A stretch of 64,000 bases of DNA from a virus (Duplodnaviria; Caudoviricetes), in the IMG/VR virus record IMGVR_UViG_3300033066_002341, positions 938 to 64,937 of that record; one strand, given 5' to 3'. Each line of letters starts with the position of its first letter. Position 1 is the first letter of the stretch. Shown piece after piece: positions 1 to 64,000 of this stretch. The translations under genes were made by a program, and so were the position numbers. The notes under the pieces are model-generated. The model made no database searches. It worked only from the letters and a program-made list of their open reading frames with translations, and was not told the DNA's origin.

Positions 1-516
1 GTTGGCTATGGCAAAACTTTTTCAGGTATGTATATCGGAAGCGAGATTGGCGGTGAGATTTCCAATGCCCGCGCTAAACACACCAGCAATTTTCTCAACG
101 GGGTTAATGATACCCATAGCATTGACGGAAGAAAAAGCACGTCAATTCTTCTGACGGCACGCATCGGCAAGCAATTGCAGGAAAAATATCTGATCTACGT
201 CAAGGGCGGAATCGCCTTGTCAGATTATAGCTTTTCCTTTGCCCTTGATTCTGATGTCAATGGTGTTAGTCTTAATAAAACAAAGAACAAAAGAATTGTT
301 CATCCTGTCATGACCGCAGGCATAGAATATTTAGCCAACGATCTCTTTAAGGATAATGATTTTTTAAGAGGTCAGGAGATAAGAGTCGGCATTGAATATG
401 ACCATCTCTTTAAAAAAACAATGACCATTGACCATTCTACGAATGATTTTCAGGGAAAGACAAATTTTGGATTGTCCGCTGAAACAGTTAAGGTGCGATT
501 AATTCTCAAACTCTAG
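1..516 (+). CDS. Outer-membrane beta-barrel-like protein, 5'-truncated by the window
   Basis: Frame is open from base 1 (VGYGKTFSGMYIGSEIGG...). Alternating amphipathic strands (YVKGGIAL, AGIEY, RVGIEYDH) are typical of alphaproteobacterial OMPs. Confidence 0.55.
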   Translation, partial: VGYGKTFSGMYIGSEIGGEISNARAKHTSNFLNGVNDTHSIDGRKSTSILLTARIGKQLQEKYLIYVKGGIALSDYSFSFALDSDVNGVSLNKTKNKRIVHPVMTAGIEYLANDLFKDNDFLRGQEIRVGIEYDHLFKKTMTIDHSTNDFQGKTNFGLSAETVKVRLILKL

Positions 517-530
517 CAAGGAGTGAAAAA

Positions 531-1595
531 ATGAAACAAATCTTATCATGGATATTTCTGTTAGGAATAACGACATCTCTGTATGCGACAGAACAAAAAA
601 CAATTGATGAGGAGCGTCAGGATTTTTTTAATAGTCATTTTACGCCTTCCTTTAATCATTCTGATGTTGAGACCTCTTTTAAAAATCAGTTTCAATATCT
701 GGCAAGAACCTATAGTACCGCTTCCAGTTTGCATCAGCAAAATCAGGAAAAACAAGCCACCCCAAATCTTCAATTAGGGACAAGCTTGCAAGAAGCCAAA
801 GAAAACTATCAAAAGTATCTTGTCCTCAGAGCAAGAACCGTTTACCCGTTACCTGATCTTTTTAAAGAGGGCTATTTATTTTCTCCCAAGCAGGCTATCA
901 AGGCTTTAAAAAACCTGGGCATAGAAACATCCCTGATTGATAAAAAGAAGTTTTGGACATTTTGTATGGCGGCACGCATTGAGCTTCCCAAGCCGAAATT
1001 GGAACAGGAAGAAAATGTGAATGAAAGATATATTGCCGAACTTGATACGCTGATTAAACGCTATAAATTGAGAATAAAAGAAAATGTCTATGATCTGACA
1101 ACCTTTTTAGGCGCAGATTTAAAAGGAAATATTTATTTTTCTTCCTGCGATCCCATTGTTTGCGATCCCCAGAAAAAAATTTCCTTTAGTTTTCTCAGGC
1201 ACGAAGACAAGGAAAAATTTGTGACCCTGGAAGAAAGCATTATCAAGGATATTGTCGTAAAAAATGGCTTTTCGGCGGACAGAATTGAAGAACTTTTGGC
1301 ATCTATTCATTCGGTTGATCCTGTTGACCTGTTTGAGCGTGTCTGTCGAGGGATTAACGGATGTGCCAAGTCCTGGAACTCGCCTGACATGGCTGCCATG
1401 CCTGTTCGCGTGGCAGGAAAATTGCAACAGGACGGCAATGCAGACTTACGCCCTGAGATCATCGAAACTGTGGATGCTCTTTTAGGGCGTTCTTTTAACA
1501 AAATGATTCTCAAGGGAATAAGAGAAAACTTTGTGAAAGCATCGGCTCCCAAAGAGCAAGGATTCTCACATAACCTTTCTGACGATATATTTTAA
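531..1595 (+). CDS. Secreted hypothetical protein (354 aa)
   Basis: Long ORF with RBS (AGGAG) and a Sec-type signal peptide MKQILSWIFLLGITTSLYA; no family recognised. Confidence 0.75.
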   Translation: MKQILSWIFLLGITTSLYATEQKTIDEERQDFFNSHFTPSFNHSDVETSFKNQFQYLARTYSTASSLHQQNQEKQATPNLQLGTSLQEAKENYQKYLVLRARTVYPLPDLFKEGYLFSPKQAIKALKNLGIETSLIDKKKFWTFCMAARIELPKPKLEQEENVNERYIAELDTLIKRYKLRIKENVYDLTTFLGADLKGNIYFSSCDPIVCDPQKKISFSFLRHEDKEKFVTLEESIIKDIVVKNGFSADRIEELLASIHSVDPVDLFERVCRGINGCAKSWNSPDMAAMPVRVAGKLQQDGNADLRPEIIETVDALLGRSFNKMILKGIRENFVKASAPKEQGFSHNLSDDIF

Positions 1596-1612
1596 CGCTG
1601 AGCGATAAAACA

Positions 1613-3196
1613 ATGCAGTGCTTACCGAGACATATCTTGTCTGCGTTCTTTGCTCTGCACGCTTTTACAGGGGCGTTACAAGCGTCTTTTATAGAAGAAG
1701 AAAGGCACAGCCCTTACAAGCGTGTTATTAAGGGCGATTCTTCTCATTCATTATCAGGTATCTATTCTACAAGAGAGTCCCTTAGTCGTCATTTATTTCA
1801 GGATGGAGCAGAGGAACACCTGGAAGAAATGAAGAAAAAAGATTTAAAAATTCAGGAACTTGATTGCTTGCTGGACGAAAAAGAAAGAGGCTATAAAGAG
1901 TCGAAAGAGAAAGATACGAGAAAAATTGAAAAACTCAAGGAAAAACTGCGTCATCAAAAAGTAAAATATAAAACAGTCTTTCAAGAAAAAGAAGAAAGCA
2001 GAAGCCAGAATGAACGACTAAGAGATGATTTTATTCATGCTCAAAGAGAATTTCAGCAAAGGGAGCATACCTTACTGGAAGATTGCCGACAAAAAGAACA
2101 AAGACTAAGAGAGCAAGTTGATGAAATAAATCGATCTATTTTTTCTCATCAAAACCTCGTCAAAGAAATGCAAGACAAGGAACGTCTTTTAGCAGAAAAG
2201 GAACGTCAGCATGAAAATGAAACACGCCAATACAAGGAAGAACTGGAAAGACGCATCACTCTTCACCAACAAGCTCTAAGAGAAACTCAAGAAAGAGAAT
2301 ATAACTTTCTTCAGGAAACGCAACGCAAGGAAGAAGAGCTAAGAGCAGAGATAAGGGAAATTAACCAGAGTCAGACGAGAGCGAGACAAGAATCAGAGAA
2401 ACAAATGACACTCCGAGAACAACTCAGGCGAGAGATTCAGGAGAAAGACAATCGTATTCTTCAGAAAGAACAGGAACTTAATGAATATCAAATGAGATCA
2501 AGGGAAGAGATAGAAAAACAAAAAACGTTATATGCTCAACTTATGCAGCAATTGCAGGAAAAAGATAATAGCCTTTCCCAAAAAGATCAGATCATGGCTC
2601 AGCAACAAATTATGTCAAGACAAGAAATTGAAAAACAGACAACTTCCTATCATCAATTAAAAGAGCAGTTTCAGATGCACGAAAAAAGCGCGCAACTGAA
2701 CATAAAAACATTGGAAGATAAATTAGCAGCTCTCAATGAAAAAGAAAAAGCGTCCATCCAATCCTTGTCGCAAAAAGAAAAAGAAATTCAAGTCTTAAAA
2801 GTAGATATCGAGCAAAAGCGTACAGCACAAAACAGTCTTACTGTGCAGATAAATCAAAAAGATCAAAGTTATACGGCATTAACTGTTACAAACACTAAGT
2901 TACAGCAAGAAAAATCCTCTCTCCAGGCTACTATAGAGAGCTTGCGACAGGAAAAACAAACATTGCAACACACCATTACGAGTTTGCAATCAGAAACCCA
3001 ATCATTGAGAGTAAAGCTTACAAAATACACGGGTTATGAAGAGTATACTTTTTCCCTCTTACCGAATCGAAAACCGAAATACGTCAATAATAGTCATTTC
3101 GCAACGTCTACATGGCTTTTAAAGTCAGAGCAGAGATTTGGCATAGGCAATCTGGTCACCCCTGAAGGCGGTCTTTTTAAAATCACAAAAATTTAA
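1613..3196 (+). CDS. Secreted long coiled-coil protein (527 aa), possible effector
   Basis: Hydrophobic N-terminal signal followed by about 400 aa of E/Q/K/R heptad-rich sequence and a short globular C-terminus. Confidence 0.75.
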   Translation: MQCLPRHILSAFFALHAFTGALQASFIEEERHSPYKRVIKGDSSHSLSGIYSTRESLSRHLFQDGAEEHLEEMKKKDLKIQELDCLLDEKERGYKESKEKDTRKIEKLKEKLRHQKVKYKTVFQEKEESRSQNERLRDDFIHAQREFQQREHTLLEDCRQKEQRLREQVDEINRSIFSHQNLVKEMQDKERLLAEKERQHENETRQYKEELERRITLHQQALRETQEREYNFLQETQRKEEELRAEIREINQSQTRARQESEKQMTLREQLRREIQEKDNRILQKEQELNEYQMRSREEIEKQKTLYAQLMQQLQEKDNSLSQKDQIMAQQQIMSRQEIEKQTTSYHQLKEQFQMHEKSAQLNIKTLEDKLAALNEKEKASIQSLSQKEKEIQVLKVDIEQKRTAQNSLTVQINQKDQSYTALTVTNTKLQQEKSSLQATIESLRQEKQTLQHTITSLQSETQSLRVKLTKYTGYEEYTFSLLPNRKPKYVNNSHFATSTWLLKSEQRFGIGNLVTPEGGLFKITKI

Positions 3197-3242
3197 TATT
3201 GACATATTTATAATTCAATATAAATTCATCCCGATATTTCTC

Positions 3243-3461
3243 TTAATGACTCGTTCTACGCTCAGGTAAATTATATTTTACCCAATCATTTTCATCGTAG
3301 GGCATTCCTTTATGATCATCCCTAAACGATTTGATGTTATGCTCTTTACAATATTCCTGAAGTATCCGAGGGGTTACTTCAAATGTAGGTATTTCGCTAT
3401 CTTTTCCTTCCTTCTTCTTCCTTATGAGTTCAGATACTTTCATTCTTCCACTCCATACCAT
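3243..3461 (-). CDS. Small hypothetical protein
   Basis: 72-aa ORF filling an intergenic gap; no motif recognised. Confidence 0.45.
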   Translation of the reverse strand: MVWSGRMKVSELIRKKKEGKDSEIPTFEVTPRILQEYCKEHNIKSFRDDHKGMPYDENDWVKYNLPERRTSH

Positions 3462-3594
3462 AACTTTTAATTAATAATATAATATGATCAAACTCTATCC
3501 ATCTATCATATAATGTTTACTCTTTAAATAAAATTTAATATTGATTTATTCCTATAATTAAATATAAACTTAATCTTTTTTGTAAGGAAAGTTT

Positions 3595-4032
3595 ATGTCT
3601 GAAAAAAACCTTAATTGGAAAAATAAAGAAGGGCCATGGCAAAATGAACCTGACGAACTGCGTTTTGAGGATGAAGTCACAGGTCTTGATATTTATATCA
3701 AGCGACATTCTTACTTTGGAAATCTTTTAGGATATGTGGAAATTCCAGAGGCTTATTTTTTATACAAAAAAGAATATGACGATACGGATTTTCCTCTTTT
3801 TAAAGTTCATTGGGGGATAACCTTCTCAAATTTTATGGAAGATGGAAAATATTACATAGGTTTTGATGCTGCTCATTATGACGATTATATGCCAGGAATC
3901 GATAATTTTCCTTCCATTACCAAATACAAAGATATTAATTTTATGAAAAAAGAATGTTTATCTTTGGCTCTTCAGATAGAATTTTTTGAAATCAATAAGG
4001 AGAAAATGAAAATAGATGACAACTCTTATTAA
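3595..4032 (+). CDS. Conserved phage hypothetical protein
   Basis: GYVEIP...VHWGITFS...YIGFDAAHYDD matches a widespread phage family (HGGxTY...GFDxxH); good RBS. Confidence 0.7.
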   Translation: MSEKNLNWKNKEGPWQNEPDELRFEDEVTGLDIYIKRHSYFGNLLGYVEIPEAYFLYKKEYDDTDFPLFKVHWGITFSNFMEDGKYYIGFDAAHYDDYMPGIDNFPSITKYKDINFMKKECLSLALQIEFFEINKEKMKIDDNSY

Positions 4033-4612
4033 AGAACTTGATCAAGAAGACTTAGAAGAACTTGCTATAAATCTAGCAATCGCTCACTTCGCGAAAAAAA
4101 ACATCTTAGTTCCGAATGCAGCGCATCCCCGATGGGAAAAATTAGACATTCAAGAAGAGCCTGTTATTCGAGAGATCGATTTGGGAAACTGCACCATGTT
4201 TACCATCACCGCTTTTTTCTGCAATCCTGTTCTATCGGGCGTCATATTTAATATGCCTCGTTTCTTTGTGAGCATTGAAAGAAAAGGGTCATTTCTCTTT
4301 AATCCAGAAAATGTAAAGTATCCTAAATATGTTGCAGAGAAATTAAACCTTTCTGAATCAGATGCCGCGATTATTGCTGATTGGATCAATATTCAATTAG
4401 GTATCGAAGCAAAAGAATTTGGCTGGTACGAAACCACAGCTATTGTTGTTAAAAATCCTGAATATTGCGCTCAGAATAAAAAGAACGATCTTATCAAACT
4501 TATTTTTTCTGAAGTAAATGGACTGGATATTTCTTACTCTCAAAAAAGCAAGCTGGTTGCGGCCACCTGCAATGAGGTGGAAGAGTATTTTTTAGAGAAA
4601 GAGAAAGTATAA
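4016..4612 (+). CDS. Phage hypothetical protein
   Basis: 198-aa ORF overlapping the previous stop codon (translational coupling). Confidence 0.7.
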   Translation: MTTLIKELDQEDLEELAINLAIAHFAKKNILVPNAAHPRWEKLDIQEEPVIREIDLGNCTMFTITAFFCNPVLSGVIFNMPRFFVSIERKGSFLFNPENVKYPKYVAEKLNLSESDAAIIADWINIQLGIEAKEFGWYETTAIVVKNPEYCAQNKKNDLIKLIFSEVNGLDISYSQKSKLVAATCNEVEEYFLEKEKV

Positions 4613-4676
4613 AATTCTATAATTCAGTTTTAGCTTAAAAATTGGAATAAGGAAATTTATATTCCGATTTTAAGCG

Positions 4677-4712
4677 AAAAACTTTAATAAGATTTTTCTT
4701 ATTAAAGTTTTT
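4677..4712. terminator. Bidirectional hairpin terminator between convergent operons
   Basis: Perfect stem AAAAACTTTAATAAG-ATTTTT-CTTATTAAAGTTTTT. Confidence 0.6.
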
Positions 4713-4862
4713 CGATCTTCCCTAAAATAAGAAACCATCTCTTCGTGGGATATGGCTTCTTCTCTTTCAAAAGTCTTAAGTCTCTTTATTACAATTTTTT
4801 CTATTTCAATATTTTCAGAATTTTCAACAAGATGTGTCATATTTTTACCATTTAAAAATGCT

Positions 4863-5105
4863 CTAATTCCCGATCTGTTCTAAATATTGCTCTGTTAATT
4901 CTAAATGGGCTTCACGCATTTGTCTGTTCAGTTTTAATAATTTAAGAGCTTCCTTGAGAGCTTTTTTATTAATTCCCTTATTTTCTGCCTCTTCAAACAC
5001 AGTATTGATTTGCTCAGAAACTTCCTTCTTTTCTTCCTGCAAACGTTCAATGCGTCCTGCATATTCTTTAATATTGATCGGAAATATTTCATGATTCATG
5101 TCCAT
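4863..5105 (-). CDS. gapR: GapR/DUF2312 (UPF0335)-like DNA-binding protein
   Basis: IKEYAGRIERLQEEKKEVSEQINTVFEEAENKGINKKALKEALKL matches the GapR pattern in size and helical motif. Confidence 0.8.
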   Translation of the reverse strand: MDMNHEIFPINIKEYAGRIERLQEEKKEVSEQINTVFEEAENKGINKKALKEALKLLKLNRQMREAHLELTEQYLEQIGN

Positions 5106-5116
5106 TTTTTTACTCC

Positions 5117-5644
5117 TTAAATGTTAAATAATTGTACTTCTTGGTTCCGTCTTCTCACAAGACCACCCAATAACATGCCATTCTTGCCATGCCTCCATTT
5201 TTTCCAATACAAAACAGCATTCTTAAAATCTTTTCCCTTTATATAAAGATAAACATGGGAATTTCTAAAGTTAGGGCAGCCTATATTGAAAACAAAAGAA
5301 ACCAGGGCATCGAACTGGTTCTGCGTCAAACTGAAAGAGATAAGCTGGTGAATACATTGCTCGGCACTCACAACATCACCCCGCAGCAATTCTTCAGCTT
5401 CTCTTTCTGTGACATAATTTATTCTTTTATTTTCTACAGAGGTAATCGCATGACCATAACCAATGGTTCTAATACCATTTGAATCTTTGTAAGGATAAGA
5501 CCTGAAAGCTTCAAACTGCTTAATCATGGCAATTCCTTGAGAGGATGTTTCCATATAGGATTTATCCCATCCTTGCAATACATTATCAGGTAAAAGATGA
5601 GGCGATGGTACTGCCATCAATATTAAGAATAATAAATGTTTCAT
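5117..5644 (-). CDS. GH24 phage lysozyme (endolysin) with hydrophobic N-terminus
   Basis: Catalytic E-X8-D-X5-T (FEAFRSYPYKDSNGIRTIGYGH), LTQNQFDALVSFVFNIG, GLVRRRNQE. Confidence 0.93.
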   Translation of the reverse strand: MKHLLFLILMAVPSPHLLPDNVLQGWDKSYMETSSQGIAMIKQFEAFRSYPYKDSNGIRTIGYGHAITSVENKRINYVTEREAEELLRGDVVSAEQCIHQLISFSLTQNQFDALVSFVFNIGCPNFRNSHVYLYIKGKDFKNAVLYWKKWRHGKNGMLLGGLVRRRNQEVQLFNI

Positions 5645-5653
5645 TCTTCTTCT

Positions 5654-6241
5654 CTATCTATTTTCTTCAAAAACGGCTTGAGAAAAGCCTGTAGGTGTTA
5701 TACTGCGTTGTTCCGTTCTGTCATCAGAAGGAGGTAAAAGGTGCATCTTACTTCCCTCAGAAGGAAACACATCTTTTCTTTGAGGCATCACAAACCCATT
5801 ACCTACCCAAAGACAAGTTTTCTTTGTATAAGGATCCCCATAATACCAGGGATGAAACGTATAATCAGGTTTTCGCCAGTATGAAGATATTGTACTAACA
5901 GGATTTTCTATGATATAGGGACAGTTCAATGTTTCAGCAATATCAATGCAACGAGCAAAAAGATCAATAGATTCGGATAGCTTATGCAATCCCTTCTCCC
6001 TGAACCATCTTGCCCCTGAAACCGCTAAATCCGTGCAAGGCGGAAAAAATGCTGCAAACGCAATCTCTCCTCTCGGCGGTATCCATTGCCGCATATCTGC
6101 ACCTACTCTGATAATATTGCCGTCCCGTGTTTGTCCTTTGGGATGCTGGAAATCCACACAATAGCAAAGATAGCCCGCTTCAGCCCACGGCTTTGCCATG
6201 ATGGTACTTTTATCAAAACAGGAAATCATAAGCTTTAACAT
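5654..6241 (-). CDS. Short phage DNA cytosine methyltransferase-like protein
   Basis: Catalytic PC motif (FPPCTDLAVSG), ENPVS and KKTCLW; the N-terminal SAM-binding motif is atypical. Confidence 0.7.
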   Translation of the reverse strand: MLKLMISCFDKSTIMAKPWAEAGYLCYCVDFQHPKGQTRDGNIIRVGADMRQWIPPRGEIAFAAFFPPCTDLAVSGARWFREKGLHKLSESIDLFARCIDIAETLNCPYIIENPVSTISSYWRKPDYTFHPWYYGDPYTKKTCLWVGNGFVMPQRKDVFPSEGSKMHLLPPSDDRTEQRSITPTGFSQAVFEENR

Positions 6242-6699
6242 TTATCATTTTCCTGAGACATTTTCCAATAGAGCAATGCCAAAGCATCGGCTTCATTATC
6301 GTCTTTTGGCCTATGCCCTCTTTTCTCCATAGCGATCAGCATATCAAGTTTTGACGCATTGCCTTTACCCGTCGCAAACTTCTTGATCGTTCCGACAGGT
6401 ACCCCTTCATAAGAGATATTATGATGATCACCGAACATTTGAAGGGTTGCCATAAAGCCGCCATAGGTTTGACCTGCAATCGTTCCTGCATGTCTTCTGA
6501 CGGCTTCATAAACGATTTCATCTATATCCCCATGAGCCGCCTTTAGATTGACAAGCCATCTTTTAAAGCGCGTAAATTTACAATCTTTTGAATCAAAATG
6601 ATTAGGCTTGAAACAAATAGAACCACTGCGGATTTTCTGATCTTTTAATAAAGCCCAGCCTGTCGTGGTACCGAGGTCGAGAGAGAGAATTGTGGTCAT
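6235..6699 (-). CDS. RuvC-like Holliday junction resolvase
   Basis: ILSLDLGTTTGWA, IVYE, IKKFATGKGNASK and DDNEADALALL supply the RuvC acidic residues. Confidence 0.85.
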   Translation of the reverse strand: MTTILSLDLGTTTGWALLKDQKIRSGSICFKPNHFDSKDCKFTRFKRWLVNLKAAHGDIDEIVYEAVRRHAGTIAGQTYGGFMATLQMFGDHHNISYEGVPVGTIKKFATGKGNASKLDMLIAMEKRGHRPKDDNEADALALLYWKMSQENDKC

Positions 6700-7046
6700 T
6701 TCTTTTCTTTCTCTAAAAACTCATCTATTTTTTGCTCAAGTAACTTGATTGTTTTTTCTGCCAATCCTGAGACTTTTTCATGAGCAGTTACATTCTGAAC
6801 AATCTTGGAAGACAGCATGAGATACATTGTTTTTTCAGAAGGAATAAGAAGGCAAAGACAAACAAGAATGAAAGGTATCCATAGCTTTCTTTTGAACCAA
6901 CAAAAGACTTCCCCCAATTTCTCTTCGCCTACCACAAAGAGTCCGAAAGCGCAAAAAGCAAAGAAGAATATCCATAGCATAAAAAAAGTAACACTGATGA
7001 TGCTTAGTCCGCAGAAAAAATCAATTAAGTATAAATAAAATATCAT
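6696..7046 (-). CDS. Phage membrane protein (paralogue of 20562-20912)
   Basis: Two to three hydrophobic segments, then IPSEKTMYLM...LAEKTIKLLEQKIDEF. Confidence 0.75.
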   Translation of the reverse strand: MIFYLYLIDFFCGLSIISVTFFMLWIFFFAFCAFGLFVVGEEKLGEVFCWFKRKLWIPFILVCLCLLIPSEKTMYLMLSSKIVQNVTAHEKVSGLAEKTIKLLEQKIDEFLEKEKK

Positions 7047-7131
7047 TCTTCTTTCCTCATATTTAAAAATTTCTCAAAAATCGACATATCAAGCAAAATA
7101 TGTCGATTCCATCGATATTTAATCCATTTCT

Positions 7132-7443
7132 CTAATCAACATATTTGTGATCCTTCAAAACAGCACTAAAAACCGCTTTTTCTTCTGGCGTCATTTTACG
7201 GACACAATCATTGGCGCATTGGTCAAAGATGTACTGATTCTGCAAAACATGAATAACGACACGCGCCATAAAAGAAGGCCATGAATCTTCTTTCGTCAGA
7301 TAAAGTCTTTGGGACGCACCATTCTCTGAAAAAAGGAACAGGGCATCCCCTTCTTCGAGAACGACTTCCTCTGTTTCCCATTGCCATTTCTTTTTGATGC
7401 CAGGCCACGTTAGAATTTCGCCCATTATTAATGCCTCTTCCAT
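7132..7443 (-). CDS. Phage hypothetical protein
   Basis: 103-aa ORF co-oriented within the operon. Confidence 0.6.
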   Translation of the reverse strand: MEEALIMGEILTWPGIKKKWQWETEEVVLEEGDALFLFSENGASQRLYLTKEDSWPSFMARVVIHVLQNQYIFDQCANDCVRKMTPEEKAVFSAVLKDHKYVD

Positions 7444-7565
7444 GAAGACGTTTTGACGATTCCTACAAGAAGAATTTTGACATGCAAAGGCTGCACATCA
7501 AAAGATGAACATCTTCGACATAAAAGCCACGCGCATACCTTTTTAAACATCTTGTTTCTTTCTTT

Positions 7566-8030
7566 TTAAAATGGAATTTCATCATTCAAAGGAGCAGAAG
7601 AAGGTGTTGGCGTTTGAGGCGTATACAAATTCATTTGAGCTTCCTCTTTGTCCGTTCTCTTACGATGAACAATCCAGGCGCGCATTTCTCCATCTTTGCC
7701 AGGATAATTCTTCATCTTTAAAATAGCCTCTTTAAAAACAACCTTTTGAAGATCGTCTATCGTTCCCTCTTCGTCGTCTGTCATTTGCGACCAGAATTTG
7801 TTAAAGGAAATTTCCGCTTTTTTTCGATATTCAGGAATATCCGCTCCAATGTTAAAGTTTTCCCATTTAGTGCGTCCCTTATATTCTTCAGGGGCGATAA
7901 TCATCCATTCAACGGAAATAGTACGCCCGTAAAGCCCTTCCTTATCTTCGATCTTTTGAAGCTCGGCGGTGTATTCGCCATCAGGAAAAGCATTCTCATC
8001 GACTGAAACACGTGTAAAGCTTAAACTCAT
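7566..8030 (-). CDS. DUF669-like single-stranded DNA-binding protein
   Basis: FPDGEYTAEL OB-fold-like start, acidic tail LNDEIPF, and position next to the AAA_24 ATPase. Confidence 0.7.
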   Translation of the reverse strand: MSLSFTRVSVDENAFPDGEYTAELQKIEDKEGLYGRTISVEWMIIAPEEYKGRTKWENFNIGADIPEYRKKAEISFNKFWSQMTDDEEGTIDDLQKVVFKEAILKMKNYPGKDGEMRAWIVHRKRTDKEEAQMNLYTPQTPTPSSAPLNDEIPF

Positions 8031-8031
8031 T

Positions 8032-8865
8032 TTAATTCACTCCTTCTTGGGTTGGTTTTGCATAGAAATTTTTAATAGCGGTAATAAAGATATTCCAGTC
8101 AATAGGCATCGTACGAGGCAGATCATACACATTCTTGGCAACATAAGCGGAATTCCCTGTGGTATAAAGGATGCGGCGGTCGTTCGTCCGTACTCTTCCC
8201 CTCGTTTTGTTAAATCCTAAATCTTCTTCCTCTTCAAAGCTCAAGTCATTGACCGCAAAAAGAATGAAATGCGCCCAATCACACACAACGGCCGCGACTC
8301 TTTCATGAACACGTAGTTCGTATTTATCGTAAGTCGGATAAAGGGGATTCTCGCAGCGTTTGACGGCCGTATGACCAATCAAAACAACATTCATTCTTTT
8401 TTGATCCCGAAGGATGTCCAGCTTGTTCATAATGGATGCGAAAAGATCGGACGTATAAATATAAAGACGCCCATATTCCAGCTTTTTCGGATCGCTTTTG
8501 TACATTTTCTCAAGATAAACACGGGCAATGGCTTCCAGCTTATCAATAGAATCAATCACAACGGTCGCGTAATCGTGATTTTGAGTGATCAAACATTTAA
8601 GAAATTCTTCGACTTCCTCAAAAGATTTAAGAGGTTTTTTATCTATGGGAAGATGATCAATATTGCCTTCCAAGTCGAGGAAGATAGGATTTTTTGAACG
8701 GGAAGCAAAGGTTGATTTTCCCACTCCGTTATGTCCATAGATAATGCCTTTAATGGGTGTCATTTGCCTGCCCCTCACAATAGGGAATCCTGGAAAAGAA
8801 ATTTTTGAACTTTCTTCAGGAAGAACGCTTATTTCCAATTCAGGCTGTTTCTCTGTTTCCGTCAT
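8032..8865 (-). CDS. AAA_24 / Sak4-like ATPase
   Basis: Walker A GHNGVGKST, FLDLEG, Walker B VVIDSID, VVLIGH. Confidence 0.85.
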   Translation of the reverse strand: MTETEKQPELEISVLPEESSKISFPGFPIVRGRQMTPIKGIIYGHNGVGKSTFASRSKNPIFLDLEGNIDHLPIDKKPLKSFEEVEEFLKCLITQNHDYATVVIDSIDKLEAIARVYLEKMYKSDPKKLEYGRLYIYTSDLFASIMNKLDILRDQKRMNVVLIGHTAVKRCENPLYPTYDKYELRVHERVAAVVCDWAHFILFAVNDLSFEEEEDLGFNKTRGRVRTNDRRILYTTGNSAYVAKNVYDLPRTMPIDWNIFITAIKNFYAKPTQEGVN

Positions 8866-11105
8866 TTCTTTTTACCTCTTTCAACGCTGCGGATTAAAAA
8901 TACATTGGCTTTTTCTTGTTTGATCTCAATCATTTCCTCATCCCGTAAGCGGTTAAGGGTGTCATCCAGTTCGCGGACTCTAAGGAATCTGGCAGATCGC
9001 AAAATAACGCGCCTTTTTACCCATTTCCCTTTAGAAAGGTGGCGGATAATTTCTAAAACGCGATAGTGATATTCTTCAGTTTTGTTTTCGTACAAATTAT
9101 GCTCCATGGTATGGACAAGGTTTTTAAAAGAAAATAAAGCAACTCCAATGCCCCATGAAATAGCGCTATGGGTAATCTCGTAGCCTGTATAAGATTTCAC
9201 GGCACCTAATAAAGATAACTTAACCGCATGTTCGGGAAGTCTTGCTAATACGGCGTCAAATCGCGCCTGATTATTCAGGACAGAGGATTCAAAGCCTTGC
9301 TCGCGGCAGGCTTGCACATGGGCTTTGAATTCATTGAAATAAGCATAGGCATCCTTGTTAAGAGAGGCATCTTGTCGAGGATAGCTCCCCTCTGTTTTAA
9401 AGTCTTCCAGGAGTGTCTTTAATTCCTGAGACATGTCATAGAGGGGATAGGGATTTTCTTTGAAGAAATGTTGATCCGTTGTAAAAAGCAGATATCGTGG
9501 CAACAGCCCCTTCGTTACATCGTCAGGGGAAAAACATTTCAGCATATCAGGAGTTGAAATAGAAAATTCCGCAAAAAAGGGATTTTCAATCATAACAGGT
9601 TCGCTGCCCTTGATAACATCAGGAGAGTAATAAGGCGGACAGGAAAAAACAGTTAGCTTGAATTCTTCCGTCCGCATTTCGGCATTACTAACATTATTAC
9701 TGCGGTTAGATTTAAGCTCGTACCGCGCTTCGTCCTGAACAAGAAAGATACAGCCCTTGTTTTTTTCAAGACGCTCTACGCTTCCTTGATAGCTACCTAA
9801 CCTTTGAGCATAAAAGCTATTTTGATTGACATATTTAAGAACTTCTAAGAGTCCATTACGGATTATTGTTTTTCCCGTCCCGCTCCCCCCTATCGCTAAA
9901 ATCATAAAATTTGTGCGTAGACGGGTCAAACTTTGAATGCGATTACGCATGAGAAACCCTGCAAGAGCGATACAGCCGCCCATTGCATAGAGAGGGACAT
10001 CATATTGATGACGCTTTAACAAATATGTATATGTTTCCATAAGCAAAGGACTTGGAAAATTATAAATGTCTACACTTTCATAAAGACTAAAAACGGAGAA
10101 AGGGTCGGTTGTGTCGTCAGGAATATCTGCCATCTCTGCGGGAGATATTTCGAACACAGGTGTCGTCTTACTAAGCCATGCAGTATAGCGGGGATTTTGC
10201 TTGGCATAATGAATTAATGTTCCAATGGTGACTTTTTTCTCTCTGTTTTCTTCTGTGAAGCTGTTCCAAAGAGTCTGTAATAATTTTGCCCCTGGATACT
10301 TTTTCCAGGTTGACGACCAACGACGCCAAAGATCAAAGCCGCGGTCTCCAAATTGATGATGAAGCGCCATTCCGACGCGAATCCATTGCTCGTAAGGGCA
10401 TCCTGAGTCAATATAAAGAAGATTGTGCTTGGCTTCCTCTAAAGTAAAATCTGATTTGTCGTCAAAGGAAAGAGATTCCTGTTTTTCTTCCTGCTCTTTT
10501 CTTAATTGAAATTTTTTCTTTTCTTCGTCCGTGAGTAATAGATCAAGATCAAGAGGCTCAAGCATCCATCCTTCCCGACGAGACTCCCCCATAAATCCAT
10601 GATCGGGATGTTTGTAGGGGATAAACCACATATGAGCCATATCTTTAGACGCAGAATGATCAATCCCTGGGGGCGCCCCTATAAGAATAACCGCTCGATC
10701 ATAAACATCATTCCACTCCTCGACAGCCAGAAAACTTGCGAACGGAATAACAAGTCGCCATTTTGGACGTTCAGCGGTATGAGAGTGCGTGGTGTACCAG
10801 AAATGGATAATCTTTTTCTCATCCAGTATTTTTACCACCTGAGCAATAGGGACAAACTCATTCTTATTATCAAAGTCAAAGACCAAGCCTGTCATTGCAG
10901 CAATGCCCTTGATGCCTCTTTTGGCATTTGCCTGATAAACATTCATGGAAAAAAGCTCCTTTCGGGCAGCTTTTTCCACTTCAAGAGGGAAATGAGGTGT
11001 GAAAAAATCAGCCATTTCCTGCAACGTTCTTTCTTGAGAGAGAGGCTCTGTTGAAACAACGCTGGAAAATAAACTATATTTAATCTTGGAATTAACATCG
11101 AACAT
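8862..11105 (-). CDS. Primase-helicase (AEP-like N-terminus, PriCT-2, DUF3987-like ATPase)
   Basis: LVFDFDN and YTTHSH...WRLVIPF; PriCT-2 YEQWIRVGMALHH...FDLWRRWS; P-loop GGSGTGKT. Confidence 0.85.
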   Translation of the reverse strand: MFDVNSKIKYSLFSSVVSTEPLSQERTLQEMADFFTPHFPLEVEKAARKELFSMNVYQANAKRGIKGIAAMTGLVFDFDNKNEFVPIAQVVKILDEKKIIHFWYTTHSHTAERPKWRLVIPFASFLAVEEWNDVYDRAVILIGAPPGIDHSASKDMAHMWFIPYKHPDHGFMGESRREGWMLEPLDLDLLLTDEEKKKFQLRKEQEEKQESLSFDDKSDFTLEEAKHNLLYIDSGCPYEQWIRVGMALHHQFGDRGFDLWRRWSSTWKKYPGAKLLQTLWNSFTEENREKKVTIGTLIHYAKQNPRYTAWLSKTTPVFEISPAEMADIPDDTTDPFSVFSLYESVDIYNFPSPLLMETYTYLLKRHQYDVPLYAMGGCIALAGFLMRNRIQSLTRLRTNFMILAIGGSGTGKTIIRNGLLEVLKYVNQNSFYAQRLGSYQGSVERLEKNKGCIFLVQDEARYELKSNRSNNVSNAEMRTEEFKLTVFSCPPYYSPDVIKGSEPVMIENPFFAEFSISTPDMLKCFSPDDVTKGLLPRYLLFTTDQHFFKENPYPLYDMSQELKTLLEDFKTEGSYPRQDASLNKDAYAYFNEFKAHVQACREQGFESSVLNNQARFDAVLARLPEHAVKLSLLGAVKSYTGYEITHSAISWGIGVALFSFKNLVHTMEHNLYENKTEEYHYRVLEIIRHLSKGKWVKRRVILRSARFLRVRELDDTLNRLRDEEMIEIKQEKANVFLIRSVERGKKK

Positions 11106-11126
11106 CCCGTTTTGATCGCTCCAAGA

Positions 11127-11498
11127 TTATTTAGCGTGGTTGTAATAATAAGTTAGAGGAGCAATCTCGTTGACGAGGAAAGCTGATTCAATGATTTGAA
11201 AAAGAGAATAATATTTTTGCCCTCTCAAATAGATTCCATTAATCCTGTCTTCAAGAAGATTTGAAAATTTTTCTACAAAATCCTTACGAACATCGAAAAT
11301 AGTGATTAGTTCAGGAATATTGAAAAGCCACGCATCTAAAATACTGAAAAGGTGTGTATCCATATCTATGGCACCTCTCCTATGTTCAAGAACAAAACTT
11401 ACAAGGCCATCCAGTAAGTCAGATTGAGCCTTGACGTTAATTGCTTCTGTTTTGTTTTCTTCTTTTTTGTCTAAAATACAGTCTTCGATGAATTTCAT
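11127..11498 (-). CDS. Phage hypothetical protein (start reassigned to MKFIED)
   Basis: The ATG at 11498 has an AAGGAAG RBS and removes the overlap with the HTH gene. Confidence 0.6.
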   Translation of the reverse strand: MKFIEDCILDKKEENKTEAINVKAQSDLLDGLVSFVLEHRRGAIDMDTHLFSILDAWLFNIPELITIFDVRKDFVEKFSNLLEDRINGIYLRGQKYYSLFQIIESAFLVNEIAPLTYYYNHAK

Positions 11499-11508
11499 GG
11501 GAGCTTCC

Positions 11509-11859
11509 TTATTGTGGTACGGATTGTTGATCGGCAGGAGGTACTTTTCTAGGTCTGCCGCGCTTGTTTTGTGTAGGAGGAGCAATAGAAACGGGCGCCA
11601 GCAATTCGTAATGTTCTGAGACTAATGTGCCGTGATCTGATGTGGATTTGCGCGCTTTTGCGGCCATCCATTGATACAACGCATTTTTGGGGTAAATCTT
11701 CACTTTGTGATTAATATCAAGATAGATAGGGCCTGTTCCCTTTCTACGATATCTTTCTAAAGTCCGCGGAGAAAGATGGAGAATTTCAGCTACTTCCTTT
11801 GAGGTAAATGTATCTTCTGATGACATTTTTGAAAGAGAATTTCTTTCTGCTGCCGACAT
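11509..11859 (-). CDS. MerR-type HTH (excisionase/AlpA-like) DNA-binding protein
   Basis: FTSKEVAEILHLSPRTLERYRRKGTGPIY...KIYPKNALYQWM. Confidence 0.8.
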   Translation of the reverse strand: MSAAERNSLSKMSSEDTFTSKEVAEILHLSPRTLERYRRKGTGPIYLDINHKVKIYPKNALYQWMAAKARKSTSDHGTLVSEHYELLAPVSIAPPTQNKRGRPRKVPPADQQSVPQ

Positions 11860-11926
11860 CCACCAAGCTCCTTATTATTTAAGCACAGCAGCAAAGAGAG
11901 CAAAAAAATTGGATGAAATAAATAAA

Positions 11927-12192
11927 GGATAAATCCAGCTAAAAATGTCTATTTTTTGAGCAAAGCACTTGGATATATCCACACTTGACAACAAAATAAC
12001 ATCATAGATGTGCCTTAAAGCTGATTGTTGTGAAGTTAATTAAAGAGTAATAAAATTAGTAAATAGAAATTAAGTGGTTGAGTAATAATGTTTTTTGACT
12101 TTTGTGAAGGAGGATAACAGGGACTGGATATATCCAGCTAAAAGTGTCTATTTTTTACGCAAATATGCTGGATATATCCAGACTTGATAACA
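11927..12192. repeat. 67-bp imperfect direct repeat (11927-11993 and 12126-12192), each copy holding two GGATATATCC-type palindromes
   Basis: ggataaatccagctaaaaatgtctattttttgagcaaagcacttggatatatccacacttgacaaca versus ggatatatccagctaaaagtgtctattttttacgcaaatatgctggatatatccagacttgataaca. Confidence 0.9.
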
Positions 12193-12207
12193 TCAGACAT
12201 TTTTTAT

Positions 12208-12966
12208 CTAACGATCATCCGCTGTTTCATCTTCTTCTATTGTATCTTCATCTTCATTAGAAGTGGATGCATTTATAATAATCGCTCTTTTCTCTTCTTT
12301 TGAAAAAGCAAACCCATTTTTTTCCGAAAACAGTTTATCGGCTTCATTTTTTATCTCTTTTTTCATCAACTGATAATCCTCTCCATACTTGGTTTTTAGA
12401 AAAGGAATTAATTTTTGAGAAGCAATTATTACTTTGTTTTTGTGAGCAAGATTCAAGCAGAGCGAGTTTTTTGGGTCAACGTAATTCACTATGTTAAATG
12501 AAAAATACAAAGAAAAATTGTCTGTTTCGCCTTTGTGTACAAAGTAATTCCATAAAGTTTTTTCACTAAAACTAATTCTATCAAAATCTTTCATGCAATT
12601 CTTTGTGAGAGAATCTTCGGACAAAAAGTTATCGTGATCAATTTTGAACAAAACAACATCTTCTCTCTGTATAATTAACCCTTTTATGAAGTAGTAACAT
12701 TTTTGTATTTGAGAAGCATAAATTACATATTCTATTTCATGAGAATCGTCTATATCGATCTGCTGGTGTTTATTATATATATAAGGTGAAGAATCATTTT
12801 TATTGAAACCGAAAACTATCCGCAAATCACAACGATCATAGAAAGTCTTTGCTTGTCTCGCTCTTTTTAAATTATCAGCATTCATATAGTCAAGAATATG
12901 AAATGTTAATTCTTTTAGGCTGATTATTTTTCCATTTAGAAAAGAAGGAATTATTAAGAGAGGCAT
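12208..12966 (-). CDS. Hypothetical protein, AT-rich, coupled to the MFS gene
   Basis: 252-aa ORF whose start overlaps the MFS stop codon. Confidence 0.7.
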   Translation of the reverse strand: MPLLIIPSFLNGKIISLKELTFHILDYMNADNLKRARQAKTFYDRCDLRIVFGFNKNDSSPYIYNKHQQIDIDDSHEIEYVIYASQIQKCYYFIKGLIIQREDVVLFKIDHDNFLSEDSLTKNCMKDFDRISFSEKTLWNYFVHKGETDNFSLYFSFNIVNYVDPKNSLCLNLAHKNKVIIASQKLIPFLKTKYGEDYQLMKKEIKNEADKLFSEKNGFAFSKEEKRAIIINASTSNEDEDTIEEDETADDR

Positions 12967-14255
12967 TAATATTCCTCTCTAGGCTCTGTAGAAGTTAAAA
13001 TACCTATGATCTGAAGGATAGAAAAAGCGGTAAAAATAAAGAAGTATTCAAGAGACCCAGAAGAATAAAAATATTCCATAATCCATATTCCTAACAACAA
13101 CCCAGATATTCTCGCGGTACTCCAGGCCGTAGCTGCTGCACTGAATCTGCCAATAACTGCAAACTGGTTGTAGAAGTTACCAATAATAAAAGCAGCATTC
13201 AAAGGCATTACCATTAAAACTTGTATAAGCCAAATTTTGAAAGGAGTCGGGACATAAAAAGAAAGATAGAAATAGGAAATGATCGAACAAAACAAAGGAA
13301 CAAAAGAAATGATTAAGTAAGAAGATTTTCGTTTCATTATATGACGATCTTCCAAACGAAAGACAACAAGAGACGTCAGAAAAACAAGCACAAGTTCTGT
13401 GCTCGCAACATACATATTATGATATATGACATCATGTTCCGAAAATCCTAATTGAGTTTTCAAAAGATTACCCATAAATACATATGAAATTGTAAATCCT
13501 AAAGGATACAAAGCCATTATAGCCACCAAACTCCACCAATTTTTGTCTTTTAATGAAAAATTTCTGTAGATTTCATTAAATGAAAGAGGGGAGTTGGAAA
13601 ATTTTTGTCTCTCAATAATAAAAGCCTTTGTTTCATCCATTCTTTTTCTGTTATGTAAAATAATCGCAAAAAGAATCGCCAAAATTCCAAACATAAATCT
13701 GATGATTGTCTCTTCTCCAAGAAAAGCGAAATAATGAAAAAGGAATAAAAAGCCACCAAGAGAAACAATGCCAGAAAGCATCTCTCCAAGAGAAATAAAA
13801 GGTATTGTAAAGGTTGTGTGTGAGAATTTTTTTGTCGACTCATAAGCGTAAATCCAGGCGCAAGCACCTTCTCCCGCAATAGAAATAGCTTGAGCAAATC
13901 GAATTAGACAAAAAATAACAAGCGACCATATCCCGATAGCGCTATAAGATGGAAGAATAGTCAATACGATTGTAAGAGCTAACATCAAGCCAGAAGAAAG
14001 AATCAGGGTTATCTTTCTTCCCCAATCATCTCCAAGACGCGCAAAGAAAATTGACGCCAGAGGTGGAATACCATAAGCGACTGAAATAGCAAAAGTTGCC
14101 ATCCAGTGCTGATGTTCTGGCGGAATAAAAATTTTCGCAATCATTGGCGCACAATGAATAAAAAAGTACAGATCAGCAAACTCTATGAAATTTGCAAAAA
14201 ATATTAATCTTAAATTAGGTGTGGAAAAAATATCCTTTAGAGAATTAGATGGCAT
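12966..14255 (-). CDS. MFS transporter (MHS/ProP-like)
   Basis: About 12 TM segments; NFIEFADLY, FARLGDDWGRK (MFS motif A), RFAQAISIAGE. Confidence 0.9.
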   Translation of the reverse strand: MPSNSLKDIFSTPNLRLIFFANFIEFADLYFFIHCAPMIAKIFIPPEHQHWMATFAISVAYGIPPLASIFFARLGDDWGRKITLILSSGLMLALTIVLTILPSYSAIGIWSLVIFCLIRFAQAISIAGEGACAWIYAYESTKKFSHTTFTIPFISLGEMLSGIVSLGGFLFLFHYFAFLGEETIIRFMFGILAILFAIILHNRKRMDETKAFIIERQKFSNSPLSFNEIYRNFSLKDKNWWSLVAIMALYPLGFTISYVFMGNLLKTQLGFSEHDVIYHNMYVASTELVLVFLTSLVVFRLEDRHIMKRKSSYLIISFVPLFCSIISYFYLSFYVPTPFKIWLIQVLMVMPLNAAFIIGNFYNQFAVIGRFSAAATAWSTARISGLLLGIWIMEYFYSSGSLEYFFIFTAFSILQIIGILTSTEPREEY

Positions 14256-14344
14256 GAAATATACCCCTTAAATTTTTCTAATAAGATTATTCATTTTTAT
14301 ATAACCCTGTCAATACCCCGCAATGCTCCGCAGAATTATTTTTA

Positions 14345-14583
14345 GGTAGCTGTATGGTAGCTAAGAATTATGAATTAAATATTTTTGGCTGATTTACTAT
14401 AGTTAAAGAACGATATTTTTCTTCTTTTCAATGAGAATATCGGTATAGTATTGTAAGTGCCGCAATCTCCAAAAAATAAAGGCTAGACTAGGTTTTTTTC
14501 CATTATCCATTCTATTATTCTCCGCAACGATACGTAATAAGGTTGCTTTTACCGCATTTTAGTGGTAGCTATTTGGTAGCTAA
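14345..14583. promoter_or_regulatory. Two pairs of GGTAGCT direct repeats, likely integrase arm-type sites (attP-like)
   Basis: GGTAGCT at 14345, 14356, 14564 and 14575 (11-bp period within each pair, pairs about 220 bp apart), directly upstream of int. Confidence 0.6.
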
Positions 14584-14601
14584 TTAGAAAGGAGCAACCA
14601 A

Positions 14602-15759
14602 ATGTCAAAACTAACCAAAAACGTTATAGACCGGCACAATCCAACAGACAAGGACTATTATATCTGGGACAGTGAAGTAAAAGGATTCGGATGTCGTATC
14701 TGGCCGTCGGGGAAAAAGACCTATATGTTTGTTTATCGATCTCCTCTCAATCAGAAGAAAATTTTCTTTAAAATTGGTGTTCATGGGAATATCACGGTGG
14801 ATGAAGCAAGAACAGAAGCCAAGAAATTATCCGGAGCTATTGCGGCAGGACACGATCCCAAAGAACAGAAGCAAGAGAAAATTGCGGAACAGAAGCAAGA
14901 ACTATTATTTGGTGATTTTTTTGAAGTGTTCAAAGAGAAATATATGTCCATAAAATACAAGGACGGGGGTTACAGAAACATGAGCCTTGCTAACGTTCAT
15001 ATCCTGCCAAAATTTACTAAGAGAAAACTAGGTGAGATTACTTCGCGAGATATTAAGCTCTTTTTAGAATCTCTTGCATATATACCACCTACAGCCAATC
15101 GATGTTTTGCGTTGCTTAGCATGATGTTTCGCAAGGCAGAAGATTGGGAGTACTTGCCTCCTAAAAGCAATCCCTGCACGGGCGTTGAAAAATACAAGGG
15201 GAACAAAAAACAGCGCTTTTTAAGCCGTCTAGAGCTTTTGAAACTGGAAGAATCTTTGGCTCAGCAGGAAAGAAAACAATCAATGTCTTACTATACTGTG
15301 AATGCCATTCGCTTGAGTTTGTATCTTGGCTGTCGCAAGAGCAATATTCTGAAGCTTAAATGGGAGAACGTTCATCTCAAGGAGCATTATGTTTTCTTGC
15401 CGGATACAAAGGTTGGCGAAGGAGCGTGTCCTCTCAACCAAAAAGCTATTGATTTACTTTTCTCTCTCAAACGTCAAGAAGGCAACCCATACGTATTCCC
15501 CGGTCAAATCCCAGAAAACCCCCTGACAAGCGTACAAACGGCATGGAAGACTATTCTCAAACGGGCAAATATCAAAGACTTTCGCTTCCATGACCTCCGT
15601 CATTCTTTTGCCAGCCTTTCTCTTTCGCAGGGCGTTGACCTCTATACAGTCTCCAAGTTGCTCGGTCACAAGAATATCTCAACTACGACACGCTATGCTC
15701 ATTTGGAATTGGAAAAGCTAAAGGAAGCAACAAATAAGATGGCGGAGGTATTTGGATAA
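14602..15759 (+). CDS. int: Tyrosine integrase with arm-DNA-binding domain
   Basis: IWDSEVKGFGCRIWPSGKKTY arm domain; catalytic GCRK, FHDLRHS, LGHKNISTTTRYAH. Confidence 0.96.
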   Translation: MSKLTKNVIDRHNPTDKDYYIWDSEVKGFGCRIWPSGKKTYMFVYRSPLNQKKIFFKIGVHGNITVDEARTEAKKLSGAIAAGHDPKEQKQEKIAEQKQELLFGDFFEVFKEKYMSIKYKDGGYRNMSLANVHILPKFTKRKLGEITSRDIKLFLESLAYIPPTANRCFALLSMMFRKAEDWEYLPPKSNPCTGVEKYKGNKKQRFLSRLELLKLEESLAQQERKQSMSYYTVNAIRLSLYLGCRKSNILKLKWENVHLKEHYVFLPDTKVGEGACPLNQKAIDLLFSLKRQEGNPYVFPGQIPENPLTSVQTAWKTILKRANIKDFRFHDLRHSFASLSLSQGVDLYTVSKLLGHKNISTTTRYAHLELEKLKEATNKMAEVFG

Positions 15760-15913
15760 TTATAGAAACTAAGAGAAATTTTATCAGATGTAAATTATAC
15801 AGCTTAAATTTCTCTAGGATTCAAGCTGTTTTTGTATTGTATATAAAATTTTGTGTTTTCTAAGAAAATAAAATATGCTTAATAAGAGACAATTGAAAAG
15901 GGGGCATGAAACT

Positions 15914-16375
15914 ATGGAAACAACTACCAGTAATTGCTTTGATGTGGCTAGCTATATTTTAGAGAAAAAAAATACAATGCCTGTCATGAAACTGCAAAAG
16001 CTCGTTTATTATTGCCAAGCTTGGTCTCTTGTATGGGATGATGCACCCTTGTTTGATAACCGCATTGAAGCGTGGATTAACGGGCCTGTTGTGGTTGATC
16101 TCTATAACTATCATAAAGGACATTACAGAGTTGGTGCATCTTTTTTTAAAGATGGCAATTCATCAAGATTAAATTCCATCCAAAAAGAAACAATTGATCG
16201 TGTCTTAGATTTTTATGGGGATAAAGACTCACAATGGTTGAGCAATTTGACACATCTAGAAGAGCCTTGGAAAAATGCACGTAAGGGACTTGATGCTAAG
16301 GAGCGGGGAAATAGAGAAATTACATGGGAATCTATGGCGGAATATTATTCCTCTATTCCACCAGAAGAGGATTAA
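15914..16375 (+). CDS. Panacea (DUF4065/SocA/GepA-like) antitoxin
   Basis: MKLQKLVYYCQAWSL...LFDNRIEAWINGPVV...LSNLTHLEEPW; start could also be 15875. Confidence 0.9.
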   Translation: METTTSNCFDVASYILEKKNTMPVMKLQKLVYYCQAWSLVWDDAPLFDNRIEAWINGPVVVDLYNYHKGHYRVGASFFKDGNSSRLNSIQKETIDRVLDFYGDKDSQWLSNLTHLEEPWKNARKGLDAKERGNREITWESMAEYYSSIPPEED

Positions 16376-16376
16376 G

Positions 16377-16823
16377 GTGAGCAAAAATAAACAGCCTTCC
16401 CGTGCGTTTGATTCTAGTAAAAAGTCCTCTGCATTTCAAAAGGACAAAAAAGAGGCTACTGAGTATTTCTCTCACCATCCAGTATGGCAATTTAAACTTG
16501 TGGACATGGATCATAAAGATTGGGGGTGGAAGAATCTAAACATTCATATGATTGATGAAATACTACAAAAGTTAACAGATTACGAATCAAGAACATGGCA
16601 TGAGATACGATCTGATAAAAAAAGAGATCATTATGTTCCCATTGATAATATCACACGAGAAGCTCAAAAAAGACTCCAAGAACTCAAAATTGATGATACA
16701 GATGCATTATATCGGCTAAGACTTAGTGGCTCACAGAGAGTGTGGGGAATTTTAGACGGATTTATCTTTAAAATTATATGGTGGGATGAAGATCATAGCG
16801 TATGTCTATCAAATAGAAGATAA
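16377..16823 (+). CDS. Putative RelE-like-fold toxin partner of Panacea (GTG start)
   Basis: GTG 1 nt after the antitoxin stop with an AGAGG RBS; C-terminal YRLRLSGSQRVWGILDGFIFKIIWWDEDH. Confidence 0.65.
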   Translation: MSKNKQPSRAFDSSKKSSAFQKDKKEATEYFSHHPVWQFKLVDMDHKDWGWKNLNIHMIDEILQKLTDYESRTWHEIRSDKKRDHYVPIDNITREAQKRLQELKIDDTDALYRLRLSGSQRVWGILDGFIFKIIWWDEDHSVCLSNRR

Positions 16824-16894
16824 TATAATCAAGTAGTTTATCCCAAAGCGAACATAGAATTCCATCCTATAGCAAAAAATTAACTCTTTTATGC

Positions 16895-16924
16895 TTGACT
16901 TTAAATTTGAATAAATTTTAAAAT
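16895..16924 (+). promoter_or_regulatory. Sigma70-type promoter
   Basis: TTGACT-N18-TAAAAT upstream of a hairpin-rich leader. Confidence 0.5.
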
Positions 16925-17263
16925 GCAAAATTCGTCATTGAAGAGATGGTCTTTTCAATGATGATGGCGACCCTCCCCAATGGTGAAAACAAAGGGAAGG
17001 GCCTAGCCACCACCGATTCATCGGGAATCAATGATGGTTAAAAATGAGAATAACTGAAGTTACATTAAAAAATCAAGAGCAACAAATAGAATTTCGGCGT
17101 TTATATTGCCGTAATTTTCTATGGATTGCAAATATTTTTTTGCGTCTTTATTTTTCTTATCCTTTCTATTCCTTTTTGATTTATGTCGGTGGTGGCTTTT
17201 TTATTAGAAAAGGAAACCATTATGACCGATATTGTTCTTAAGATATATGCGAGGAGGCAATAA

Positions 17264-17524
17264 ATGCTTCCTCAAAATAATCCTCAACCTCACCTCGAAA
17301 GATTTGATCGTATCCTCAATACAGCCAATCAACTTTTGACTCAAACGCAACAACAAGCAATGGAAGCAGGAAGAGTAAATTTTTTACTTCCTTTTATCAT
17401 TTCTAAAATCCAGATGAAACAAATTCAAGCTAATTTTGAAGAGCTTACAGCATTGACACAAGCGCTTAAACTTAACTTAGATAATATCAAAGATTCATTA
17501 CCCAAGGAGGCAAACCATGAATGA
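17264..17524 (+). CDS. Hypothetical helical protein
   Basis: Strong RBS (GAGGAGG); 86 aa; overlaps the next gene. Confidence 0.7.
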   Translation: MLPQNNPQPHLERFDRILNTANQLLTQTQQQAMEAGRVNFLLPFIISKIQMKQIQANFEELTALTQALKLNLDNIKDSLPKEANHE

Positions 17525-18188
17525 CAACTTTAATTTAGAATACTCAGCACATTTTCGCGGATTTGATTGGGACAAAGCAAAAGCTTTCTACTATGTTTCC
17601 AGAATAGGAAGCTTTACAAACGCATCCCATTTTTTAAATATTTCTCAACCAGCTTTAAGTCGGCAAATTAGCTCCCTTGAGCAGCGTCTGGGACACCCTT
17701 TGTTTATTCGTCAAAGTCGTGGACTAGCGCTTACCCGAAAAGGCGAAGAACTTCAGCGCATTATCAAGACGACCTTTGAGCAAATAAAAGAATTCACGGA
17801 TAAAGCCAAAAAGACAGAACGAGGTAAGAAACGTATCATTCGCATAGGAATCAATAAAGGAATTGTTTTTATGGTGATAAAGGCATTGGAATCTTATCAA
17901 GAATCCCATCCTTATCTCACCTTTGAACTGGCGGAAGATTTATCGTTAAAAGAAATGGTTGAGCTTGATCTCGATATCGCTGTTTGTCCTTTTCAGACAA
18001 ACAAAGAAAGACTTGAGCAAAGGCCATTTTTAACCATTGATAAAAAACTTTTATTTTCTAAAAATCTTATCCTTTCTCATCAGAAAAAAGAAACTATTGA
18101 TTTATTCTTTGTAACGCCCGCTCATCTGAAGGATGATGAAGAAATCGAGGGGATTTACCAAACATTGCTTTCTGACGTTACGAAGTAA
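17517..18188 (+). CDS. LysR-family regulator with shortened effector-binding domain
   Basis: DWDKAKAFYYVSRIGSFTNASHFLNISQPALSRQISSLEQRLGHPLFIRQSRGLALTRKGE; only 223 aa versus about 300 aa typical. Confidence 0.85.
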   Translation: MNDNFNLEYSAHFRGFDWDKAKAFYYVSRIGSFTNASHFLNISQPALSRQISSLEQRLGHPLFIRQSRGLALTRKGEELQRIIKTTFEQIKEFTDKAKKTERGKKRIIRIGINKGIVFMVIKALESYQESHPYLTFELAEDLSLKEMVELDLDIAVCPFQTNKERLEQRPFLTIDKKLLFSKNLILSHQKKETIDLFFVTPAHLKDDEEIEGIYQTLLSDVTK

Positions 18189-18190
18189 TC

Positions 18191-18550
18191 ATGACCGCTA
18201 TTGACCAAAAGATTGCAGAGGCTCAAGCGGAATGGGATACGGCAACGAATGCCTACAGCCGTTATCCTGGCACAGAAGAATGGCAAACCTTTTTGGATGC
18301 TAAGAAAAAAGTTCATATTTTAAAGGGTTTGCTCAAAGAAGACAAAACCCCACCTATTGCTAGCAGGCAGAAAGAAACAACAAGTGCCGAAAAAGTCTTA
18401 GCTTTTTTAAAGACTACTGCTGAAGCGACATATTCCGATATCATGATACACTGCAATCTCAGCAAAGATCAGGTCAGGCATGCCTTATTAAAACTTCAAA
18501 AAGATGAGACGGTAGAAAAGATTAAAACAGGAGTTTATAAGATAAGTTAG
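18191..18550 (+). CDS. Protein with C-terminal winged HTH
   Basis: EKVLAFLK...TYSDIMIHCNLSKDQVRHALLKLQKDETVEKIKTGVY. Confidence 0.7.
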   Translation: MTAIDQKIAEAQAEWDTATNAYSRYPGTEEWQTFLDAKKKVHILKGLLKEDKTPPIASRQKETTSAEKVLAFLKTTAEATYSDIMIHCNLSKDQVRHALLKLQKDETVEKIKTGVYKIS

Positions 18551-18700
18551 TATTTTTTCAGAAAAAGTTTTAACTTAAAAGAGTGGTCACTGTATCCATT
18601 AACAAGAAAGCTTATTTAGGCTTACAAGTCTTTGGCTGTTTTGATGTAGACTAAAAGCGTGTACATAATCTGCATTCGTTCTCAAGATTGAAGCAGATTC

Positions 18701-18739
18701 AAAAAAGGAGCTTAGTCTCGGGGCAAAGCTCCTTTTTTT
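18701..18739. terminator. Bidirectional intrinsic terminator
   Basis: AAAAAAGGAGCTT-loop-AAGCTCCTTTTTT between convergent genes. Confidence 0.8.
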
Positions 18740-19289
18740 ATATTTCTATCCAATAATACTGATGTATTCCTAGGCTATAAACAGCTACTTTGCCTTCAGT
18801 GGTAAGCATATCAAGAATATTTTTACAGTATTGTGCGACATTTGAATATACTCTGTCTTCATGGTCTTGTATGAAAGATTGAAAACCAAAGTATTCCACA
18901 ACTTCACTTACGGAAACGACCCCTATTGTGGTTTGTAAAAAACCTTCAACTTTTTCTTTTGAGATAATATTTTTATAATTTGCAATATATGTCTGATTTT
19001 CTTTTTCGATTAATCCATCCTGTATCAGATTTTCAAGAATATTATTAATGAAAGATGGTGATATTGGAATGCTTTCTATTTCTAGCTTAACAATTTTTGT
19101 AGGATTCTCTTTTATAAGGGCTAGCAAACGATCATAGACATGTTTTTTAGTTACTAAAACCTTATTGCCTACTTTATAGGCTAATTTAAGATTACAAGCC
19201 CTGTCTATCATCTCTTGAGGGATATCTTTAATTTGATTCGAAGATAGGCTGACCTTTCCTTTTTCTAAAGCAGTCAACAAGGATTGCAT
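18738..19289 (-). CDS. Phage hypothetical protein, 5' end interrupted by the mini-transposon
   Basis: The start ATG lies inside the duplicated target CATATTGT; 14 further in-frame codons with an RBS lie at 20024-20065. Confidence 0.7.
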   Translation of the reverse strand: MQSLLTALEKGKVSLSSNQIKDIPQEMIDRACNLKLAYKVGNKVLVTKKHVYDRLLALIKENPTKIVKLEIESIPISPSFINNILENLIQDGLIEKENQTYIANYKNIISKEKVEGFLQTTIGVVSVSEVVEYFGFQSFIQDHEDRVYSNVAQYCKNILDMLTTEGKVAVYSLGIHQYYWIEI

Positions 19290-19324
19290 ATTGTAGTAGT
19301 ATCTCAGTTTGAAAAATAGATAGA

Positions 19325-19353
19325 TTGACGCAATAAATCCTATCGTTTAAATT
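19325..19353 (+). promoter_or_regulatory. Sigma70-type promoter inside the mini-transposon
   Basis: TTGACG-N17-TAAATT just inside the left IR. Confidence 0.55.
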
Positions 19354-19359
19354 GATAAT

Positions 19360-19593
19360 GTGAGTCATCAAAATAAAGATAGGATTATGAGTGTAAGTAT
19401 AGGTGGAATTGATTTATTTAGTCAAGGATTAAATAATGAATATCGTATTATAGTTTTGGAAAAAATTATAGATACTCTTCTCAAGGAAACATCTATAACA
19501 CAAGAAGAAATAGATTCAATTAAGAAAAAAGCTCTTTCTGATCTTCAGACAAAATACCCTAAAGCGGGAATTACAGAGGTCAGAAAAAAATGA
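19360..19593 (+). CDS. Small soluble passenger protein
   Basis: 77-aa ORF (possibly starting at Met10) with ATGA overlap into the next gene. Confidence 0.7.
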   Translation: MSHQNKDRIMSVSIGGIDLFSQGLNNEYRIIVLEKIIDTLLKETSITQEEIDSIKKKALSDLQTKYPKAGITEVRKK

Positions 19594-19985
19594 GTGCTAA
19601 CACAAATTCTGGAGAATCTATCTTACAAGCCACAATAGATCATAAGGATTATATTATGATACATGAAGCTCAGATAACCCATATTAAAAGCTTATTAGAA
19701 AGAGCAAGTAAACTTGAACAACCTAGACTTAAAAGCAGTTTTCCAAAAATATTGACTTCAACAGGAATATTTCTGCTAGGATTCGGGATCACAAATTTAT
19801 TAGGTATGTGGTTAGGGTTAATAGAATCTAAAATAAATTATTCTACAATAATTTTAGGTTTCTTTGTTCTTTTGGGGGGATACATTGTGCTTGCAGAATA
19901 CTTATATGAGGAAAATAAAGAGAAAAATTATAAAAGCTATACAGACGAAGTATCAAAAATTATTGCTCATTTAATAAACAATTAA
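19590..19985 (+). CDS. Two-TM membrane passenger protein
   Basis: Hydrophobic segments ILTSTGIFLLGFGITNLLGMWLGL and YSTIILGFFVLLGGYIVLAEYL. Confidence 0.75.
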   Translation: MSANTNSGESILQATIDHKDYIMIHEAQITHIKSLLERASKLEQPRLKSSFPKILTSTGIFLLGFGITNLLGMWLGLIESKINYSTIILGFFVLLGGYIVLAEYLYEENKEKNYKSYTDEVSKIIAHLINN

Positions 19986-20133
19986 CCAATGCTCCCTATT
20001 TTTCAAACTGAGACACTACCCATATTGTCTTCTTCTATGTTGTGAAGTATATTTTGTATATTCATCGCATGTTTCCTTTCGTATGATGCGGTGCTAAGAA
20101 AATAGCGGGAACCCACTTCTCGCTATTTCGCTT

Positions 20134-20544
20134 TTATAATATTGAGCTAAATTTTTCAATTTCCTCTATATAACAAGATATTGCTTCTTTTGCGTTCATT
20201 ATCTCCTCACCTGATTTAGCATAAACAAGATTTTTATATTTCTTCTTTAATTCCATACTAATACCATCAACAATACGACTACAATATTCTGCTCTATGAT
20301 AATCCCACTTAGATTCTTCTATTTGGGGAATTTCCCCAACACGATGCTTTAGATAATAAGTTACGGACTCGCCTTCCTTGCGATCAAATATTTTATCTAA
20401 TTCAACAAAAAAGTAAGGATAATATTTACTAGCCTCAATATCATGACAGCCGCTCAATGCTGTTTCATGGATAACTTTTTCCCATAATTTATCTTTTTCG
20501 GTTCGCGTGTCTTCAGAATGTATAGTATTGAATGGCGATGTCAT
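20134..20544 (-). CDS. Phage hypothetical protein
   Basis: 136-aa ORF with RBS. Confidence 0.7.
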   Translation of the reverse strand: MTSPFNTIHSEDTRTEKDKLWEKVIHETALSGCHDIEASKYYPYFFVELDKIFDRKEGESVTYYLKHRVGEIPQIEESKWDYHRAEYCSRIVDGISMELKKKYKNLVYAKSGEEIMNAKEAISCYIEEIEKFSSIL

Positions 20545-20561
20545 TATTTACTCCTTTTTTC

Positions 20562-20912
20562 TTATTTTAAAAATTCATCCATTTTTTGCTCAAGTATTAA
20601 AATACTTTTTTCAGCTAAAGATGATACTTTTTCATTTGCGCTGACATTTTGTATCACATTCACCGAGAATATTAAATAAGCTGTTTTTGGTGATGGAGTT
20701 AAGATATGAATAAATAATAAAATAAAAAAAGAAATAGCTGATATTTTATATATAGGCTTAATTAAATTTGCTGTTTTTTCTTCATTAAAACTACAATTCA
20801 TATAATAGAAAAAACCTGAAAATAATGAAACAGCAATAGAAATTGATATTAAAATTTTAGTAACTTCATAAAGACTACTTAAAACATCTATTAACCATAG
20901 GCTCATCACCAT
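20562..20912 (-). CDS. Phage membrane protein (paralogue of 6696-7046)
   Basis: TPSPKTAYLIFSVNVIQNVSANEKVSSLAEKSILILEQKMDEFLK; same length (116 aa). Confidence 0.75.
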   Translation of the reverse strand: MVMSLWLIDVLSSLYEVTKILISISIAVSLFSGFFYYMNCSFNEEKTANLIKPIYKISAISFFILLFIHILTPSPKTAYLIFSVNVIQNVSANEKVSSLAEKSILILEQKMDEFLK

Positions 20913-20991
20913 CTTATTAATCCTTTATAGATAATTTCATTAATTTTCTTTAACTATGATAGAATTTATAAATTAATTTTAGGAAAAAATC

Positions 20992-21171
20992 ATGGTTTTT
21001 TATATTTTATTATCTTATTTTTTTATATGTCCTCTTTTATCTGTGATGGCTTGTAATCCCTGGAACCCTCGTTGTGAGGATAATGCATGGGGAGACATTT
21101 GTACGGAAGAGCCTGAAGACAAAGAGGATGCACAATGTCCTTGTTGCCCTTTAAGCGAGGAGAATCAATAA
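20992..21171 (+). CDS. 59-aa Cys-rich exported micro-protein (not in ORF track)
   Basis: MVFYILLSYFFICPLLSVMA-CNPWNPRCEDNAWGDICTEEPEDKEDAQCPCCPLSEENQ; AGGAAAAAATC before the ATG. Confidence 0.6.
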   Translation: MVFYILLSYFFICPLLSVMACNPWNPRCEDNAWGDICTEEPEDKEDAQCPCCPLSEENQ

Positions 21172-21173
21172 CT

Positions 21174-23165
21174 TTATTCTTTCTTCTGACTTGTACTCGT
21201 TGCTGCGGTTAATCCAGGGCCGTAACGGGCAAGATATTCTATGGACTTCTGTAACGCCCCCTTGTTCTTCAGAGGTGTCATCAGCATTTTAGCTACTTGT
21301 GGATCAGCAAGCGCCTTTTGAAGCAATGCGTCTCTTTTTTCTATTTTTGCAGTATCCTTGATTTTATGGATAAAGTTCAGCAAGAGATCACCTCCTGCAA
21401 TCTTGCGTATCAATTTTTTGAGAATACGAAGAGGCAATTTTTGAAAAGCTTCCAAAGCAGGAAGATTATTGGCTTTTGTTTCAATCTGATTCACCATGAA
21501 TTGAGCATTACTCACATTTTTAAGTTTTGTCTCTAATTGGGGATAGAGAATAAAAGCGCCAGGATGAGACTTACGCCATGTTTCCAATTTCGGTAGACTC
21601 ACCTTTCCTGCCTCATTCGTAATTTTTTCGATAATATCGTTATTCATGTACCCATGAAGAGATTCCATAGCCTTTTTGTCTTTTCCGATTTGCTTGAGTA
21701 AATCCTTGGAATCTCGAATAGATTTTACGGACGTATTAACAAACTCTTTGGGAATTTCGGCCGCACCTAATTTATATCCTTTGCCATACTCCCCCTTCTC
21801 AACAATCTTGCCTAAAGCCCGATGTTCTTTAATGGCACTCACAGGTTTTGATAATTCTGCATATTTTTCTCGATGGACAAGACCTTCGGGAAGCGATTTA
21901 AAGTCTTCCTCTAAAGCCGACTTGATGCCTTCCAATTCTTTTCCTAGTTTGTTGGCTCCCGAACGATAAGCTTTCTTAATTTCATCGGAAACATATTTAA
22001 TGGTGTTGTCAATTTCAACAGGTTTTGGAAACACTTTCCCCTTTACAGGAAATTGCTCTTGAATCAATCTCAATGTTTCAGGAGAAAAATTTTTGTTTCG
22101 ATACATCTCCAAAACTTTTTCATTAAAGACATCCTGCGAATTAGAAACTATATTAGGCTTTAATTCTTTCTGAACTCTTTCGAGGGTATCCCGAATTGGC
22201 CCCTTGGCTGTTTTTAATTCTTTTTCTAAAAGAGCATTTGTTCGGGAAGGATTCAAACCTTCTTCCAAAGACTCTATTTTCTCATAAAGAGGTTGAGTGA
22301 CCTTTGTTCTGGTTTTTTCATGTTTTTCTAATTGCCCTGCAACAGATTTTCGAATAGCTTCCCCTGCTTCTTCAGCATTGGCACGTGACCCTAAATCCTT
22401 TAAAGCCTTGGGGACATTCATGGCTTCTTCGGGATTAGACACCCCTTTTGTCGCTTGCTGAAGAATCTTGGAGGCTTCCTTGGCTCCTTCTTTTTCTGCC
22501 ACTCTTGCTCTCACAGAAGGACTAAAAGGATAAGAGGCTGCTTTTCCCGTCATCTTTATTCCTTTAACGGCAGCAGGGGTTAAAATGGCTGCGCCAATAT
22601 CCGCCGCAAGAGGATTCGCTCCCATTTCCTGAGCAACTCCTGAAACACCACCAATTCCCGCTCCCATCAAAACATTCTTGCCTAATGCTGAAGCAACCTG
22701 AGGAAAAGTGGTCGCTGTTTTAAATGAAGCTCCTCCAGGTATAGGAGTCATGAGCATTCCAGTCCCAAACTTACCCCCATGATGCAGCACTCTTCCTAAG
22801 GGGTCTAATTCGCCTAATTCCTTTGCTTTTTCTTGCTGATGCTGAGTTGCAGCTTCCTTGATGTAACCTTTCATTCTGGGAGTTTGTCGTGCGAAAGGAT
22901 CGGCTTGCGCTTGAGCCATTGCTGCTTCCTGAATGGCTGATAAAGCGCCTCCTCCTAATTGTTTTGCACGATCCCACCAGGAATATTCTGAAGGTTGAGA
23001 TTCTGCTTGCGGTAAAACGCCGCGCCGTCTTAATTCTTCCTGGATCGTTGCTAATTCTGGATCAACAGTCGTTTCGGAGGAAGGCTCAAAAGAAGTTTCA
23101 GGAGCAGGGACATTGACTCCTCTTCTTTGAAGTTCCTGCGTAATTCTTTGCAACTCTTCATTCAT
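21174..23165 (-). CDS. Large internal virion / DNA-ejection protein
   Basis: Helical Ala/Gly/Lys-rich 663-aa protein; last gene of the virion operon, the typical ejectosome position. Confidence 0.6.
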   Translation of the reverse strand: MNEELQRITQELQRRGVNVPAPETSFEPSSETTVDPELATIQEELRRRGVLPQAESQPSEYSWWDRAKQLGGGALSAIQEAAMAQAQADPFARQTPRMKGYIKEAATQHQQEKAKELGELDPLGRVLHHGGKFGTGMLMTPIPGGASFKTATTFPQVASALGKNVLMGAGIGGVSGVAQEMGANPLAADIGAAILTPAAVKGIKMTGKAASYPFSPSVRARVAEKEGAKEASKILQQATKGVSNPEEAMNVPKALKDLGSRANAEEAGEAIRKSVAGQLEKHEKTRTKVTQPLYEKIESLEEGLNPSRTNALLEKELKTAKGPIRDTLERVQKELKPNIVSNSQDVFNEKVLEMYRNKNFSPETLRLIQEQFPVKGKVFPKPVEIDNTIKYVSDEIKKAYRSGANKLGKELEGIKSALEEDFKSLPEGLVHREKYAELSKPVSAIKEHRALGKIVEKGEYGKGYKLGAAEIPKEFVNTSVKSIRDSKDLLKQIGKDKKAMESLHGYMNNDIIEKITNEAGKVSLPKLETWRKSHPGAFILYPQLETKLKNVSNAQFMVNQIETKANNLPALEAFQKLPLRILKKLIRKIAGGDLLLNFIHKIKDTAKIEKRDALLQKALADPQVAKMLMTPLKNKGALQKSIEYLARYGPGLTAATSTSQKKE

Positions 23166-24331
23166 TGTGCATTCCCCGTAAGAGCTTTGTATTTTTCAAG
23201 CAGTTCTTCTGTCGAAACATTTTCAAGAGAAGACGGGGATGCTTCAGAGGCATTAACTTGTCCATGTCTTGCCAAACCACCCTCAGACGGCACAGAAGCA
23301 GATTCTTCCTCCATATCAAGAGGTGTCATAACAAGTCCTGTTTTAAGACTTGTAGAAGCAGCTTTTTCATTGATAGACATTTCTTTAGTAAGATCATTCA
23401 TCTTTTGCTCAAAAACTTCAGGACGATCCGATAAAGAGGGAAGAAGTTCTTTTTTCTCAAAGCGTTTTAAAATGGCTTCCCCCAAATTACCCCCCTTGAG
23501 CTTTCTTTCCATATTAACTGTAAATAAACCAAGCTTTGCATTAAGCGCCTTTCTTTTAGCGGTTTCTTGTAACTGTTTTTTATTTCCCGTTAATGACCCC
23601 ATAAAGTCTTTTGCTTCATTGGCAAGAGTTCCTGCATAATAAGGCGCTTGAGGATCGATAAAATTATCTTTAACTGAACCTCTAAAGTTATCATAATCCT
23701 TTTTGATGGAATTAAGCTCTCTCAAGATATGAGCAAAATTTTTCTGATCTTTGACAAATCCTGCACGTTCAGATTTGGAAGTAATCGGCGAATATTCCTT
23801 GCCCGCTATTGTAACCGATTGAGGCATATCTTTATTAAGTTTTGCTTGTTTTAAAGATAACAAAGCATCTTGCCTGCTTTCCATCTGTTTATTGTGGCGT
23901 TCTGTCTCTGTTTGTTTGGCATCCATATGTGCTTGCTTCAATAAACGCTCAACGGCTTGCTGGCGCATTTTTTGTTGAGCCATTCCATAGTCAGCGTGTT
24001 GCTTCATTAGCCCTGCATTTAATCCCGCAACACGATTTTCCTCACCCTGATAGGCTTCAAGAGCAGGCGCAATGTTAGAAGCCGCCGCCCCTAATGTTCC
24101 TTCAATGCCTGGGCCATGCCCTGGTTGCGCCATGCCTGAGAAAAACTTGGCAATAGAAAGCCCTGTCGCCCGACGCTGCTCATCTTCATCCATGCCTAAC
24201 GATTGCTTGGCCGATTTAATGGCCGCAAGCGCTCCCGCACTAAAAGGTGTCGCCGCAGTTTCTTCAGGCGCACCCCTATGAGATGCCTGGGGTTGCTGCT
24301 GCATATACATCAACATATTCGGATTCATCAT
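23162..24331 (-). CDS. Internal virion / ejection protein
   Basis: Gln/Ala-rich helical protein coupled to its neighbours. Confidence 0.55.
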   Translation of the reverse strand: MMNPNMLMYMQQQPQASHRGAPEETAATPFSAGALAAIKSAKQSLGMDEDEQRRATGLSIAKFFSGMAQPGHGPGIEGTLGAAASNIAPALEAYQGEENRVAGLNAGLMKQHADYGMAQQKMRQQAVERLLKQAHMDAKQTETERHNKQMESRQDALLSLKQAKLNKDMPQSVTIAGKEYSPITSKSERAGFVKDQKNFAHILRELNSIKKDYDNFRGSVKDNFIDPQAPYYAGTLANEAKDFMGSLTGNKKQLQETAKRKALNAKLGLFTVNMERKLKGGNLGEAILKRFEKKELLPSLSDRPEVFEQKMNDLTKEMSINEKAASTSLKTGLVMTPLDMEEESASVPSEGGLARHGQVNASEASPSSLENVSTEELLEKYKALTGNAQ

Positions 24332-25566
24332 CGCCCCCTTATTAAATTCTTGGAAGATTTAGGCTTAAATCTTAAAGTGGAGAGACCAAAAGAAGGCGCA
24401 GGGGGTTTGCGAACTTTGGGTGGTTTTGCAGCCTTTGGTAAGGATACACCTGTAATATGTCCGCCCCGTTTTTTACCTGCGAACATACGCGCCCCATACA
24501 AACTTCCTGCCAGCGAACCCAATCCCCCTAGTGTATTCACCTGGGGCTGTCCTGGCGTTTGCACAACGCCCGTCGTTTGTGTAGGTGCAGGAATACCATG
24601 CATAATGGCGCTTTGCTGTCCGAGCTGTTCCCACGGATAATTCTGTTGTCGCAAGAAATCCTGGTACGGCACATCCAGTTCTCCCTGCTTTTGTTGCTGC
24701 TGCAATCGCCCCTGTTCCTGAAGCGCCGCAACATCAGCAATGTTCCCTGCCTGCGCGTATTGTCCCAGGCGCGCCATATTCTCTCCCGATTGCAATCGCC
24801 GATTTTGATCAGAGGCAAAGTTCTTTCCCGCCTGATCGTAAGCCTGAGAAAGATAAGATCGTTGGCGCTCTTCCATATCCTTTTGAACATCTCTCCCCGC
24901 TTGTCCAACCATTCGCAGATGCTGTCCTGAAAGGGGAGCGCCACTGGATACAAAATGACTTTCAAGGGAAGGGAGAATTTTCTCATTCAGAAATTGTCCT
25001 GACTCGTTGCTAATGCGGTCTAATACATTTTGAACGTAGGGGTTCATATATTTATCTACATTAGAAGACTCATCAAAAGGAGAAGGATTAAAAAGTTTAG
25101 CTTCAGGTCTTCCTCTTGCAGACAAATCATTGAATACGTTAGTAGCCGTTCTTTTGTCAGGAATTTGCCCCGCAGGAGTTGTCGGGAAAAGATTTTTCAT
25201 GACTTGGGCGTCACTAATCCTTGCTCTGTCTTCAGGATTTTTCCAATTCCATTCCTTATATTGTTTTGCTATTTCAGGAAAGACCGACGCAAAATACCTT
25301 TGATAAGGAGTTTTATTATCAAACTCTTCCATCGCTCCTTGAGTAGAACGTGTTGCGCCTTGCAAATAGGGCAAATAAGCTCCCATACTTCCTCGCGTCA
25401 TGTCAAACGAACGAGTCATATCAGGACTAAAAGGAGCAATCCTGGGAGATTTATAAGCCGCGTAAGGCGCCTTCCCTTGCGCAGCAGCTTTTTCACCAAG
25501 GTTACGATACAGAGCCTCATACCAAGGGGGTAAGGATGTCAGGTTTGTTTGTATACCATAAGGCAT
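24328..25566 (-). CDS. Internal virion / ejection (pilot-like) protein
   Basis: YMNPYVQNV, ESHFVSSGA...GQH, YQDFLRQQNYPWEQL and a Gly-rich C-terminus are seen in podovirus ejection proteins. Confidence 0.6.
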   Translation of the reverse strand: MPYGIQTNLTSLPPWYEALYRNLGEKAAAQGKAPYAAYKSPRIAPFSPDMTRSFDMTRGSMGAYLPYLQGATRSTQGAMEEFDNKTPYQRYFASVFPEIAKQYKEWNWKNPEDRARISDAQVMKNLFPTTPAGQIPDKRTATNVFNDLSARGRPEAKLFNPSPFDESSNVDKYMNPYVQNVLDRISNESGQFLNEKILPSLESHFVSSGAPLSGQHLRMVGQAGRDVQKDMEERQRSYLSQAYDQAGKNFASDQNRRLQSGENMARLGQYAQAGNIADVAALQEQGRLQQQQKQGELDVPYQDFLRQQNYPWEQLGQQSAIMHGIPAPTQTTGVVQTPGQPQVNTLGGLGSLAGSLYGARMFAGKKRGGHITGVSLPKAAKPPKVRKPPAPSFGLSTLRFKPKSSKNLIRGR

Positions 25567-25578
25567 CTTTTTAATTCC

Positions 25579-26934
25579 TTAATGTTTTGTTCTTGTTTGC
25601 ATATAAGACGATAAAGACTTTGCTTTAGGGGGGAATCCTTTGCGCCCTTTATGCGTACGCATATTCTTCACGAGGGCATCAAACTTTTGCGCTCCCGACC
25701 GATTATTCCCGTCCCCCGCATCCGACACAATATCCGCGGGGATGACATACTCTCCATCCGATAAACGTGCTTCTATTGTATCATCTTGACCGCCTGTTGC
25801 GCCATCCAGATACCCCCCTCGACTCATCCTGTAAGGTTCTTCTTCAAAAAACTGATGCTCACCTTCCAAAGCAGGGTTATATCCTTCAGGCAACGAACGA
25901 TAACGTTGATTGCGCGGTGACAATTCGCGAGGGTATTGATCGGGACGCCAACGAGGTTGCCCCTGGTTCATAGCTTCTGCCAAGGATTGAGGCCCTGGCG
26001 TCTTCTCACGGCGACCCATTGTTCCTAGAACCGCTGTCCCTAAAAGCGCTGTATTTAGTAAATTTCCACCGCCGCCTAAAGCAGAAAGAAGGCCTCCACC
26101 TCCTGCGCCTCCTTTTGCTGAAAGCACATTAGAAAGCGCTGTGGGCGCATGAGTAGAGAAAGGCGCCGAAGCAGCCGTACCACCACCGAGAAGGCTGGAT
26201 AAGCCATTGCCCAGCATTCCTGTGCTTTGTCCAAATCCGCTTTGCAAACCGCCCATAAGCCCGCTGAGTCCACCGCCGCCTATTAAAGCCTTCCCCCCGC
26301 TTAAAAGAGCAGGGCCGCCTAGAAACCCACCAAGACCTCCCATAACAGGGCCAACCCGTTGATTGGGATGTCCAAAAGAACCGCCAAGAGCCCCTCCAAG
26401 GGCACCTCCTAAAGGGCCACCTAACATAGTTCCCAATACAGCTCCCCCTACAGGGCCTATTGCTTTTTTAACGATGTTCCCTACACTTCTAAAGGCTTTC
26501 CCTATTGCTTTAAAGGGGTTAAACCCCCAATATTCAGGCAATCCTGTCTCAGGGTTAATAGTTCCACTGCCACCCATCGCTCTCAGCATCAGTGCTTCCG
26601 AAGGATTAATATGCGCCAGCATGGTATCGCCATGACGGCCATATTGACTTAACTCTTCCCCCATTTCAGGCAAGCCTTCAACACTGCCGCCTCTGGCATA
26701 TTGAGGCTTCATCATGCCGATGTTTTGAAAGGGCGGTTGCGGCGTCCATTCAGGGATTTGCGGCGTAGACGGCATAGGGGACATTCCATTGCTTCCCATC
26801 ATAGGCTGCATAGGAGTTTGTTGCTCCCCGAAAGGTGAATTCATCGGCGACGGAACATTGCCGCCTATCCCATAGTTATAAGGATTTTGTGTTCTCATGT
26901 TGGGCTGCATTCCCATATTTTGCTGAAAATCCAT
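25579..26934 (-). CDS. Internal virion protein with Gly-rich membrane-inserting segment
   Basis: GRHGDTMLAHINP...SGTINPETGLPEY, a GxxxG-rich region, and GGQDDTIEARLSDGEYVIPAD. Confidence 0.65.
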   Translation of the reverse strand: MDFQQNMGMQPNMRTQNPYNYGIGGNVPSPMNSPFGEQQTPMQPMMGSNGMSPMPSTPQIPEWTPQPPFQNIGMMKPQYARGGSVEGLPEMGEELSQYGRHGDTMLAHINPSEALMLRAMGGSGTINPETGLPEYWGFNPFKAIGKAFRSVGNIVKKAIGPVGGAVLGTMLGGPLGGALGGALGGSFGHPNQRVGPVMGGLGGFLGGPALLSGGKALIGGGGLSGLMGGLQSGFGQSTGMLGNGLSSLLGGGTAASAPFSTHAPTALSNVLSAKGGAGGGGLLSALGGGGNLLNTALLGTAVLGTMGRREKTPGPQSLAEAMNQGQPRWRPDQYPRELSPRNQRYRSLPEGYNPALEGEHQFFEEEPYRMSRGGYLDGATGGQDDTIEARLSDGEYVIPADIVSDAGDGNNRSGAQKFDALVKNMRTHKGRKGFPPKAKSLSSYMQTRTKH

Positions 26935-26956
26935 GTTGTCCTCTCAAAGTTATGTC

Positions 26957-27190
26957 TTAAACGCTCTCATCTTGCATGACCGAATAAAGGGCGGTCGCCC
27001 ACTCCTGCCATGCGTTAAAAAAATCCGTTCCAGGGGCATTATTCCTCGCAAAAGAAAGCTCTTGCACGACGGAATCCCCCCATATCTTCCAGGATTGCTC
27101 ATCCTTTAAAATCGGAATATTGTCCCCAGGGAAGTCAATGATCAGAGATGCCGCCCAAATGGGAAGGGTTGTCAAAACAGGAAGCATCAT
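26957..27190 (-). CDS. Small conserved virion-operon protein
   Basis: Trp-rich 77-aa ORF coupled to the upstream gene. Confidence 0.6.
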   Translation of the reverse strand: MMLPVLTTLPIWAASLIIDFPGDNIPILKDEQSWKIWGDSVVQELSFARNNAPGTDFFNAWQEWATALYSVMQDESV

Positions 27191-28743
27191 GATCGAGCGT
27201 CTCCTACGGTAAAATAAAGCAAGGTTTGTCCAAGCTCGTAAAATCCCCCCACCGAATCACTGGAAAAACGCAAGGTCATTTGGCGACGTTGTTCGCGAAG
27301 ATCAACTTTTTCGGTCTCACTATTAAAAGGATAAGCTCCTGAAGCTACCACTTCGGAATTGGCGAACTCTCTTCCCCTCACTTCAAAAGCCATATCTCCC
27401 CGAATCAGAAAATCAGGCTCAACCTTTTCAAGATCAATCCACCTGTCAGCCCCCGTCCATTGACCTTCGGGGCCTATAGCACACCAGGCCACGTCCCCCG
27501 TTTCAAAAAAAGAAGGAATGGATGTCAAAGCCCCTCCGACATTCTTGTCGATCCCGCTTTCGTGCATCCAGATACTGTAAGTCCCGTTATTATCAGGAAC
27601 ATTGTCGCCCCAAATGGGGTCTGAGAACACCTGCTCGAAATAACCAGCGCCACGACCTACGACGGGATCAAAGTTGTTATCGACTTCAAAAGCGGTGTCG
27701 TACCAGGTATTTTCACGCTTGTTGTAGATAATCGCCCTGTCGCATTCAACACTGGCGCCGCTCGGATAAGGCCACCAGATTTCCCCATACTGAGGGACTT
27801 TGGTCGCCCATACTTTTTGCCTTTGGGGATAATTCAATCCCGTTGTGCCATTGTTAAAAAAGAAATAATTCTGGTTCATGGTATTAGGGACTTCCTGAAC
27901 CACACCGTTGTAAAAAAGAAAACGATCCACGCCTGCCCAAAAGTAAAGTCCGTCATATTCCACGATGGAACGACTTGAAAGAATGGAGTTTTGATTGGAA
28001 ATCGTATCAAACCTGAACCCAGGCGCTCCGTTAGGATTAGGATGAAAGGTAACGCGAATCACACTATCCAGACTCCAAAACAAACCTGCGGGAGAAGAGT
28101 TGCCACCCCGCACAGGCATTCCTGCAACGATCTTTTGAGACGCTGCACGATTGTAATTGGGAGCCAGATATTCTGTCGGATCGCCGTCAGATGACCATTG
28201 AAACAACCCGTTGTTCCCAAAAATAAACAAATAGGGATGAAGAACGACAATTCCTCCTGATGTCTTGATAGGCGCTTCTTTCAGGGGATCAAGAGAGGCT
28301 GTTCTTCCATAATAAACAGGTGTTTCGATATCACTGCTGATGGAATAAAGATTAGGTGCCGCATGAGCAATAATCGTACTTCCTTCCTCGCGGTTACTAT
28401 ACATCACGTCGAATGTCCAAACGTGGTTAGGATCAGGCGTAAACCCGTCAGGAGTAATATCCACAAGATCACTGATCGCATTTCCAAACTGATCAATACG
28501 AATGACGCTAATCCCGTTCTGATCGGCAATATAAAGATTGAAATATAAGGTTTGAGGCACCAGAAACACACCGCGGGGGATGTTGGGGAGAGCACCCACA
28601 ATTTGCTTATAGCCTCCCATTTTACGGGGAACCCCTCTTTGAAACCGACACCATTGACCATCAATATAATGACGAGAAGCAAAACGTGTGCCGTCTCTTT
28701 TAATGCCTGGCAAGGTGGAGATAGGATAAAGCTTCCCTGCCAT
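27187..28743 (-). CDS. Tail tube / stabilisation protein (P22 gp10-like, beta-propeller type)
   Basis: 518 aa, beta-rich; PGIKRDGT, DGQWCRFQRGVPRKMGG; follows the adaptor gene. Confidence 0.65.
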   Translation of the reverse strand: MAGKLYPISTLPGIKRDGTRFASRHYIDGQWCRFQRGVPRKMGGYKQIVGALPNIPRGVFLVPQTLYFNLYIADQNGISVIRIDQFGNAISDLVDITPDGFTPDPNHVWTFDVMYSNREEGSTIIAHAAPNLYSISSDIETPVYYGRTASLDPLKEAPIKTSGGIVVLHPYLFIFGNNGLFQWSSDGDPTEYLAPNYNRAASQKIVAGMPVRGGNSSPAGLFWSLDSVIRVTFHPNPNGAPGFRFDTISNQNSILSSRSIVEYDGLYFWAGVDRFLFYNGVVQEVPNTMNQNYFFFNNGTTGLNYPQRQKVWATKVPQYGEIWWPYPSGASVECDRAIIYNKRENTWYDTAFEVDNNFDPVVGRGAGYFEQVFSDPIWGDNVPDNNGTYSIWMHESGIDKNVGGALTSIPSFFETGDVAWCAIGPEGQWTGADRWIDLEKVEPDFLIRGDMAFEVRGREFANSEVVASGAYPFNSETEKVDLREQRRQMTLRFSSDSVGGFYELGQTLLYFTVGDARS

Positions 28744-29414
28744 CAGTCAGCTCCATCATCGCTTGAACGATCTGCCTTGCGTAAGTCATCTTGCATGTTC
28801 AGGCTGGCAAGCCCTCGCGCGTAAGCATTTTCCCACACAGGGATGCGTTCATCGTTTTTCAAAAAGGGGACGGCTTCCAGCAAAATGGCATAGAACAAAA
28901 CGTCAGGGGCGTAATCGGTCAGCCAATTGGTCTGATTGCTGGCGCTGAGTTGTGCAGGCAATTGAAGGTAAGCGTATTCAAAAGGATAAGCCTGATCAGG
29001 GGTAGGCGCAATAATCAGATTGTAATACCCGTAATCAGAGTAATATTGAGGCACACCCGTTACCGTGGGGTCAGGCCAGAATAAACGAATATATTCATAA
29101 TTTCTGAAATAAAGCTGGTTGCGGATATTGTTATCTGCCCCCGTTCCAAAATTAAAGGTAATATTTCGGCGCCAACGACCAGGCTTGGGGATGACGGAAA
29201 CGCCAGGGGTAAAACTGCTTGAGACATAGGTTTCAAGGCCTATATTCTTGGACTCGCGACAAATGCGCTGTTCCGCTTGAGATAAAAAATTCAACTGCTG
29301 GTAGAAAGTCTCCGCGTCTGTTCTCTTCAGATAGGTCATAATCTGCCCTGGCGATACCACATTGGTCACAGGGTCAATAGAACCGATCAAAGAGTTGAAG
29401 GTCATGGACGACAT
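28743..29414 (-). CDS. Head-tail adaptor / tail tubular protein A-like
   Basis: IAPTPDQAYPFE...NQTNWLTDYAPDVLFYAILLEAVPFLKNDERIPVW. Confidence 0.7.
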   Translation of the reverse strand: MSSMTFNSLIGSIDPVTNVVSPGQIMTYLKRTDAETFYQQLNFLSQAEQRICRESKNIGLETYVSSSFTPGVSVIPKPGRWRRNITFNFGTGADNNIRNQLYFRNYEYIRLFWPDPTVTGVPQYYSDYGYYNLIIAPTPDQAYPFEYAYLQLPAQLSASNQTNWLTDYAPDVLFYAILLEAVPFLKNDERIPVWENAYARGLASLNMQDDLRKADRSSDDGAD

Positions 29415-29426
29415 CTCACGCCCCCC

Positions 29427-30026
29427 TTACGCATAGGCCGAGGCAAAGACAGCAAAGTAGGAATAGGTATCCGTTTGCGTTGCCCCTGTCACGTCAATGA
29501 TTTCAAAAGAGAATTGTCCTGCCTGCTGATCGGTCACTGTGAATTGGCGCACAACGCCGATCCCAGGCACGAAACTCACCGCGGAAATAATGCAATAATC
29601 AACAGAAGATAGAGGAGATTGAAACGTCACTGTATAAGTCGCTCCCTGCAAAGCAACACCGCCCACAGCAAAACTTGCTGATAAAGTCCCATTAGGTTGA
29701 ATATACCCCCAGGACTTGGCTGTTTGAGGGCTTGCCCGTGCAGGAGAAGCCCACGCATTGCCATTCCAAAACTCAATATCAATCAAGTCCGTATTAAACC
29801 CCAGGGAAGCCTCAAGAGGAGCCGCAGGGCGTGTTGCTGTCGTCCACACAGGAATAGACATGATATTATTAAACTGAACGGCATTTTGAGACATCTGTAG
29901 GGGACTATTATTCCCTAGTCCATCCTGAACGGGCTGAAGAGTCGATCCCAATCCCTGACCGCCATTAGTGGTAGTGAGAAGATCGCCATAACTGTTTTCG
30001 GGGAGAAAATTAGTTAAATTTGTCAT
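29427..30026 (-). CDS. Tail-associated protein
   Basis: WTTATRPAAP...LGFNTDL fibre motif and a C-terminal beta-sandwich (YTVTFQSPLSSVDY). Confidence 0.6.
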   Translation of the reverse strand: MTNLTNFLPENSYGDLLTTTNGGQGLGSTLQPVQDGLGNNSPLQMSQNAVQFNNIMSIPVWTTATRPAAPLEASLGFNTDLIDIEFWNGNAWASPARASPQTAKSWGYIQPNGTLSASFAVGGVALQGATYTVTFQSPLSSVDYCIISAVSFVPGIGVVRQFTVTDQQAGQFSFEIIDVTGATQTDTYSYFAVFASAYA

Positions 30027-30424
30027 CAGAAGGCTCCAAAATAAACAGTTTGCAGATTGATTTGCCGTTGAGCCTCAGAAGACGCAGGGACATCTGACTC
30101 GAACCCTCCCCATGAAGACCAAGGATTTGACTGGAATCGCCACGGTGCATCCCCTTGCTGCGCCCATGCTTGAGAAAAATACTGTTGAGGTCTTGGCTCT
30201 TTGACAGGAAGAGGATCAGGCTTCAGAATAGGCGGCTTTAACTGAGCATTAGGCTGATCGGCAAAAGGCTTACCTACGTAGAAACCTGTCCAGCACAAGC
30301 GGTCTCCCCGCCATTCCATTTGCCGCACAAGGTCTTTTCGATTAAAAATAAACCCTGAATAATCACAAACCCCTAAAGCTTCCGAATTATAAAAATCAAT
30401 GTTGACGTATTTGCCTGTCTTCAT
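30026..30424 (-). CDS. Conserved virion-operon protein
   Basis: CDYSGFIF...LVRQMEWRG...DQPNAQLKPP; start taken at Met5 of the listed ORF. Confidence 0.65.
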   Translation of the reverse strand: MKTGKYVNIDFYNSEALGVCDYSGFIFNRKDLVRQMEWRGDRLCWTGFYVGKPFADQPNAQLKPPILKPDPLPVKEPRPQQYFSQAWAQQGDAPWRFQSNPWSSWGGFESDVPASSEAQRQINLQTVYFGAF

Positions 30425-31512
30425 GGTGATATCCATCCCTGACGGGCGTCAGCATAAATACGAAGAGGAACTCTTTCCGTGTCTTCCTGGGCTGCCCTGT
30501 TAAAAGCTGTTTCATATTCTTCTTTTAAAAGAGCTAATTTTTGCGTCAGTAAAATCGCGCTGTAATAAGAACCTGAAGAATTTCCCATAGAGAGGTTTTT
30601 GATGGCGAGTTTCCAGGCAAGCCCTGACGTTAAAGCTTCAAAAAACCGTTGGGGGATTTCTGCGTTATCCAGCATGTCTCCCACATCCTGCAATTCCCGT
30701 ACCCGCGTGTAGAAAAGAGTTGTGTAAAGCACCGATGGTGTCGGCCACAGGTAAACCACAGGATTAATCTGGCGATCCACAAAGAAGCTGGTAGGGCGCC
30801 CTGATTGGTTCTTGTTGGGAATCGCCATATATTCTGAGCGGGAAATGCGCGTCACAGGAATATCATTGACCAGGGTATTAAAGTAAATCTCCTGGATATC
30901 AAGAGTCGCCCCTCCTGTTTCCCTTACGCGCCAATAAAGAGCCAGGGAAGGCGCAGGAATCACTGACCAGATAATTTGTCCTACAGGATAACTCTGCTGA
31001 GCAATGCTTAAAGCCTGCGTCCATGTGATGCCATCATTGGAAGACTCAATGACAAGGGTATAGGAAAGAAGCGCATTCGATTGGATGCCCACCATTTGAA
31101 TGGCGATTTGTGTTCCCCATTGATAGGAAATGTTCCCATTGGGCGCTGTTTGCGTACACGCTGTGACAGGATTGCCGTCAAAAGCATTTTGGGCGATTCC
31201 CGAACTGGCTGATGCCGTGCCACCCAATTGCCGTGTACTGGTACGAATGGACGCCTCTTTAATATCGCTTGTAGCCAAAGGCAACAGATAAGCGGACTGA
31301 TTAAGGATAAGCCCCAGCATTTCCTGTTTCACTGTCCACAGGTTTAGCCCCCGATTAATCCATTCCGACATCAATAAGTTGAGGGTACGTTGGGCGGTGG
31401 AAATTTGTTGAGCGGTCATGACATCAGGGAGGATGCCGATGCGCTCATAGGCATCAACGATCAACTGTTCGCTTGGAACCGAACCAAACTGATAAGTGCC
31501 TGATGTCGCCAC
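30421..31512 (-). CDS. Head completion / connector protein with inserted discoidin-like domain
   Basis: MATSGTY, LNLLMSEWINRGLNLWTV, YMAIPNKNQSGRP, YLWPTP, EIPQRFFEAL; insertion NAFDGNP...YWRVRE. Confidence 0.6.
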   Translation of the reverse strand: MATSGTYQFGSVPSEQLIVDAYERIGILPDVMTAQQISTAQRTLNLLMSEWINRGLNLWTVKQEMLGLILNQSAYLLPLATSDIKEASIRTSTRQLGGTASASSGIAQNAFDGNPVTACTQTAPNGNISYQWGTQIAIQMVGIQSNALLSYTLVIESSNDGITWTQALSIAQQSYPVGQIIWSVIPAPSLALYWRVRETGGATLDIQEIYFNTLVNDIPVTRISRSEYMAIPNKNQSGRPTSFFVDRQINPVVYLWPTPSVLYTTLFYTRVRELQDVGDMLDNAEIPQRFFEALTSGLAWKLAIKNLSMGNSSGSYYSAILLTQKLALLKEEYETAFNRAAQEDTERVPLRIYADARQGWISP

Positions 31513-31521
31513 GTCATCTCC

Positions 31522-31725
31522 TTACTTTGCCTTACCCCGCTTGGGGAGCTTTTTAAGGGTTTCTGCCAACATGGCGCGACGCCGCAGAGTAGGATTTCCT
31601 GAATGCTCGGCTTTCTCTATTTTTGCGTCAGGAATCTTTTTGCCTTCAGGGACATGAAGCGCTTTATGCAAGGCGCCAGGTTCTTTGATAGCCCCCTGAA
31701 TCCAGTTTTTCTTCGCTCGTCCCAT
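31522..31725 (-). CDS. Small basic phage protein
   Basis: KNWIQGAIKEPGALHKAL...RAMLAETLKK, a family frequent in phage head operons. Confidence 0.7.
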   Translation of the reverse strand: MGRAKKNWIQGAIKEPGALHKALHVPEGKKIPDAKIEKAEHSGNPTLRRRAMLAETLKKLPKRGKAK

Positions 31726-31734
31726 TTAAAGCTC

Positions 31735-32367
31735 CTATAAAATCCCTTGTTGTAAAAAGATGGCCGTTAAGGCACCTGTGGCGTTGGATGAGTTCACGGT
31801 GATACTGGAATAACGGGCAGGCATAAAATAGCCGTCCATTACGCTGGCCGTGGCATTCACCAAATCAGCAACAGGATTAAATTTGACGATATTCGCGTCT
31901 GGGACGCCTTCAATATCCATCAAGGTTGTGGCAAAGCTGTAATTGATGGTTGCGGTGATATTGACCTGAACAGTGAGACTTGGAACAACCGCATGGTAAT
32001 TATGAAAAAACCAGTGCGTGCGTCCTATTGTCCCTGTTCCTGCACTGACGGCTGCCGCGGCATTATTGGTCGTAATACTGGTTACTGCATCAAAAATAAC
32101 CGTTGTCTGAACCGTATTGTTATTTGGCCCCGCAATGGCTTCGGAAACGATTGCTCCATTGGCCGTCCCTGTCACGGTAAACTGGACGGCGCCCAGGTTA
32201 TTGGCAGAGGTCAAGCTAATAGCGCGGGCAAACGAGGGGAAGACGACAACGCCTGCCGAAGCAAACGTGCCATTGAGGACAAGGCTCCCTGCACCGCCCA
32301 AAGTTTGTGTTTGAGCAACGGCAGCAGCAGCAGGGACAGGCCAGGAATAAACCGCAGGATAAGACAT
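31735..32367 (-). CDS. Virion structural protein
   Basis: Ala/Thr/Gly-rich beta protein downstream of the capsid gene. Confidence 0.65.
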   Translation of the reverse strand: MSYPAVYSWPVPAAAAVAQTQTLGGAGSLVLNGTFASAGVVVFPSFARAISLTSANNLGAVQFTVTGTANGAIVSEAIAGPNNNTVQTTVIFDAVTSITTNNAAAAVSAGTGTIGRTHWFFHNYHAVVPSLTVQVNITATINYSFATTLMDIEGVPDANIVKFNPVADLVNATASVMDGYFMPARYSSITVNSSNATGALTAIFLQQGIL

Positions 32368-32380
32368 GCCCCTTTGCTCC

Positions 32381-32902
32381 TTACAAAGTTAAAATAGTGT
32401 AAACAACCGTAATCTTTGCCGAACCATCTCCTGTCGTGAAAGCTTGAGTTGCGTTTTGAATAGTGATGCCTTGATTCGCGTTAGCACCAGTTGGAAGGAC
32501 TGTTGCTATTCCAACCCCCGCAATAACACTGCTTGCGGCCTGTAAGGCTGTATTAGCTGCTGACAAAGCCGCTGATGCAGCCGTAGTACTTGTTGTATAA
32601 TTTAATGTTACAGCCCCTCCTGCTTGAAAAGCTGTTGTGTTAAAAATATTCTCATAAATAAAAGATGTTACAAGAATAAATTGTCCTACTCCTGGCGCAG
32701 GCAAGATAGCCACGGGAGCAGCAAACATTCCGAGAATCTGCGCCGTTGTCAAAGAAACTGTAATTCGTCCCGAAAACACAGGATTCCCTCCACTATATGA
32801 AGTAACCCCATCCGTACCAATCATCACAGCAGGACTGGTCGGATCAGTTTTTCCGACATTATCAGGATCAACAACCCAGAGAGGCGATGTAAAATGCGTC
32901 AT
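32381..32902 (-). CDS. Virion structural (decoration-like) protein
   Basis: LTTAQILGMFAAPVAILPAPG; immediately after the major capsid gene. Confidence 0.6.
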   Translation of the reverse strand: MTHFTSPLWVVDPDNVGKTDPTSPAVMIGTDGVTSYSGGNPVFSGRITVSLTTAQILGMFAAPVAILPAPGVGQFILVTSFIYENIFNTTAFQAGGAVTLNYTTSTTAASAALSAANTALQAASSVIAGVGIATVLPTGANANQGITIQNATQAFTTGDGSAKITVVYTILTL

Positions 32903-32904
32903 GG

Positions 32905-33807
32905 TTAAGCTCCCGAACTTGCATAGGCCGCGCGGAAATCGGACACTCCGAACGAATAGCGCTGCGTTGCCTTACACTTCACAGAATCTGTATCGAAGTC
33001 CGTATAGACATCCGTCTCCAAAGGCCAACGATCATATTTCTTAAAGCCATCAGGGCAATCAGTCATCAGCATCCACATGTTGGGAAGCGTAATGAATTGA
33101 TTGACCTTATAGCCTTGAGGAACGGCCGACATATTGTACACAGCCGAAATATCGTTATCACCTGTACCTGTGCGATAAACAGAGCCAAGCAAACGATTGG
33201 CGATAAATTGGTTTTCCGCAGGAACAAGCAATTTCTGAGGCTTCAACATGGTAATCAAGCCTGCCTGATCCCTGAATTTCTGAATGGCGATAATTGCCGA
33301 TTCAAGAGACGCTTCGTTCAAATCCGCCTGAACCGCAGGAGTATTGGCAACCACACCCGCATCAATGGGATGGTTGCGACTAAACAAAGGCTGACCGTCA
33401 CCAATAGGATAAGCGTTGTTAAAGCCGTTATTAATCACTGATGCTGCAAGCACCTCTTCGGTTTGCGCCATAGACGTACGCAATGCCTTAGCCTGCATGG
33501 GGAATCGTGTCTTATACAGGTTATCAGAAATGGCCTGCTTCGTAATGATGATGCCTAAGCCTAAAGTTTTATGCATATAGGTGGCTTTAATGCGCTCTCC
33601 GATGGAATCCATCGCCGTTGCAGCGCCTTCCGCCCGAATTTGAGCTAGCCCCAACATTTTAAGCTGGACTTCCTGCTCATATCCTTTGTCCGATTGGTAG
33701 ACCTCATAAATCTCTTTCCATTGGGCTGGGTAAGAATTATAACTCCCAAAAATCGCCGCTAAGCCAGGTCGTAGAAGGCTCGCGATAGCACTTGTATTGA
33801 CTGCCAT
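32905..33807 (-). CDS. Major capsid protein
   Basis: LRPGLAAIFG...YGDGQPLF-type segment (IGDGQPLFSRNHP), DLNEASLE, KPQKLLVP, RYSFGVSDFRAAYASSGA; strong RBS. Confidence 0.8.
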   Translation of the reverse strand: MAVNTSAIASLLRPGLAAIFGSYNSYPAQWKEIYEVYQSDKGYEQEVQLKMLGLAQIRAEGAATAMDSIGERIKATYMHKTLGLGIIITKQAISDNLYKTRFPMQAKALRTSMAQTEEVLAASVINNGFNNAYPIGDGQPLFSRNHPIDAGVVANTPAVQADLNEASLESAIIAIQKFRDQAGLITMLKPQKLLVPAENQFIANRLLGSVYRTGTGDNDISAVYNMSAVPQGYKVNQFITLPNMWMLMTDCPDGFKKYDRWPLETDVYTDFDTDSVKCKATQRYSFGVSDFRAAYASSGA

Positions 33808-33826
33808 TTAAAAAAACTCCTTAAAA

Positions 33827-34483
33827 TTAAACCCCTGCGGTACCTGTGCCGCCTTTGAGAATATGGTTGTTGAGAATCACAAGAACGTTGTTGTAAGCGC
33901 CTACGCCAATAACGGCAGGGCCTGCTGTCGCAAAAATATTCCCAGGGTAAGGCGTCAGCGCCATAGCTTTGAGACTCAAAGTGGCTGTATTGGCAATGGT
34001 GGCATAATCTAGGTAATAAGCGGATTGACCCGTTACAGTTGAACCTGCCGCAGGGTTTGTCGCACCACCACCGTTACCTGCAACAGCAAAACTAAAGTTA
34101 TTATTAATGTCTGCGGCCTGAATACCTGAAATCGTGTTGCCGTTATTGGAAACTTGGATATCAAACAAGACATTGGGATCATCGACCACAAGCGCTTTTG
34201 CACCTTGCGCCTGAAAAGTGGCTGTGTTCGCAGGCCAATAAGCGGACGTCACTAAAACACCGCTTGTATTGACGTAGGTACATCCCATGAAAACGCCCAG
34301 AACAGGGCTACCACCTGCGACAGTAATTGTGCCGTTAGCGTTTGTCATCACAGGATCACCTGTGTACAAGCTGCTCGCATAAGAATCAGCGATAGGATAT
34401 TCATTCATTTGGCCATTCCAGGGCGCGCCTGTAATCATACGTCGAGGCTGCAAGCCGAATGGCGCGTTTACACCATATGCCAT
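33827..34483 (-). CDS. Capsid-associated (decoration/cement-like) protein
   Basis: MAYGVNAPFGLQP...GDPV...LGVFMGCTY...VVDDPNVLFDIQ; directly upstream of the MCP with a near-identical RBS. Confidence 0.65.
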   Translation of the reverse strand: MAYGVNAPFGLQPRRMITGAPWNGQMNEYPIADSYASSLYTGDPVMTNANGTITVAGGSPVLGVFMGCTYVNTSGVLVTSAYWPANTATFQAQGAKALVVDDPNVLFDIQVSNNGNTISGIQAADINNNFSFAVAGNGGGATNPAAGSTVTGQSAYYLDYATIANTATLSLKAMALTPYPGNIFATAGPAVIGVGAYNNVLVILNNHILKGGTGTAGV

Positions 34484-34536
34484 TGAGAAAACTCCTTAAA
34501 AATTCAAAAAATGTTTTTGATATTTTTGTATGGAAT

Positions 34537-34645
34537 ATCGGAACCTGAAGCTGACGCTTGGCAGTTTTTAGAAGATCCCATGCCCGATCTGTGAGGGGTT
34601 ATCCTCGAAGCTTGCGCTTGGCAGTTGAACGTCCCATGCCCGACC
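34537..34645 (-). ncRNA. Tandem structured RNA motif in the capsid-operon leader
   Basis: Two copies with a 60-nt period of UCG-GGCA-UGGGA..AAC-UGCC-AAGC-GNNA-GCUU; stems conserved, loops vary. Confidence 0.5.
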
Positions 34646-34844
34646 TTATAAATAATACATAATTTTAAAACAAAAACTCAAGAAAAAAATAATGTAAATA
34701 TCTTTTATTTATTGTTTTATATAAAAATATTAAAATATAAATAAATAAATATACTTCAATTTTAATTTATAATTATACATCAATACTGTAAAATACAATG
34801 AATGAAATCTTGAACACTCTATCCTCTTTGACGAAGGGCCAGCG

Positions 34845-35021
34845 ATGATTACTCAAGACACGATTGACAGATTAAATGACATCAACAACTTACGTTTGTT
34901 TTTTAACACTACGACGACGACTATCGGAACGCTTCCTGCGGCCCTGAGTAATGCTCAAACTTATATGGATTTGGTCATCAAAGAGTTGTCCCTAGATGTC
35001 TTGAAACGAGACGGACAATAA
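34845..35021 (+). CDS. 58-aa protein leading the patatin cassette (not in ORF track)
   Basis: MITQDTIDRLNDINNLRLFF...KRDGQ; its TAA abuts the patatin ATG. Confidence 0.55.
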   Translation: MITQDTIDRLNDINNLRLFFNTTTTTIGTLPAALSNAQTYMDLVIKELSLDVLKRDGQ

Positions 35022-36452
35022 ATGGCTGATCCCAATACACTCAGAATATTGGAATTAGATGGAGGGGGAGAAAGGGGGTATTTTTCGCTTTCCTGGTTTC
35101 AAAACTTTGTAACGCAATGGGGAATAAACCCAGGAGCAGTTGCTCAAAACTTTGACGTCATTTGCGGTACGTCCGTAGGAGGCATTATGGCTTTATCTTT
35201 AGCCTATGGAATGACTCCGACAGAGATGTTTCCCTTTTTTACACAACAAGGGCCTTATATTTTTAGTTTGAGCTCTCTTTTCCCTTCTTGGCGCCCCAAT
35301 GCCGCGACTAAAGTCGGATTAATTCTTGCGGATATCCCTTTTTATCAATCTTCTGGCTCTACTGCGAATCTTTATGGCTCTGGATTATTAGCAGCTACTT
35401 TGCAGAATACCTTTGGCACGGATACCCTTCAAAACTTGCAAACCAATGTGGTTATTCCTTCTTATAACAATGACACCAATACTTTTGTGTTGTTTTCCAA
35501 TGCAAATATCGGCGGCTTTACAGGACAAAATTATCTTATTAGTGATGTGGGGTTAGCAACTGGTTCTGCGCCTGTGTATCTCCCTGCATGGAATATTGGA
35601 GGATATAATTATATTGATGGGGGAGTTTATCAAAACAATCCTGCACAATTTGGCGTTACTTTGGGGAAAATCCTAAAGCCAAACGCTAATCGAATTTGTG
35701 TATTATCTGTAGGAACTGGACTTGGAGAAATAGGATTTGATGACTCTGGGAGTCCTGGTATTCCTTTAGCCAATAATCCATTGGCTACTAGCTTTTTATC
35801 TTCCACGGTCGTTGTAACCCTTCCGACTACTTCTATTCTTAGCAATGGGCAAAATGTAACCATCAGTGGAGCTACCGATACGGGCGGGATTTCAGCGATT
35901 AATTTGAATATTACAGCATCCATCTCTATCATTAATGGCACTTCGTTTTCTTATACTGCGAATGGAACCGCAACCTCTTCTACCACGGGGGGAGGTTCAA
36001 ATGTTCTCTTGGATTATATAGAAGAATTTACGAGAAGCTCATTGGGTAAAAGACGTTCTTTTCACCCTACTGGAATTACACCTGAACAATTTAAACAAAC
36101 TCCTATCTATAAAGAGATACTAAGAAAAAATCCACATATTGAATCCAAAGTTCAATCTTTTAGCGGCACAGATAGTTTATCCTTTGATACCATCCAAGCT
36201 ATTTTTAGCTTGTTTGAGATCGCGTCCACAGGAGGACAAGAATCCGTCGCTCAAGCGTTGCTCATGGAATCTGTTAATACATTAGATCAGCTCTATTATT
36301 ATAGATTTAATACTGTATTAGACCCCAATCAAAACACTGAATTAGATAATACAGACTCATCAATACTTTCATATTACGACGAATTAGCACTTAATTTATT
36401 TAATAATGATATTGATAATATTTCCGTCTTTATAGGACATCTCACAGCATGA
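35022..36452 (+). CDS. Patatin-like phospholipase with inserted beta-rich domain
   Basis: LDGGGERG (oxyanion loop), GTSVG (GxSxG serine) and IDGG (catalytic Asp); Ser/Thr-rich insert VVVTLPTTSILSNGQNVTISGA...SFSYTA. Confidence 0.93.
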   Translation: MADPNTLRILELDGGGERGYFSLSWFQNFVTQWGINPGAVAQNFDVICGTSVGGIMALSLAYGMTPTEMFPFFTQQGPYIFSLSSLFPSWRPNAATKVGLILADIPFYQSSGSTANLYGSGLLAATLQNTFGTDTLQNLQTNVVIPSYNNDTNTFVLFSNANIGGFTGQNYLISDVGLATGSAPVYLPAWNIGGYNYIDGGVYQNNPAQFGVTLGKILKPNANRICVLSVGTGLGEIGFDDSGSPGIPLANNPLATSFLSSTVVVTLPTTSILSNGQNVTISGATDTGGISAINLNITASISIINGTSFSYTANGTATSSTTGGGSNVLLDYIEEFTRSSLGKRRSFHPTGITPEQFKQTPIYKEILRKNPHIESKVQSFSGTDSLSFDTIQAIFSLFEIASTGGQESVAQALLMESVNTLDQLYYYRFNTVLDPNQNTELDNTDSSILSYYDELALNLFNNDIDNISVFIGHLTA

Positions 36453-46269: not shown

Positions 46270-46556
46270 ACGCTTCTGGCTGCCCTCTTCACAGGGAATC
46301 CTTTAGGGGTGGATTGCTTGTGGCGAATCTTGGCCACACCACCCATCGCGAATTCCTGAACCTTACCGCGACGCTTTTTCTCGCCCTTCATATCTCCTTC
46401 ATAGTTAACATGAGGAGCATGTTTCTTTTCCCCAACCATATGTCCCTCGTAAGACGTTTTAGCGTGGGATTCTATGGAACCGCCTTTTTTATGACACTCT
46501 TTATCTTTTTTCATTTCTCTTACCCTCTTCATGGTTGTGATCATCCCAGGCAACAA
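46266..46556 (-). CDS. Small basic protein with xxGG motifs
   Basis: HKKGGSI and FAMGGVA; directly after the portal. Confidence 0.6.
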   Translation of the reverse strand: MLPGMITTMKRVREMKKDKECHKKGGSIESHAKTSYEGHMVGEKKHAPHVNYEGDMKGEKKRRGKVQEFAMGGVAKIRHKQSTPKGFPVKRAARSV

Positions 46557-46571
46557 ATATTTCCTTATTGC

Positions 46572-48950
46572 CTAGTCCTGGGAACGCTTCCCAAAATCCT
46601 GTCGCACATGTTCTCTCTGCTTTTCCTGCAATTTCATTTCCTGAATCTCTAAATCCGTTTCGTGCTTCTCGTCCGCCATCTCCTGGGCGATACGCTGTTT
46701 GTTCTTTTCCGACTCAAACTGAAGCTGTGCCTTAAAGGCTTCCGTCTCGGCCTTCAATTGCGCCTCTTGATGCTTCAATTGAGCCGCCTTCTCCCGCTGC
46801 TGAATATCCATCATCATGACCTGTTGAGGATCGACAGTTTGACGCTTGATCTCTTCTGCCTCAGCCATTTGCTGCTGTTGTGTGACTTGCGCCGCTTGCA
46901 ACGCGATCTGGTTCTGGATTTCAGGATTGGTCAATTCTTCCAAAGACGGCATTTGTTGACCCATCGCCAACTGCATCTTGATGGCATAGTCATAAGCCCG
47001 ATGGACGAAGATATGCGCCATAATCTCCGCTTGCTTGTCGGGATTCTGGTGTGAAAATTGGGTATGCACCAAAATATGAGACGGATGATCCTGCCACACG
47101 GCAGCCGTCACAGGCTTACCCTCAAGGATGTTCATATTCTCTGTAATGGGGTCGAGGGGAATGGCTTCCTGATCGGAGGGGAGAATCTCGTCAATGTTAT
47201 CGACCCGCATGGATTGATAAGTGCGGCGAATGACATTCTTCATGTTGTGAAGCTGAGGCCACCGCTCGGCAATCTGCATCACCGCCTGCGCCGTTAACGT
47301 GCGCTGCGTGGACGTGGATAACACAGGATCGGAAACAGGAATGATTTTGATCCTGTCGTTAAAGTCCTGCCGCATAATAGAAATTTGCTTGCCAGGCACT
47401 AGGAAAGGATAGGGCGTATCAGGTAAATACTTGCCGAAAAGGTTATACAAGAGTTTAAGCTCTCGTCCTAACGACACATGAAAAGATCGAAGAACAGTAG
47501 AAATAACGCGGTTGGAAACTTCTAAACTGGCTAAAATTGTCCCCACGGCCACATCAGCTTTATTTTCTGCCACCTGAGTCTCAGCCGTCGATGCAAGATT
47601 TTGAGTTTGTTGGACAATTTCATTACGAAGCTCCTTTAAAACAACCGAAGGTTCAGAATAAGGCATCGGCATAATCGCTTGCTGAAGAGGCAAGCCGCCC
47701 GTATCCACTTCCAGAAATTCGCTGGGGCCAATGTTTTTGTCATTGCTCTCCAGCTTCAGCCCTTTAGCCCTTAATCCCCCTGGAAAATTACATAACGTCC
47801 CCTTGTCCACCAACTGGCGCAACAAGGATGTCAAAACAACGGAATTAGAACCGAGAAGAGACGCAAGACCAATGCCGTATAGCCCGAATCCTGGCAAATA
47901 ATTATACTGCACAAAGTATTGAATGCGTTTGTAGTCAGGATCGCCCTCTTCCCAATTGCGCCGAATGCTGAGAATTTGTCGCGTATTCTCGCAAATAGTC
48001 ACGATATAGGGCAACGGCAACTGAACGTCCTTGTCTTTGCTTTCAAAAACATCCATGCCCTCTAAAGACAAATCGCAATGTACTTCGTAAAAGGTAAACA
48101 AAGAAGGCTTATCACCTTTCTTATCAGGCTTGACACCTTCCATTTGCTGCACTGTCTTGGTCAAAGAAGAGTCATCTCCTTCGCTATCGGTCAAAAAGGG
48201 CAAGTCGATATCCCGATAAAAACCGCTGAGTTGGCGCAACAGGATTTCGCGCTTACTCAAGCGTAATTCATGGGTCAGCCTGTTGGAACTGAGAAGGCTC
48301 ACGCAATTATTATTGACGATAAAGTATTGGGGATCGATAAAACGTGCCACAGGCTGCTTTAAAACGGGGTCTTGATAAACTTTTCTGAACCCACACCCGA
48401 TCATGGTGGTATACAAAAGAAGACGCTCGGAATCGGGATAATATTCCTCGTCATAGTCTGTGAGATAATAATTCATCCACTCCTTGACGCGATCACCCTG
48501 ATCTTCCAGGGCTTCGTTACTTTCCCCTGCTATTTTGCTTGTGACAGGGCCAGCCGCAGGAAACAATTCCGCCCGCGCTGTAGAATAACTCCGTAAAAGA
48601 GCCGTGGATAAAGTGGTATCGAACGCCCTGCACGCTTGCAAAAAAGGGACTTCCTTAGCTTCTTCCAGCTTGAACCCTAAATACTTCAAGCCCTTTTCAT
48701 TGGCCTGCTCCCATTCAGCGCGAGAACTTTTATCCTCTTCGATGCCCTCTAAAAGCTCGGACGCGATCCTGCCGAGATGCATCTCTTCCATATGCTCGGC
48801 CAGATTTTCGTAAAAGTCCCTTTCTTCCTGCTCTTGCGTGTCTTCAGGCGCAAGCAATTCTTCCCCTTCTTCCTCAGCAGAAGGAAGGACAAGTTGTCCC
48901 ATTTCTTCGGACAACTGAGGAAGCATATCTGAGTTTGAAAGATCGTCCAC
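46572..48950 (-). CDS. Portal protein (P22-like)
   Basis: 792 aa; GCGFRKVYQD, YLPGFGLYGIGL, LLRQLVDKGTLCNFPGG and a Gln-rich coiled-coil tail; GTG start. Confidence 0.88.
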   Translation of the reverse strand: MDDLSNSDMLPQLSEEMGQLVLPSAEEEGEELLAPEDTQEQEERDFYENLAEHMEEMHLGRIASELLEGIEEDKSSRAEWEQANEKGLKYLGFKLEEAKEVPFLQACRAFDTTLSTALLRSYSTARAELFPAAGPVTSKIAGESNEALEDQGDRVKEWMNYYLTDYDEEYYPDSERLLLYTTMIGCGFRKVYQDPVLKQPVARFIDPQYFIVNNNCVSLLSSNRLTHELRLSKREILLRQLSGFYRDIDLPFLTDSEGDDSSLTKTVQQMEGVKPDKKGDKPSLFTFYEVHCDLSLEGMDVFESKDKDVQLPLPYIVTICENTRQILSIRRNWEEGDPDYKRIQYFVQYNYLPGFGLYGIGLASLLGSNSVVLTSLLRQLVDKGTLCNFPGGLRAKGLKLESNDKNIGPSEFLEVDTGGLPLQQAIMPMPYSEPSVVLKELRNEIVQQTQNLASTAETQVAENKADVAVGTILASLEVSNRVISTVLRSFHVSLGRELKLLYNLFGKYLPDTPYPFLVPGKQISIMRQDFNDRIKIIPVSDPVLSTSTQRTLTAQAVMQIAERWPQLHNMKNVIRRTYQSMRVDNIDEILPSDQEAIPLDPITENMNILEGKPVTAAVWQDHPSHILVHTQFSHQNPDKQAEIMAHIFVHRAYDYAIKMQLAMGQQMPSLEELTNPEIQNQIALQAAQVTQQQQMAEAEEIKRQTVDPQQVMMMDIQQREKAAQLKHQEAQLKAETEAFKAQLQFESEKNKQRIAQEMADEKHETDLEIQEMKLQEKQREHVRQDFGKRSQD

Positions 48951-49092
48951 TTTTAAAATTGAACTTTACATAAAAATATATTGAATAAATAATAATGGTT
49001 AATTATACTTCCTTAAAACAATTGTTTAAACTATAAATGAATATTATATTCATTTTTAAATAATTATTACTTATTTTAAATAAGGAGAGAGA

Positions 49093-49389
49093 ATGACCCT
49101 CGGTGAATTTATAAGATTCAAGCGGTTTGAAAAGCGCATTACGCAATCCGCCCTAGCCCAAAAAGCGCAAATGCGGCAATATGAAATATGCTTATTGGAA
49201 CGCTACAACTATCCCATTCCTTCTAGTGGCAAACTTGCTTTGATTGCGACAGAATTTGGCGTTAACCCAGATATCTTCTTTTTAATGGCGGGAAAGTCTC
49301 CCACAAAAATACAAGAGTGGTTACTTTCTGATCCCGATAGAAACGGCGAGAAGTGCTTAAAGTTTCTGACAATAGTTGAAGCTCGTTAA
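49093..49389 (+). CDS. XRE-family HTH regulator
   Basis: LGEFIRFKRFEKRITQSALAQKAQMRQYEICLLER...KLALIATEFGVNPD. Confidence 0.8.
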   Translation: MTLGEFIRFKRFEKRITQSALAQKAQMRQYEICLLERYNYPIPSSGKLALIATEFGVNPDIFFLMAGKSPTKIQEWLLSDPDRNGEKCLKFLTIVEAR

Positions 49390-49564
49390 AGGAAATATGA
49401 ATTGGAATTGATTTTACTTGCCCTTATGATTGCCATTTTTGCTTTTACTGTTATTTATGTTTGGCGTGATGATGATTAACGAACGTAATGGGGCAAAGTC
49501 GTTATTAAAGGATACAGTAACTAACGTTAATAACGTCTTTCGTTAGTAAAGGGAGAATCAATAT

Positions 49565-49639
49565 TGGCTCCTTGAGTTGGGATCGAACCAACGACCTAAC
49601 GCTTAACAGGCGTTTGCTCTACCTCTGAGCTACCAAGGA
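49565..49639 (-). tRNA. tRNA-Asn (GTT) with encoded CCA
   Basis: TCCTTGG..TAGCTCAGAGGTAGAGC..GCCTGTTAAGCG..GTTGGTTCGATCCCAAC TCAAGGA G CCA folds into a canonical 75-nt cloverleaf. Confidence 0.93.
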
Positions 49640-49658
49640 AAATGATTCAATCATATCA

Positions 49659-50204
49659 TTACTCACCCTTCGTGATGTAATTGTAAAAGCGATTAGCTGC
49701 ATTAAACATCAATCTTTCTCGATCTACGCTATTATTACATCCCATGTTATCAATTTCTTGAACAGCAAGCTCAAGAGCTTTTATTCTTAATTCTTGTTCG
49801 CGTTCATTAGTATATCTCTTTTTAAAATACTCATCGTCAAGAATATCTAGGTCAGTTAAATCGGTTAACCCAGAGCTAACATTTAACACTATTTCTTTTT
49901 GTTGATTTTCGGAAGCAGAAATATTTTCCCTTACTAAAGAAGATGTCTCATTATGCCTAATCTCGACCTTAGAGCTAAGCTCTTGTTTTTTCTCTTTATA
50001 ATAATCATTTACCTTTGATTCAAGCTGCACCAACATATCTACAATAGAAAATACACCAAGTTGAGAAAAGTATTGGCGATGTAAAATTACTTTAATTTTC
50101 GTGACAGAGTGAATCAAAAATATTTGATCATTGTCATAACCTTCTTCAACACTAACATTTTTAAGACTAAATATTTCCGTATTGTTTATAATTAAACTTT
50201 CCAT
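49659..50204 (-). CDS. AT-rich hypothetical protein
   Basis: 181-aa ORF coupled to the upstream small ORF. Confidence 0.7.
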   Translation of the reverse strand: MESLIINNTEIFSLKNVSVEEGYDNDQIFLIHSVTKIKVILHRQYFSQLGVFSIVDMLVQLESKVNDYYKEKKQELSSKVEIRHNETSSLVRENISASENQQKEIVLNVSSGLTDLTDLDILDDEYFKKRYTNEREQELRIKALELAVQEIDNMGCNNSVDRERLMFNAANRFYNYITKGE

Positions 50205-50404
50205 CCGTTCTCTCTATCATCTACTGATAAGGTTAACCCCTCTCGATTCCATATGAGCATAACATCGACCGCATTTGATCGACTAAGCCATTCAATTAAT
50301 GAATCCCTCTTTATTGTTGCAGGGAAATCAGGATAGCCATGCGAAAAACACGGAAATATAATCTCATTAATTTTCCCTAGAGAAAAAGCTAGCGACTCGT
50401 TCAT
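50192..50404 (-). CDS. Small hypothetical protein
   Basis: 70 aa with a GAGAGG RBS. Confidence 0.6.
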   Translation of the reverse strand: MNESLAFSLGKINEIIFPCFSHGYPDFPATIKRDSLIEWLSRSNAVDVMLIWNREGLTLSVDDRENGWKV

Positions 50405-50423
50405 AAAATTCCTCTCATTTTAA

Positions 50424-50507
50424 AAAAGCGACAGGATTTTCACCTGCAATGTCATCCACGCCGAGAACCCCCGACCAAAAGATGCTGTTTTATTAAACTA
50501 CGCCTTT
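50424..50507 (-). ncRNA. tRNA-like element with expanded anticodon arm (degenerate tRNA or mimic)
   Basis: Acceptor AAAGGCG/CGCTTTT, U8A9, D-stem GTTT/AAAC, CATC/GATG stem with a 24-nt loop, T-arm GCAGG-TGAAAAT-CCTGT. Confidence 0.5.
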
Positions 50508-50762
50508 TTAGATAGTTACTGAATTACATGGAACCAATAGATTTAATTCCATGCACAAACAGAATAAAATTATTTAAAATAATAAATCAACCGTAAAATT
50601 TTCTTTGGACTGAAGACAAAAGCAGAAGATGTTAAATCCAATTTATTCTTTTGTTCAATGTTAAGGAAAAAAACTAAGGCTCTTGTACATTGAAAATAAA
50701 GGAATTCTTCTTGAAAAATGTTAAATCTTTTTTTTTGATCTTGTTAAATCTTGAAAAAATAA

Positions 50763-52415
50763 TCAACCATAAAATTTCTTCTCGATGGGATGATACGACT
50801 CAGCCTCTTCATCCGCAGGATGGGTAATCCACCCACCGTCTTTGAGGCGTATTAACGTTTGCGTCATGGTGTCAACTAGGTCTCGCGTACCTGTGCCGTC
50901 AGCAGCAAAGATCGCGGCGTCTTCAATGAAAATTTCTGCGAAGGAACGCAATTTTGTATACTCAGGGGGCTTGGCAGGCATCCATACACGACCCCCCTCG
51001 ATAAGATGGGTGACAAGCCTGACCCGCTGCACCTTATCGCCATACTTGTTGGGATTAAACCGAAAGGCGTTAACGCCTGCCCGCATCATCTCCTGCACAA
51101 GCGAAATGCCAGATACCTTAGCCTCGATCAACACAGTATCAGGAACATGTCGACCATCAGGTTTAAGTTCTTCATCTCCCATATCCCTGTAATCTTTGTA
51201 AAGTCTTTGCGCGCGCGTTCGCAAGTCAGGGTATTCCACCTTTCCGCGCCACGAACTAAGCAAAATAACATTCATGGCGCCATTATGCTCAAAGACGCCC
51301 CAGGTGGTACAGGCTGAATAAGCATTCTTGTCATTCGCCTCTAAAGCCGTATCCCACGACTGGATAATATGCTTGCAAGGCGGAGGTGCCGATTGCTTCC
51401 ACCATCTAAACCAATGCTTCTTGATAATGCCCCCTTCTTCGGGAGCAGGACGTTGCTGGTATTGCCCCGCATAACCATACGAACCTAAATCAGCTTTATA
51501 TCGCTTGACTTCTTTCATGCTGAAACGATCAGGACAGAGGAGGTCGCCCTCTTCCTTGCGAGGGTCTTGCCAAACTTTTCCTTTTGTCGAAGGTAAAATA
51601 ATGGTTGTCGCTCTTCGGCTCGATTCAAACTCCATAGGCAAAATAAGGCGCACCCATTCGTTACCATCATCCCCAGACATGACATAACCTGACACGTCTT
51701 GCTGATGCAAACGTTGCTGTACAACAATTTTAACGTCTTGTTTGGGGTCATTGAGACGGGTTGACCATACTTGCGACCACCATGAATTAGTCCCATCTCG
51801 TTTAAGCTCAGATTCGCCATCTTTGGCATTGTTCGGGTCATCACACACAAGGATATTGCCCCCGCGACCCGTTGCCGATGCGCCCACAGACGTTGAAATA
51901 CGATACCCTCCTGCCGTATTCTCGAAATAGCTTTTAGCGTTTTGATCGGCTGCCAACTGGTAAAGATATCCCCACCTGGATTGATACCATGAAGATTCGA
52001 TGAGTCGCCGACACTTTAAGGAATGTTCCAATGCCAACGATGCAGCATAAGACGCATACATAAACTTTTGCGTTGGGTCTTGCAGCCATACCCACGCGGG
52101 GAAAGCCACCGAGATGAGAGACGTTTTAGACGAACGAGGCGGGATATGGATAAGAAGGTTTTTAATCTCACGGCGGTAACATGCTTCCAAATGCTCCGCA
52201 ATCGCTTGAATATGCCATCCCGAAATAAACGGCACACCGCCCTCAATGGATGTCCAACCTTGCTTGAGGAATTCATGCAAGGATTCTTGAGCTTCCATAA
52301 TTTCAAGGAGTTGCTGCGCTGCTTCCTTTTGTTCAGGCGTGTAGTTAGGAGTTGATAATGGCAAGTAATTCTTCTTTTGTTTTCTCGCAACCTTCTGCGT
52401 TTGTGCGATCATCAA
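50763..52415 (-). CDS. terL: Terminase large subunit
   Basis: IPPRSSKT Walker A variant, LVCDDP Walker B, QQRP, SWDTA, IEAKVSG, DLVDTMTQ nuclease motifs. Confidence 0.93.
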   Translation of the reverse strand: MMIAQTQKVARKQKKNYLPLSTPNYTPEQKEAAQQLLEIMEAQESLHEFLKQGWTSIEGGVPFISGWHIQAIAEHLEACYRREIKNLLIHIPPRSSKTSLISVAFPAWVWLQDPTQKFMYASYAASLALEHSLKCRRLIESSWYQSRWGYLYQLAADQNAKSYFENTAGGYRISTSVGASATGRGGNILVCDDPNNAKDGESELKRDGTNSWWSQVWSTRLNDPKQDVKIVVQQRLHQQDVSGYVMSGDDGNEWVRLILPMEFESSRRATTIILPSTKGKVWQDPRKEEGDLLCPDRFSMKEVKRYKADLGSYGYAGQYQQRPAPEEGGIIKKHWFRWWKQSAPPPCKHIIQSWDTALEANDKNAYSACTTWGVFEHNGAMNVILLSSWRGKVEYPDLRTRAQRLYKDYRDMGDEELKPDGRHVPDTVLIEAKVSGISLVQEMMRAGVNAFRFNPNKYGDKVQRVRLVTHLIEGGRVWMPAKPPEYTKLRSFAEIFIEDAAIFAADGTGTRDLVDTMTQTLIRLKDGGWITHPADEEAESYHPIEKKFYG

Positions 52416-52635
52416 TCACATGAGTTGACGGAATTTTGGGTAAGTTAAAATCAAAGATGAGAGAAATTGCGCGCATGTTTTTATTCTTTGCCATGTCAAA
52501 CAAGGTATTCACAATATCAGGCCATTCTTTTTCTGTCTTATCAAGAAAATAATTAAGTAGCTTAATCCTTTTAGATACTACGCTACCAGGAGTGCGACCA
52601 TTAGGATTACCGCTTTGTCCTTTTTGAAATGTCAT
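52345..52635 (-). CDS. terS: Terminase small subunit-like (DUF5681 motif)
   Basis: FQKGQSGNPNGR, directly upstream of terL. Confidence 0.75.
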   Translation of the reverse strand: MTFQKGQSGNPNGRTPGSVVSKRIKLLNYFLDKTEKEWPDIVNTLFDMAKNKNMRAISLIFDFNLPKIPSTHVIDDRTNAEGCEKTKEELLAIINS

Positions 52636-52868
52636 AGGTAATTTTCTCTCATATACTTGATGTATCTTGTTTAATCAAGATAAAAATACTTCTTTATCTT
52701 AACAAAGATATATTTTACTGAAAATAAATTAAATATAAAAATCATCATTATTTGAATTATACTATTTTTTATATTTGTTTATGAATAAATTAAATCAAAG
52801 CAGGGCATTCAAGATTTCATATTGACGCCTTGAAAAAGAGAGAGCAATGTTGAGGGTGAAATCGTTGT

Positions 52869-53142
52869 GAGACAAGGGTTACAAGAGCTTCAAGTGTCCC
52901 GCAGATGAGACAATTTAAGGACATTTTTAGGGACACTTTCTTGCCTCTAGCACAATGGTTTGAGAGCATTTTAAGCAACTGTCCCAACTGTCCCAACATT
53001 TGCAGTAAAAGACTAAAGCTTAAAACACACGGGACAGTTGGGACAGTTTAAAAAACACCTTCAACACCTACGGATAGAGCCAAGAAAGTGTCACAAAAAA
53101 CATGGGACACTTGAAGGACACTTGGGACACTTGGGACACTTT
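52869..53142. repeat. GGGACA(C/G)TT iteron-like array with an 18-bp inverted repeat
   Basis: Nine exact GGGACA cores on both strands plus variants, 9-bp period; AACTGTCCCAACTGTCCC (52977-52994) / GGGACAGTTGGGACAGTT (53031-53048). Confidence 0.88.
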
Positions 53143-53304
53143 TATATATACACACACATTTACAACAACATTTACTATATTAATATAGTATGATACTCTA
53201 AAGGGTTTTCATTTTAAAATAAGGAATACTCTTGTTTAAAAATATCTAAAAAAGCAAAAAGCTTGCATGAAATATTTTGTAATAAAATAATTGAAAAAAA
53301 GATA

Positions 53305-53333
53305 TTGACAAGACTGATGCGGATTGATACATT
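53305..53333 (+). promoter_or_regulatory. Sigma70-type early promoter
   Basis: TTGACA-N17-TACATT upstream of the ArdA-like genes. Confidence 0.65.
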
Positions 53334-53409
53334 GAAAGCGTGACAAGATGAACCTAGAGAATTCACCCTGCCACTGACCACAAAATTAACTGAAAGGAAG
53401 TTAAAAATC

Positions 53410-53757
53410 ATGGCTACTCAATTTTATACAGCCCACGACCAACTTACACAAGCGCATAAGGCATTTATTAAAAAGCATGGTGATCTTGGGGTGGCATTAC
53501 TCAAAGAGCATAACTATGACGTAGAGAGAGCCATACAAGCGATGGAAGAGCATTATCAGGGTAAATTCAATAGCAGAGAAGACTTTGCAAAGAGCATTAT
53601 GCAGGAAGTGGCAGATGAATTACCGAAAGAATACAAGTTTGCACGTCACATTCTCAGGGATGCGTCCAATTGGGAACATGTTGCATGGGAGTTATTTCTC
53701 GGTGACTATACCGATATAGAAGTTGGCAATAAAATCCATGTTTTCCGATCATTTTAA
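53410..53757 (+). CDS. ArdA-like antirestriction protein (C-terminal domains)
   Basis: AMEEHYQGKFNSREDFAK...WEHVAWELFLGDY...GNKIHVFRS resembles the ArdA C-terminal half. Confidence 0.7.
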   Translation: MATQFYTAHDQLTQAHKAFIKKHGDLGVALLKEHNYDVERAIQAMEEHYQGKFNSREDFAKSIMQEVADELPKEYKFARHILRDASNWEHVAWELFLGDYTDIEVGNKIHVFRSF

Positions 53758-53773
53758 GAGGGAGGAACACACA

Positions 53774-54001
53774 ATGACTAAAGAAGAATTTATCAAAAAG
53801 TATGATGTACTTGGAAGGGCATTAATCAAAGAATACGGCTTGGAACGTGCTAAAGAAGCGATGAAAAATCATTACTTTGGACAATACGAGTCCAAAGAAG
53901 ACTTTGATAAACATTGGGAAGGGGTTCCTTTGAAATCATTTACCAATAGCCTTATCGCAGTAGAGATTGGCAACAAAGTTCACGTTTTCCAGTCGTTTTA
54001 A
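53774..54001 (+). CDS. Shorter ArdA-like paralogue
   Basis: AMKNHYFGQYESKEDF...EIGNKVHVFQSF; start at MTKEEF after a GGAGG RBS. Confidence 0.6.
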   Translation: MTKEEFIKKYDVLGRALIKEYGLERAKEAMKNHYFGQYESKEDFDKHWEGVPLKSFTNSLIAVEIGNKVHVFQSF

Positions 54002-54018
54002 GAGGGAGGATATACACA

Positions 54019-54381
54019 ATGAAACCTTACATTATTAGCTGGTATATGGGCGATGATAACGAACTACCTCAAGCAAAGAAGCAACAGATTGTAGACTATC
54101 TTATTGCTGATCGTATGAGCAATTACGGATATGACTGGAAGACCTTTAAAAAGATGTCCGCACAACGGAGCAGGCTCAGGGCAATGCTGAGATTGGCAGA
54201 CATTAACAAAGAGAATCACCAATCGCCATTTGGGTTGAATTGGAAGAATCTTGATTTAGGTCGGTTCCACTTTAAAAATGGCGAAGTTACGTACATTGTT
54301 GGTCAATCATCCAATGAAGAAATTACATGCCGTATGCAAGAGCTTGTATCAAAGAACAAGAATTATGGGAGGAACATATGA
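54019..54381 (+). CDS. Early hypothetical protein
   Basis: GGAGG RBS; 120 aa. Confidence 0.7.
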   Translation: MKPYIISWYMGDDNELPQAKKQQIVDYLIADRMSNYGYDWKTFKKMSAQRSRLRAMLRLADINKENHQSPFGLNWKNLDLGRFHFKNGEVTYIVGQSSNEEITCRMQELVSKNKNYGRNI

Positions 54382-54572
54382 TGGACATGGATATTTATAT
54401 CGTTAACTGGTGTCATCCAGAAAAACTGACTCAAGATAATATTGGATATATCGAAACAGATGGACAGTACTTTGGCAGCCACGAAGAAGCCAAAGAGTAC
54501 GCAGAGAAGGAAGTGGCAGCAGGCGATAGACCTTTTAAATACAGAATTGAAGAACTATGGAGGAACATATGA
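54378..54572 (+). CDS. Early small protein (paralogue of 54978-55172)
   Basis: IYIVNW...FGSHEEAKEYAE...YRIEEL. Confidence 0.7.
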   Translation: MMDMDIYIVNWCHPEKLTQDNIGYIETDGQYFGSHEEAKEYAEKEVAAGDRPFKYRIEELWRNI

Positions 54573-54907
54573 TAACTGAAAACGAGCAATATCTCGCTGA
54601 ACAAAGGGCATATCTTCTTCAAACAAAGATGAAGATGTACAGAGCAGCGAAAAGGGTGGACACCGCCACGGAAGTTTACAAATGCAGACGGACTCAATTA
54701 CAGGAGGCATTTGATATTATTAATAATTTGTTCGTTAAGAGCAGAAACGAAGTACCTGATATTGTTAAGAACTTGGTCGCTGAAGCCAAATTCAAAGCCT
54801 ATCAGACTCTCAGAGAAGCAGAAATTGACAGCGGTGAGGCATACACGACCTATCAAGCATTAAGGGAATATGTATCAAGACTTAGCGGGGGAAAGGAGGA
54901 TTGGTAG
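54569..54907 (+). CDS. Early helical protein
   Basis: GGAGG RBS; coupled to the previous gene. Confidence 0.65.
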   Translation: MITENEQYLAEQRAYLLQTKMKMYRAAKRVDTATEVYKCRRTQLQEAFDIINNLFVKSRNEVPDIVKNLVAEAKFKAYQTLREAEIDSGEAYTTYQALREYVSRLSGGKEDW

Positions 54908-54977
54908 ATGAATGGCATTTACGTTATCGTTGATCGCTTTAACTTGGATTTTTATCTTTAAACAGGAGGAATACACA

Positions 54978-55172
54978 ATGAACATCTACATAATTCACTG
55001 GTTCAGTAATGACCCATTTGAAGAAGGAGACGACATAAAGAAATTTTCTGGCTTATACCAATATGCTTTTAAGTCTTATGAAGAGGCAAAAAATACTGCC
55101 AAATTCGCGGAAAAAAATATGGATTATGAATGGTCATATCGAATTGAAGCACTAATTTTAAAGAAGGATTAA
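54978..55172 (+). CDS. Early small protein (paralogue of 54378-54572)
   Basis: IYIIHW...FKSYEEAKNTAK...YRIEAL. Confidence 0.7.
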   Translation: MNIYIIHWFSNDPFEEGDDIKKFSGLYQYAFKSYEEAKNTAKFAEKNMDYEWSYRIEALILKKD

Positions 55173-55175
55173 ACA

Positions 55176-55265
55176 ATGACATTTTGTGAAACATGTATGC
55201 AAGAAGTAGATCAACAGCACGATCAAGCGGAATGCGATCGTAATATTTATTATTATATAAAGTAA
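55176..55265 (+). CDS. 29-aa Cys/His peptide (not in ORF track)
   Basis: MTFCETCMQEVDQQHDQAECDRNIYYYIK with an AAGGA RBS; CxxC..H..C pattern. Confidence 0.4.
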   Translation: MTFCETCMQEVDQQHDQAECDRNIYYYIK

Positions 55266-55279
55266 AAGGAAAATATGAA

Positions 55280-55561
55280 ATGTTCACTAAAGAACAAAAA
55301 GAAGCAATAGAGAGAGAAGCAATAGAAATATCAAACAAAATAAATATAGTTCTAAATATTTATGCGTTATCTCTCCCAATCCGATATGAAACTATTATCA
55401 AGGTATTTGAACAAATAATACACGAAGTAAAATTTGACGATCGATACTACACTCCTCAAGAAAAATTAGATAAATTACAATTTTTAAAAGATGAAATACA
55501 AAAAACTCAAGATAAAATTAAAGAATTATCAAATAAGGAGAATTCTCATGGCATTAACTAA
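55280..55561 (+). CDS. Early hypothetical protein
   Basis: MFTKEQKEAI; similar N-terminus to the next gene. Confidence 0.65.
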   Translation: MFTKEQKEAIEREAIEISNKINIVLNIYALSLPIRYETIIKVFEQIIHEVKFDDRYYTPQEKLDKLQFLKDEIQKTQDKIKELSNKENSHGIN

Positions 55562-55802
55562 AGAACAAAAAGAAGAAATTGTATCTTATTTGTTAAATTG
55601 CAAAATCATTTATATTTCAAAAGAAATAAGTGCCCAAAAATCAAGCCTTGTGTCGAGGTTAAAAAAACTCCTTGAATTTTGTGATCCTGAAAAATTAAAT
55701 TGGCGAAACTGTGAAATGAATATATTAAACCTTGAAAAACAAAAATTAACCGCTTTCGACTTTATAGATATAACAAATAAACTTTTCACGCGATGGAAAT
55801 AA
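55548..55802 (+). CDS. Early hypothetical protein
   Basis: MALTKEQKEEI; AAGGAG RBS. Confidence 0.65.
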   Translation: MALTKEQKEEIVSYLLNCKIIYISKEISAQKSSLVSRLKKLLEFCDPEKLNWRNCEMNILNLEKQKLTAFDFIDITNKLFTRWK

Positions 55803-55883
55803 GGAAAAGATCGAAAAAACGATGAAATTCACTCCCCATTTATGGCATAATGCCGTCATGTTTTTTAAGAAAAGGAATAGAAG

Positions 55884-56081
55884 ATGAAAGAAAGAATATT
55901 TACTATTGTTGTTATAATCTTACCGCTTCTTATTTTAAGCGGATGCGGTTATGAAAAGATAGATGAAAAATATAGAAAGACAACATTTGTGCCAGAAATG
56001 AAATCTGCCATGCTTCTTGAAGAAATCAGGGATTTAATAAAAGAAATTAGAAATGAATTAAAGGAGATGAATAAAAAATGA
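55884..56081 (+). CDS. Small lipoprotein
   Basis: Basic N-terminus, hydrophobic stretch, canonical lipobox LSG-C, then a coiled coil. Confidence 0.7.
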   Translation: MKERIFTIVVIILPLLILSGCGYEKIDEKYRKTTFVPEMKSAMLLEEIRDLIKEIRNELKEMNKK

Positions 56082-56302
56082 GCGAACAAAACTACCCCGC
56101 TTATGCTGAAAATTTTGAGGGTAAGTATACTTATGAAATTGAGCAGAATCTTTTGCGTACGCTTGAAGAAACTCAAGGGATAGAGCCTCGTTGGAAAGCT
56201 ATTGCTAAAACTCATTTTGAAGAAGGGTTTATGGCTTTTCGTAAGGCTTTTAAAAGTAAGGAGAAGATAATGGAATGCAATGACCGACATAACGAAGAAT
56301 AA
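56078..56302 (+). CDS. Acb2/Tad1-like hairpin protein (putative signalling-nucleotide sponge)
   Basis: LEETQGIEPRWKAIAKTHFEEGFMAFRKAF resembles the RWxAIxKTxxxxGxMA helix of Acb2. Confidence 0.65.
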   Translation: MSEQNYPAYAENFEGKYTYEIEQNLLRTLEETQGIEPRWKAIAKTHFEEGFMAFRKAFKSKEKIMECNDRHNEE

Positions 56303-56307
56303 TAAAA

Positions 56308-56574
56308 ATGGAACAAAAAATGAGCAAAGATAAAATATTTAAATATTCCGAAGAAATGGCAATAATGATGGTTAAAGAATTAGAAAAAGACGAATCTATT
56401 AGTGTCCATGAAATGGCGAATATCTTAGTTAATATAAGTTTTATTATTATAAAGACAACATTTAATATAAGTTGTTGCAGTTTAAAGGTTTTGGACGAAG
56501 CAAAAAAGGAAATTATAGGTGCGATAGAAGACGCTTATAAAGATCGTTACGAAAAATTAAAGAAAATAAATTAG
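56308..56574 (+). CDS. Early hypothetical protein
   Basis: 88-aa ORF, last of the rightward run. Confidence 0.6.
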   Translation: MEQKMSKDKIFKYSEEMAIMMVKELEKDESISVHEMANILVNISFIIIKTTFNISCCSLKVLDEAKKEIIGAIEDAYKDRYEKLKKIN

Positions 56575-56593
56575 ATAAGAAATCCTCAATAAT

Positions 56594-56857
56594 TTATTTT
56601 TTATAATGGGTACAGCAACTTATAATTATAATTTTGTTATTTTCAACTTTATAAATTAGCCGATGTTCTTCATCAATTCGGCGAGACCAACATCCTTGTA
56701 ATTTCCATTTAAGAGGTTCGGGTTTCCCTATCCCCTCATAAGGTGTTCTGGAGCATTCCTGAATGAGCCGATTAATTCTTTTAGCCTGTTTAGAATCATG
56801 TTCTTGCCAATATAGATACTCATTCCAGCCATTAGCAGAAAATTCCAGACTAAACAT
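56594..56857 (-). CDS. yoeB: YoeB/Txe toxin (start reassigned to MFSLEF)
   Basis: WNEYLYWQEHD...KRINRLI...TPYEGIGKPEPLK...WSRRIDEEHRLIY. Confidence 0.95.
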   Translation of the reverse strand: MFSLEFSANGWNEYLYWQEHDSKQAKRINRLIQECSRTPYEGIGKPEPLKWKLQGCWSRRIDEEHRLIYKVENNKIIIISCCTHYKK

Positions 56858-57113
56858 TAAAGTCTTTAATATCTTTTTTAATTGTTTTGCCTGCATTAAC
56901 TTCTTCAATGGCCTTGATCAAACGTGCAGCCGTATGAGGATTCGATAAAAGATAACAAGTTTCTTCAATAGAACGATAATCATCAAGAGACATAAGAACA
57001 GAATTTTTACCTTTGTTACGAGCAACAATCACAGGCTCATGATCTTCATAAACTTTGTCCATGAAAAAATTCAACTTATTCTTAATTTGGTTATAAGTAA
57101 CAGCTTCCATCAT
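56850..57113 (-). CDS. yefM: YefM/Phd antitoxin
   Basis: YNQIKNKLNFFMDKVYEDHEPVIV...VLMSLDDYRSIEETCYLLSNP. Confidence 0.95.
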   Translation of the reverse strand: MMEAVTYNQIKNKLNFFMDKVYEDHEPVIVARNKGKNSVLMSLDDYRSIEETCYLLSNPHTAARLIKAIEEVNAGKTIKKDIKDFNV

Positions 57114-57181
57114 ACTATCCTCATTTCTAATTCTAGAAATATCATAAAAATATTTAGAAAACCATATAATTTATTTTATGG

Positions 57182-57745
57182 TCAATAACTAGGATATAAA
57201 AGCTTTGAAACATCAATAGAAAGCAATGTTAGATTAACAGGAAAGCCAATACCCTTAATAGGAGGTGGTGTTAGAAATCTTTCAATAATAAGAGATGTCC
57301 CTACTAACTTTATTGTTGAATAGTCTAAGGCTTGCCGATTTTCTGATATTAAAATAGGCTTTGCCTTTCTTTTCCCAGAAGTAAAATCGAAGAAATTTAA
57401 GTAAACTTCACTATTATCCTTATGTTGACTTTTAATAAAAATGTTATTATGAGCCATTATAATGTCTTTATCATAAAAAGTATGGCATTTTTCTGCATCG
57501 ATTCTTTTTACTTCTTCTAAAGTTTGGGCATGTAAAAATATTAAAGAGGATTGTCTATCTTCTGGCGCGTCAAAAACGCAGAACAATAAATCTCCGCAAA
57601 CTTTAAAAGGAAGATCAAATCTATTTATAAGTTTTTTCTCAAAAGTAGGACATTCATACTCCTCTTGTTTCAGGGAAGCGTAAGAAGGTATTGTTAATAA
57701 AGTGACAGATAACAAAGAAAGAAAAACAAAATTAATCTTTTTCAT
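57182..57745 (-). CDS. Secreted hypothetical protein (moron)
   Basis: Signal peptide MKKINFVFLSLLSVTLLTIPSYA; AT-rich; opposite strand to the early genes. Confidence 0.75.
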   Translation of the reverse strand: MKKINFVFLSLLSVTLLTIPSYASLKQEEYECPTFEKKLINRFDLPFKVCGDLLFCVFDAPEDRQSSLIFLHAQTLEEVKRIDAEKCHTFYDKDIIMAHNNIFIKSQHKDNSEVYLNFFDFTSGKRKAKPILISENRQALDYSTIKLVGTSLIIERFLTPPPIKGIGFPVNLTLLSIDVSKLLYPSY

Positions 57746-57884
57746 GATATTTTCTATTTTTTATTAAAAGTTAGAATAAATAGCTTGACAGGATTATATG
57801 ATTAAGTCAATATGAACGTGACGTTAAGGAAGATTCAAGTTCCCTAACGCCACTAACACCATTAACTCGCACTAGGAGCTAACA

Positions 57885-58136
57885 ATGCTAAAAAACTCAA
57901 TAGGTCATTTCGACCCACAAATCAAGTCCAATCTTCATTCATCAGCCGACACTGCAACAGAGCAAGTCATGCTTCACAGCTTGAATCGTTTACTGGAATA
58001 TGTTTATCCCCAGACAAGCAATGATTCACGCTATCGGAAAGCACATGGTCTTTTTCTGAAAGAAACTTCCCCCTATTGGGATGACGTTTCCAAAGAAATA
58101 GACGCATCTGTCGAATCTGATTCTTTCAATCAATAG
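57885..58136 (+). CDS. Phage hypothetical protein
   Basis: AGGAG RBS; first gene of the recombination operon. Confidence 0.65.
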   Translation: MLKNSIGHFDPQIKSNLHSSADTATEQVMLHSLNRLLEYVYPQTSNDSRYRKAHGLFLKETSPYWDDVSKEIDASVESDSFNQ

Positions 58137-58167
58137 TTCTCTAGTAAACTTATCAAAGGAGAACGTT

Positions 58168-58386
58168 ATGCAAAAGAACACTCAAACTATGTCTAACATT
58201 TTGGTCATCAATGACTTGATTCCTACGGCCGAACATGTCCCCGACTCTCTCATTCATTGGGAATTTCCTGACGAAGAAGAGCCTTGCGGAAAGTTTCGTT
58301 TAAACCTGGAAACGGGTGGCTTCTTTACCCACAAGACGGACGAGCAGGAATGGCGGGATGATTACACCCACAGCATCAGATTATAG
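58168..58386 (+). CDS. Phage hypothetical protein
   Basis: AAGGAG RBS; 72 aa. Confidence 0.6.
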   Translation: MQKNTQTMSNILVINDLIPTAEHVPDSLIHWEFPDEEEPCGKFRLNLETGGFFTHKTDEQEWRDDYTHSIRL

Positions 58387-58396
58387 GGAGAATGAC

Positions 58397-59296
58397 ATGA
58401 ATTTTACATTAGAACAACTGAAAGAGCGTCAACAAGGCTTGGGAAGTAGCGAGATTGCCTCGGCTATTGGGCTTTCTCCCTGGAAGACGCCTTATGAGCT
58501 TTACATCGAAAAGACCACAGATGATCCATTGCTCATGCAAAAGACTATGAATGCACCTATGGAATGGGGGCATCGACTGGAAAATATCATTGCTCTTAAA
58601 TACCAGGATGAGACGGGATATGCGGTGGTGCCAGGATTTAAATGTCACTACCTTAAATACCCCTTTCTTTATGGCACCCCTGATCGTCTTGTCTATGCAC
58701 GAGACGGGCGTGGGAAGGTATTGAGAGGACTAGAGATCAAAACAGCAGATGCCTTCTGTCGGGAGAAATGGGGAACATCAGGCACCGTGTGGGATGGCGC
58801 AGACATCAACCAATGTCCCGTCCCCTATCATTACTATGTGCAAGTGGTCTCCTATATGGCACTGCTGGGCTTGGAAACTTGGGACTTGGCAGTGCTGATC
58901 GGCGGTAACGATTATCGTGTGTATACCTTTGTGCGAAATCTTGACGTTGAAGGGATGATCTTGGAAGAAACCTGTGCTTTTTGGTACGATTTTGTTGTTG
59001 CCTGCAAGGCGCCCCCGATTGATTTTACATCGGAAAATGTTCAAGCCTTGATTGCCAAAATTAACATTCCCCAGGAAGACATAGAAATAAAACTGGATGG
59101 CGTGTGGTCGCAAAAGGTTCATCAGGTACGCGAGACGAGCGAAATGGCAGCTCTGGCCGCTAAACAGGTCAAGGAGATGAAAGCAGAGCTTCGCCATTTT
59201 ATGGGAGATGCTTCCATTGCCAAGCTTGAGGGCGGTGGCGCAGTTTGTGTCAAGATCGCTAAGGATGGTAGCTCAAGAATGACGTTTAAGATTTAA
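58397..59296 (+). CDS. YqaJ-like exonuclease (start reassigned to MNFTLE)
   Basis: RQQGLGSSEIASAIGLSPWKTPYELY, WGHRLE, GTPDR, LEIKT, YYVQVVSYM. Confidence 0.92.
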   Translation: MNFTLEQLKERQQGLGSSEIASAIGLSPWKTPYELYIEKTTDDPLLMQKTMNAPMEWGHRLENIIALKYQDETGYAVVPGFKCHYLKYPFLYGTPDRLVYARDGRGKVLRGLEIKTADAFCREKWGTSGTVWDGADINQCPVPYHYYVQVVSYMALLGLETWDLAVLIGGNDYRVYTFVRNLDVEGMILEETCAFWYDFVVACKAPPIDFTSENVQALIAKINIPQEDIEIKLDGVWSQKVHQVRETSEMAALAAKQVKEMKAELRHFMGDASIAKLEGGGAVCVKIAKDGSSRMTFKI

Positions 59297-59311
59297 CAGG
59301 AAAGGGATTGA

Positions 59312-60058
59312 ATGATGAATACTCTCAAACTCATAGATCAAGGCTCTCCTCAATTGCCTCAAATATCGGCGATTGAAGAAGCCCTTAAGTTGGCACAATT
59401 TGTTACGAAAGGTGATATTTTTCCTCAATGGAAGGGAAGGACTCACGATGCAGCAGTCGCCATTCTCTTTGGTCAAAGTCTTGGACTGTCGTGGGGCAAT
59501 AGTCTTTTGAACATCGCTGTCATTAACGGACGTCCTACCGTTTACGGAGATGCGCTGCTTGGACTGTGCAAAAAATCTCCTGTATGGGAAGATATTGACG
59601 AAAAGGTCGATGAAAATACTATGGTTGCAACGTGTAAGGTAAAAAGAAAAGGACAAACTCAGCAAGTGCGGACATATTCCATTAAAGATGCTGAACGTGC
59701 AGGTCTCTTGAAAAAAGATAACTGGATCAAAAATACGCCCCGTATGCTTCAAATGCGCGCGCGAGCTTTTGCCTTACGCGATGTTTTCCCTGATATCTTG
59801 CAAGGATTGGGATGTGCCGAAGAAGTTCAGGATTATCCCGATTCTGCAAAGCCTAAAATGGTATCAAAAAGTGATACTAATATTGTATCATTTCCTGCTT
59901 CTGCAACTCTTGAGATGCAACCACAATCTAAAACCTCTCTTAATCTCATGAAGGAACGATTGGACGAACAGCGACAACATCAGAAAGTTAGAGGCATTGA
60001 AGCAGTAGAACGTTTGAAAACCTTAATGCCTGCCTTACAAAACGGAAAGGGAAAGTAA
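59312..60058 (+). CDS. RecT-like single-strand annealing protein
   Basis: AILFGQSLGL...NIAVINGRPTVYGD...WIKNTPRMLQMRARAFALRDVFPDILQG; adjacent to YqaJ. Confidence 0.85.
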   Translation: MMNTLKLIDQGSPQLPQISAIEEALKLAQFVTKGDIFPQWKGRTHDAAVAILFGQSLGLSWGNSLLNIAVINGRPTVYGDALLGLCKKSPVWEDIDEKVDENTMVATCKVKRKGQTQQVRTYSIKDAERAGLLKKDNWIKNTPRMLQMRARAFALRDVFPDILQGLGCAEEVQDYPDSAKPKMVSKSDTNIVSFPASATLEMQPQSKTSLNLMKERLDEQRQHQKVRGIEAVERLKTLMPALQNGKGK

Positions 60059-60260
60059 CATGGAAACACTTATTATTCCCAGGAAGGATATTCGCCAAAT
60101 CTTGATCGATCTCAAGACATTCTTTGATCTAGGTTTATGGGTTTATTTCTTCAATGCTATCGAACAACTAGAAGGAATATTAGAAGACCCCCATGAATAA
60201 TTATTTCGCAGCATGGGCAATGATCTTTCATTGCCCATGATAAAATCAAGGAACATTAAA

Positions 60261-60491
60261 ATGGAAGCTATATCTCATAAAGATCATGAAAAATTAATCA
60301 TGATGAGTTCATCGTGCGGCTATAAAATGATAAAGAATCAATTGAAGCAAATGAACTATTGTGTTAATGAAATTCTGAAAATTATTAATACTGAATACTT
60401 GCCAAAAGATAGATATTCTGCCTTGACCTATGTTTATGACTTTATGGAAGAGCAGAAATTAAAAATTTGGCAATCTAAACAAAAGGGCTAA
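60261..60491 (+). CDS. Phage hypothetical protein
   Basis: Start at MEAISH after an AAGGA RBS; preceded by the perfect hairpin CATGGGCAATGA-TCTT-TCATTGCCCATG (60212-60239). Confidence 0.6.
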   Translation: MEAISHKDHEKLIMMSSSCGYKMIKNQLKQMNYCVNEILKIINTEYLPKDRYSALTYVYDFMEEQKLKIWQSKQKG

Positions 60492-60496
60492 ACTTT

Positions 60497-60892
60497 ATGG
60501 TTACATTGACATTCTTACTTTTGATAACGGTTGTTGTACTTAGCGTTTTTCTGCTTTTTAGGATACTTGATCTTGAAAAAGATCTTACTTTCCTTAATGA
60601 AACTTTAAATGTTAATAACATTTCATTGAAGGAATCCCTCACTACTCTTGAAATCACAGTTAGTAGCCTTTTAAGAGAAAAAGAAGTGCAAAAACAATAT
60701 AGAAAAGGCACTAAAAAACACGAGATTATTTCTTAATATTCAACAAAAGAAAAATTTTACAACAAAGGAACTTATCTCTTCTTTAAAAATCAACAAAAAA
60801 ACGACAGTATTTATGTCAGCAAAATTCTGAATGATCTTATCGAGGAAAATATCATAACAAGAGTGAGTCGTGGGAAATATGCCCTAGTATAA
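60497..60892 (+). pseudogene. Possible frameshifted TM/coiled-coil + winged-HTH gene
   Basis: The ORF stops at 60736, but wHTH-like pieces continue (FTTKELISSL in another frame; SIYVSKILNDLIEENIITRVSRGKY in the original frame). Confidence 0.4.
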
Positions 60893-61024
60893 GAACAAAT
60901 CTAAGATTTGAATTTTGCATATTGACAGATCTTCGTGACTCATCGTAGCGTTATTAAAAATTAAGGGAAGCTCCGCAAAGAAAACTTCCCTTAAAGTCTA
61001 GTCAATTTTATGAAAGGAACATTC

Positions 61025-64000
61025 ATGACTTTGAATGTCATAAATTCCACCTTCACACTAAGGCAAAAGTTTTTGTTTGGCAAGTGTGTTAATCTACACA
61101 CCTTCAAGCGGTTGGTCACGCGCCTTGTTCTTCTGTCCTTCATCCACCAAAACCTTGCCTTTACCACTCAATCCATTATCGAGCTTGACGTTCAAGGTTC
61201 TCAAACATCCCAACGTCTCCATACGATTCTGCCGTCTTACAAGATTACGGATGTGAGTCATGTTGAGATTGATCCAGAGAAGCAGCAGGTCGTGGTTCAT
61301 AAGCTGAACAAGATAGATGACCTTCAGCCAGAAAATGACATTGTTCCCCTCTCTCCTGTCACGACGCCGATCATCCTTCCAAACCATGACGTTCAGAATC
61401 TTCCGTGGGAATTAGAGCCAGAAAAACTGACCCTGTTTATTCTCAACCACACCGCATGGCTCAATCCTTTAGGCCAGGACGGCTATAAGTTGGAGTTTAG
61501 GGGAAGCTTACTGGGTGGTGGTAATAGTGGTTCCACAGGCGGAGGGGGTGGCGGGAGCAGTAATGGCGGAAGTGGAGGTGGTTGTCGCAACGAATCCCGT
61601 GTTGACTGTGACAGCCGTGGCAACTGCTCTCTGACAATAACTCTTTGTATGGGGTCTCCTCCTTCTAATAACAACAACGACCACTCTATTTCAGGCACAT
61701 CTCATCACGGAGGCAATGGCAGCACAGGGGGATACGGCAGCTCCAATTCTTCAGGCGTGTCTTCAGGTCATGGATCGTCTGGAGGTTCTGTAGGCTGCTA
61801 TGTGGCGCCTGACCTTTCTCTTCGCCCCCACTACACAGCCAATCCTCACGCGATTGCCTTGTGGCAACAAAATATTATTCTGAATTCTCCTGGTAATATG
61901 GCTCATTACCTCAAGAAGAACGCCTTTCTTCCTAAAGACTATATCAAAGACAAACTCCTGGATGATGCTTTGCTTCAGGTTGTGCTTGATTATAATTGGG
62001 ATATGTCTTCTCCCATGAAGATCGCTTTGGAGACTTTGTCTTATATAACACGCCAAGATTTAAGAAACATGCTCAACGGCTTAGAGCAAACCCGTGATTA
62101 CACAGTACCTTTAAGCAAGGTCAATGCCCTGAAAAGACTCATGATCATGAGCGATATGTTTATTGAGATGGTCAGCCCTGATGTTTCGGGCGTTGGTCCT
62201 GGCAGTGACTGCTTTAATTGGGGGCAACTCAAAAAGATCAATACGAAGAGCGCGATCACCAAAGTATTGATTCCTCAACTATTTAACAAAGGGATCGACC
62301 TTTTGAAAAACTCTGGGCAGCCTGCTTACAAAGGAAGCAAGTATCTGCTCACTCAGAACAGGAACGGAGAAATTGCTGTTGCCTGTCCTTACAACGGGTT
62401 GGTTTATCCGCTGTTTGCTGAGGATCGTCCTGTAGGAGAGTCTTATCTTCCTCATACCTATAGTTATGATGGTCTCCTCGATCAAGCATTGTGGAAAACA
62501 GTGCATCAGTATGTGAATGGAACGCTTTCCAAGTCTCCTTATAAAACAACATGGAAAGAATACATTTATCACACAGAGCCTGCTTTTTACGTGGTACGAA
62601 CCGCTTTAAAGGAAGCAATCGAACAGGCAGAAAAGTCTAAAGAATATACAAGCCTGACCACAAGGTCTTCTCTTAAAAAACAGCTTGAACAAGCGATTTT
62701 ACATCATATTCTTCTGACGCCTCTTTTTAACCAGGATAGTTCTTTAAACATTACCAAGACCATTGCTCCCATGCTTTTTAATAAGGGCATTGACCTTCTT
62801 CAGTCCTCTCGAATGTCTCTCGTGAAAAATCCTAGCCATTACACGTTAACACCGAACATCAATGGACATTTATCTTCTGTATGTCCATGGAATGGTCTGC
62901 TGTATCCTCTTTTCCCTGATGATCGCACAAACGATAAGGCATTTTTTCCTGCGAGCTATGTGAGAAACGGCTATGAAACGTACCTGGATCATTTTTTCTA
63001 TCAATGGGCAGGAGATGCCTTTAATGGTCAGGAAAAGAGTAATATGCGCTATGTTCTGGTTCCTCTATCTCATCTCTCAAGAGCAGCATTCAAGGATATT
63101 CCTATCAAGCAAGGTGGGTTTCCCTCTCTCAAGGAAAGTTCTGTCCTTCTTCTGGAAATGGCAGGAGACGTGATGTATGGCATGCCTCTCAATGATTTTT
63201 TGGCGAAAGCTCAGCAATTCTTTGACAAGGAGATTCCCTTTAAAAAGGTGAACGATGATGTGCTTGTCCATCAGCATCTCACTCAAAACATGCTTGCCCA
63301 AGAACTCAGAGAAGAGCGTTTAGAGTTAGGAGATCAATACTGGAAAACCATGAGTCCTTTGGCTCAATGGGGCGTGATTGCCAATGTCATGGAAGCCATT
63401 GCCAGTCACTATAAAATTGTGGGTGCTAGCCTAATTGATACAGTCAAGACCAGACAAATGCTGGATGATCTTGGTTTTGAACTGCCTACCTTTAGTCAGG
63501 AGGAGTTAAGAACAAAGATTCTTCCCTGTGAAAAGCTCTATGGCTTCGGTCGACAACTCTGTGAATGGGTCGACTTCAACTTTGAACCTCTCTTTAATGG
63601 GGGATTATTCCTGTTAAGTAAGGGTCAAGGAAAAGGGGTAAAAGTTAACCCAAAGTTAGAGTTGAAACCGAAATATACGCTTCTCAAAAACAATGGTTGG
63701 ATGGTGCCTAATGAGGTGATGGCTAAAATACCTAAAGAATTAGGACAACCGAAACTCGCAGATAAAAATATGGGACTGAGATGGTTTGATAGTAAAGGAG
63801 ATAAAGCTGTCCGAATTATGAAGGGTGATGAAAAATTGCCTTACCCTCACCAACATATTGACTATGTTCAAATTAGAAGCGGTGGAAAGGTTGTTTTAAA
63901 AGATGGTACTAGAATTGAAAAGCCAATTAATGGTGAAGAATTAAGCAAACTTAAAGATGCCCATATTCCTTACGATGAATGGATTAAATGGAAAGGTTGG
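61025..64000 (+). CDS. Polymorphic toxin-like protein, at least 992 aa, 3'-truncated by the window; C-terminal Ntox30-like domain
   Basis: Frame translated by hand with no stop codon to the window end; Gly/Ser linker, a duplicated domain, and tip GLRWFD..AVRIMKG..PHQHIDYV..AHIPYDEWIKWKGW. Confidence 0.75.
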   Translation, partial: MTLNVINSTFTLRQKFLFGKCVNLHTFKRLVTRLVLLSFIHQNLAFTTQSIIELDVQGSQTSQRLHTILPSYKITDVSHVEIDPEKQQVVVHKLNKIDDLQPENDIVPLSPVTTPIILPNHDVQNLPWELEPEKLTLFILNHTAWLNPLGQDGYKLEFRGSLLGGGNSGSTGGGGGGSSNGGSGGGCRNESRVDCDSRGNCSLTITLCMGSPPSNNNNDHSISGTSHHGGNGSTGGYGSSNSSGVSSGHGSSGGSVGCYVAPDLSLRPHYTANPHAIALWQQNIILNSPGNMAHYLKKNAFLPKDYIKDKLLDDALLQVVLDYNWDMSSPMKIALETLSYITRQDLRNMLNGLEQTRDYTVPLSKVNALKRLMIMSDMFIEMVSPDVSGVGPGSDCFNWGQLKKINTKSAITKVLIPQLFNKGIDLLKNSGQPAYKGSKYLLTQNRNGEIAVACPYNGLVYPLFAEDRPVGESYLPHTYSYDGLLDQALWKTVHQYVNGTLSKSPYKTTWKEYIYHTEPAFYVVRTALKEAIEQAEKSKEYTSLTTRSSLKKQLEQAILHHILLTPLFNQDSSLNITKTIAPMLFNKGIDLLQSSRMSLVKNPSHYTLTPNINGHLSSVCPWNGLLYPLFPDDRTNDKAFFPASYVRNGYETYLDHFFYQWAGDAFNGQEKSNMRYVLVPLSHLSRAAFKDIPIKQGGFPSLKESSVLLLEMAGDVMYGMPLNDFLAKAQQFFDKEIPFKKVNDDVLVHQHLTQNMLAQELREERLELGDQYWKTMSPLAQWGVIANVMEAIASHYKIVGASLIDTVKTRQMLDDLGFELPTFSQEELRTKILPCEKLYGFGRQLCEWVDFNFEPLFNGGLFLLSKGQGKGVKVNPKLELKPKYTLLKNNGWMVPNEVMAKIPKELGQPKLADKNMGLRWFDSKGDKAVRIMKGDEKLPYPHQHIDYVQIRSGGKVVLKDGTRIEKPINGEELSKLKDAHIPYDEWIKWKGW

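Follow-up and report, generated by a model that had tools for sequence, protein, structure and literature searches.

A probable mobile insertion cassette with IS1-like ends and an orphan gene pair interrupts a phage gene

In this study, we analyzed a 64,000-nucleotide stretch of viral DNA (hereafter the window), which represents nearly all of a 64,937-bp IMG/VR virus record rated as complete by CheckV, and identified a 726-bp element at 19295-20020 that lies within a phage gene. It is highly probable that this element is a mobile insertion cassette (MIC), that is, a non-autonomous derivative of the deletion type that comes from a widespread IS1-like 'transporter IS' family. MICs are defined by passenger genes located between IS-related inverted repeats and by the lack of a transposase, and can be activated by a cognate one (PMC4337579); the assignment was made because the element likewise has passengers between IS-related inverted repeats and no transposase, and activation by a cognate enzyme belongs to the definition. 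An earlier, sequence-only reading of the same DNA had proposed an undescribed system here. This could not be maintained, since a passenger cassette between IS ends that lacks a transposase is already a described kind of element, namely the MIC (PMC4337579).

The element is bounded by 25-nt terminal inverted repeats with 23 identical positions. The left repeat (IRL, 19295-19319, plus strand, AGTAGTATCTCAGTTTGAAAAATAG) begins with AGTAGTA, and the right repeat (IRR, 19996-20020, minus strand, reverse complement GGTAGTGTCTCAGTTTGAAAAATAG) begins with GGTAGTG. The 24-mer core of the repeats occurs twice in the window (0.00 expected from 100 shuffles), and an exact 8-bp target-site duplication, CATATTGT, is found at 19287-19294 on the left and at 20021-20028 on the right. 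The GC content of the element is 29.3% compared with 40.3% for the window, and the element belongs to the most AT-rich 2% of the window. Two plus-strand ORFs of 68/77 and 131 aa constitute its passengers. No transposase was found either in the element, which has only these two ORFs, or in the record when it was searched in six frames with a profile built from 26 transposases of the family described below. The repeats with 23 of 25 identical positions, the length of 726 bp, the exact 8-bp duplication and the 77-aa ORF with a coupled 131-aa ORF had all been reported in the sequence-only reading and hold as reported, and its statement that the element lacks a transposase now has a family-specific profile search of the whole record behind it. 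The span of 19287-20065 that it assigned to the element needs to be shortened: the element is real, but the end at 20065 takes in a stranded 5' fragment of the host gene. Further downstream, a hairpin with T tracts on both sides (20100-20128; its stem has 12 pairs on the plus strand, and the minus-strand match is shorter) is probably the terminator of both the cassette transcript (plus strand) and the upstream phage gene (minus strand).

The interrupted gene lies on the minus strand, in the integrase/regulator region of the phage. Its first 14 codons, together with their own ribosome-binding site, are stranded at 20065-20024 (MNIQNILHNIEEDN) and now run into IRR, where a stop is reached after 20 aa, whereas the remaining 183 aa, a tandem winged-helix protein, are encoded at 19289-18738. 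The left copy of the duplication contains a minus-strand ATG (19289-19287). This triplet was codon 15 of the host gene and now opens the 183-aa remnant; thus, the remnant keeps a start codon. When the element and one copy of the duplication were excised in silico, a 197-aa ORF with a single stop was obtained, so that the split point falls between codons 14 and 15 and the in-frame rejoining put forward in the earlier reading is reproduced. The 183-aa remnant has domain matches to F-93 WHD and Mnd1 HTH. Uninterrupted 197-aa homologues, which that reading had named as something to look for, were indeed found: P0018 (83% identity) starts with MNIQNILHNIEEDNMQSLL, which reproduces the 14 stranded residues and continues into the 183-aa ORF, and P0016 (86% identity) starts with MDIQNILHNIEEDNMQSLL, which differs from the stranded 14 residues at one position. 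These homologues indicate that the uninterrupted gene exists in related phages and that its junction, at the protein level, is precisely the predicted one. A further homologue, P0017, is 183 aa long and may represent another site with an insertion. The corresponding empty-site DNA, known here from proteins only, is predicted to contain a single CATATTGT within ...GAAGAAGACAATATGCAATCC.... No relatives of the 197-aa gene were detected in IMG/VR viral contigs. Considering that the duplication is perfect and that the element is absent from phages 83-86% identical at the disrupted gene, the insertion may be fairly recent, as these comparisons suggest.

To place the element, its ends were searched in prokaryotic genomes, metagenomes and viral contigs. 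Scans with the outer 18-20 nt retrieved at least 120 metagenome contigs and at least 119 viral contigs, which answers the question, raised earlier, of whether other copies of the inverted repeat exist. A scan with the inner 18-mer across one genome per prokaryote species gave 22 matches, and the entire 25-nt right end GGTAGTGTCTCAGTTTGAAAAATAG was present in six genomes (two Terriglobia, one Latescibacterota, two Alphaproteobacteria MAGs and Methylocystis) spanning three phyla. Transposase-bearing elements, such as L020, L022 and others, also have ends identical to IRR over all 25 nt. The inner 18-mer had no match in IMG/VR, the whole 726-bp element had none among INPHARED phages, and a literature search with the repeat sequence and with the name 'ISMhu11' returned no paper. 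By pairing ends among the matches listed, we obtained 56 complete elements flanked by 8-bp duplications, of which 52 are exact and four have one mismatch. The sizes of the elements among these matches form a continuous range from 148 to 4,049 bp. Members of MITE size (148-450 bp) and solo family ends are common in viral contigs.

Of the 56 complete elements among the matches listed, 26 have a full-length transposase (281-346 aa), and the smallest autonomous members are 1.32-1.37 kb (L165 and L231). These 26 enzymes are 49-83% identical among themselves. Their best match in the autonomous relatives is the NCBIfam IS1 model (NF033558; E 1e-16 to 1e-20, 59-73 bits, below the curated cut-off of 100), and they score 27-29 bits against Pfam DDE_Tnp_IS1 (cut-off 24) over the C-terminal part only. 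Thus, a cognate, IS1-type transposase, which the sequence-only reading had suggested looking for, does occur between the same ends. According to the ISfinder criteria, members of the IS1 family have GGnnnTG ends and produce target duplications of 8-9 bp. Here, IRR begins with GGTAGTG, a GG start is found in 148 of 148 viral ends among the matches listed, and the duplication is 8 bp in the window element and in the 56 relatives. The GGnnnTG-type ends, the 8-bp duplication and IS1 as the best transposase match together mark the family, as judged from sequence, as a divergent IS1-like lineage. The first ORF of family elements starts at approximately +55 to +100. It encodes a conserved small basic protein (MAKKPKRPRDxNQLAK...GGLKGGKARA...RW) in about 17 elements, and in other elements a conserved hairpin leader is followed by first ORFs that vary from one element to another.

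The family also gives a context for the promoter of the cassette. A candidate promoter, TTGACG-N17-TAAATT, is located on the plus strand at 19325-19353, with the -35 box starting at +31 from the outer end. The match itself (9 of 12 positions) is no better than chance for such an AT-rich region, in which seven sites were found and 8.6 were expected. Its position is more informative: TTGACG is found at +31 in the window element and likewise in L114 and L166, and TTGAC occurs 20-60 nt from the outer end in 14 of 26 transposase-distal ends, as against 1 of 26 transposase-proximal ends. The full -35/-10 arrangement is seen at 8/26 distal and 0/26 proximal ends. In addition, the GTG of the 77-aa ORF lies 6 nt past the -10 box, a geometry shared with L232, L150 and L245. 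Although the sequence match alone would be insufficient, the conserved position within the family allows the promoter to be read as part of the family backbone rather than of the cargo, and the left end of the window element to be read as the transposase-distal end. In the earlier account the same promoter had been correctly located, yet it had been counted as cargo; it is instead the backbone promoter at its usual distal-end place.

The first passenger (19360-19593, plus strand) is a small soluble helical protein of 77 aa if started from the GTG at 19360, and the database gene call is a 68-aa form from the ATG at 19388, the model of which consists of two helices (pLDDT 68). A word-indexed protein cluster search recovered no homologue other than the protein itself. 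The 77-aa ORF was also compared with the small basic protein that occupies the same position in the family, but the phmmer E-value was above 2 and homology was rejected at this sensitivity. The 68/77-aa ORF, for which no homologue was recovered, could be a non-functional ORF in DNA of 29% GC.

The second passenger (19590-19985, plus strand) is a 131-aa protein with two transmembrane (TM) helices, which is coupled to the first by an ATGA overlap. Only six relatives, with 28-47% identity and all metagenomic, were found among 1.84 billion cluster representatives. They share with it a cytoplasmic helix of the form I-x-H-I-x-S-L-L-x-R-A-x-x-L-E-x-P, a pair of TM helices and, at the C-terminus, a Y-K-S-x-T-x-E helix, which argues that the ORF is a real gene family with a conserved architecture. 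The AlphaFold model (pLDDT 70) shows a helix followed by a TM hairpin, and the positive-inside rule predicts an inner-membrane protein with both ends in the cytoplasm. No relatives of the two-TM protein were found in IMG/VR viral contigs. At the thresholds used, neither passenger matched a family in Pfam, PHROGs, NCBIfam or PADLOC. The ESM Atlas returned only unnamed clusters, below 0.9, and Foldseek found nothing at an E-value of 0.001 or better in PDB or BFVD; the hits from VIA were generic helical hairpins with Z below 10, which is noise for helical models. An effector of the SMODS/SLOG-associated 2TM type was considered and set aside, as the BFVD row was not significant (E 0.18) and no SLATT family of Pfam was matched. 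A profile search of PDB sequences gave a borderline match of a single cytoplasmic helix to Rip1 (PDB 9oox; E 0.026, 17.5 bits). Among weak BFVD fold neighbours we also observed uncharacterised siphovirus membrane proteins.

We propose that the derivative arose by loss of the transposase while both 25-nt ends and the backbone promoter were kept. The family transposase supplied by an autonomous copy in the host would have acted in trans and moved the 726-bp unit into the phage by cut and paste, making the 8-bp duplication CATATTGT and splitting the winged-helix gene of 197 aa after codon 14. From the backbone promoter, a two-gene operon would be transcribed in the direction opposite to that of the broken gene, ending at the hairpin (20100-20128), and its products would be a cytoplasmic helical protein of 68/77 aa and, translationally coupled to it, the 131-aa two-TM membrane protein. 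The idea of a MITE-like unit mobilised in trans, advanced from the sequence, is retained insofar as the element is mobile DNA that has no transposase of its own; for mobilisation in trans we infer a partner elsewhere, as the transposase profile, run over the whole record, revealed no autonomous copy in the phage. With regard to the host, the phage encodes an integrase, on which ground it is read as temperate, and its TerL is 30-41% identical to TerLs of Roseobacter, Paracoccus and Pelagibacter phages. This loosely fits an alphaproteobacterial host, and the family is common in that class. Since autonomous members occur in low-GC viral contigs (e.g., L232 at 34% GC), it is plausible that a matching transposase is available in such a low-GC setting. 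Of 18 low-GC loci with family ends, none was related to the window phage.

The copy is probably immobile or crippled today because two near-invariant positions of IRL, one of them the terminal base, have changed from G to A. Position 1 of IRL is A, and it is G in 148 of 148 viral ends among the matches listed (this position was left free in the search pattern); position 7 is also A, and it is G in 279 of 282 ends among the matches listed. The right end is the perfect family consensus, both deviations of the left end are G-to-A in very AT-rich DNA, and the AGTAGTA start is a variant of the window copy only. It is likely that the left end decayed after insertion.

Other members of the family carry a variety of genes between the same ends, and the larger cargo is of a kind usual for conflict and accessory functions. 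HTH-XRE plus ImmA/IrrE proteins were found in five elements and match PADLOC RmrA of RosmerTA (E 2.5e-131 for L166). A Fic protein matches SoFic (3.8e-45), an AAA_21/AAA_15 ATPase matches HEC-04 (6.6e-53), and N6/N4 methylases, one of them fused to Mrr, match MTase_II (4.4e-67). Pfam matches identified STAND NTPases in two elements (nSTAND1), an antitoxin (SocA_Panacea) and P63C-domain proteins in five elements (P63C), and other cargo includes an SDH protease, a ParA-like ATPase, RibD_C reductases and an alpha/beta-hydrolase. As expected in the sequence-only reading, passenger-carrying derivatives recur: transposase-less gene carriers include L122 (724 bp) and L102 (771 bp), both with RibD_C, as well as L215 (Panacea antitoxin), L255 (methylase), L158 and L059. 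The cargo of the window element was found nowhere else in the family sample. Non-defence genes, such as RibD_C, alpha/beta-hydrolase and ParA-like genes, are also part of the family cargo, and association with the family is therefore weak evidence for the function of any one cargo.

Regarding the role of the orphan pair, our tentative preference is a conflict module expressed from the prophage, which might act in superinfection exclusion, in abortive infection or as a toxin-antitoxin-like pair. In such a module the membrane protein would be the effector, with the small protein as a partner or regulator. This guess was prompted by the RosmerTA, SoFic, HEC-04, STAND NTPase, methylase/Mrr and Panacea antitoxin genes that relatives carry between the same ends, and by an arrangement in the temperate phage that resembles a moron. 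For the defence or toxin-antitoxin role assigned in the earlier reading, searches of PADLOC, Pfam, PHROG, NCBIfam, PDB and fold databases gave no match as direct support, and what speaks for it is the association with the cargo of relatives only. On the other hand, it is possible, if doubtful, that the element is a dead hitch-hiker, a decayed remnant whose ORFs have no role for either the phage or the lysogen and which persists as a recent insertion or because the gene it occupies is dispensable; this reading is slightly less probable than the conflict module, and other roles share the remaining probability. The mutation of IRL at two near-invariant positions, the small ORF without a homologue and the lack of a functional match for either ORF would all agree with such a fate. 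Chance ORFs are easy to obtain in the most AT-rich 2% of the window, and IS and MITEs are usually purged from phages (PMC11602168). However, the 131-aa ORF has six relatives with a conserved architecture and invariant residues and thus is a real gene that is selected somewhere, and both ORFs are intact, ATGA-coupled and placed behind a promoter at a conserved position. The still perfect target duplication also speaks for a recent insertion.

An accessory for the phage cycle that acts in lysis timing or membrane remodelling, either holin/antiholin-like or another small phage membrane protein, is improbable. The small size of the protein, its two TM helices and charged cytoplasmic tails and the small adjoining partner would suit such a role, and the weak BFVD fold neighbours are siphovirus membrane proteins; however, the structured cytoplasmic segment of ~55 aa at the N-terminus does not fit, as class II holins are unlike a protein with a long structured N-terminal cytoplasmic segment. 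Nor does the setting, since a cassette in the integrase/regulatory region, antisense to its neighbours and with its own promoter, is moron-like and not part of a lysis cassette, and PHROGs gave no match. The last alternative concerns the element itself: given that MITE-size members (148-450 bp) and solo ends are frequent in viral contigs, two solo ends or MITEs might have inserted independently around resident phage genes. This would have left two different duplications and a reading frame that is not restored, but a single 8-bp duplication flanks the entire 726 bp, and excision of exactly that unit restores the 197-aa gene, which is intact in relatives. We consider two insertions extremely improbable; the 197-aa homologues and the restored ORF rule them out in practice.

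MICs have been described before, as have MITEs in phages, although the latter are uncommon. What is new in this case is the transposase-less form of the family, its orphan cargo and the low-GC phage setting. In phage genomes, transposable elements are regarded as scarce because selection purges them (PMC11602168). Here, a compact cassette brought a two-gene operon equipped with a promoter into a temperate phage in one step, and far more than a hundred viral contigs have the same termini. This offers a route by which phages gain accessory (moron-like) genes through transposition, not illegitimate recombination. With it, the concept of the MIC comes to include an IS1-like family, one that is not among the cargo-carrying IS in the sources compared. 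The instance itself is modest, as the kind of element is known and the role of the cargo is argued from association. Since relatives carry conflict genes between the same ends, the orphan pair is a reasonable candidate for a conflict function that would be cheap to test. A bolder proposal, which we put forward as possible but unlikely, is that the pair represents a new system for anti-phage defence or superinfection exclusion that acts at the membrane and that the temperate phage acquired, ready for expression, with an IS1-like cassette lacking a transposase, and that the cargo slot behind the backbone promoter of the family could serve as a platform for discovering unknown conflict systems, with phages as regular carriers.

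Finally, we compared the element and its cargo with known systems. Rip1 (ring interacting pore 1) is a prophage-encoded pore-forming anti-phage protein (PDB 9oox; PMC13434031). The likeness of passenger 2 to it lies in being a small, prophage-borne, membrane-active protein, with a weak match over one cytoplasmic helix that is near noise. The membrane-active part of Rip1 is an N-terminal amphipathic helix, whereas passenger 2 has a C-terminal two-TM hairpin, and Rip1 acts alone, whereas passenger 2 occurs with a small partner. Foldseek and VIA gave no structural support, and the match is only a lead.

With respect to vMITEs, which are non-coding by definition, were found in only 0.01% of viral sequences and are shared between phages and hosts, and to IS, which are 'found rarely in phages' (PMC11602168), the window element is similar in being non-autonomous, having inverted-repeat ends and residing in a phage genome, with a host origin presumed. 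It differs in that it codes for two genes and sits inside a gene, and its family is present in at least 119 IMG/VR contigs. As for IS1 and transporter IS (tIS), the shared features are GGnnnTG ends, an 8-bp duplication, a transposase in the autonomous relatives with IS1 as the best match, and passengers inside one pair of ends. Compared with IS1, the transposase of the family is a single ORF of 281-346 aa that scores 59-73 bits, under the IS1 cut-off of 100, and family elements can be as long as 4 kb, have two slots for cargo and encode a conserved small basic protein, while the window copy is without a transposase. In TnCentral, transporter IS are given only for IS1595 and IS66, so that the IS1-like family is not among its tIS families.

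The closest counterparts are the MICs, such as MIC231 of Bacillus cereus and the TnXax1-derived MICs of Xanthomonas (PMC4337579). Like them, the window element combines IS-type repeats and passengers with the lack of a transposase, a target duplication and an expected mobilisation in trans. The ends of these MICs are those of IS231/IS4 or Tn3 (5 bp), whereas those of the window element are IS1-like with an 8-bp duplication. The element is further distinguished from them by its phage replicon, by an orphan gene pair as cargo and by a backbone promoter that lies inside the end and would drive this cargo.

The cassette (19295-20020) contains two promoter-like sites on its minus strand, TTGACT-18-TATACT at 19396-19425 and TTGATA-18-TATAAT at 19927-19956, which are recognized only by consensus matches of 10/12 and 11/12, respectively. 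The former candidate is directed outward through the left end of the cassette, toward the 183-aa remnant of the disrupted phage winged-helix gene, and such a putative promoter could keep up transcription of the remnant. The gene hit by the insertion has a third recorded homologue, P0017 from a 7,251-bp contig; it is 83% identical to the remnant (18738-19289, minus strand) and, like it, is listed with 183 aa and has Met15 as its first residue. This shorter form could reflect either a second occupied site or merely a gene-calling choice. Among the neighbouring phage products is a short LysR-type regulator (223 aa; 17517-18188, plus strand), which matches phrog_3736 (1e-31) and has a strong HTH_1 domain and only a partial substrate-binding domain; its gene is adjoined by a second winged-helix gene (18191-18550).

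A single 2,707-bp element of the IS1-like family is present on three contigs (L129, L208 and L240), with identical flanks, and lacks a matching 8-bp duplication (GACGCTCT versus CTACGGGG). This mismatch could stem from two copies having rearranged with each other, or from sequence next to the inserted element having been deleted later. At L101:1323-1370, two family ends lie nearly back to back, both oriented outward, representing either two abutting elements or the insertion of one element beside the end of another.

Many family members have as their first gene a conserved small basic protein of 72-90 aa (MAKKPKRPRDxNQLAK...GGLKGGKARA...RW), as in L150:7210-7452 and L232:3544-3807 (both minus strand) and approximately 15 further elements; transposase-less members such as L158, L215, L224 and L255 also carry it. 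It had no match in NCBIfam; one possible role is that of a regulator, or of a DNA-binding factor, supplied by the element itself.

At least eight elements (L022, L035, L088, L144, L239, L247, L256 and L261) share a conserved leader, CCTATATGCTTAGCGGAAAGCATAGGAG, located ~55-90 nt inside the transposase-distal end, in which a GGAG ribosome-binding site comes after a short hairpin (TATGCTT/AAGCATA). The first ORFs directly downstream are wholly different from element to element. The leader resembles a fixed expression platform that would serve a swappable first cargo slot.
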